From the NCBI GenBank assembly GCA_052055015.1, contig JBQJIT010000073.1: a DNA stretch of 35,541 bases. One strand, written 5' to 3'. Under the pieces are notes generated by a model. That model saw only the letters and a list, made by a program, of their open reading frames with translations. It was not told where the DNA came from and did not search any database. The position numbers and the translations under genes were made by a program. The DNA is from Malassezia furfur. Taxonomy: Eukaryota. This document shows positions 1 to 35,541 of the stretch, in pieces. How positions within the stretch are numbered: position 1 is the first letter of the stretch; every line of letters begins with the position of its first letter.

Positions 1-3000
1 CGCGCGGCGGCGGCGGCACACCCTGCGGCGGCATGCCCGCACGAGGCGGCCCTTGGACGGCGCTCGGCGGCGTGGCGCTCGGCTGGTTCGGGAACGGCGA
101 GGTGATGGGCTGCTGTCCCGCGGCGCTCGGCGCGCGCTTCGGCGGCGCAGCGGCTGCGGCCGGCACGTCGTTCCAGCCGCCCTTGTCGCGCTTGATCGGC
201 GGCGGCGGCGTCGGCGTCGGCTGCGTCTGCGCGGAAGCCACCGACGGCGGCGGCGCCATGGCCGCAGGCTGCGCGCCGTACGCGTTGGGCGCATACGCAT
301 TCGGCGCCGCACTCGGCGCATAGGCGCTGGGCGTCTCGAGGGCAGTGGGCACCACAGGCACCTGTGGCACCTGTGGCACCTGCGGCACTTGCGGCACCTG
401 CGGCACTTGCGGCACTTGCGGCACCTGCGGCATGTGCTGCTGGGCCTGCTGCTGCGCATGCTGCTGTGCGGCCGTCGGCGGCGGCTGCAGCGGCGCGGGG
501 GGCGCTGCAGGCATCGGCGCCATCTGCGACACCTGGGGCACGGTCGGCACCTGGGGCACGGTCGGCACCTGGGGCACGGTCGGTACTTGCGGCACCTGAG
601 GCACCTGGGGCACCTGGGGCACCTGGGGCACCTGGGGCACCTGGGGCACCTGGGGCACCTGCGGCGGGGGCGGCATCATGGGCGCAGGTGCCGCTGCGGG
701 CGCACCATAGTAGGCATTCGGCGCAGCATTGTACGAGTCGTACGCATTGTACGAAGCGCCGTAGCCCTGGTCGTACGTGGCCGGCGCCTCCTCGGGTGCC
801 GCGCGCAGCAGACGGTCCTGCGCCCACGCGGCCGAAGCGTGCGCATTCGCAGGCACATAGTCTGCCGGCGTGAGCGCAATGAAGCGCTGCGCGACGTCGA
901 TGAGGCCCTGCTCGGCAAGCACATCAACATACTCAAGCACACGGTCGTATAGCGGCGCGAGCTTGTACTCGCGCACCTCACCATCCGCCGCGGGCTGCAG
1001 ATCCTCGTCGGTGTACTGCACGGCGTGCTGGAACACCATGACCTTTTCCATGAACGTCTGGAGCGCCTCGGCGTGCGCCGAGTAGCGCGAGTCGTCACGG
1101 CCCTCGTGCACGTTGGAGCGGATGGCGACCTCCTCCTCCTTCATCTCGTCCATCCACATGCTCGTCACCTTTTCGAGACGGCCCGCAGCGAGGTAGCACA
1201 GCACGGCGTTCTTGCGGTCCTCAAAGCTCTGTGCCTCGACGTAGCGATTCTCCAGACGCTGGCCAAGACGCTCGGCCAGCGCGTTGAAGTCCTCGGGCTT
1301 GGCAAAGGTGCACAGCAGCACAAAGATTTCCTGCCATTCGGCGAGGTCGGCATTCACCACGACGTCCTCCAGGTTCTCCATCACAATGCTCTCGAGCACG
1401 CGCAGGTACGGCAGGCGGTCAGCGTGCCGCTTAAAGAAGGCGCGCTGCGTCTTGACCAGCAGCTCATCGCCCGCGCGCGTCGCCAGCACGAGCGCATCGG
1501 CAAACCGGTCCTTGGACACGAGCAGCGACACAGCCTGCTCAAAGTCGCCCAGCACCAGCGCCTGCGTCACCAGCCGGTCGGGGTCGTCGGGGCCCGCGGG
1601 GTGAATGCGGAAGGGCGCATCGCGCACCACCGGCGCGAGCGGCGCACGCGGCGCCAGCACGTTGGGGTCGAACGGATCGGCACCCGCAAACGGATCAGCC
1701 TCGGTGCTGTCGGCCGTCATGCCCGCCGCGCCGTCCGCCTCGGGCTCGCCCAGGTCCGCGAGGCCGAGCGCGCCGACGGCCTCGGTCACCTTGGCAGAAA
1801 TGTCCGCCTTGGCAAAGCCGAGGAGCTCGACGAGCTCGTCACGCGAGTCGGCGTGGAAGAGCGTCTGGAGCGCCTTCCAGTTGGGCACGTCGACGGGGCG
1901 CGTCGCGGGGTCCTGGCTCTGCTCCGCACAGAACTCGACGAGTGTATTGTTGTTAAGCGCGTCGTAAAGACGGCGCGCGCGCTCGGCAATGTGCGGCTCG
2001 GTGCGGATGTCGTGGATGTGCACGGGGAAGCTGCGCGCCGGGTTCGCGGCCGTGTTGGCACTCCCGCCGACGCTCACGAGCTGCCCGCCAAAGCCAAACG
2101 CGACTGACGCGGGACGGCGCAGCCATTTGGGCGGGTGCTTGAGCGACATGCCGCCCGACGGTGCCGCATTCTGCTCGCCAAGCGTGCTGAACAGGTCGTC
2201 GGGATTCGTCGCGGCGGGCACCTCGGGCACCTCGTCGGTGTTGGTCGACTGCAGCGACTGCATCGTGATGCGCCCATCGAAGCTCGCCGTGGCCAGCACA
2301 TTCGGGTTCGCCGGGCACCACTGCACGTCAAACGCCCAGTTGGCGCTCAGGGGCATTTCGGCCACCATCTCGCAGCTCTGCGGGTTCCACACGGTGGTGC
2401 GGTTGTCCTTGCCGCACGCCGCGAGCAGGTCCTCGTCCTGCTGGCACCACGAGAGACCCAGGATGCCCTTCTCGTGGCCCGTCAGCACCTTTTCGGGGGC
2501 GCGCGAGTTGCGCAGGTCCCACAGCATGATCACGGGGCTCGTGTCGTCTTCGCTGGCGGTCGCAAGGCGCGTCGCTGCCGACGGGTGCCACGCCACGGCA
2601 CTCATTCCGCGCCGCCCACCCGAGGCGAGCGCGTTGCTCACGCCGCCAGGGCCAAAGCCCGTACCGGCCGTGCCTGCGCCGCCGCCGTACGCCAGCGCCA
2701 CGACCTCGCGCTTGTGCCGCAAGTCCCACACGGACGTATAGCCATTCGACGAGGCGGTCGCAAGCACATGCGACACCTGCGTGTTCCATCCCAGGCTCGT
2801 GATCTCGTCGATGCGCTGCGACCGTGCACCGGGGGTGAAGGGTTTGGTAGGACGGTCCATGTCCCACACGTAGATCTCGCCATTCACCGCGCCGCTCGCA
2901 AGCAGCTTGTCGTGCAGCCGGTTGAAGGCCAGGCCACGCACTGGGCCCTTGTGGATCGTGTTCTGCGTCACGAGCGGCTGCTCCGCACGGCTCAGCAGGG

Positions 3001-3304
3001 CCTGCACGTCCCAGATGGCCAGCTCACCGTTCTCCAGACCCGCAGCCACAAGACCGCGCGGCTTGCTTGCGTTCGCACAGCCCCACGCAACGCGATTGAA
3101 GCGCGCGCTGGCGGTCGCCGACGCCTGCATCACCGGCGTCGCGCCGGCGTCCTGCAGCGGCAGGTCCCACAGCTCCAGCACACTGTCGCTGCTGAAGCTC
3201 TCGTCGAGCGCGCCAGCCATCGTACCCGTTGCGATCATCGGGTTACCAGCATAGTTTTGCGGCGACCACGAAAAGGCCGCCGTGCGCGGCACACAGACTT
3301 TCAT
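1..3304 (-). CDS. SEC31: COPII coat outer-cage protein Sec31 (3' end runs off the window)
   Basis: ATG at 3304 opens MKVCVPRTAAFSWSP..ATGTMAGALDESFSSDSVLELWD (Sec31 N-terminal WD40). The same frame later gives APKWLRRPASVAFGFGGQL, LEKVTSMWMDEM and a Pro/Gln-rich region. It is absent from the ORF track, consistent with no stop inside the window. Confidence 0.95.
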   Translation of the reverse strand, partial: MKVCVPRTAAFSWSPQNYAGNPMIATGTMAGALDESFSSDSVLELWDLPLQDAGATPVMQASATASARFNRVAWGCANASKPRGLVAAGLENGELAIWDVQALLSRAEQPLVTQNTIHKGPVRGLAFNRLHDKLLASGAVNGEIYVWDMDRPTKPFTPGARSQRIDEITSLGWNTQVSHVLATASSNGYTSVWDLRHKREVVALAYGGGAGTAGTGFGPGGVSNALASGGRRGMSAVAWHPSAATRLATASEDDTSPVIMLWDLRNSRAPEKVLTGHEKGILGLSWCQQDEDLLAACGKDNRTTVWNPQSCEMVAEMPLSANWAFDVQWCPANPNVLATASFDGRITMQSLQSTNTDEVPEVPAATNPDDLFSTLGEQNAAPSGGMSLKHPPKWLRRPASVAFGFGGQLVSVGGSANTAANPARSFPVHIHDIRTEPHIAERARRLYDALNNNTLVEFCAEQSQDPATRPVDVPNWKALQTLFHADSRDELVELLGFAKADISAKVTEAVGALGLADLGEPEADGAAGMTADSTEADPFAGADPFDPNVLAPRAPLAPVVRDAPFRIHPAGPDDPDRLVTQALVLGDFEQAVSLLVSKDRFADALVLATRAGDELLVKTQRAFFKRHADRLPYLRVLESIVMENLEDVVVNADLAEWQEIFVLLCTFAKPEDFNALAERLGQRLENRYVEAQSFEDRKNAVLCYLAAGRLEKVTSMWMDEMKEEEVAIRSNVHEGRDDSRYSAHAEALQTFMEKVMVFQHAVQYTDEDLQPAADGEVREYKLAPLYDRVLEYVDVLAEQGLIDVAQRFIALTPADYVPANAHASAAWAQDRLLRAAPEEAPATYDQGYGASYNAYDSYNAAPNAYYGAPAAAPAPMMPPPPQVPQVPQVPQVPQVPQVPQVPQVPQVPTVPQVPTVPQVPTVPQVSQMAPMPAAPPAPLQPPPTAAQQHAQQQAQQHMPQVPQVPQVPQVPQVPQVPQVPQVPVVPTALETPSAYAPSAAPNAYAPNAYGAQPAAMAPPPSVASAQTQPTPTPPPPIKRDKGGWNDVPAAAAAPPKRAPSAAGQQPITSPFPNQPSATPPSAVQGPPRAGMPPQGVPPPPR
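347..662 (-). repeat. Coding tandem repeats in SEC31: 9-bp (PQV)n blocks at ~347-430 and ~590-662, and 18-bp (PQVPTV)n at ~528-590
   Basis: Plus strand shows gcacctggg, gcacctgtg and gcacttgcg units plus gcacctggggcacggtcg units; these translate to PQV/PTV in the Sec31 frame. Confidence 0.9.
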
Positions 3305-3417
3305 GTTGTCCCAACACTGCGCGATCGCCGTCGCAGCCTACACGCGCACGCCGGGTCGGCCTCGCACGCCGTTTGCTGGCACCACGTGGCACGCACGTGG
3401 GCCGTCGCGCTCCGACC

Positions 3418-4872
3418 ATGCGCCGGCGCGAGGACGACTACGTGGACGGCGCCGAATTTGACGACTCCGACGAGCCGATCGAGGAGCTCTCCGACGACTC
3501 GGATGAATATGAGGGTCTGCCGTCGCTTCCGTCGGCGCCTCTCCGCTCGGTCATCGCGGAAAAGTCGGCTGCCAAGCGCAAGCAGGAACAGGAGCAGGTG
3601 GGGCAGTCCAAGTCGGCACGCACCAGCAAACGACCCCTCGAATCGGGCGGGTACAGCTGGGAGGCCGCGTATCAACGCAGCTGGGACCATGTACACGAGG
3701 ATGAGAGTGGAAATCTCGAAAGTGCCGTGCGGCGCATGCTTGCGAGCAACAAACGCAAACGCGCCTTGCGCGATGCAACGCCCGTCCAGCGCGGCATCAT
3801 TCGGCACTTTGTGCTTGTGCTCGACCTGAGCTCAGAGATGGCCGAGCGCGATCTGCGCCCGAACCGATTCGAGCTCACCCTGCAGTATGCGCGCAAATTT
3901 GTCGCCGACTACTTCGACCAGAACCCCATCGGCCAACTCGCGATTGTGTGCACACGCGACGGACTTGGCGAGCGCCTGTCGCTGATGGGCGGAAATACGG
4001 TAAACCATGCGGGTATCCTTGCCAACAAGCGCAAGCTTGAGCCGAGGGGTGAGCCTAGCATCCAAAACGCGCTCGAAATGGCACGCAGTTGCCTTGTACA
4101 CCTACCCAACTCGAACACGCGCGAAATTTTGTACATATCGGCGTCACTTACGAGCGTCGACCCGGGCAACATTTTCCACACCATCGACCAAATTGTCCAG
4201 GATCGTATCCAGGTGTCGGTGATTGCGCTTGCGGCAGAAATGCACATCCTCAAGGAGATGTGCACCAAGACGGGCGGCGATTTTCACGTTGTGATGAACG
4301 AGGACCACTACAAGGAGCTACTCCAGCGGCATGTGCCGCCACGCATCATCTCGGAACACCCGGCGCAACAGGAGTACGATGCAGACTTGCTAGTGATGGG
4401 CTTTCCACGCCGCCTGCCGTTCAATGCGCCGGCGTCGCTGTGCGCATGCCATGGGCGTGTCATGCCTAGCACTAAGACGCAGTCGCACCTCGAGGGCGGC
4501 TCGGCGGCGTCAGGGTATACGTGTCCGCGGTGCTCTGCCAAGGTGTGCCAGGTTCCGACTGACTGCTCGGTGTGTGGCATTACGATCATTATGAGCACGC
4601 ACCTCGCGCGCTCCTACCACCACCTCTTCCCTGTCGGCAACTACCGCCCGATTTCGTGGGACGAAGTGACTGACGCGTCACCCTCTGCCTGCTTTGCGTG
4701 CGCACTGCCTTTCCCCCCCAAACCCGCCGAGACGGGTGGAGAGAGTGTGCCGAACGATTCGGCGCTGGCGCCGTCGTCGCGCTACAAGTGCCTCAAATGC
4801 ACGCACGAATTTTGCCTTGAATGCGATGCCTTTGTCCAGGAACAGCTCCACACCTGTCCGGGCTGCACCTAG
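3418..4872 (+). CDS. SSL1: TFIIH subunit Ssl1/p44 (GTF2H2)
   Basis: GYSWE..RSWD, QRGIIRH..DLRPNR vWA domain (FDQNPIGQL, GEPSIQNALE), CACH, C4 zinc finger with HLARSYHHLFP, and C-terminal C4C4 ring ending HTCPGC. Confidence 0.97.
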   Translation: MRRREDDYVDGAEFDDSDEPIEELSDDSDEYEGLPSLPSAPLRSVIAEKSAAKRKQEQEQVGQSKSARTSKRPLESGGYSWEAAYQRSWDHVHEDESGNLESAVRRMLASNKRKRALRDATPVQRGIIRHFVLVLDLSSEMAERDLRPNRFELTLQYARKFVADYFDQNPIGQLAIVCTRDGLGERLSLMGGNTVNHAGILANKRKLEPRGEPSIQNALEMARSCLVHLPNSNTREILYISASLTSVDPGNIFHTIDQIVQDRIQVSVIALAAEMHILKEMCTKTGGDFHVVMNEDHYKELLQRHVPPRIISEHPAQQEYDADLLVMGFPRRLPFNAPASLCACHGRVMPSTKTQSHLEGGSAASGYTCPRCSAKVCQVPTDCSVCGITIIMSTHLARSYHHLFPVGNYRPISWDEVTDASPSACFACALPFPPKPAETGGESVPNDSALAPSSRYKCLKCTHEFCLECDAFVQEQLHTCPGCT

Positions 4873-5200
4873 CTGCACGGACTGGGCACCGCACTTGCGC
4901 CGCTGCGCGGCCCGCCGATACCCCCGTAGTCTCTGCCACGTCCAGGGCCGCACTTTTTTTTCCACGCGCACAGCCCATGTGCGGGGCAGTGGGTCATTGG
5001 CCCCGAAGTCTCGTTCTTTGCCGTCATTGGTTCTAAGTATGTGGAGGTTCAGCGGCCACATGGTTGACGCGAAGCTGAACTCACGGTACGGCGGTACGCT
5101 CGGTGCATCCTTGGCATTGGCGACGGTCGCGACAGGCATCAAGACATTCCGGCAGTGGTGCCGTATCGACCTTGTGTCCTGTATACGTAGCACCTGACCA

Positions 5201-8200
5201 ATGTCTGTTCCACCCACTTCCCCGCCTCTGCACGGCGATGAGCGCGATATCCCCGAATCCGACATTATCCAGGCTTATTCGCTAGATGACACGCTTGGAT
5301 CAAAGCAGCCGCCGAGCTACGAGACCGAGGATGGCGGCGCCTCGAGCTTTTTTCCCCACATCCCCGTGGAGAGTACACCACAAGCCGCTCCGCCGGTCGC
5401 AACCGGCCCGGTCGGCGGCATGGCGCAGCCCGAGGCTGTGCCGGTTACCTCGGAGGCCGATCCGCTGACGCGCACCTCGCACGACTCGCGCCGCGTGCGC
5501 TGGGGCGAGACGTTGACACAGGCACAGCCAAACATACACCAACCTGCGATGCGGTCGCGCGGTCCGACTGTCTCGGTGAAGCCCGCGCCGACAACGCCGT
5601 CTGGTGGCCCCATGTCACCAAGCAAAGGCGGCATCAAGCGCCTCAACCACCCTGGGCAAATTAACCTCGATGGCCTGCGTGCCAACATGCCCACCGAGAG
5701 CATCCCACTGGAGCCGATACACAACGATGCGGACCCTCAGACGGATGCGATGGCACTCGAGGGCGATGACAATGAGCGGTTTTTGGCGCTTTCGCACGAG
5801 CTGAACCAGCTCGATGAGGCCGACGAAGCGGACATCAGCGACGACCGCGGTATGCTCGGTGGCGACCCGCACGACCGCCAGCCGCGTGGCCGCACCGAGG
5901 TCGATCATCTGATGGGTGCCGACTCACACACACTCACGTCGGGCAGCATGTCGGGCAGTGCGTCGGATACGAGCTACGATCCGGCGGAGGAGCTTGACCA
6001 CCTTGACCTGATCGAAGGTGAGACGGACGGTATGCCCTCCATCCCGAAGCGCTCTCGCACCAAGCGCCGGCGTCCGTCGTACCCCAAAAAGAAAGGATGG
6101 TCCAAGATGCGCCACTTGCTTGGTATCGAGCACTCCGACGCCGATAGCGACGATGCGATGGAGAAAGGCCAGGTATCCTCGGAGGCAACCAACACCAAGA
6201 GTGTGCCGGTGCAGACGTCCACGGGCCTGCGCGGCACGCACGGCCGCAACCGCCCATCGGCGCTCGAGCGCAAAGCCGCCAAGCTCGTGCGCGCACATAA
6301 GCTGTACGGCCGCAGCAAGGTACAGACGCCCGATGCCGAGGACCTGCTGCGCGTGCGCCACGACCACCTGCCTGACTCGGAGGCCTCTACTCCAGATGCC
6401 CTCGAAACTGCCCAGCACATGGACGCGCGCCCTGCGCCGTCGAGCGGCGTACTCGGCCAGCTGCTTCAGCTGTACGAGCAGCAACGCCTCGAGCAGGAGG
6501 CAACGCAGAGTACTACTGCTGGCACGCCAAGCATCACCGACAGCGACGCCATCACGGGCGGTCTCAGCAGCGTGGGCAACGTGGGCCAAAAGATTGTCAA
6601 GGGTGTCGCGGCCGAGGCTGGACTCGACATAGACGAGCGGCCCAAGGCAGCGCGCTCTGCGGCCGGTACAATCGGTGCGCTGATCGCCACGACCGGCAAC
6701 CTGATCGGCGCCGTGAGTCCGAACCATGCACAGCTTGGGCCAAACCCTAAGCGCCCAGGCTACACGCTCGATCGCTACCTCTTGCCTGAAATGAACGAAA
6801 AAACACTGCGACGCACCGCCAAGATTGTGCGAGACGCCGCGCCCGTGCCCAAGAGCTTGCGGGATGCGCGTACGCCGGGACCCCAGACGCCGGGCGTGCA
6901 CACGCCTGGTGTCTGGACACGCGGTGGCCTTTCGTCCAAGGGCGGCAGCGAAAACTACAACCCGTACTTTGCCGCGGCCGACGTGTCGGAAAAGACGGCG
7001 GCACCGTCGGTGGTGTCGTCCACGAAGAAGAGCAAGATTGGGGCCGAGATGGCCAATGCTTCGAACCGCATGTCGTATCTGGGCAATGCCGGGAGGAACA
7101 TGTTCAAGGGCTCCTTCCGCCCCATGCCCACAAGCAGCTCCGAGACCGGCCCGGATCGCCACGACTACTTTGGTGACGCTGCGACGCAGGAGCAGATCGC
7201 CAAGCGCGAGTGGCAGCGCAAGCTGCGCAAGCGCAAGGCGCTTAGCAAGAAGCAGGAGATTTACATCACGATGCACGTCGCCGCTATCCTCAAGCGCCAA
7301 GAATTCCTGCTCAAGTTTGCACGTGCAATGATGATGTTTGGTGCGCCGACGCACCGCATCGAGGCGCAGATGCAGCAGACCGCCAACGTGCTCGACGTCA
7401 ACTGTCGCTGCATCTATCTGCCGAACCTTATGCTTCTGTCGTTTGGCGACGACGCAACCCACACGACCGACACGCGTTTCATCAAACAGGGCAGCACGCT
7501 GGATCTGGCCAAGCTCACCGACATGCATACCATTTACTGGAACGTGGTCCACGACAAGATTGGTGTCGAGCGTGGTACGAAGCAACTCGACGTGCTCATG
7601 CGCACCAAGCCCTACTTTGGCAAGATGTCTCAGACGATCATCGGCGGGTTTGCCTCGTTCTTCGTCACGCTCGGCGACGTTGGTTTCGGTGGGTCCTTCC
7701 TCGACGCATGCGCGGCATTTGCGCTCGGTGCCTTCCTCGTCTTCTGTCAGCAGCACATCACGTCGGAGGTGTATTCGAACGTGTTTGAGATTGTATTTGC
7801 CACGCTCAACTCATTCATTGCTATGGCGCTTCACATTGCGCCTATCGGTGGCGAGGGAAGCCGGTCGGGAGAAGGCGACTTGTTCTGCTACAACTCGATC
7901 ATCTCCGGCTCCATTGTGCTCATCCTGCCCGGCTTCATCGTACTGACCAGTGCGCTTGAGCTACAGTCGAAGAGCATTATTTCCGGCTCGGTGCGATTGG
8001 TGTATGCAATCATCTACTCGGTGCTGCTGGGTATAGGCATCAAGTTTGGCTCGATTCCTCTTTCGGTCGTCAAACTAAACGAGCAGCGCCACAACGGGCA
8101 CAAATTTGACGTGAGTCAGTGCGCGGGGCACTCTGCCGATCGCTGGTACACCCATACGCTCCCCAAATGGTGGGGCTTCCTCACGGTGCCATTTTACTCG

Positions 8201-8752
8201 ATCATGCTTTCCTCGCGCAACCAGGCCAAGATCACCCGCAAAGAGTTCCCCGTGATGGTGGCGATTTCGTGCGCTGGCTGGGTCGTGGCCAATTTTGCCA
8301 AACTTACCGATATGAACCACTCTGGCACCCGCGCCTCGGCCACAGCCAACTACCTCACGAAACAGATTGCGCTTGTGGGTGCCATGGGCTCATTTACCGT
8401 GGGTGTTCTATCCAACCTGTACGGCCGCTTCTTCGACGGACGCAGCTTCGTTGTGGCGGTGCCCGGTGTCCTCTACCAACTTCCTACGGGTTTGGCCTCC
8501 GGCAATATCAACTTTATTACCTATGCTCAATCAAGCTCGAATGACACGGACACTTCTAGCTCATCATCGAGCAGCTCCGCACAACTCAACAGCACGATGA
8601 GCAACTACAGCGAGGTCACCGACGGTTTCTCGATCGGTGCTCAGCTTCTGAATGTGTCGCTGGGTATGACGATCGGCTTGTTCTGCTCGACAATCTTCAT
8701 GCACTTCCTGAGTGGACGCCGTAACCGCGGCACCGGCATGTTCGCGTTCTAG
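5201..8752 (+). CDS. PRM10: Pheromone-regulated membrane protein 10 (ThrE/DUF1212 exporter family)
   Basis: 1183-aa ORF with a long disordered N-terminus, ITMHVAAILKRQEFLLKFARAMMMFGAPTHRIE and IVLILPGFIVLTSALELQSKSIISGSVRLVYAIIYS, followed by multiple hydrophobic helices. Confidence 0.9.
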   Translation: MSVPPTSPPLHGDERDIPESDIIQAYSLDDTLGSKQPPSYETEDGGASSFFPHIPVESTPQAAPPVATGPVGGMAQPEAVPVTSEADPLTRTSHDSRRVRWGETLTQAQPNIHQPAMRSRGPTVSVKPAPTTPSGGPMSPSKGGIKRLNHPGQINLDGLRANMPTESIPLEPIHNDADPQTDAMALEGDDNERFLALSHELNQLDEADEADISDDRGMLGGDPHDRQPRGRTEVDHLMGADSHTLTSGSMSGSASDTSYDPAEELDHLDLIEGETDGMPSIPKRSRTKRRRPSYPKKKGWSKMRHLLGIEHSDADSDDAMEKGQVSSEATNTKSVPVQTSTGLRGTHGRNRPSALERKAAKLVRAHKLYGRSKVQTPDAEDLLRVRHDHLPDSEASTPDALETAQHMDARPAPSSGVLGQLLQLYEQQRLEQEATQSTTAGTPSITDSDAITGGLSSVGNVGQKIVKGVAAEAGLDIDERPKAARSAAGTIGALIATTGNLIGAVSPNHAQLGPNPKRPGYTLDRYLLPEMNEKTLRRTAKIVRDAAPVPKSLRDARTPGPQTPGVHTPGVWTRGGLSSKGGSENYNPYFAAADVSEKTAAPSVVSSTKKSKIGAEMANASNRMSYLGNAGRNMFKGSFRPMPTSSSETGPDRHDYFGDAATQEQIAKREWQRKLRKRKALSKKQEIYITMHVAAILKRQEFLLKFARAMMMFGAPTHRIEAQMQQTANVLDVNCRCIYLPNLMLLSFGDDATHTTDTRFIKQGSTLDLAKLTDMHTIYWNVVHDKIGVERGTKQLDVLMRTKPYFGKMSQTIIGGFASFFVTLGDVGFGGSFLDACAAFALGAFLVFCQQHITSEVYSNVFEIVFATLNSFIAMALHIAPIGGEGSRSGEGDLFCYNSIISGSIVLILPGFIVLTSALELQSKSIISGSVRLVYAIIYSVLLGIGIKFGSIPLSVVKLNEQRHNGHKFDVSQCAGHSADRWYTHTLPKWWGFLTVPFYSIMLSSRNQAKITRKEFPVMVAISCAGWVVANFAKLTDMNHSGTRASATANYLTKQIALVGAMGSFTVGVLSNLYGRFFDGRSFVVAVPGVLYQLPTGLASGNINFITYAQSSSNDTDTSSSSSSSSAQLNSTMSNYSEVTDGFSIGAQLLNVSLGMTIGLFCSTIFMHFLSGRRNRGTGMFAF

Positions 8753-9012
8753 TCGAAACCCAGCCCCGTCTCTTGCGCCGTACCCAATTTCGTAGAGCGC
8801 GCCGCGCCGGAATCGCCCCGTACGGTTGATGACAAATGCACGCCGCCAGAGTCGCCGGCCCCGACTTTTCGGGCCCTCCGCACGCGGCGCGCCCTGTCCG
8901 CCAAGGCCGTCGGTGCGGGGACCTGTGACAAACCAGCTAGGGTCGTATGCAATCAGACACTACAGACGCTAGATCCCTCCTGTGCTTGCGCCGAGCAGGA
9001 GTCGACTCCCGA

Positions 9013-9662
9013 TCAGGGAACGTAGTGAGCGTGCTCATCATGCTTCTGGAAGCGAAGACCGCTGCGATGAGTCTGGAAAACATACCAGTATGGGCAGCCT
9101 TTGGGACCCGGCTTGTCCTGCGGTTAGATGCGTACCGTGCATAATACATACCAGGTTGATGTATACACGGGGATGTCCCAGAGGACCGTCGCCTGAAAGT
9201 TAGCACAAGCGTATTCTTTGTACACATACCACCATCGCACGACACCACACGCTTCGTAGTGAATTGGACAGGCACGTTGCTGATCAGCTCCATCGCCGAC
9301 GGCGGCGCGGGTTGGAACTCCATCGCGATTTGCTCAAAGCGGGGACCCTTCATCGCCTCGGACTTCGGTCGCTGGTCTTCAGACCAGGTCATGAAGTAGT
9401 TGGGTGCCTGGCTCACGCCATACTCAGAGACCTCGGGGGGCGTCTGCGGCTCGGCAATGCGCGTCTCCTTGCCCGACACAAGGTAGTCACCGTCCACCTG
9501 CGGGCGCACAAAATCACCGCGCAACTTCGCACGCTCGTCGTGCTCCGTGGCAACGGTGGTGGTCGTCTGAGTCGCAACCTTGCTCTTCATACGTACACCC
9601 ATCAAGGTGGTGGGCGCACGGCGCACCGAACGCAGCGGCGTAGCTACAGCCCGGACAAACAT
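9013..9662 (-). CDS. NDUFS6: Complex I accessory zinc-binding subunit (NDUFS6/NUMM, zf-CHCC)
   Basis: Presequence-like MFVRAVATPLR, then QAPNY..TWS..QRP..AMKGPRFEQ. Splicing introns 9193-9229, 9118-9151 and 9062-9085 restores [32 protein letters not shown]. Stop at 9013-9015. Confidence 0.92.
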
Positions 9663-9721
9663 GCTGGAACCTGGACGTTGGAGAGTCGTCCGCCCGATTA
9701 GGTGAGCCCTGTCCTGTGGTG

Positions 9722-9729
9722 TCACGTGA
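9722..9729. promoter_or_regulatory. TCACGTGA E-box in the NDUFS6/CGR1 divergent promoter
   Basis: Palindromic bHLH-type site near the middle of a 119-bp divergent spacer; the same 8-mer recurs at 18089-18096 and 20911-20918. Confidence 0.45.
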
Positions 9730-9781
9730 TGACTGGGACTTTTTTGTGGATGCACGCCGCGACGCCGTGCATCGTATCGTG

Positions 9782-10141
9782 ATGTCGTCTCAAGAACAGG
9801 CGTCTACGTCGAAGCCCAAGACCGAGGTCCCCAACGAGAAGCTGAATATTTCTGGCAAATTAAAAAACAAGGGATGGGAGCTGAGGCAGCAACAGCGTCT
9901 TCGCCAACAGGCGATTAAGCAGCGCGAGCGCGAGATGGCTCAGGAGAAGGAGGATGAGGCCAACCGAAAGCGCGAGGTTCGTCGCGAGCGCGAGCGCAAG
10001 GCGGAGGAAAAGGCACGGCTGCAGGCGATGGCCGCAAAGGTAAGTCTACCGTGTAGAAGAGTTTTCTTACGCCAGATGAGCAGGAAGAAGGCTCTGCGTC
10101 AGGCACGCCGCATGGGCCGTACCAAGAAGGTGTCGCACTAA
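9782..10141 (+). CDS. CGR1: rRNA-processing coiled-coil protein Cgr1
   Basis: Small basic coiled-coil protein (WELRQQQR..AIKQREREM..AAKMSRKK..RRMGRTKKV). Probable in-frame intron 10040-10075 (GTAAGT..CTTAC..CAG). Confidence 0.8.
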   Translation: MSSQEQASTSKPKTEVPNEKLNISGKLKNKGWELRQQQRLRQQAIKQREREMAQEKEDEANRKREVRRERERKAEEKARLQAMAAKVSLPCRRVFLRQMSRKKALRQARRMGRTKKVSH

Positions 10142-10282
10142 CGTGTCATGCCAAAGCAGGCACTCTTCTCTAGATGTATAATGTAGAATAGCCCGTGTAC
10201 GACTTGCCCATACCCGACGTGGTGGGATCGGCGGGACGCCGCCTAGATCGAGCCTCCACATCCGAGCTTCGCGTCCGAGATC

Positions 10283-10976
10283 ATGTCCGAGCCACGAAAC
10301 GAGGCGTCTGCTGCGCCTACCGCGGCGTCCGATGCCGATGCGCCGTACCTCGTCGAATCTTACCAGCACGAAACTGGCGCGGGGTTGAAAGACCAGCTCC
10401 CCACCTATACATACTCCGCGTCCTCGACGGGAGAGCGGCCCACGGGCCAGCCTCGGTCATGGGACGAAGCAGCGCGCGCCAAGGCAACACCAATCCAGGG
10501 AAGACCTGCACAAGATACTGGCTACATCTACATTGACGTGGATTCCGAGGCACAATCTCGTGGCCCAATACCATCGCATGGCGTTGCGCCCATCAACACG
10601 ACCGTCACTGGGTATGCCACAGCGCTGGGCTGGGATCTGAGCAAGCTGTGCATCTTTCCGTACCTTTTTCCGCCCTTTACGAGCATGATGGTTCTTGTTT
10701 TGGAGACACAAAACGTACGTGCAGGACTTACGACAGGATTTGGTGCGATTCCACGGCTATCAGTCGGCACTGGCGAGCGCGGCGGTAATCGGCACCACCT
10801 TTGTCCTGCGCGCCATTTTGGGATGGACCACGCTCGCATGGCTTTTGGTACGGATATCCCTCGTGGCTTCTTGGTACTGTGCATACATTGCACATCAGTC
10901 GGCTACGGCGCTGGAACGTGAGCCCTTCTTGCCGTACGTGGGACCCTTGGCCGTTGCCTATGTAGGGGAGGAATAG
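10283..10976 (+). CDS. Small membrane protein, UPF0132/DUF4870-like
   Basis: Splicing the 22-nt intron 10715-10736 joins ..PYLFPPFTSMMVLVLETQN to DLVRFHGYQS..LPYVGPLA, a pattern resembling fungal 'E..SDYVRFHAWQS' membrane proteins. Confidence 0.75.
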
Positions 10977-11035
10977 ACGTGTCTTTCGACGTTACTTGTG
11001 TACATAAGTAGTTGGCTACATTCCTACGACTTAGC

Positions 11036-12487
11036 CTATGCCGCGATGAAGAAAAGGACAGCAGCAGCGATAGTCACGGCGATCACCTTCCGGAAGTGAG
11101 CCAACGGGGACAAGGTGTAGTCCACGAACACAAATCCGTTCAGTTTTGAGGTACAGCGCGCACGCTCCAGTATCACCGCAGGGCGGCCAACGGTGTCGAG
11201 GTATGTCGGGTACACGTCGATGCTCTCCGAGTCCATATCAAATGGCAGTGTAACGTCGATGTCCTTGGCACCTTCGGGCAGGACAATGCGCAGCTTGGCA
11301 TGGTCCACCGCCGTTTGAACGGGGGCAGTAAGGAACGGCACTGCGACGCGGAAGCGGTGGGACCCGGGTAGGCGTTTAGCAAGCCCCGCCGTGCTCATAC
11401 GCTGGTTCCAGCCGACCGTGAACGTGTAGTTCCAGCCGCCGAGCACGGGGAAACGCGGCTGGAGATCGAGCCGGCGCGGCATCAGCGGCCCGCCGGTGGA
11501 CGGACCAAAGCTCGAGGTAGACACGTTGCCGGTCGCATCCACATAATACACGTCGCGCGCCGCGGGCGGCAGCAGCACAGGCACCGAGTGGATCTGTGCA
11601 GCGACTTCCACGGACGGGTTGGACCACATGTTGACCATGTGCTTGGCTCGACTAAAGTGGCCCTTGAGTTTTGGACCGTCATTGCGCATCCAGATGGTGT
11701 CAGACGTGGCCATGTTGTCACCCCAATGGCTGATCTCGACATGGCGGTCGTAGTTCACAAACGTCAGCACAGGTCGATCGAATTCGTAATGCACGCGGCC
11801 CTGCGGCACGTCGGAAGTACCTGGGACAAACGCGGGCAGGTTGGCCGAGGGGCCGTACGTGATCGTCTTGGACTTGATCTTGGCGCCATCCTTGGGAGCG
11901 AACGAGACCACGTTCGTGTGTGGTGTCTTGATTATGACGGTGCCCGACTGCGTGGGGTACGCCGGACGCAGCGACACATCGCCGCTCCACAGCATCAGTT
12001 GCTTCTCAGCCTGGGCAATCGCCTTGGGCAGCGGCTGCGTGTCGTGCAAAACACTGGCAAACACGCGCACACGCACATCCCCACCTGACTGCACCATGTG
12101 GCGCGGCAGCAGCGCAGCGTACCAGTGTTCGCCCTCCTTGACGTTCACGGGCCCACCGCGCTCCACAGGCACGCGCACACTGTCCTTCTTGCTAGACAAG
12201 AGGCTGGCAGATGCACGGATGTACGCGAGGTTCCGCTCCTCCTCCTCAGATAGGTACAAGACGAGTGGGAGGGTGTCGTCGGACGCATACGCGGGCATTT
12301 CGCCCGTGGGCTGGGCGGTGATGTCCCATTCAATCTGGGTAACCGCACCGCCCAGCTCTAGCTGCTTCACCACCGACTTTTGCGTCCATCCAACGGCTGC
12401 TTGGCACTGCGCGACGGCCGCGCAAACGAGGGCCAAGAGGAAGATATACATCCAATTCCTCGACATGCTGCCCCAGGACGTGTGCAT
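11036..12487 (-). CDS. OST1: Oligosaccharyltransferase subunit Ost1 (ribophorin I)
   Basis: Signal peptide, RHVEISHWG, LKGHFSR, YYVDATGNVSTS, QPRFPVLGGWNYTFTVGW, TYLDTVGRP and a C-terminal TM helix. The start could instead be the ATG at 12466. Confidence 0.95.
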   Translation of the reverse strand: MHTSWGSMSRNWMYIFLLALVCAAVAQCQAAVGWTQKSVVKQLELGGAVTQIEWDITAQPTGEMPAYASDDTLPLVLYLSEEEERNLAYIRASASLLSSKKDSVRVPVERGGPVNVKEGEHWYAALLPRHMVQSGGDVRVRVFASVLHDTQPLPKAIAQAEKQLMLWSGDVSLRPAYPTQSGTVIIKTPHTNVVSFAPKDGAKIKSKTITYGPSANLPAFVPGTSDVPQGRVHYEFDRPVLTFVNYDRHVEISHWGDNMATSDTIWMRNDGPKLKGHFSRAKHMVNMWSNPSVEVAAQIHSVPVLLPPAARDVYYVDATGNVSTSSFGPSTGGPLMPRRLDLQPRFPVLGGWNYTFTVGWNQRMSTAGLAKRLPGSHRFRVAVPFLTAPVQTAVDHAKLRIVLPEGAKDIDVTLPFDMDSESIDVYPTYLDTVGRPAVILERARCTSKLNGFVFVDYTLSPLAHFRKVIAVTIAAAVLFFIAA

Positions 12488-12604
12488 GACACGCAACGTG
12501 GTCGCTCTTCGCACGGGCAGCGCCCACGCACCGGCTACGCTGTAGGGTTGATTTGCAATAAAATTCAAGTGATCGACCGACGCGTCTCCACCCTGTTCAC
12601 CGCG

Positions 12605-13076
12605 ATGTCGACCACGAAGGACACGAAGCCGAACGCCAACGAAGCGCAGGAGGCACAAAAGACGGAGGGAGCCGAGAAGCCGAGCATCCCCTCGCTCGGC
12701 GCGCTCGATGAGGATGACGAGTTTGAGGAGTTTGAGACCGAAGGTATGTTGCCATGTGCGACTGACCCCACAGACTGGCCCGACTCGGAAACCGTTCCAA
12801 ACAGCGCGCAGAACAGTGGATTCGCGCCTACCGATGGTGCATCAGTCGCGCTTGATATGAGCGGGTCTGCGCGGTCGGGCGGCGACCACCTTTGGGAGGA
12901 CAATTGGGACGACGACGACATCGAAGACGACTTCAGCAATGCACTTCGGTACGTATGCGGACACCGCGGTCCATGGACCAAACGTCCCTGGACGCATGCG
13001 CGCGGCATACTCGGGCAGGACTAACCCCAGCGCCGAACTCGCCAAGTCGAGCGCGCCTGAGGCGATGGCGACATAG
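12605..13076 (+). CDS. SEM1: Proteasome/TREX-2 subunit Sem1/Dss1
   Basis: LDEDDEFEEF..DW and [23 protein letters not shown] after removing introns 12744-12773 and 12949-13030. Confidence 0.95.
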
Positions 13077-13312
13077 TCGCCACGCCGCCCCTGTAGCTTT
13101 GCCACTAGGTACCATGAGATACGAGGAACGCTATACCCTCCTATGTTGTATGTGCCACACACTGTAGTTACTGTCACCTCACGCGCCACGCCGCGCTGCG
13201 CACCCCGCCGCGCACCGTGCCGTGCACCGTGCCCTGGCAGACCCTCCCCCAGAGCCTCGTCACGTGCGTATGAGCACGGGCGGCGCGCGCGTGCGGCAGG
13301 TTCGTTGACGAC

Positions 13313-13965
13313 ATGCAGGCAGCTGGCGAGCAGGGGAATGCAGAGGCGGTAGCTGCCGCGGACTCGCACTTGTCGGAGTACGAGTCGCGCGATCATGCCG
13401 TGTCTGAAGTGCGCGAGGCTGACGGCGAAGATGCTGAGCTCGAGGCCATGAAGCAGCGTGTCGCCGAAATGGAGGCGGAGGCCGCCAAGCTGCGCGAAAT
13501 GAACGATGCCGCCGAAAACGAGCTGGGTGGCGCAGGTGCGGGCAGCGCTTTTCCCACCGAAGAGGAGAAGATGGAGGTCGACAGCCGGAGTATCTACGTG
13601 GGCAACGTACGTCTCCCGCCGCACTAACGCAGGTTGACTACGGCGCGACGCCCGAAGAGATCCAGCAGCACTTCCAGAGCTGTGGCACGATCAACCGCGT
13701 GACCATCCTGTGTGACAAGTTCACGGGACATCCTAAGGGCTTTGCGTACGTCGAGTTTGCCGACCCGTCGTTCGTGGAGAACGCGTCGGTGCTCAACGAG
13801 TCGCTCTTCCGTGGACGCCTGCTCAAAGTCACGCCGAAGCGGACCAACGTCCCTGGTCTTGCAGCGCGTGGTCGCGGGCGTGGGCGGGGATTCCGCGGCG
13901 GATACCGAGGTCGCGGTGGATACCGGCCGCGCGGGTCGTGGCGCGGACGCGGACGTGGGTACTAG
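13313..13965 (+). CDS. PAB2: Nuclear poly(A)-binding protein (Pab2/PABPN1)
   Basis: [22 protein letters not shown] coiled coil, RRM ([22 protein letters not shown]) and RGG tail. Intron 13607-13632 (26 nt). Confidence 0.93.
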
Positions 13966-13996
13966 GTTTGCACACGCAGCGCGTAGGATTGCTAGG

Positions 13997-14997
13997 CTAT
14001 GAGAACGGTGACAGCGCCTCGAAGGCCGGCGCCGAAATCCACTGTAGGTAGGACCGGGGGTCATGGACCACGGGCAGCCACGAAAATAGACTCGACACGC
14101 CGCCTGCGCTCGCCGAGCCCTCGTTGGAGAAGCGCGGCAGTTGGATGGGCGTCGGCGACGTCTGCTGCCGAATTTCGTCGATAATCGCCTGCGCACGCCG
14201 TTGGCCGAGCTCTCTTGCCGATGGCGAGACAGCGGGCGTGTCGGATGCGGATGTGGATGCCTTCGACCATGCATCGTTACCCTGGTTCTCGTCGTACGGC
14301 GTCGTGTTGGCCGCATTCGGCGCGAGCGTATGCGTGGGCTGCTCGAGCGACTGGGATTCGCGCTCTTTGGTGCGCTCTTGATCGTCGCTCTCAAGTGCCC
14401 AGCGCATCTCTTCGACGAGTGGCTTGTTGTCGAGCCACCCGTGCCGCGCTGCTAGCTTCCACAGGAGCTGTACCGACTCGTTGAGCGAGTAGAGCGTCTG
14501 CTCCTGGCCAGAGCTGGCAGGCGACGATGCTGGTGCGTCGAGGGTCCGTGGATGATTGCCGTGCGGTATACTCTCCTTGAGCAGTTGAATCTCTTGCCTG
14601 AGCTCCTCAATATGGTCGTCGATCCGATCGCGCGCGTGCGCTCGACTGCGTGACCCTCGGTAGGTTTCTCCTATGATTAAGGCAGCAGCGACAAAGAAGA
14701 GGAAGCCCTCAGAAATGGCATTGGCGCCATTCGTGATAGCCTGGAGTGAGTCCGTTAGCGTACCTTGGAGTCATTCAGCGGGCGAACCTTGAGCTTCTCG
14801 GAGCCCGGCACGAGGTTGGCACGCAGGCGCATTTCCGTGCGGTGCATCTTCTGGGCCAGCTCGATGCAAATCTGGGTGAGAGGTGTAGAGCATACCTTGC
14901 GGAACGTCTCATCCTGCGTAGCACGGTGCTTGAGACTTGTCGCGATTGGCTTGGCGAGCGTACGAACCGCAAGCGTGACGAGTTTCGCGGTCGCCAT
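13997..14997 (-). CDS. OPA3: OPA3-like mitochondrial protein
   Basis: MATAKLVTLAVRTLAKPIA..FRK|ICIELAQ..VRPLNDSK|AITNGANAISEGFLF. Introns 14872-14895 (24 nt) and 14741-14763 (23 nt). Confidence 0.88.
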
Positions 14998-15136
14998 CGT
15001 TTCGGATGCGGGCAGCGGGGCAAAGGACGTGGCGCCTCCACAACAGACCAGATCCGCACACGCCACCCGGGGGGCAGGGGGTCGGTGGCGCAAGGCTCGC
15101 ATTGCGGGGTGCGCTGGTTGTCTGTCTCTATGTTGC

Positions 15137-16852
15137 CTATCCGGACCATTCGATGGTCTTCAAATCAATCCCGTCTTGCACCATCTCCCACAGCGGACTC
15201 AGCTCACGCAGGCGGTTAACAACCGCCACAATCTTGTCACACACAAAGTCGATCTCCTCGACGGTCGTGAACCGGCCAATGCCGAAACGCAGACTAGAGT
15301 GTGCGTTGGCATCGTCCAGACCGAGCGCACGCAGTACGTACGACGGCTCAAGCGACGCCGAGGTGCACGCCGAGCCGGATGACAGGCAGATATCCTTGAG
15401 CGCCATCAGCAGCGACTCGCCCTCAATGTACTGGAACGTGAGGTTCGTGCAGCCAGGGTAGCCCTCGGGGTCGCCATTGAGCAGCACCATCTCGACGCGC
15501 GACATGATGTTGTCGCGCAGGCGCTTGGCCAGCGCGGAAATGTGCGCATGATCGTACTGAAGGTCAGCTTTGTTCGCGAAAATGCCGGTGCAACGCGTCT
15601 CAAGTTCCCTGCAGTAGCCAGGGCCGCACACATCGGCGCGACGCGCCTTCGTGATGGAGTACACCACCTCGACCCACATCGAACATGCCCGTGTAGCGTC
15701 AAGGCAATGTGCAGCATGCACAAATGGCCCTGTGTGGTCTCATCTTTGACGCGCACACCGGCTTTGTATACGTACCGCCATTTCCTCCTTGGCGAGGCGC
15801 GCCGCCTCGCCAAATCCAACAACAAGTGGCGTTGCGAGCGTGCCGCTACGCAGACCACGCTCTTGACCACCGCCCGAGATGATTGCCTCCAGGCGCACAC
15901 GCGGGCGACGGCGCACAAAGCATGCGCCAATGCCCTTGGGGCCGTACAGCTTGTGGCTCGACATGCTCATCAGGTCAATGCCAGCCTCGTTCACATCGAT
16001 CGGAATTTTGCCGAGCGCCTGCGCCGCATCCGTATGGAAGAACGGCTTGGGCGTGCCGCGACCAAGCTCCTTGGCAAGGTCTGCACCATACGTCTTGAGC
16101 AGGTGGCCGATCTCCTTGATCGGCTGAATCACACCAATCTCGTTGTTCACCGTCATGATCGACACAATGGCCGTCGTCGGACGCAGGGCGGCCTTAAGTT
16201 CTTCGAGGTTCACCTGGCCGTTGCTCTGCACGGGCAGGTAGGTCACCTCGAACCCCTCCTCCTGGAGCGCACGGCACGAGTCGAGCACACACTTGTGCTC
16301 GGTTTGCGTGGTGATGATGTGGTTCTTCTTCGACTTGTAAAAGCGCGCCACACCCTTGAGCGCCATGTTGTTGCTCTCGGTGGCGCCCGAGGTGAAAATC
16401 ACCTCCTTGGGGTCGGCGTGAATCAGGTCTGCGATGTGCTTGCGGCCCTGCTCAGCAGCCGACTCGGTCTCCCAGCCATAGGCATGGGTACGCGAGTGGG
16501 GGTTGCCGAACTGGTTGATGTAGTAGGGCAGCATGGCGTCCAGCACACGGGGATCGGTTGGCGTCGTGGACTGCGCATCGAGGTAGATGGGACGGTTGGC
16601 AGGGCGCTCACCCTTCTCGCCTTCCATCGCATGGCTAAAGATCTCCTCGCGGCTCACAGGATGCATATCGCCGTCCGCCTCGTCGTTCGCCACACGACCC
16701 TTGGTGCGGTTGGCGTTGACAATCATCGCCATCGCCGGCTGCGACGACGGTGCAACATAGCCACGCCGAAGAACAGGCGCTCGTGCACCAAGCGCCTGGC
16801 GGTATACTGGCCTTGTGGCAGAGATGCCCCATCGGAGCGAGCTAGCAAGCAT
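15137..16852 (-). CDS. NFS1: Mitochondrial cysteine desulfurase Nfs1
   Basis: [38 protein letters not shown] (PLP lysine) and [15 protein letters not shown] (catalytic Cys). Single intron 15557-15775. Confidence 0.97.
15557..15775 (-). other. 219-nt structured intron of NFS1 (candidate intronic ncRNA host)
   Basis: GTACGT donor, CTGAC branch site, CAG acceptor; splicing restores EEMA|YDHAHI. Terminal inverted repeat at 15748-15762 / 15584-15599. Confidence 0.85.
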
Positions 16853-16991
16853 GCTGGCCGGTGTCGAAAACGCAGCAGCCACCGCGCCAACTACAAGTTC
16901 GGCCGAACCGTCGCGTGGCGGAGGGTGGGTGTGGGGGAGGGAGGCTGCGCAAACCTCAGCGGCAGTATGAATACAGACGTGGGCTATCGCG

Positions 16992-18031
16992 CTAAAACGT
17001 CTCAGTCTCGTCCAAGGGCTCCGCCTGTGTGAGTGTGGCGGGGAGGATACGTACCTGGTCAACCACGTCGGGAAGCTCAAAGCCTTCCTCGGTCTGGTAC
17101 AGCACACCTTGGATCTGCTTCAGTGTCTCCGTCTCCGCGGCGGCCGCCTTCTCGTCGCCGTCGGACGCCTCAGCAACCCGCGCCAGGTCCGCAAGGCGCT
17201 CCTGGACGAGCACTTCGACGTCCCGTAGCTTGCCGAAGTAAAAGTCGCGTTCGCGCTCCAGGCTGTCCACGCTGACCTTCATCTCGTCAATCTCCGCCGT
17301 GAGCTGGTTGATCGTCTCATTGGAGATGGCCGCAGATGATGCACCACGCGCCGGTACACCACCGCGTGCCATCGACATACGCCGCGCCGTAGGGTTCGCC
17401 GCAGCTGCCGTACGTGGCGTACTCGCACCGCCCGCTACGCTCGGTCGCGGCGCCACACTGGGACGCGGCGCCACACTGGGACGCGGCGCCGTGCTGTGCC
17501 GCGGCACAGGGGGCACCGTCCCTTGCCGTGATACGGTCGACTGCCGCGACGCGGTGCCTGCACGCGCGCCCATACTTTGCCGGCGCCCTGCCATGCTCGC
17601 TGCCGAGCCCGCACGCGAAGGTGCTGCGGCGCGCCGTGCATCCGCATCGTACCCGTCACCTGCATAGTTGGTGTCCCAAAACTTTTTGAGCCACTGCAGG
17701 AACTCGAGGTTGTCCTGCATCTTGCAGCGCACCAGCCGGTCGACGGGGATCGGTTTGTCGATGCGGTTACGCTGGAATACGGTCTGCAAGATCTTGTAGT
17801 TGGCCATCGATTCGTACTCGTGCTTTGCAGCGTAGTTGATGCGCGACATGGGCACGTTGCCTGCGCGTCAGCGCGCAACACCTACCGTAAATGGAGTCAA
17901 TCACCTGTGCATAGGCGGCGCCTGAGTCAGATTAGGCATCACATACCATTTCCACACTGTTCTACCTTGGTGTAGTTGAGCGCAAGCAGCTCGTTGATCC
18001 ACGCGATCAGTTCCGTACGCGAAGCCGACAT
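16992..18031 (-). CDS. BIM1: Microtubule plus-end protein EB1 (Bim1/Mal3)
   Basis: [68 protein letters not shown] and acidic-aromatic tail ETETF. Introns 17922-17946, 17861-17885 and 17025-17054. Confidence 0.96.
17438..17490 (-). repeat. 18-bp coding repeat (APRPSV)x3 in the Bim1 linker
   Basis: Units resembling cacactgggacgcggcgc; translation reads [19 protein letters not shown]. Confidence 0.8.
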
Positions 18032-18108
18032 GACCACGACGCGGACGAGCCGAGGAACGACACCAACACTGGTGCTGCCGCGCGTGTATCACGTGATCCA
18101 GCACGTGG

Positions 18109-19288
18109 TTACGGTACGCTATAGAGCCAAATGGGCGTGGTGCGCGCCGCGGCCCCCGCACCGGCGCCGCTCGCGGCCATCTCGGTACCGCTGTAGGCTA
18201 GTAGCAGGCGTGATGGGTGCCATGCCACTGTATTGATTGTAGCCGAAACAGGAATTTTGTGCGCGACGCGGTTGGACGCCATCGACATCTGCGGTGAGCC
18301 GACGACCAGACGTACAATGTGCAGCGCCGCGTCCTCGCCGCCGGCCGCGAGCCACTCTCCGTCAAACGAAAAGTCGAGGCTCCGCGCAGGAAACTTTAGC
18401 GAGGAAAAGACGTGCAGTGACTCCCACTCAGCCGCATCCCAGATAGCGATCGTACTATCGGCCGCGCCGGTCGCGACGACCCGCGACGTGGGGTCCCAAT
18501 TGATGCAGAACACCGCGGCAGGGTGCACAGGGCGCGTCAGCACGCACTCCCAGTCCGCCGATGTATCCACTTCACCGGCCTGCAGCTGCGAAGGCACGCG
18601 CAGGAAGCGAATCTGCCCGCTGCCCATCGGCAGCAGCAATAGCGAGCCGTCAGGCGACCATGCGAGTTCATTGATCTGCGTCAGTCGTAAATATGCATAC
18701 CTCTTCACGGTCCGTTGCACCATCTTTGATTGTGCGCACGAGCGAGCCCTGTTGTGCGTCCACGAGCACCACCGTCTCGCTCTTGTCGCCAGCCGTCAGG
18801 TAACGCCCGTCAGGACTGTACGCGAGGTTGATGTTGCTCCCCGGCGTGTGAATGACATTGGCCGCTGCGGGAGCGCGCAAATCCCATAACCGGACCGTTT
18901 TGTCCGTGCTGCCCGTCGCCAGCAGCGCAGGGTGCGCCGGATTGCAGGCAACGGCCGAAATCTGGTCACTGTGCCCCACAAGCTCCTTGCTGGTACGCAC
19001 GTCGTGCTGCGTCAAGAATTCCACGTACGCTCCGCTCAGGGTACCACACGCGCGCAATGCGATCGTGCCCGCCACTAATGAGCGCGTCGCCGTCCGAGGT
19101 CCACGCCAGCGCACGGATCCCCAGACGATGCCCGCCGCGCAGCTCCTTGGGCGCGGGCGACGAGGCGAACGACGGGTACTGCGTTAGCCCGCGGTACCTA
19201 CCGACATCCCACGTCGTGTAAAGAACGACGCGTCCGAGCACTCGTCCTCGATCGCGCCCGCACGCCGCTCCGGTGCGGTGTGTGCCAT
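18109..19288 (-). CDS. TEX1: WD40 TREX/THO subunit Tex1 (THOC3)
   Basis: WD repeats including ELVGHSDQ, TPGSNINLAYSPDG, EE|INELAWS and VAWHPSRLLLAY. Introns 19179-19201, 19007-19028, 18676-18700 and 18289-18315. Confidence 0.85.
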
Positions 19289-19335
19289 GGCGGCCTTCGC
19301 GGACCCAAGTTTTCCTCGGCCGATACTACCTCACG

Positions 19336-20861
19336 CTACTGGGGCCGTGCGAGGGCACGAAGCAACTCGCGCGCGTCGGCGTGCGGCACGGCCGGCTCGG
19401 GCGGCGCGCCTTCGCTTGGCGCACGCACACCCGCGAGCAGCGCGTCCAGGCGTTGCTGTTCGCTGGGCTCCGTAGCGTCCTCCTCGCCTTGGGGCGCCGC
19501 AAACGACGCGAGTCCGGCCGATGTCCGTTCCTGCAGGGCCTGCGACGCCCGCGTCGCAACTTGACCCAAGTACTTGGCCGCGAGCGCATCCAGCTGCCCC
19601 ACGGCATGCAGCCGCATCTCGATCTCATCAGCACGGAGTTCGAGGGTACGCAGGTGCGCGTCTGTCTCGGTACCGGGGATGTCGCTGCCCGGCTCCTGGT
19701 CGCGCTTGGCGACTGCCGCGGCGTTCAGCTCGTGTGCGGCCTGCAAAACCTCGTCAGCGAGCGCAAGATGAGCGCGTGTCGCCTCGTCGAGGTCTGCCGC
19801 TGTCCACAGCACGCCGTGCTCGGCGTCTTCTGCGGCATGACTCGCAAGCGCCGCGTCGATCTCGGCGGCGATCGCATCGTCCTCGTCGGCGTCATCGCCC
19901 ATCGCAGACGCACGCCCCTTGTCCTTGGCACTTTGTTCGCGAACCTCGGCCGCGAGTTGTGTGTAGCGCTCGGCCTCAACCTGAATACGTTGCAAACACT
20001 CTTCCTGGGCCTCCCATGCAGCGAGCTCCGCGTGGAGCTGCTGCTGCATGCCCTCGAGCTGTTGCGCAGCGTGCGCATTGGACTGGTTGCGCGGATGAGG
20101 CTGAAGCGACCGCGGCTCGTGGTCTTTCGACTGGTTCAGCCAGCTGATCCCGATTAGGCCGTCGTTCAGATCACGGAGGGTATCGTCAATTACCTTGCGC
20201 AGCAGCGGCGCTGTTTCGGCGAGTTTCTGCTTCTCTTGCTCGGTCAGTGCACGTGCGGCGTGGGGGGGTATCGCGTGCAGCAGCGCAAGCTCAGCATTGT
20301 GTGCGGACGCCTTGCCGAGGCGCGGCATAGGCGCCTCGCCGAGCGCCTGGGGGATGCTGCGGTGCAGCGTCCAGTTCAGCAGGTGTTTCATCCGGACCAC
20401 AGGTGGCGCCTGGTCACTCAGATGGCGGTACAGCGCCTGATCGGGTACGTCAATGTGAGGATATGCGGGCGTGCCATCGCGCAGGCTCGACATGCGCCGC
20501 AGACCCTTGACGTTGATGCTGTTGCGCCGCGCGACCGGCGGACGCGTCGGGCGCGTCGGGCGCGAGGCAACAGGGACGGGTGCGGCACGCGCAGGTGCCC
20601 TACTGGGCCCCGGCTGCGAGGACTCGCGTATAAACACGAGATCGTCGACCACTTCCTCGCGGAGCGCTGCGTGAGCGCGCGCGACCTACCTTTGTTCGGC
20701 CGATGCGTGTCGGCGTCGTGATGCGCCGTGCGCTTCTCCCGTGCGGGCGCGACGCGCTCGATGTGAGCCGTAAATGAGTCGTCTGCCTGTGCGCTGCCCG
20801 CGCGCTGTGCTGCGGTTTCGGCGTGCGCGCGCCGTCGCGGGCTCCTCCGCACTCCCGACAT
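19336..20861 (-). CDS. DSN1: Kinetochore MIND/Mis12-complex subunit Dsn1/Mis13
   Basis: LREEVVDDLVFIR, RRMSSLRDG..PHIDVPDQALYRHL..PVVRMKHLLNW, ISW and PHPRNQSN motifs. Intron 20667-20689 links the upstream exon. Confidence 0.8.
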
Positions 20862-20925
20862 AACGCGAAGCACGGAGCGCGGCGCGTGTTTGCGCGCTTG
20901 TCGGCACATATCACGTGATTAGAGC

Positions 20926-23900
20926 CTATGGCGGGGTGTCCCAAGCACGGTCTTGGGCGTACTGGTCCAGGATCTGCACGATGCCGGTGGTCAGCGCCTC
21001 GAATTCCTCGATCTCGCGCTTCGACAGGCTGCGGTCAACGGGTTGTTTGTTTTGCAGGAGCTGGTCGAGGTTGTCCTCGCCGTCCTCGTCGTCCGAGTTC
21101 CACGAGTCAAGCGTGGTATTGGCCGCGAGTAGCAGCTCGCTGCCGGGCTTGTTGTCCACGCGAGCCTCGGCTTCGGCTTGGTCGCGCTGCTGCGCCTGCG
21201 GAGGGCGGCGCTTGCCGATACCCTCGAGCACGCGCAGCATGCACGCGTCCATCACTGCCTTGAGCCGCTCGAGCGTGTCCAGCGCGTCGTAGCTGCCCGA
21301 CACGGGCAGCCAGTTGTCGCACTCGAGGCCGTGGCCAAGTGCGCGCGCCTCGGTTGCGCCAAACAGGATGTAGTTCAGCAGGTCAAGGCGGGTGCACCCG
21401 CGCAAAAAGGTCATCGCGTTGCCGCTCGACCCGCTTGTAATGGTCGAGGTGTTGCGTACTTTTTCGGCGAACGCAAAGAGCTCCTTCTCGGCGCCCACCG
21501 ACACCTCGGGCTTGTCCTTGGTGAACTTGGCATGGCACACGCTCGAAGGGTGCACGAAGCACGACTTGTCCTGCGAAGTGCGGTACGACTTTTCGCCGGC
21601 CTTGATGGCAAAGTTGGGCGAGTTGGCCACGGCGATTAGCGACACCAGCAGCGGAAGACTGCGTGCATTGATGTTGAATTCGGGGTCCGTCTCGCGAACG
21701 CGCCGGCGGTACTTGGGCGTCATGGAGGTCGAGTTGCGGATCACCTGGATGATTTGGGCCTTGTCCAGACTCTGGAACAGGTTCTGCTTCACTTGCAGAA
21801 TCTGCATCATCGTCGGACGGCTCAGCATGTTGGTCGTCAAAAAGCGATTGGCTTGTGAGGAACTGATGGATTGCAAGCGCGTCCATTCCGTAAACGCGTT
21901 CAGTACACAGATGGGGTCGGAACGGAACATGGGGGGGCAGAAGCTGTCTTTGATCTCGTTCGCCTCTTTCTTCAGGTGGATCGGCGCCATAAACGGGTCG
22001 CGATTCGTGAGGATCGCCGCGAGCGTCAGCACCGGGTCGAGACACCGGAAGAAGGCGCCGTACAGGCACATTTTGCCGATCGACACGTCCAGCGGCAACT
22101 GCAGCAGCACCTTGCCGAGGGACGTGAGGTTCTGGTGGTAGTCCAGCGCGCCGATCCGCTCCAGATCCTGCATTGCCGCCCGCACACGCTCGACGGCTGG
22201 CGGCTCAATCGCGGCGCCGAGTACGTCCTCGACGCTCATGCCGGGGATGTCAAGCGCCTTGATGTGCATCACGACGTTGCTCAGATCGACGCGCTTCATC
22301 TCCACCGTCTGGTTTACGGCGAGTGCGTCGTACCGCGCACGCGACAGCACACCAAAGTACTGCCCCGGACGGTGACGGCCCGCACGGCCCGCACGCTGGT
22401 TCAAGTTCGAGGTGCCCACCCATGCGGACACGAGACTCGACAAGCGGCGCTCGGGGTCGTAGCGCTTCTCCTTGACGCGGCCCGAGTCGATGACGTACAC
22501 CACATCAGGGATTGTGATGGACGTCTCGGCAATATTGGTCGCCAGGATGATGCGGCGGATGTTTTCGTGACGAACAGGCTCAAAAACGGCCTGTTGGTCC
22601 TGGACGGGGACGGAGGAATGCAGGACATGAATCTCGTATAGGTTGGTGTCGTTCAAGGGCAGGCCCAGCAACGGCTGGGCCGACGTGTTGAGCAGGATCT
22701 GGTGCACCGCCTTGATCTCGTCCCATCCTGGCAAGAAGACCAGAACGTGGCCGTCGTCGGAGCGTGTCAGCACGTCGGCGATCATGAGAGCAATCAGGGG
22801 GTACGGAAGCTCCAGGTCGTCGATCGCCGCCGAAGCGCCCGGCACCACACCTCCGCTCTGTGTAATCTCGCGGTGGATGTAGTCGCGCACGTTCTTTTCC
22901 TGCCACACCCAGCCGCCACGGTTGCGCGGTAGCTGCAGCGCCTGTAGGTGCGTGTACGTCTCGTCCAGATAGTTCTTCTCCACCGGGAAACTGCGCCCCG
23001 GGATGTCGACCACCGGCGCGGGGCGGCGGTTCGCCGAAAGCTCCGTAAAGTAGTTTTGGAACAGCGTCGGGTCCACCGTCGCGCTCATCAGCACCAGCTT
23101 GATTTCGGGCTTGCCCAGCCGCTGGCGCTCCGCCAGCAGACGCTTGATCACCACTAGCAACAAGTCGGTCTCAACGTCACGCTCGTGCACTTCGTCCATC
23201 ACCACGTGCGTGATGCTGTCCAGGAACGACTCCGTCTCAGTACCGGCCTGGCCATTCATGCTCTCGCCCAGCGCCGTCTGCAAGCGGCGCAAAAAGACAC
23301 CCGTCGTGCAGAAGGTAATGGAGCCGTTCGGCTGTGGCAGCTTGTGGTCAAAGCGTACCTGGTAGCCCACCGACTGACCCACCGTCTCCCCACGCTCCTT
23401 GGCAACGCGCTGCGCGACACTAATCGCCGCGATACGCCGCGGCTGTGTGCAAACAATGTTGCACCGTGAGCCTTGGCCTCGGAGAATGTAGTCGTCCAGC
23501 AGAATCTGAGGAACCTGGGTCGTCTTGCCCGAGCCAGTCGCGGCCATACACACCGTGACCTGGTTCAGCTCAATCTTGACCAACAGGTCACCCGACTTTT
23601 GCATCACCGGCAGCGAGTGCCGCTGGGCACGGATCGGCGCCACGCGGTCCTCCACCTGGTAGGCGTTCAGCGCCGCGAGCATCTTCGCCGATTTTTCTTC
23701 GTGCTGCTTCGCGCTGAGCTTAGGGAACGGACGGTACTCGCGGCGCGGCTCAGCGGCTTGCTCCGCAACATGGTACGCGGCCGTGGTGCGCGGACGCTTG
23801 GAGTACACCTCGGAGCGCCGCGCGGCGTCGTACAGGTTGCGCATTTGCTCCTCGAGCTCGTTCGAGATGTGGAAGGAAACGTGCGGGGCCCGGCCGATTG

Positions 23901-24788
23901 ACATGCCGGGCTTGTACGTCGCATCGAAACGCAGCCACGCCTCTCGATCATCCAGCTCCAGAATGCGTGCAGTATCAAGTAGAGCGGCGTTCTGCGCCAC
24001 CTTTTTGCTTGGCGCCGCGCCTCTGCCGACCTCGGTTCCACCCAGGGAGATAATGGCCTGCCAGCCCATCGATACGTTACGCCGGCCGCGCTTGTCACGC
24101 AGCTCATTCATAATCACCTCGGGCTTGCCAAAGTGGCCCACATGACACACATAGTCCAAAAACTCGCGCGCACGCTCCAACGAGATGGACGTCCCGTCGG
24201 AAAGCGCCACATTCAGCTCGCCACCCTTCTTGGACGCAACAGCGCCATGCAGGCCGGGCGGAGGGTGTTCGATAAAGTCGCGGTCAAGCAGCATCAGCAT
24301 GCCGTGCAGCGCCGCCGTCCACTCTGCCTCTTTTTGCGTTTTGCCGTCACCGATCGCGATGATGTTCAGCTCCTCGTCGAGGACGGCGGTGCAGCGCACG
24401 ATGGTATCGCGCTGCCCGGCAACATAGCCCTCAATCGATACAAACTTGGGAGGAACACCCATGCGCGATTGGGTGTACAGGCACAGGACGTTTTTCGGGT
24501 TATCAACCCATTGCGGCTTGGCACGGTCAAGCAGGTGCGCATAATGCATGCGGATCACATTCTGGAAGAAGAGAGGATGGGGGTGAGTGGGCAAGATTTT
24601 GGCAGGCGCCTTACTGCGGCCACTGGACAATCAGCGGGGAACACGTACTTCTTCTTGCCTCCACGTTTCGAGGACGACTTCCCCCCCTTACCTAGGCCGC
24701 CACCGCTGCCGCCACTGCTCCAGCGCGTGCCACCCGCCTTGGGGGCGTTGCCCGCTGGACGAGCACGCCAGTCAGCATTATCGGCCAT
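20926..24788 (-). CDS. DEAH/RHA-family RNA helicase with N-terminal dsRBD-like domains (DHX30/DHX36/DHX57-like)
   Basis: [46 protein letters not shown] and QRAGRAGR motifs; dsRBD-like G.GKTQKEAE..AA and GAAPSKKVAQNAA. Intron 24623-24648. Confidence 0.9.
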
Positions 24789-24900
24789 GGTAGGGAGAGA
24801 AGAAAAAGAAAAAATGCTCCTAGGAAGGAGGCGTCGCGATGAAAGAAAAAACGCTCGGTTCGATCGTACGGGGAATTCAGTCAGATAGAAGATTGCCAGA

Positions 24901-25144
24901 GAGGCCTTAGCCATACACTGGGCTTAGGGTCTCGGTAAAAAAGGGATTACCAGGTGTGGATCAATGTCAGGCCCCAGCACCAAGATGGACGAATTCTTCC
25001 AGCTTCTGAGGAAGGTTTCGCTTTCTTTAGTCGCTTCCTCTGAATTATCTCGCGTGGCGCAGTCAGTGCTGAGGGTGTCCCCCTCTCCGCATGCCCAGAT
25101 GTTGCCTGGGGTCCCTGGAGCGAATCACAGGGCCGATCCACACC
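24901..25144. ncRNA. Candidate unidentified structured RNA element between ATE1 and the helicase
   Basis: Perfect 10-bp closing inverted repeat (24953-24962 / 25135-25144) enclosing about seven further helices, plus a separate hairpin at 24901-24933. I could not assign it to a family. Confidence 0.45.
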
Positions 25145-25151
25145 GAAAGTG

Positions 25152-26594
25152 TTATTTTAAGATTGCTAAGCACGTGCTCTGTACTAGAAATTTTTCTAAA
25201 GGACGGCGATATCTTTGGCCAAATCGCCTAACGCGGCACAACATGCTAAAATCGGGCCACGTGCTTGGGCAGGGACCTGACGGAGAATCTGGCGTAAGAG
25301 CTCGATCGTCGCGGAGACGTACCGCAAGGGGTTGGAGTGTCGGACGCCCTGCGGCCATAGCAAAAATTTTGAACTCATTCTCATGCTGCATGACTTGATC
25401 AGGGTCTTCCATACCGGGAGGAAGTGGGCGAGGTAGCTCGCCATCCTCAATCGTGACCGGCAGTAGAACAGGGGGAGGCGCAGCGCCATGGAAACTGTGC
25501 CGGTAACCGAGGTCCAACTGCTCCACAATGTCGCTGTAGGCAACCCACGCATTGTTGGTGGTATCCAGAATCTCGCTCGGCATATAGGTCGCTTTGTAGC
25601 GCATTTTGGTGCACGTGTGAATATAGTAGCCTTGGTGAGCGACTCAAACATACCCATATAATACCATTGCACAGATGAATGCGCATCACGGTGCAGGCGT
25701 TTTGCAAGGGCAATCTCGTTCAGTGCACTAATTTTTCCAAGCTCCCAGTGTTTAAACTGGGGATCGTAGAAAAGGTAGACGCTGCTGACGCAGCTGGGCA
25801 ACAGGTCCAGGACGCCCACAGCAATGAGCTTGCCACGATCTGGGTCAGTCGACAGGGGCGTACATCGGTACTCTTGGTGAAATGTGCCAAAATTAAGATG
25901 ATCGTCGCCCGCCTCAATTTTCTGTGGTCAGTATGCGACGTACGGGAAATGGGGAGTCGACCAGGAATTGCTCCCAGCCGCTGCGCGAACTGATTTCTGC
26001 CTCGGGTTCGCGGTGCACATGCGCCTGGTATTTTCGGAACAAGGCATATTTTTCGTCCGTGCTGCTCGCAGGGAGGAGCTGAACCTGGATGCGCTCAGCA
26101 AGCGTCTCGTTATAAGGTTGCTCCGCGTAGGGCTTCGCACTGCCGTCCTGTTCGAGGACCAAGGCGAGCCGCTCTTCCAAGTCCCAGGGATGGTCGGATG
26201 CCCATTTTCCTTTCCAGTTGGTTGGCTTGGATCTGGGGGACAGGTCCCAGTACAAATTGTTGAGCGTCCGCTTTTGCTTCCGTGTCGGCGTAAACTGCGC
26301 GTGGCTCACGCTAGGTTAGCACAGCACGTACCGGATGGGATGGTGAGCGCAGCAGGTCCTTGAGTTATCTGGCTTGTACAAAATAGTGCCAGACCGTCGC
26401 CAGCCACGGTCGATGAGCGCCTGGTATGTCGCGGGCGTCAAACGCAACCCCTGCATAAGCGCGTGGCATACCCATGCAAAATACGAGTAACTCGAATTCT
26501 TCCGCGACTTTTTATCACCCTGCTCTGCACAGTAGCCACACGAGGACTTTTCGTAGCCGACCGGCTGAACGATACTAAGCTCGTCTGCGCGCAT
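25152..26594 (-). CDS. ATE1: Arginyl-tRNA--protein transferase Ate1
   Basis: CGYC, YQALIDRGWRRSG, YKPDNSRTCC, FGTFHQEYR..KLIAVGVLDLLP..VSSVYLFYDP and YYMGYYIHTCTKMRYK. Introns 26451-26471, 26311-26331, 25922-25943, 25840-25863 and 25631-25653. Confidence 0.95.
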
Positions 26595-26660
26595 TTTGCC
26601 GCGGCGTCAACGATGGTCGCCAGCGGTACGCGCACGGTCGTTGGACTCCACCTCCACTCT

Positions 26661-28745
26661 ATGTCCAGCAGCGGCGTGCCGCGGCGGGGCCGCTGGGCAG
26701 CGACGCGCCGTCGTGCATCGCAGTCCAAGTCGGCAGCCCCCACGTCCAAACTGCACCAGAGTGTCCTCTCAAACGATGCGCTCGAGACGCGCATCCAGAA
26801 CGAGATGTCGCCGTTCCCACCGACGTTTACCGAGAACGTGTCACGACGCGACGTGCCTCGCCCTGTGGAGGAGGGCCTGCCGAGCCTGCGCGACGTGGCC
26901 CTGCGCATTGCAGGGCAGCATTTCTCGACGCATATTTTGCCGACACCCGAGGTGTTTGAGCGCTTGCAGGGAACCTTGCGAAGCGCGCCGAAGACGACGC
27001 GCAAGCGGCGGAAAATGGACGACGATTATACCCCCGAAGACGACGAGGAGCAAGAGCGGCCAGACGCGCGCCCACCGAGCGTCACGATGACGTACACACA
27101 GGCACTCTATTGGAGCGAGACTAACCGCGATCTGCTCAAGCATCTTCCGCCTGTCCAGGTCGATGCTCTCTTCGATGCCATCTGCCTGTACTCACCCTGG
27201 TCGCTGACAAAGGAGGTGTTCTCGACCTATTTCCTCCCGCACGTCGCCCCAGAAAAGACACGGCTCGGAGGCGTGCAGGGCGAGGTACCGCCACTGCCTC
27301 TGGATGCGCGTGTGCGCACGCGCATTTTTTTCCCTGCCTCGCTGCCGCTGTTTTCGCAAGACCACAAAACGGCCTCACTGCTGCTTTCCGTGCTAGCAGG
27401 CGCGTTGGCCCTGTCGCCCAGTGCCGCGCGCCTGACGTCAGTCATCCGCGACCTTGATCTGCATGGACTCACGCGGCTCCAAAATGCATCGCTGGTGCGC
27501 TTGCTCCGTGCGCCGCCAAGCGCACCCAACGCGCAGCCCACGCCGTGGCACCTCCGGCATGTGGCCCTGCCCGGCTGCACGGCGATCGGCGACGCGGCCA
27601 TCACGGCACTTGTACGTGCCACGGGCGCAACGCTCGAGGAGCTCGACCTGGCCATGACGTCGGTGAGCACGTCGTCCGTACGCGAGATCGGCGCTGCCTG
27701 CCCTCACCTACGCTCATTGCGCGTCGCCTGGTGCGAGAATTTCGCCGAGGATACTTTTTCCGAGGCGGTGAGTGTCGCGGTGGCCCAATGCGCCAATGCC
27801 AAACCGCCGCGCATTCCGTTCCAGCAACTCGTCACGGTCGATGTGTCGCACACCTCGGTCGGCGACTTGGCAATAGGCGGCCTGCTCCGACTGTGTGGGT
27901 CACAGCTGCGCTCGCTCGATGTGGGGTACACCAACGTCGGGGGTGGGGGCAGCCTGGACATGCTGCGCCTCGGGCTCGGCCTGCCCAACACAAGCGCTGC
28001 GCATCCGTCGCCGCTCGGACACCTCGGCCTGGGCGGACTATGTGTGCACAGTGCGTCGCTGCTCGACCTCGTCGAGCACCTTCTTTCCGAGCAAGGCTCG
28101 CTTACATCGCTAGACCTGGACGACCTCGTGGAATACGCGCGGCGGCACCAGTCCAACTTGCAAGGCCGCACCGGCGTGTCGGGCGCGACGCTCCATCGAC
28201 TCGCCGAGGCCATCGCAAACGCCGTACGCCGGCGGCAGGAACCTTTTACTCGGTTCTTGGCACGCGGTGACAAACGTCGTGCATCCGTTCCTGGGCACTG
28301 GGCTGTACCAGGCGCGGCGCGCAGTGCCACAACGCTTGGCGCCGCTACACTCGGCGCGACCGTCTTTCGCCTCCTGACCACTTGCCGCGTACGTACTGGG
28401 CTACTGACGCAGTTCCTTGCACTCAATGGGCTACAGCTCGATGCCTACGATCTTGATGAGCAGAGTGGCGCGCCCTCGACGGTGCATACGCTGCACCTGG
28501 GCGGCACGGGTCTGCGCGACGACGCGCTCGACGCGCTCGTCCCTTGGACCGGTGCGCTCGAATCGCTCTATTTGGATGATACCCTTGTAACGTGTACGTT
28601 GCTGTCTGCTGACCCAGCGTCGGCTCTAGACCGTCTTGTACACCACAATCCGTACCTGGTGCTCATCAGTCTGTCTCAGTGCCGCGGCATCCCCGTGCGC
28701 GAGCGGCGGAGCTATTTCCAGGCCTGTAGTGAACGTGCTGAATAA
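26661..28745 (+). CDS. RNI-like leucine-rich-repeat protein
   Basis: Repeated LxxLxLxx units (LRHVALPGC, LEELDLAMT, LRSLRVAWC, LRSLDVGYT) and an N-terminal LPSLRDVALR motif. Probable in-frame introns 28389-28412 and 28594-28617. Confidence 0.8.
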   Translation: MSSSGVPRRGRWAATRRRASQSKSAAPTSKLHQSVLSNDALETRIQNEMSPFPPTFTENVSRRDVPRPVEEGLPSLRDVALRIAGQHFSTHILPTPEVFERLQGTLRSAPKTTRKRRKMDDDYTPEDDEEQERPDARPPSVTMTYTQALYWSETNRDLLKHLPPVQVDALFDAICLYSPWSLTKEVFSTYFLPHVAPEKTRLGGVQGEVPPLPLDARVRTRIFFPASLPLFSQDHKTASLLLSVLAGALALSPSAARLTSVIRDLDLHGLTRLQNASLVRLLRAPPSAPNAQPTPWHLRHVALPGCTAIGDAAITALVRATGATLEELDLAMTSVSTSSVREIGAACPHLRSLRVAWCENFAEDTFSEAVSVAVAQCANAKPPRIPFQQLVTVDVSHTSVGDLAIGGLLRLCGSQLRSLDVGYTNVGGGGSLDMLRLGLGLPNTSAAHPSPLGHLGLGGLCVHSASLLDLVEHLLSEQGSLTSLDLDDLVEYARRHQSNLQGRTGVSGATLHRLAEAIANAVRRRQEPFTRFLARGDKRRASVPGHWAVPGAARSATTLGAATLGATVFRLLTTCRVRTGLLTQFLALNGLQLDAYDLDEQSGAPSTVHTLHLGGTGLRDDALDALVPWTGALESLYLDDTLVTCTLLSADPASALDRLVHHNPYLVLISLSQCRGIPVRERRSYFQACSERAE

Positions 28746-28779
28746 TGCGAATCCGCCTTTTTTTTGGCTCTCGACCGCG

Positions 28780-31700
28780 ATGCGTGCCGCGGGGGAGGTC
28801 GAGTACGAGTACCTCTCGTGCGCGGTGAATCGCACGACGCACGTCGCTGACTGGCTCACCATCTACGGTGATGAGCAACGTGTCGATGTTTACGTGTTTG
28901 GCGTGCACAAAGGCTTTGCGGCCGTCACTGCGCCCCAGGACCTGAACTCGTGTGCCGGGCACCGCGAGGGGTGGGGTGCGCCAGCCGACGTCTACGTGCT
29001 CAAGGCGGCACCCGCTCACGATACCCACACTGCACTTATTGTCGGACACTATAACGGTGCGCTTCATGTGTTCCAGCCAAGCCTCCGCAACGGTACGGTG
29101 GCCTGGGCGCACGATGTCCAGCTGCCCCAAGCGCACGCCTCCTCCGTCACGGCGCTCGGCGTACTGCGCGACCCAGCGTCCGTGGCGCGCGGCGCCGATC
29201 TTTTTGTGTCCGGGAGCACCGACGGCACGCTCAAGGTCTGGCACCTCGCCCGAGGGCCATGCCTGCAGGCGACGCTCGCGCAGGACATTCCGCTCGGCGG
29301 CAAGTATCCGCTGGACATTGCCCTCGCGCACCTGCCCGGTGCAGATGCGGAGCCCATCACGATCATGGCCGTCGCACTGACGGACAAAAAGGTGCACGTG
29401 TACGTGCGAGAAGCGGGCTCCTTCACGCTGCGGCTCGCGCTCGAAGGCCACGAGGATTGGGTACGTGCGCTCGACTTTGCCGTTGCGCCGCGCGGGCAGG
29501 TTGGCGTGCTGGACGTGCACTTGGCGTCTGCGTCACAGGACAACAACCTCCGCCTTTGGCGCATCCAGGCGGCGTCGGCAGCCGACGTGCCCGACCCCGA
29601 CACCACGGACGCATTCGAGGCCATGGCACGCGAACTGGTGCCAAGCACGGATCAGGCAATCAACACCAAGAAGAACTGGCTCACGTTCCACGACGGCCAG
29701 CGCTGGGCAATCTCGCTCGATGCGCTGCTCGTTGGCCACGACGCATGGGTCACGGGCGCGCGTTGGCTGCCGGCCCCACACGCCGACCGCCAGCAGGCCG
29801 CCCTGCTCTCGAGCTCGATGGACAATAGCATGATTGTCTGGTCGCCGCGGGAGCCGGGCACGTCGACGTATCCCCGCCTTGCCGACGACGCCGCGTCGCA
29901 GGCGCTGTGGCTGCCCGTCGCTCGTCTCGGCGACGTCGGCACGCTGAGCGGCGGCTTCCTCAGCGCGCTTTGGCACCCGGCCGGTAACGCAATTCTCACG
30001 CACGACCGCCACGGGGCGACGCATCTGTGGGCACAGCATGCAGCCACCGGGCGCTATACGCCGTGTGCGGTCGTGTCCGGCCACGCGGGAGCCGCGCGCG
30101 GCGTCGCGTGGGAACCGTACGGCGACTACTTCCTTTCCACTGGGTACGTGCACTACTAACGCAGCATCGACCGAACGACGCGTCTGCATGGTACCTACAG
30201 TACGCGCGGCGACGACGAGGACGCCGTGCCGCCCCGCTCGTGGCACGAGATGGCACGGCCACAGACGCACGGCTACGACCTGCAGGCGGTGGCATGGCTC
30301 GACCGCGCCACGTTTGTCAGCGCTGCAGACGAAAAGGTGATGCGCGTGTTTGGTGCGCCGCGCACCTTTGTCGAGAGCGCGCGCGCCCTGCACATGGTGC
30401 AGGCGCATGTGCACACGACGCAGGTCGTTGTGCACGACGCCATTGCACCGGATGCTTGGAAACACCCCATGCGACTGGACGGCGCGATTGAGGCAGCGCT
30501 GGCGGACGAACCCGCAGCGCTTGCTATTCTCGTGTTTAGCGACTCGCTCGCGGGCGAGACACCGGCCGTGCCGCTCCACGCGGTCGAGTACTTCCTGCAG
30601 CAGGTGTACACCAAGGCGTGGGGCATTGCGGCGCGCCGTGACCGTCTGCAGACGGACATTACCGTGTACCTGATTCCGCGTGCACTGACCAGTGCTGCAG
30701 GGCACACGGCGGCCCAACAGTGGTCCGACACGTACGGTCGCGCGGTCGCAGGCGTGTGGGCGGTCGGCGATGCAGCGCAAGTCGACTGGCTCGCAGCAGT
30801 GATGCGCGTGGTGCCTACGCCGGTGCCGGCGAGCGACTCGACGCCAGGTGAGGCCCACGGCGCATCGTTCCCCCGTGCCGCGACCGTGGCGCTGGGCGGG
30901 ACGTTTGACCACCTGCACATTGGGCACAAGCTGCTGCTTAGCATCGCCGCGCTGTGCACGACACAGCGCTTAATTGTCGGCGTGACGAGCACCGAACTGC
31001 TCGCAAAAAAGAAGCACCGGGCCTATGTCGAACCCATTGCCGTGCGTCTCGCGGCCGTGCGCCATTTCCTGCGCGCGTTCCGCCAGGCATTTGGCGCACT
31101 GGAGCTGGACGTGGTGCCGATCAGCGACGTGTGTGGCCCCGCAGCGACCGACCCATCGCTGGACCTGTTGGTGGTTACCGAGGAAACGGCCAAAGGTGCA
31201 GATACCATTGCCGAGGAGCGACGCAAAAATGAGGTGAAGGCCGTCGACGTGCACGTTGTGTCGCTGGTGGACGCGGCGGACCATTCGGACAAAGTGGGAA
31301 GCACAGCGATCCGTGGCTGGCTCGAGGCAAGGCAGATCCCGCCAGGACACGAAACGCCACTGGACGTCGACCTCGCTGCGGCGCTCGCTGCCGCGCCCGC
31401 GTCGGTCGACGTGCCGGCGCTCGGCCTGTCGAACCGCGCGGCGGATGCCGTTGAGGCGGACGCGGCGCCGGCATCGACGCCTGTGCTGACCACGCCGCCG
31501 AACCCTGAGCAGTTGCAAGCTGCGACGCTCTGGCTTGAGCTCGAGAAGCTGTACGGCCACGGCTACGAGCTTCTGAGTGTCGACGCTGACCCACGCACGC
31601 GGCTCATTGCGAGCACCTGCAAGGCGACGACGCCGGCGCATGCGGTGGTGCGCCTCTTTGACGGGCACGATCGGTACAAGCCGCTCGCAGAGGTCCTCGA

Positions 31701-32244
31701 GGGGCACACGCTATCGGTGACACGCGTGCGCTTCTCACCGTCGGGCGAGTACCTGCTGACGAGCAGTCGTGACCGCTCGTGGCGCCTGTTCCGCCGCACC
31801 GGCATGCGGTACGAGCCGTACGCCGGCGAGCGTGCACATGCACGCATTGTGTGGGACTGTGCGTGGAGTGTGGATGGGCGCATGTTTGCGACAGCATCGC
31901 GCGACAAGACGGTCAAGGTCTGGCAACTCGACGCAGCATCGGCGAAGCGGTACGTCCCTCTTGCCACGATCGAGCTGGACGACGCCGCGACGGCTGTGGC
32001 GATGGGCGACGGCGACGCGATCGCGATCGGTCTCGAACGTGGTGAGGTGCGCATCTACGAGCCAGATGCGGCGCACACGCGCTGGTCGTGCGCCGCTAGT
32101 CTGCCCTGGCACCACACGGGGACCGTGCACCAAGTGGCCTTCCGGTCGCGGGGTGCGTGGCAGGACACCTACAACCAAGTACCCTACATGCTGCTCTCTG
32201 CGGGCGACGATGGGTGTGTTCGTGTAATTTCGTGGCGTAGCTAG
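28780..32244 (+). CDS. ELP2: Elongator subunit Elp2 (double WD40 propeller) with an inserted PPAT domain
   Basis: [104 protein letters not shown] and [10 protein letters not shown] are Elp2 hallmarks. Intron 30144-30164 (21 nt). Confidence 0.93.
30394..31330 (+). other. Phosphopantetheine adenylyltransferase (Cab4/CoaD-like, cytidylyltransferase fold) nested in frame within ELP2
   Basis: [18 protein letters not shown] (HxGH at 30916-30927), [31 protein letters not shown] and KVGSTAIR, with no stop on either side. Confidence 0.88.
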
Positions 32245-32630
32245 CGACCGTACTTTTGCAACTCCCACTCGCGGTTGTCCAGGGGGCACACTTGCCGTGT
32301 CTTGAGCCAGCGCGAGATGCAGTGGAAGTGGAAGGCGTGCTGCGTGAGCGGGTGCACGTACGTTGCACTGGCCCCAGGCCACGGTGCACTCCTCGGTGGT
32401 GGCCGAACCCTGGTTGGCCTGGCACTCGATGCCTGCGTCAGCGGCGCGCGTGCGTACACAGCTCCATGATGTGATTCCGGCAGATCGCACACTGCGTTAG
32501 TCGCGTCACGTACGTTGTCGACCTGGATGTCCCAGCTCCAGAGACACACGCTGTTCCACTGCGTCAGCCGCAATGCGCGCACCTTCTTCACCTGGAAACG
32601 CGGCGTTTCCTGCGGCGTGTCGACGTCCAT
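32241..32630 (-). CDS. RBX1: Cullin RING-box protein Rbx1/Hrt1
   Basis: Spliced product [82 protein letters not shown]. Introns 32559-32582, 32492-32513, 32433-32457 and 32340-32361. Confidence 0.97.
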
Positions 32631-32747
32631 GGCGACCCTGACGAAGCGGCCGGCGGTGGAGGCCCAGTGGAGGCGCGGCGCCACCGCGCGGGTGCCGCGT
32701 GGAGGAAGCGCACGCGGCCGCCGCCTTCCCTCCACCTGGACGACGCC

Positions 32748-35354
32748 ATGGCGAGCGAACGCACGGCGGCGCCGGGCGCGTCGCTGGACGAGATGCGCGA
32801 GCGCTCGCGTCAGGAGTACTTGGCGAAGCGTGCACAGCAGCAGGTCGAGCTGCTTCGCCGGGAGATCCAGGACGAAGAGACCTTCTTCCGGGGCGTGCAG
32901 CTCACGAAGAAGGAGCAGCGCGAGTTGGAGCACAAGCGTGAGTTGCTGCGCCTCGCCGAGGAACACGCGGCGCTTGATGCACCAACCGAGACCTACGTGC
33001 TTCCTGAGGACTACCTCACCGAGCAGGGGCGTGTCGACCGCAAGCGGAAGCAGGCGGCGCTGCACGACCGACGCTGTATGTTGCACACCACTCACCCAGA
33101 CGACGACCGCGGCCACCGCAAACGCGCACCGCCGGAAACCGACGCATTTGAGCGCGAGCAGATTGAGCGCTCGATGCTGCTGCAGGAGGCCGCACCGCGC
33201 GCCGAGGACGACGCGTTCGACTTTGTCATTGACGAGTCGCAGACCATCCAGTTTATCCTGGACAAGCAAAAGCACGGCGCCGTCGAGCCGCAGCGCTCGG
33301 CCAAGGACGTGGAGCTGGAGCGCCGACTGCACGAGGCCGAGGAGCGTGCGTCGTCGATCGAGGCGACGCGCAAGTCGCTGCCAGTGTATGCGCTTCGCGA
33401 AGAGTTTCTTGCGGCACTCCAGGAGCACCAGATTCTGATCGTCGTGGGCGAGACGGGCTCGGGCAAGACGACGCAGCTGCCGCAGTTTCTGCACGAGGCG
33501 GGCTATACGCGCGACAACCAAATCGTCGCGTGCACACAGCCGCGCCGCGTCGCGGCGATGAGCGTTGCTGCGCGCGTCGCCGAAGAGATGGGCGTACGTT
33601 TGGGGCGCGAGTGTGGCTATAGCATCCGCTTTGAGGACTGCACATCGGACGACACCGTGGTCAAGTACATGACTGACGGGATGCTCCTGCGCGAGTTCCT
33701 CACCAACCCCGACCTGGGCAACTACTCGGTGATCATGATCGACGAGGCGCACGAGCGCACGCTCAACACCGACATTCTGTTTGGCCTGATCAAGGACATT
33801 GCGCGCTTCCGCCCCGACCTCAAGGTGCTAATCTCCTCTGCGACGCTCGACGCGGAAAAGTTTAGCATGTTCTTTGATGACGCGCCCATCTTCTTTGTCC
33901 CCGGGCGCCGCTTTCCGGTGGACATCCACTATACCCCCCAGCCCGAGGCAAACTATCTGCATGCGGCCATCACCACCGTCTTCCAGATCCATACGACGCA
34001 GCCGCGTGGCGACATCCTCGTCTTCCTTACCGGGCAGGACGAGATCGACGTCGCGATGGAGAACCTCGAGCAGACGACCCGCGCACTCGGCGGCAAGATT
34101 GCCGAGTTGATCGTGTGCCCGATTTATGCGAACCTGCCGAGCGACATGCAAGCGCGTGTGTTTGAGCCGACGCCACCGGGCGCACGCAAGGTGGTGCTGG
34201 CCACCAACATTGCGGAAACGTCCATCACGATCGATGGCATCGCGTTTGTAATCGACCCGGGCTTTGTCAAGCAAAACTCGTACAATCCGCGCACGGGCAT
34301 GTCGGCGCTGAGTGTGGTGCCGTGCTCGCGCGCCTCGGTGAACCAGCGTGCGGGGCGTGCGGGACGTGTGGGGCCGGGCAAGTGTTTCCGCCTGTTTACC
34401 AAGTGGGCGTACAGCAATGAGCTCGAGGAGAACACGGTGCCCGAGATCCAGCGCACGAACCTCGCCAACGTCGTGCTCCTGCTCAAGTCGGTGGGCATCC
34501 ACGACTTGCTCAACTTTGACTTCCTCGACCCGCCGCCGACCGACACGCTCATCCGCTCGCTCGAGCTGCTCTATGCGCTCGGCGCACTGAACGACCGCGG
34601 CGAGCTCACCAAGCTTGGGCGGCGCATGGCCGAGTTCCCGGTGGACCCGATGATGAGCAAGGCCATTCTGGCGAGCGAAGAGTATCGCTGCACCGAAGAG
34701 GTGCTGTCGATTGTCTCGATGCTCGCCGAGAGTGGCAGCCTCTTTTTCCGCCCCAAGGACAAGAAGCTCCACGCGGACCGTGCGCGGCAGACCTTTTTCC
34801 GGCCGGGCGGCGACCACTTTACGCTGCTGGCCATCTGGGAACAGTGGGTCGAGAGCGGGTACAGCAGCGCGTTCTGCCTCGAAAACTTTTTGCAGCCCAA
34901 GACGCTCGGGCGCGTGCGCGACATCCGCGACCAGCTGCTGCATCTGTGTGAGCGCGTGGAGCTCGTGCCCGAGTCGAACCCCAACAGTGCCGACCTCACG
35001 GGGATCCAAAAGGCGATCGTGTCGGGCTACTTTATGAACACGGCGCGTCTGCAAAAGGGTGGCGAGACGTACCGCGCGATCAAGCAGAACAGCAGCGTGT
35101 ACGTGCACCCATCATCGTGCCTGTACAAGCACGTCCCGCAGCCGCGCTTCCTGTGCTACTACGAGCTGGTGGAGACCTCGAAAAACTTTATGCGCCAGGT
35201 CATGGAGATCCAGTCCGAATGGCTCATCGAGGTCGCGCGGCACTACTTCTCGCGCGACGACGTGCAGGACAACACCAAGCTGCAGCGCATGCAGCGGGGT
35301 TCGGGCGCCGCAGCGTCTGCGGGCGGCGCGCGGCGCGGCGAGGCGTATGCATAG
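32748..35354 (+). CDS. PRP2: Spliceosomal DEAH helicase Prp2/Cdc28/DHX16
   Basis: [50 protein letters not shown] and [13 protein letters not shown]. Probable in-frame intron 33076-33099. Confidence 0.9.
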
Positions 35355-35376
35355 GGTATCGTACAAATCATCAGGG

Positions 35377-35541
35377 CTATGCGGACTCGGTCGAAAGCTC
35401 GCTCAACGACGAATCTTCGTCGCTCTCCGCGTGAGGCGGCGCGGCACGTGCACGGTGTTCTCGGCGGCCTGGGTGAGTGCCACACGTACGCTTCGGCTTC
35501 GCGGGGGGCGGGGGTCCAGAGTCGTTGGTGGCCGCCGTCGG
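35377..35541 (-). CDS. 3' end of an unidentified gene entering from the right edge
   Basis: Open frame ..PPPPAKPKR|RREH..ESDEDSSLSELSTESA* with a consensus 21-nt intron at 35469-35489; convergent with PRP2. Confidence 0.6.
   Translation of the reverse strand, partial: PTAATNDSGPPPPAKPKRTCGTHPGRREHRARAAPPHAESDEDSSLSELSTESA

Follow-up and report, generated by a model that had tools for sequence, protein, structure and literature searches.

Canonical Elp2, as represented by the yeast (4XFV/5M2N) and human (8PTX chain B) proteins, is a double WD40 propeller with RPQxHGYD, DEKVxRVF and VPxLGLSN(R/K)A motifs and a loop of 18-23 residues at the position of interest here, and is described in the available text of PMC8113450 as a scaffold without enzymatic activity. 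The phosphopantetheine adenylyltransferase (PPAT) of fungi is normally a free protein (yeast Cab4 type), with a two-domain layout in the basidiomycete enzymes of Tulasnella (P0037) and Tilletia (P0041), and archaeal PPAT (3DO8, Archaeoglobus fulgidus; NF001985 type) consists of one domain about 150 residues long. In COASY-type bifunctional CoA synthases, PPAT and dephospho-CoA kinase (DPCK), two consecutive enzymes of the pathway, are joined end to end.

The Elp2 orthologue of Malassezia furfur retains the double propeller and all three motifs, but differs from non-enzymatic canonical Elp2 by carrying a predicted enzyme module of 342 residues in place of the short loop. The module has the two domains and the motifs of standalone basidiomycete PPAT but, being embedded in the Elp2 propeller, lacks a start and a stop codon that belong to it alone; its catalytic domain shares sequence, profile and fold with archaeal PPAT, from which it differs by an additional N-terminal alpha/beta domain and by its place inside Elp2. 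As in COASY, PPAT is fused to another protein, but its partner in this gene, a tRNA-modification scaffold, comes from outside the CoA pathway, and the two are joined by internal domain insertion. No published description of a PPAT inserted in Elp2 was found in the literature; an earlier reading of the DNA letters (the sequence-only reading) had likewise known of none.

Architecture of the fused gene

The window analysed is a 35,541-nt stretch of a Malassezia furfur contig, in which the Elp2-orthologue gene lies at 28780-32244 on the plus strand with a single intron of 21 nt (Table 1). An open stop-to-stop frame of 694 codons spans 30160-32244 and is in register with 28630-30159 in the ORF listing, in agreement with the sequence-only reading, which had described one uninterrupted frame at 30165-32244 passing from Elp2 into extra codons and back into Elp2; the motifs quoted in that reading (stretches of 31, 20, 10 and 14 protein letters) were all present. 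Exon 1 was 60-61% identical by BLASTP to residues 6-453 of the Elp2 of Malassezia yamatoensis and M. psittaci. The intron contains the only pair of 5' splice site and branch point found by a scan of the whole gene, its removal restores the spacing of a 12-letter stretch as in 7/7 homologues checked, and three metagenome contigs (L001-L003) lack an intron there. The same scan found no splice signals at the borders of the insert, and splicing-out of the insert was rejected as a candidate explanation, the 21-nt intron at 30144 being the only one detected.

Table 1. Features of the Elp2-PPAT gene of M. furfur, in positions of the window
Feature	Position	Strand	Description and basis
Elp2 exon 1	28780..30143	+	ATG, first WD40 propeller and start of second; open ORF, WD40 Pfam matches
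21-nt intron	30144..30164	+	GTACGT...TACTAAC...CAG; holds in-frame TAA at 30157-30159
Elp2 segment before insert (bounded by stretches of 13 and 14 protein letters)	30165..30366	+	Counterpart of yeast Elp2 406-470 and human ELP2 409-476 in the alignment
Inserted PPAT (Cab4-type) module	30367..31392	+	342 residues between conserved Elp2 anchors
N-terminal alpha/beta domain of PPAT module (insert residues 16-153)	30412..30825	+	Alignable with the N-terminal part of the standalone PPAT from Tulasnella
Catalytic PPAT nucleotidyltransferase domain (insert residues 170-330)	30874..31356	+	PF01467, NF001985, 3do8_B
H-x-G-H nucleotide-binding motif (11 protein letters)	30895..30927	+	Key residues invariant in 31/31 fused proteins
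KVGSTAIR, second nucleotide-binding motif (S-T-x-x-R)	31291..31314	+	Alignment of 31 fused proteins
Elp2 segment after insert	31393..32241	+	Loop with a 10-letter motif, then remaining second-propeller blades; aligns to yeast Elp2 489-733
Stop codon TAG	32242..32244	+	ORF listing, sequence

When the translation of 30166-32241 was aligned to yeast Elp2 (5M2N), residues 2-67 matched 406-470 and residues 410-632 matched 489-733, the insert taking the place of yeast residues 471-488. The loop at this site has 342 residues here versus 18-23 in five insert-less Elp2 proteins and about 19 in yeast, a net excess of approximately 320 codons; both the size of the excess and the short loop that normally joins the flanks are as had been proposed. 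The codon at 30343-30345 encodes an R that is the equivalent of human ELP2 R462 in the alignment. GC3 was uniform across the gene (0.75-0.80), and a tblastn search for a second PPAT within the window matched the insert alone.

Identity of the PPAT module and its Elp2 flanks

The insert was matched by Pfam CTP_transf_like (PF01467; 37.4 bits, cut-off 21) and by NCBIfam NF001985 (pantetheine-phosphate adenylyltransferase; 115.6 bits, cut-off 104) over profile positions 5-142 of 157, so the PPAT profile match on which the sequence-only reading had made its claim depend was found above cut-off with both models. Archaeal PPAT 3DO8 was matched in sequence at E 8.3e-10, and both nucleotide-binding motifs aligned to the corresponding 3DO8 motifs. 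The H-x-G-H and S-T-x-x-R nucleotide-binding motifs define the nucleotidyltransferase superfamily. Across the 31 fused proteins aligned, G244, G245, T246, F247, D248, H249, H251, G253, H254 and K255 of the H-x-G-H region were invariant (31/31), as were K376, S379, I382 and R383 of KVGSTAIR, in which G378 and T380 were nearly invariant. Together, these matches confirm the claim that the insert is a complete PPAT with both motifs.

By BLASTP, insert residues 34-319 aligned to residues 25-320 of the 344-residue standalone Tulasnella PPAT (32% identity, E 2e-42), and insert residues 50-323 to residues 52-355 of the 358-residue Tilletia PPAT; the match to a Lachancea PPAT (P0181) covered the core only. 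On these alignments the insertion is a whole PPAT gene, N-domain included, and the N-terminal region is, as previously suggested, of the kind found in fungal Cab4, a likeness judged against basidiomycete PPATs. No CoaE (DPCK, PF01121) domain was found in either exon by Pfam at E <= 0.01, and CoaE was readily detected in those homologues that combine it with PPAT (P0089, P0146 and P0109); the view that the PPAT here comes without DPCK, unlike COASY, thus stands.

An AF2 model of the insert (pLDDT 88.9, pTM 0.89) predicted a PPAT fold, superposing on 3do8_B with Z 15.4 and rmsd 2.4 A over 123/123 residues aligned, and with Foldseek E 1.9e-7 and TM 0.81 (normalised to the target). The N-domain was modelled at pLDDT >84 over most of its length, and its fold matches were in the borderline range of Z 8-9 (2rbg_B, Z 9.2; 6vw9_A, Z 9.1; 1q77_B, Z 8.4); the modelled fold tentatively resembles universal stress proteins. 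ESM Atlas searches with the insert N-region gave best scores of 0.76-0.81, which are leads only. A tandem two-domain arrangement of the 3elb/3cis type for the whole insert was rejected, the Foldseek matches having an rmsd of 16-20 A.

The Elp2 orthology of exon 2 spans both sides of the insert, with phmmer matches to 4xfv_A (E 5.9e-59), 5m2n_A (E 7.3e-59) and 8ptx_B (E 1.9e-49). The WD40 fold was modelled for exon 2, and exon 1 was assigned by WD40 Pfam matches. The AF2 model of exon 2 (pLDDT 86.6, pTM 0.88; residues 415-435 below pLDDT 50) had a predicted WD40 beta-propeller fold in its C-terminal half, and its best Foldseek matches were the Elp2 chains 8ptx_B (E 5.7e-20), 8asv_B and 4xfv. 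Residues associated with the Elp3/Elp1 interface, namely the counterpart of human R462 and the VPxLGLSNRA loop, were conserved in the alignments.

Distribution of the fusion and the exception in Tilletia

In a precomputed list, 22/22 longer homologues of the insert were WD40 proteins, of which 21 carried PF01467, so the fusion is not a matter of chance. Among the 45 top-ranked matches shown from a BLASTP search of 167 proteins, 34 had the insert followed by the C-terminal part of Elp2 and 27 had all four parts in order. The fused form was present in 15 named species from seven orders and three classes of Ustilaginomycotina (eight Malassezia species, Parajaminaea, Tilletiaria, Meira, Violaceomyces, Pseudozyma flocculosa, Kalmanozyma and Ceraceosorus), and an alignment of seven fused proteins showed the insertion site to be identical. 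In each of three independent Malassezia-like metagenome contigs (L001, L002 and L003), a single ORF of 1105-1129 codons ran through both junctions without a break, in the gene neighbourhood seen in the M. furfur window. On this distribution the Elp2-PPAT fusion is a trait of the subphylum Ustilaginomycotina and not, as the sequence-only reading had treated it, a curiosity of one organism; misassembly, which that reading had named as a way to be wrong, is ruled against by the recurrence of the same insert at the same site. A metagenome ORF of 875 codons (L005) carried a PPAT domain without Elp2 flanks, with a partial PF01467 match only.

Between L001 and L003, dN/dS was 0.18 for the insert and 0.10 and 0.14 for the Elp2 flanks, values by which the insert is under purifying selection. 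The PPAT core was as conserved as the propeller (mean majority share 0.63 versus 0.63-0.67), and the N-domain was the least conserved part (0.40).

The survey of Elp2 orthologues that had been proposed also returned one lineage without the insert. The Elp2 of Tilletia horrida (893 aa) had no PF01467 match and a plain 23-residue loop, and Tilletia had standalone PPATs of 344-364 aa, which fell inside the Ustilaginomycotina PPAT clade with support 98/97 in a careful 34-row tree. This complementary pattern, no insert and a separate PPAT gene, suggests that the embedded copy is the housekeeping PPAT. PPAT-only proteins of T. horrida are labelled 'Elongator subunit elp2' in databases, and names need care.

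Standalone Ustilaginomycotina PPATs other than those of Tilletia were absent among 30 named proteins, drawn from the best 150 of 3767 PPAT-like representatives, and the ten nearest previously unnamed standalone PPATs, when looked up, included none from Ustilaginomycotina. A word-based search for standalone relatives gave 14 matches, none from Ustilaginomycotina, but its sensitivity was too low for this to carry weight. Among 182 PPAT domains placed in a tree, the Malassezia clade contained no standalone protein and the clade of other Ustilaginomycotina contained those of Tilletia only; the split of Malassezia from other Ustilaginomycotina in this FastTree of PPAT cores was set aside, the 34-row tree joining both at 98/97. 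Judging from the Tilletia pattern and the 30 named proteins, the embedded PPAT is probably the organism's only one.

The state of Tilletia is most likely a secondary undoing of the fusion, with gene-tree tests pointing both ways. With all 21 fused PPATs constrained to form a single clade, 4.74 lnL was lost and the constraint was not rejected (p-AU 0.075). A quick Elp2 tree placed Tilletia outside all fused Elp2 (SH-aLRT 88), and an Elp2 tree constrained to group Tilletia with the other Exobasidiomycetes was slightly better, by 1.06 lnL (p-AU 0.54).

Readings of the fusion and their meaning

The explanation in which we place good confidence is that of a real, anciently fixed bifunctional gene, in which a complete Cab4-type PPAT sits in frame in a surface loop of the second Elp2 propeller, the two being made as one chain and the module serving as the ordinary PPAT of the cell. 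The fused polypeptide would be translated as a single chain, the Elp2 halves would fold round the insert into a normal double propeller serving Elongator, and the PPAT module would hang from the loop and catalyse the formation of dephospho-CoA from 4'-phosphopantetheine and ATP. The insertion would be a single event at, or close to, the base of Ustilaginomycotina, and would later have been undone, most likely, in Tilletia; as for the tether, the cell probably tolerates it without requiring it.

An adaptive coupling, in which the PPAT module is kept beside Elp3 and the synthesis of CoA and the modification of wobble uridines thereby control one another, seems to us unlikely. The sequence-only reading had put forward local supply of CoA, or metabolic coupling, as a possible purpose of the tether. 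The module might act as a sensor of CoA, dephospho-CoA or acetyl-CoA that gates Elp3, or as a recruiter of the CoA-synthesising complex (Cab3 scaffold, Cab5). The insert starts at most 18 residues after the equivalent of human ELP2 R462, a residue that the available text of PMC8113450 assigns to the contact surface with the SAM domain of Elp3, and, because the insert replaces yeast residues 471-488, it abuts Elp2 loop aa484-532, which according to the available text of PMC6620098 becomes ordered at the Elp1/Elp3 interface. Acetyl-CoA is consumed by Elp3 (described in the same text), yeast Cab4 is part of a larger, Cab3-scaffolded CoA-synthesising complex (as described in the available text of PMC8494682), and the fusion has been retained across three classes. 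Against this, no fewer than two enzyme reactions separate the PPAT product dephospho-CoA from acetyl-CoA in the pathway as given in the available text of PMC8494682, so that channelling would be chemically indirect; Tilletia appears to manage with Elp2 and PPAT as separate genes, and long retention of two fused housekeeping genes needs no adaptive reason. In its structural form, the idea that each Ustilaginomycotina Elongator carries two PPAT modules by the Elp2-Elp3 interface, coupling CoA metabolism to wobble-uridine tRNA modification, is equally doubtful; if true, translation tuning would directly read out the CoA status of the cell.

We consider it improbable, and more so than coupling, that the housekeeping role belongs to a separate PPAT encoded elsewhere in the genome, the embedded one being redundant, regulatory or a ligand-binding pseudo-enzyme. 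That only 30 of the PPAT-like proteins were named leaves some room for such a gene, but the invariance of the nucleotide-binding motifs in 31/31 fused proteins and the dN/dS of 0.18 speak against a redundant insert, as do the placement of standalone proteins in the 182-domain tree, the origin of the ten nearest unnamed standalone proteins outside Ustilaginomycotina, and the presence of a standalone copy in Tilletia, the single lineage without the insert. An artefact is the least probable reading and very unlikely, be it a misassembly, a gene nested in a large intron or constant splicing-out of the insert: 15 named genomes and three independent, syntenic metagenome contigs have the same continuous ORF, purifying selection acts on an insert that keeps the frame and has no splice signals at its borders, the gene's only intron is 21 nt long, and GC3 is homogeneous along the gene.

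For the preferred reading of an anciently fixed bifunctional gene, the finding places a complete predicted enzyme of an essential pathway inside the Elp2 scaffold, across a subphylum to which both crop smuts and the human skin commensals and pathogens of the genus Malassezia belong. In yeast, CAB4 is among the essential CAB1-CAB5 genes (as listed in the available text of PMC8494682). Deletion of ELP2 in fungi of the fused lineage would also remove what is probably their only PPAT, so elp2 knock-out phenotypes would not be readable as Elongator phenotypes. The fusion is in addition a clean, datable example in which a beta-propeller loop has taken up a whole gene, and Tilletia serves as a natural split control. 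Elp3 is an acetyl-CoA-consuming tRNA modifier, and, because the module adjoins the Elp3-contacting part of Elp2, the fusion offers a ready-made system in which to ask whether CoA metabolism and Elp3 are linked.

Architecture of the Elp2-PPAT gene

Features of the Elp2-PPAT locus and its neighbours, in window coordinates
Feature	Position	Strand	Remarks
Upstream ORF, 709 codons	26616-28742	+	46-48% identical to the positionally equivalent ORFs of L001-L003; no Pfam match at E <= 1e-5
Exon 1	28780-30143	+	ATG at 28780; frame to TAA 30157-30159
Intron, 21 nt	30144-30164	+	GTACGT...TACTAAC...CAG; contains in-frame TAA
Exon 2	30165-32241	+	Frame continues from 30160 to TAG 32242-32244
RBX1-like RING-H2 gene	stop codon 32243-32241	-	C-terminal exon vs zf-rbx1, E 1.9e-11; convergent
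DEAH-box RNA helicase	32790-35351	+	DEAD, Helicase_C, HA2, OB_NTP_bind; 72-78% identical to L001-L004 ORFs

The frame following the TAA is the same as that opened by the ATG, and a scan of the gene returned the 21-nt intron as its sole pairing of a 5' splice site with a branch point. Excision of the intron gives ...[14 protein letters not shown]..., with spacing as in 7/7 homologues inspected, and the gene is therefore one of two exons. The sequence-only reading, which described one uninterrupted frame from 30165 to 32244, thus holds for exon 2 and is amended by placing the TAA within the intron. The splice signals are textbook and the intron length is a multiple of three; orthologous loci L001-L003, on Malassezia-like metagenome contigs, are without it. 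These loci share the window's neighbours (upstream ORF, convergent RBX1-like gene and DEAH helicase), and a further locus, L004, begins within the Elp2-PPAT gene and retains both downstream neighbours. The Elp2-PPAT and RBX1-like stop codons overlap in the palindrome CTAG (32241-32244).

As anticipated from sequence, Pfam profiles identified WD40 repeats in both exons and CTP_transf_like (PF01467) in exon 2 (37.4 bits; gathering score 21); no dephospho-CoA kinase domain was found by Pfam in either exon. GC3 was 0.75-0.80 across all segments of the gene. The yeast Elp2 stretches 406-470 and 489-733 (5M2N numbering) were matched by residues 2-67 and 410-632, respectively, of the translation of window:30166-32241, such that 342 residues (30367-31392) stand in place of approximately 19. 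Five Elp2 proteins without the insert (Tilletia, Artomyces, Meredithblackwellia, Calocera and Syncephalis) had 18-23 residues in the corresponding loop of a MAFFT alignment, in agreement with the expectation that a short loop normally joins these flanks; seven fused proteins had 342-389 residues there, at an identical insertion site in all. The insert alone matched NCBIfam NF001985 (pantetheine-phosphate adenylyltransferase; 115.6 bits, cut-off 104, profile positions 5-142/157) and archaeal PPAT 3DO8 (E 8.3e-10), which, together with PF01467 and the yeast alignment, upholds the original proposal that the Elp2 frame is interrupted by a PPAT. Residues 25-320 of a standalone Tulasnella PPAT (344 residues) align with insert residues 34-319 at 32% identity (E 2e-42); therefore a whole PPAT protein, more than the catalytic core, is embedded.

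Conservation, predicted fold and position relative to Elp3

Residues invariant in 31 fused proteins include GGTFDH-H-GHK, G272, T274, K282, R294, G324-P325, T338, E340-T341, G344, R352, K376, S379, I382 and R383. The PPAT core is conserved equally with the propeller (mean majority share 0.63 and 0.63-0.67, respectively), and the N-terminal domain of the module less so (0.40). For the pair L001 and L003 (94.7% identical), the insert had a dN/dS of 0.18, compared with 0.10 and 0.14 for the N and C parts of Elp2, respectively. AlphaFold2 models were confident for exon 2 (pLDDT 86.6, pTM 0.88) and for the insert alone (pLDDT 88.9, pTM 0.89), and the catalytic domain superimposed on PPAT 3do8_B (Z 15.4, rmsd 2.4 A, 123/123 residues). 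By sequence and model, the inserted module looks functional. An N-terminal extension with a confidently predicted alpha/beta fold is common to the insert and basidiomycete standalone PPATs; in the insert (residues 16-153; 30412-30825) its model has borderline similarity to proteins like universal stress proteins (Z 8.4-9.2).

The arginine of DEKVMRVF (30343-30345), preceding the insert, aligns with human ELP2 R462, located at the interface with the Elp3 SAM domain (PMC8113450). The insert replaces yeast residues 471-488 and therefore adjoins loop aa484-532, which becomes visible at the Elp1/Elp3 interface in the Elp123 map (PMC6620098). Thus the PPAT module would emerge near Elongator's catalytic subunit. 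The model region matching this loop (exon-2 residues 415-435) has pLDDT < 50, which would fit a loop that becomes ordered only in the complex.

Distribution of the fusion and the separate genes of Tilletia

All 22 longer homologues of the insert found by search carried WD40 families, and 21/22 carried PF01467 in a precomputed list; those named are Elongator subunit Elp2 from five Malassezia species and Parajaminaea. An exhaustive HMMER search (E <= 0.001) yielded 3767 PPAT-like representatives, the best 150 of which were listed. By BLASTP of 167 proteins, 34 of the 45 top-ranked ids had the Elp2 C part after the insert; 27 of these 34 showed the full order Elp2-N, Elp2-mid, insert, Elp2-C, and the other seven are truncated fragments. 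The fused form was also found in Tilletiaria anomala, Meira miltonrushii, Violaceomyces palustris, Pseudozyma flocculosa, Kalmanozyma brasiliensis and Ceraceosorus bombacis and, by an Elp2 C-flank search, in Malassezia pachydermatis, caprae and nana. The orthologue survey thus gave 15 fused species of Ustilaginomycotina (Malasseziomycetes, Ustilaginomycetes and Exobasidiomycetes; seven orders, NCBI taxonomy), and insert-less Elp2 in other basidiomycetes, where, as in Syncephalis, named Elp2 proteins have 750-940 residues without PF01467 (C-flank search).

Two fusions, P0168 and P0044, are filed under the fern Adiantum nelumboides; because P0168 falls in one 90%-identity cluster with a Meira miltonrushii protein, fungal DNA in the fern assembly is suggested. 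A metagenome ORF of 875 codons (L005:15-2639) has a PPAT-like stretch without Elp2 flanks and a partial PF01467 match only.

Tilletia horrida Elp2 (P0293, 893 aa) has a plain loop of 23 residues and no PF01467, and in Tilletia species PPATs of 344-364 residues occur as standalone proteins. Two T. horrida PPAT-only proteins (P0029 and P0041, 358-364 residues) are mislabelled 'Elongator subunit elp2' in a public source, a label that seems to have been carried over from fused relatives. The careful PPAT tree recovers all PPATs of Ustilaginomycotina as a single clade (98/97), in which Malassezia, the clade (100/100) that holds the window's insert, is the sister group of all others (95/90). Among these others, Tilletia and the remaining fused forms are sister groups (87/86). 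A constraint uniting all fused PPATs cost 4.74 lnL and was not rejected (p-AU 0.075). With the insert excluded, a quick tree of Elp2 placed Tilletia outside all fused Elp2 (SH-aLRT 88); constraining Tilletia to group with the other Exobasidiomycetes improved the lnL by 1.06 (p-AU 0.54). Tilletiales are classified in Exobasidiomycetes beside four fused orders (NCBI taxonomy), and PMC7451774 cites a phylogenomic hypothesis in which Exobasidiomycetes are monophyletic. We therefore favour the inference that the module was inserted once, at the subphylum's base, and later split off in Tilletia. Whether or not that split was secondary, the pattern is complementary: the sole insert-less lineage has a free PPAT.

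Possible roles of the embedded PPAT

The Elp2-PPAT fusion is no artefact and occurs beyond this genome: in each of L001-L003 one ORF of 1105-1129 codons runs unbroken across both junctions, and, with the 15 fused species, the chance that an artefact accounts for it is minimal. A redundant or non-catalytic module is very improbable in view of the invariant residues and the dN/dS of the insert. Among 30 proteins whose names were retrieved, every standalone PPAT from Ustilaginomycotina belonged to Tilletia, and no standalone protein was nested within the Malassezia clade of a 182-row PPAT tree. The standalone distribution and the complementarity in Tilletia support, without proving, that the embedded copy is the housekeeping PPAT. 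On a bolder and rather unlikely reading, location beside Elp3 would let CoA status and wobble-uridine modification affect each other, possibly through recruitment of a CoA-synthesising complex like that scaffolded by Cab3 in yeast (PMC8494682). Against such coupling, however, the PPAT product is at least two steps short of acetyl-CoA in the pathway of PMC8494682, and Elp2 and PPAT are separate genes in Tilletia; because of both, the tether is probably tolerated, not needed.

In line with the sequence-only reading, which knew of no published description, the fusion was undescribed in the open full-text literature searched. The fact is latent in public databases, since the fusion proteins and their Pfam domains are deposited there. 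Elp2 is described as a scaffold without enzymatic activity (PMC8113450). Most likely, this Elp2 is a single bifunctional polypeptide, in which the propeller halves would serve Elongator and the loop-borne module would make dephospho-CoA.
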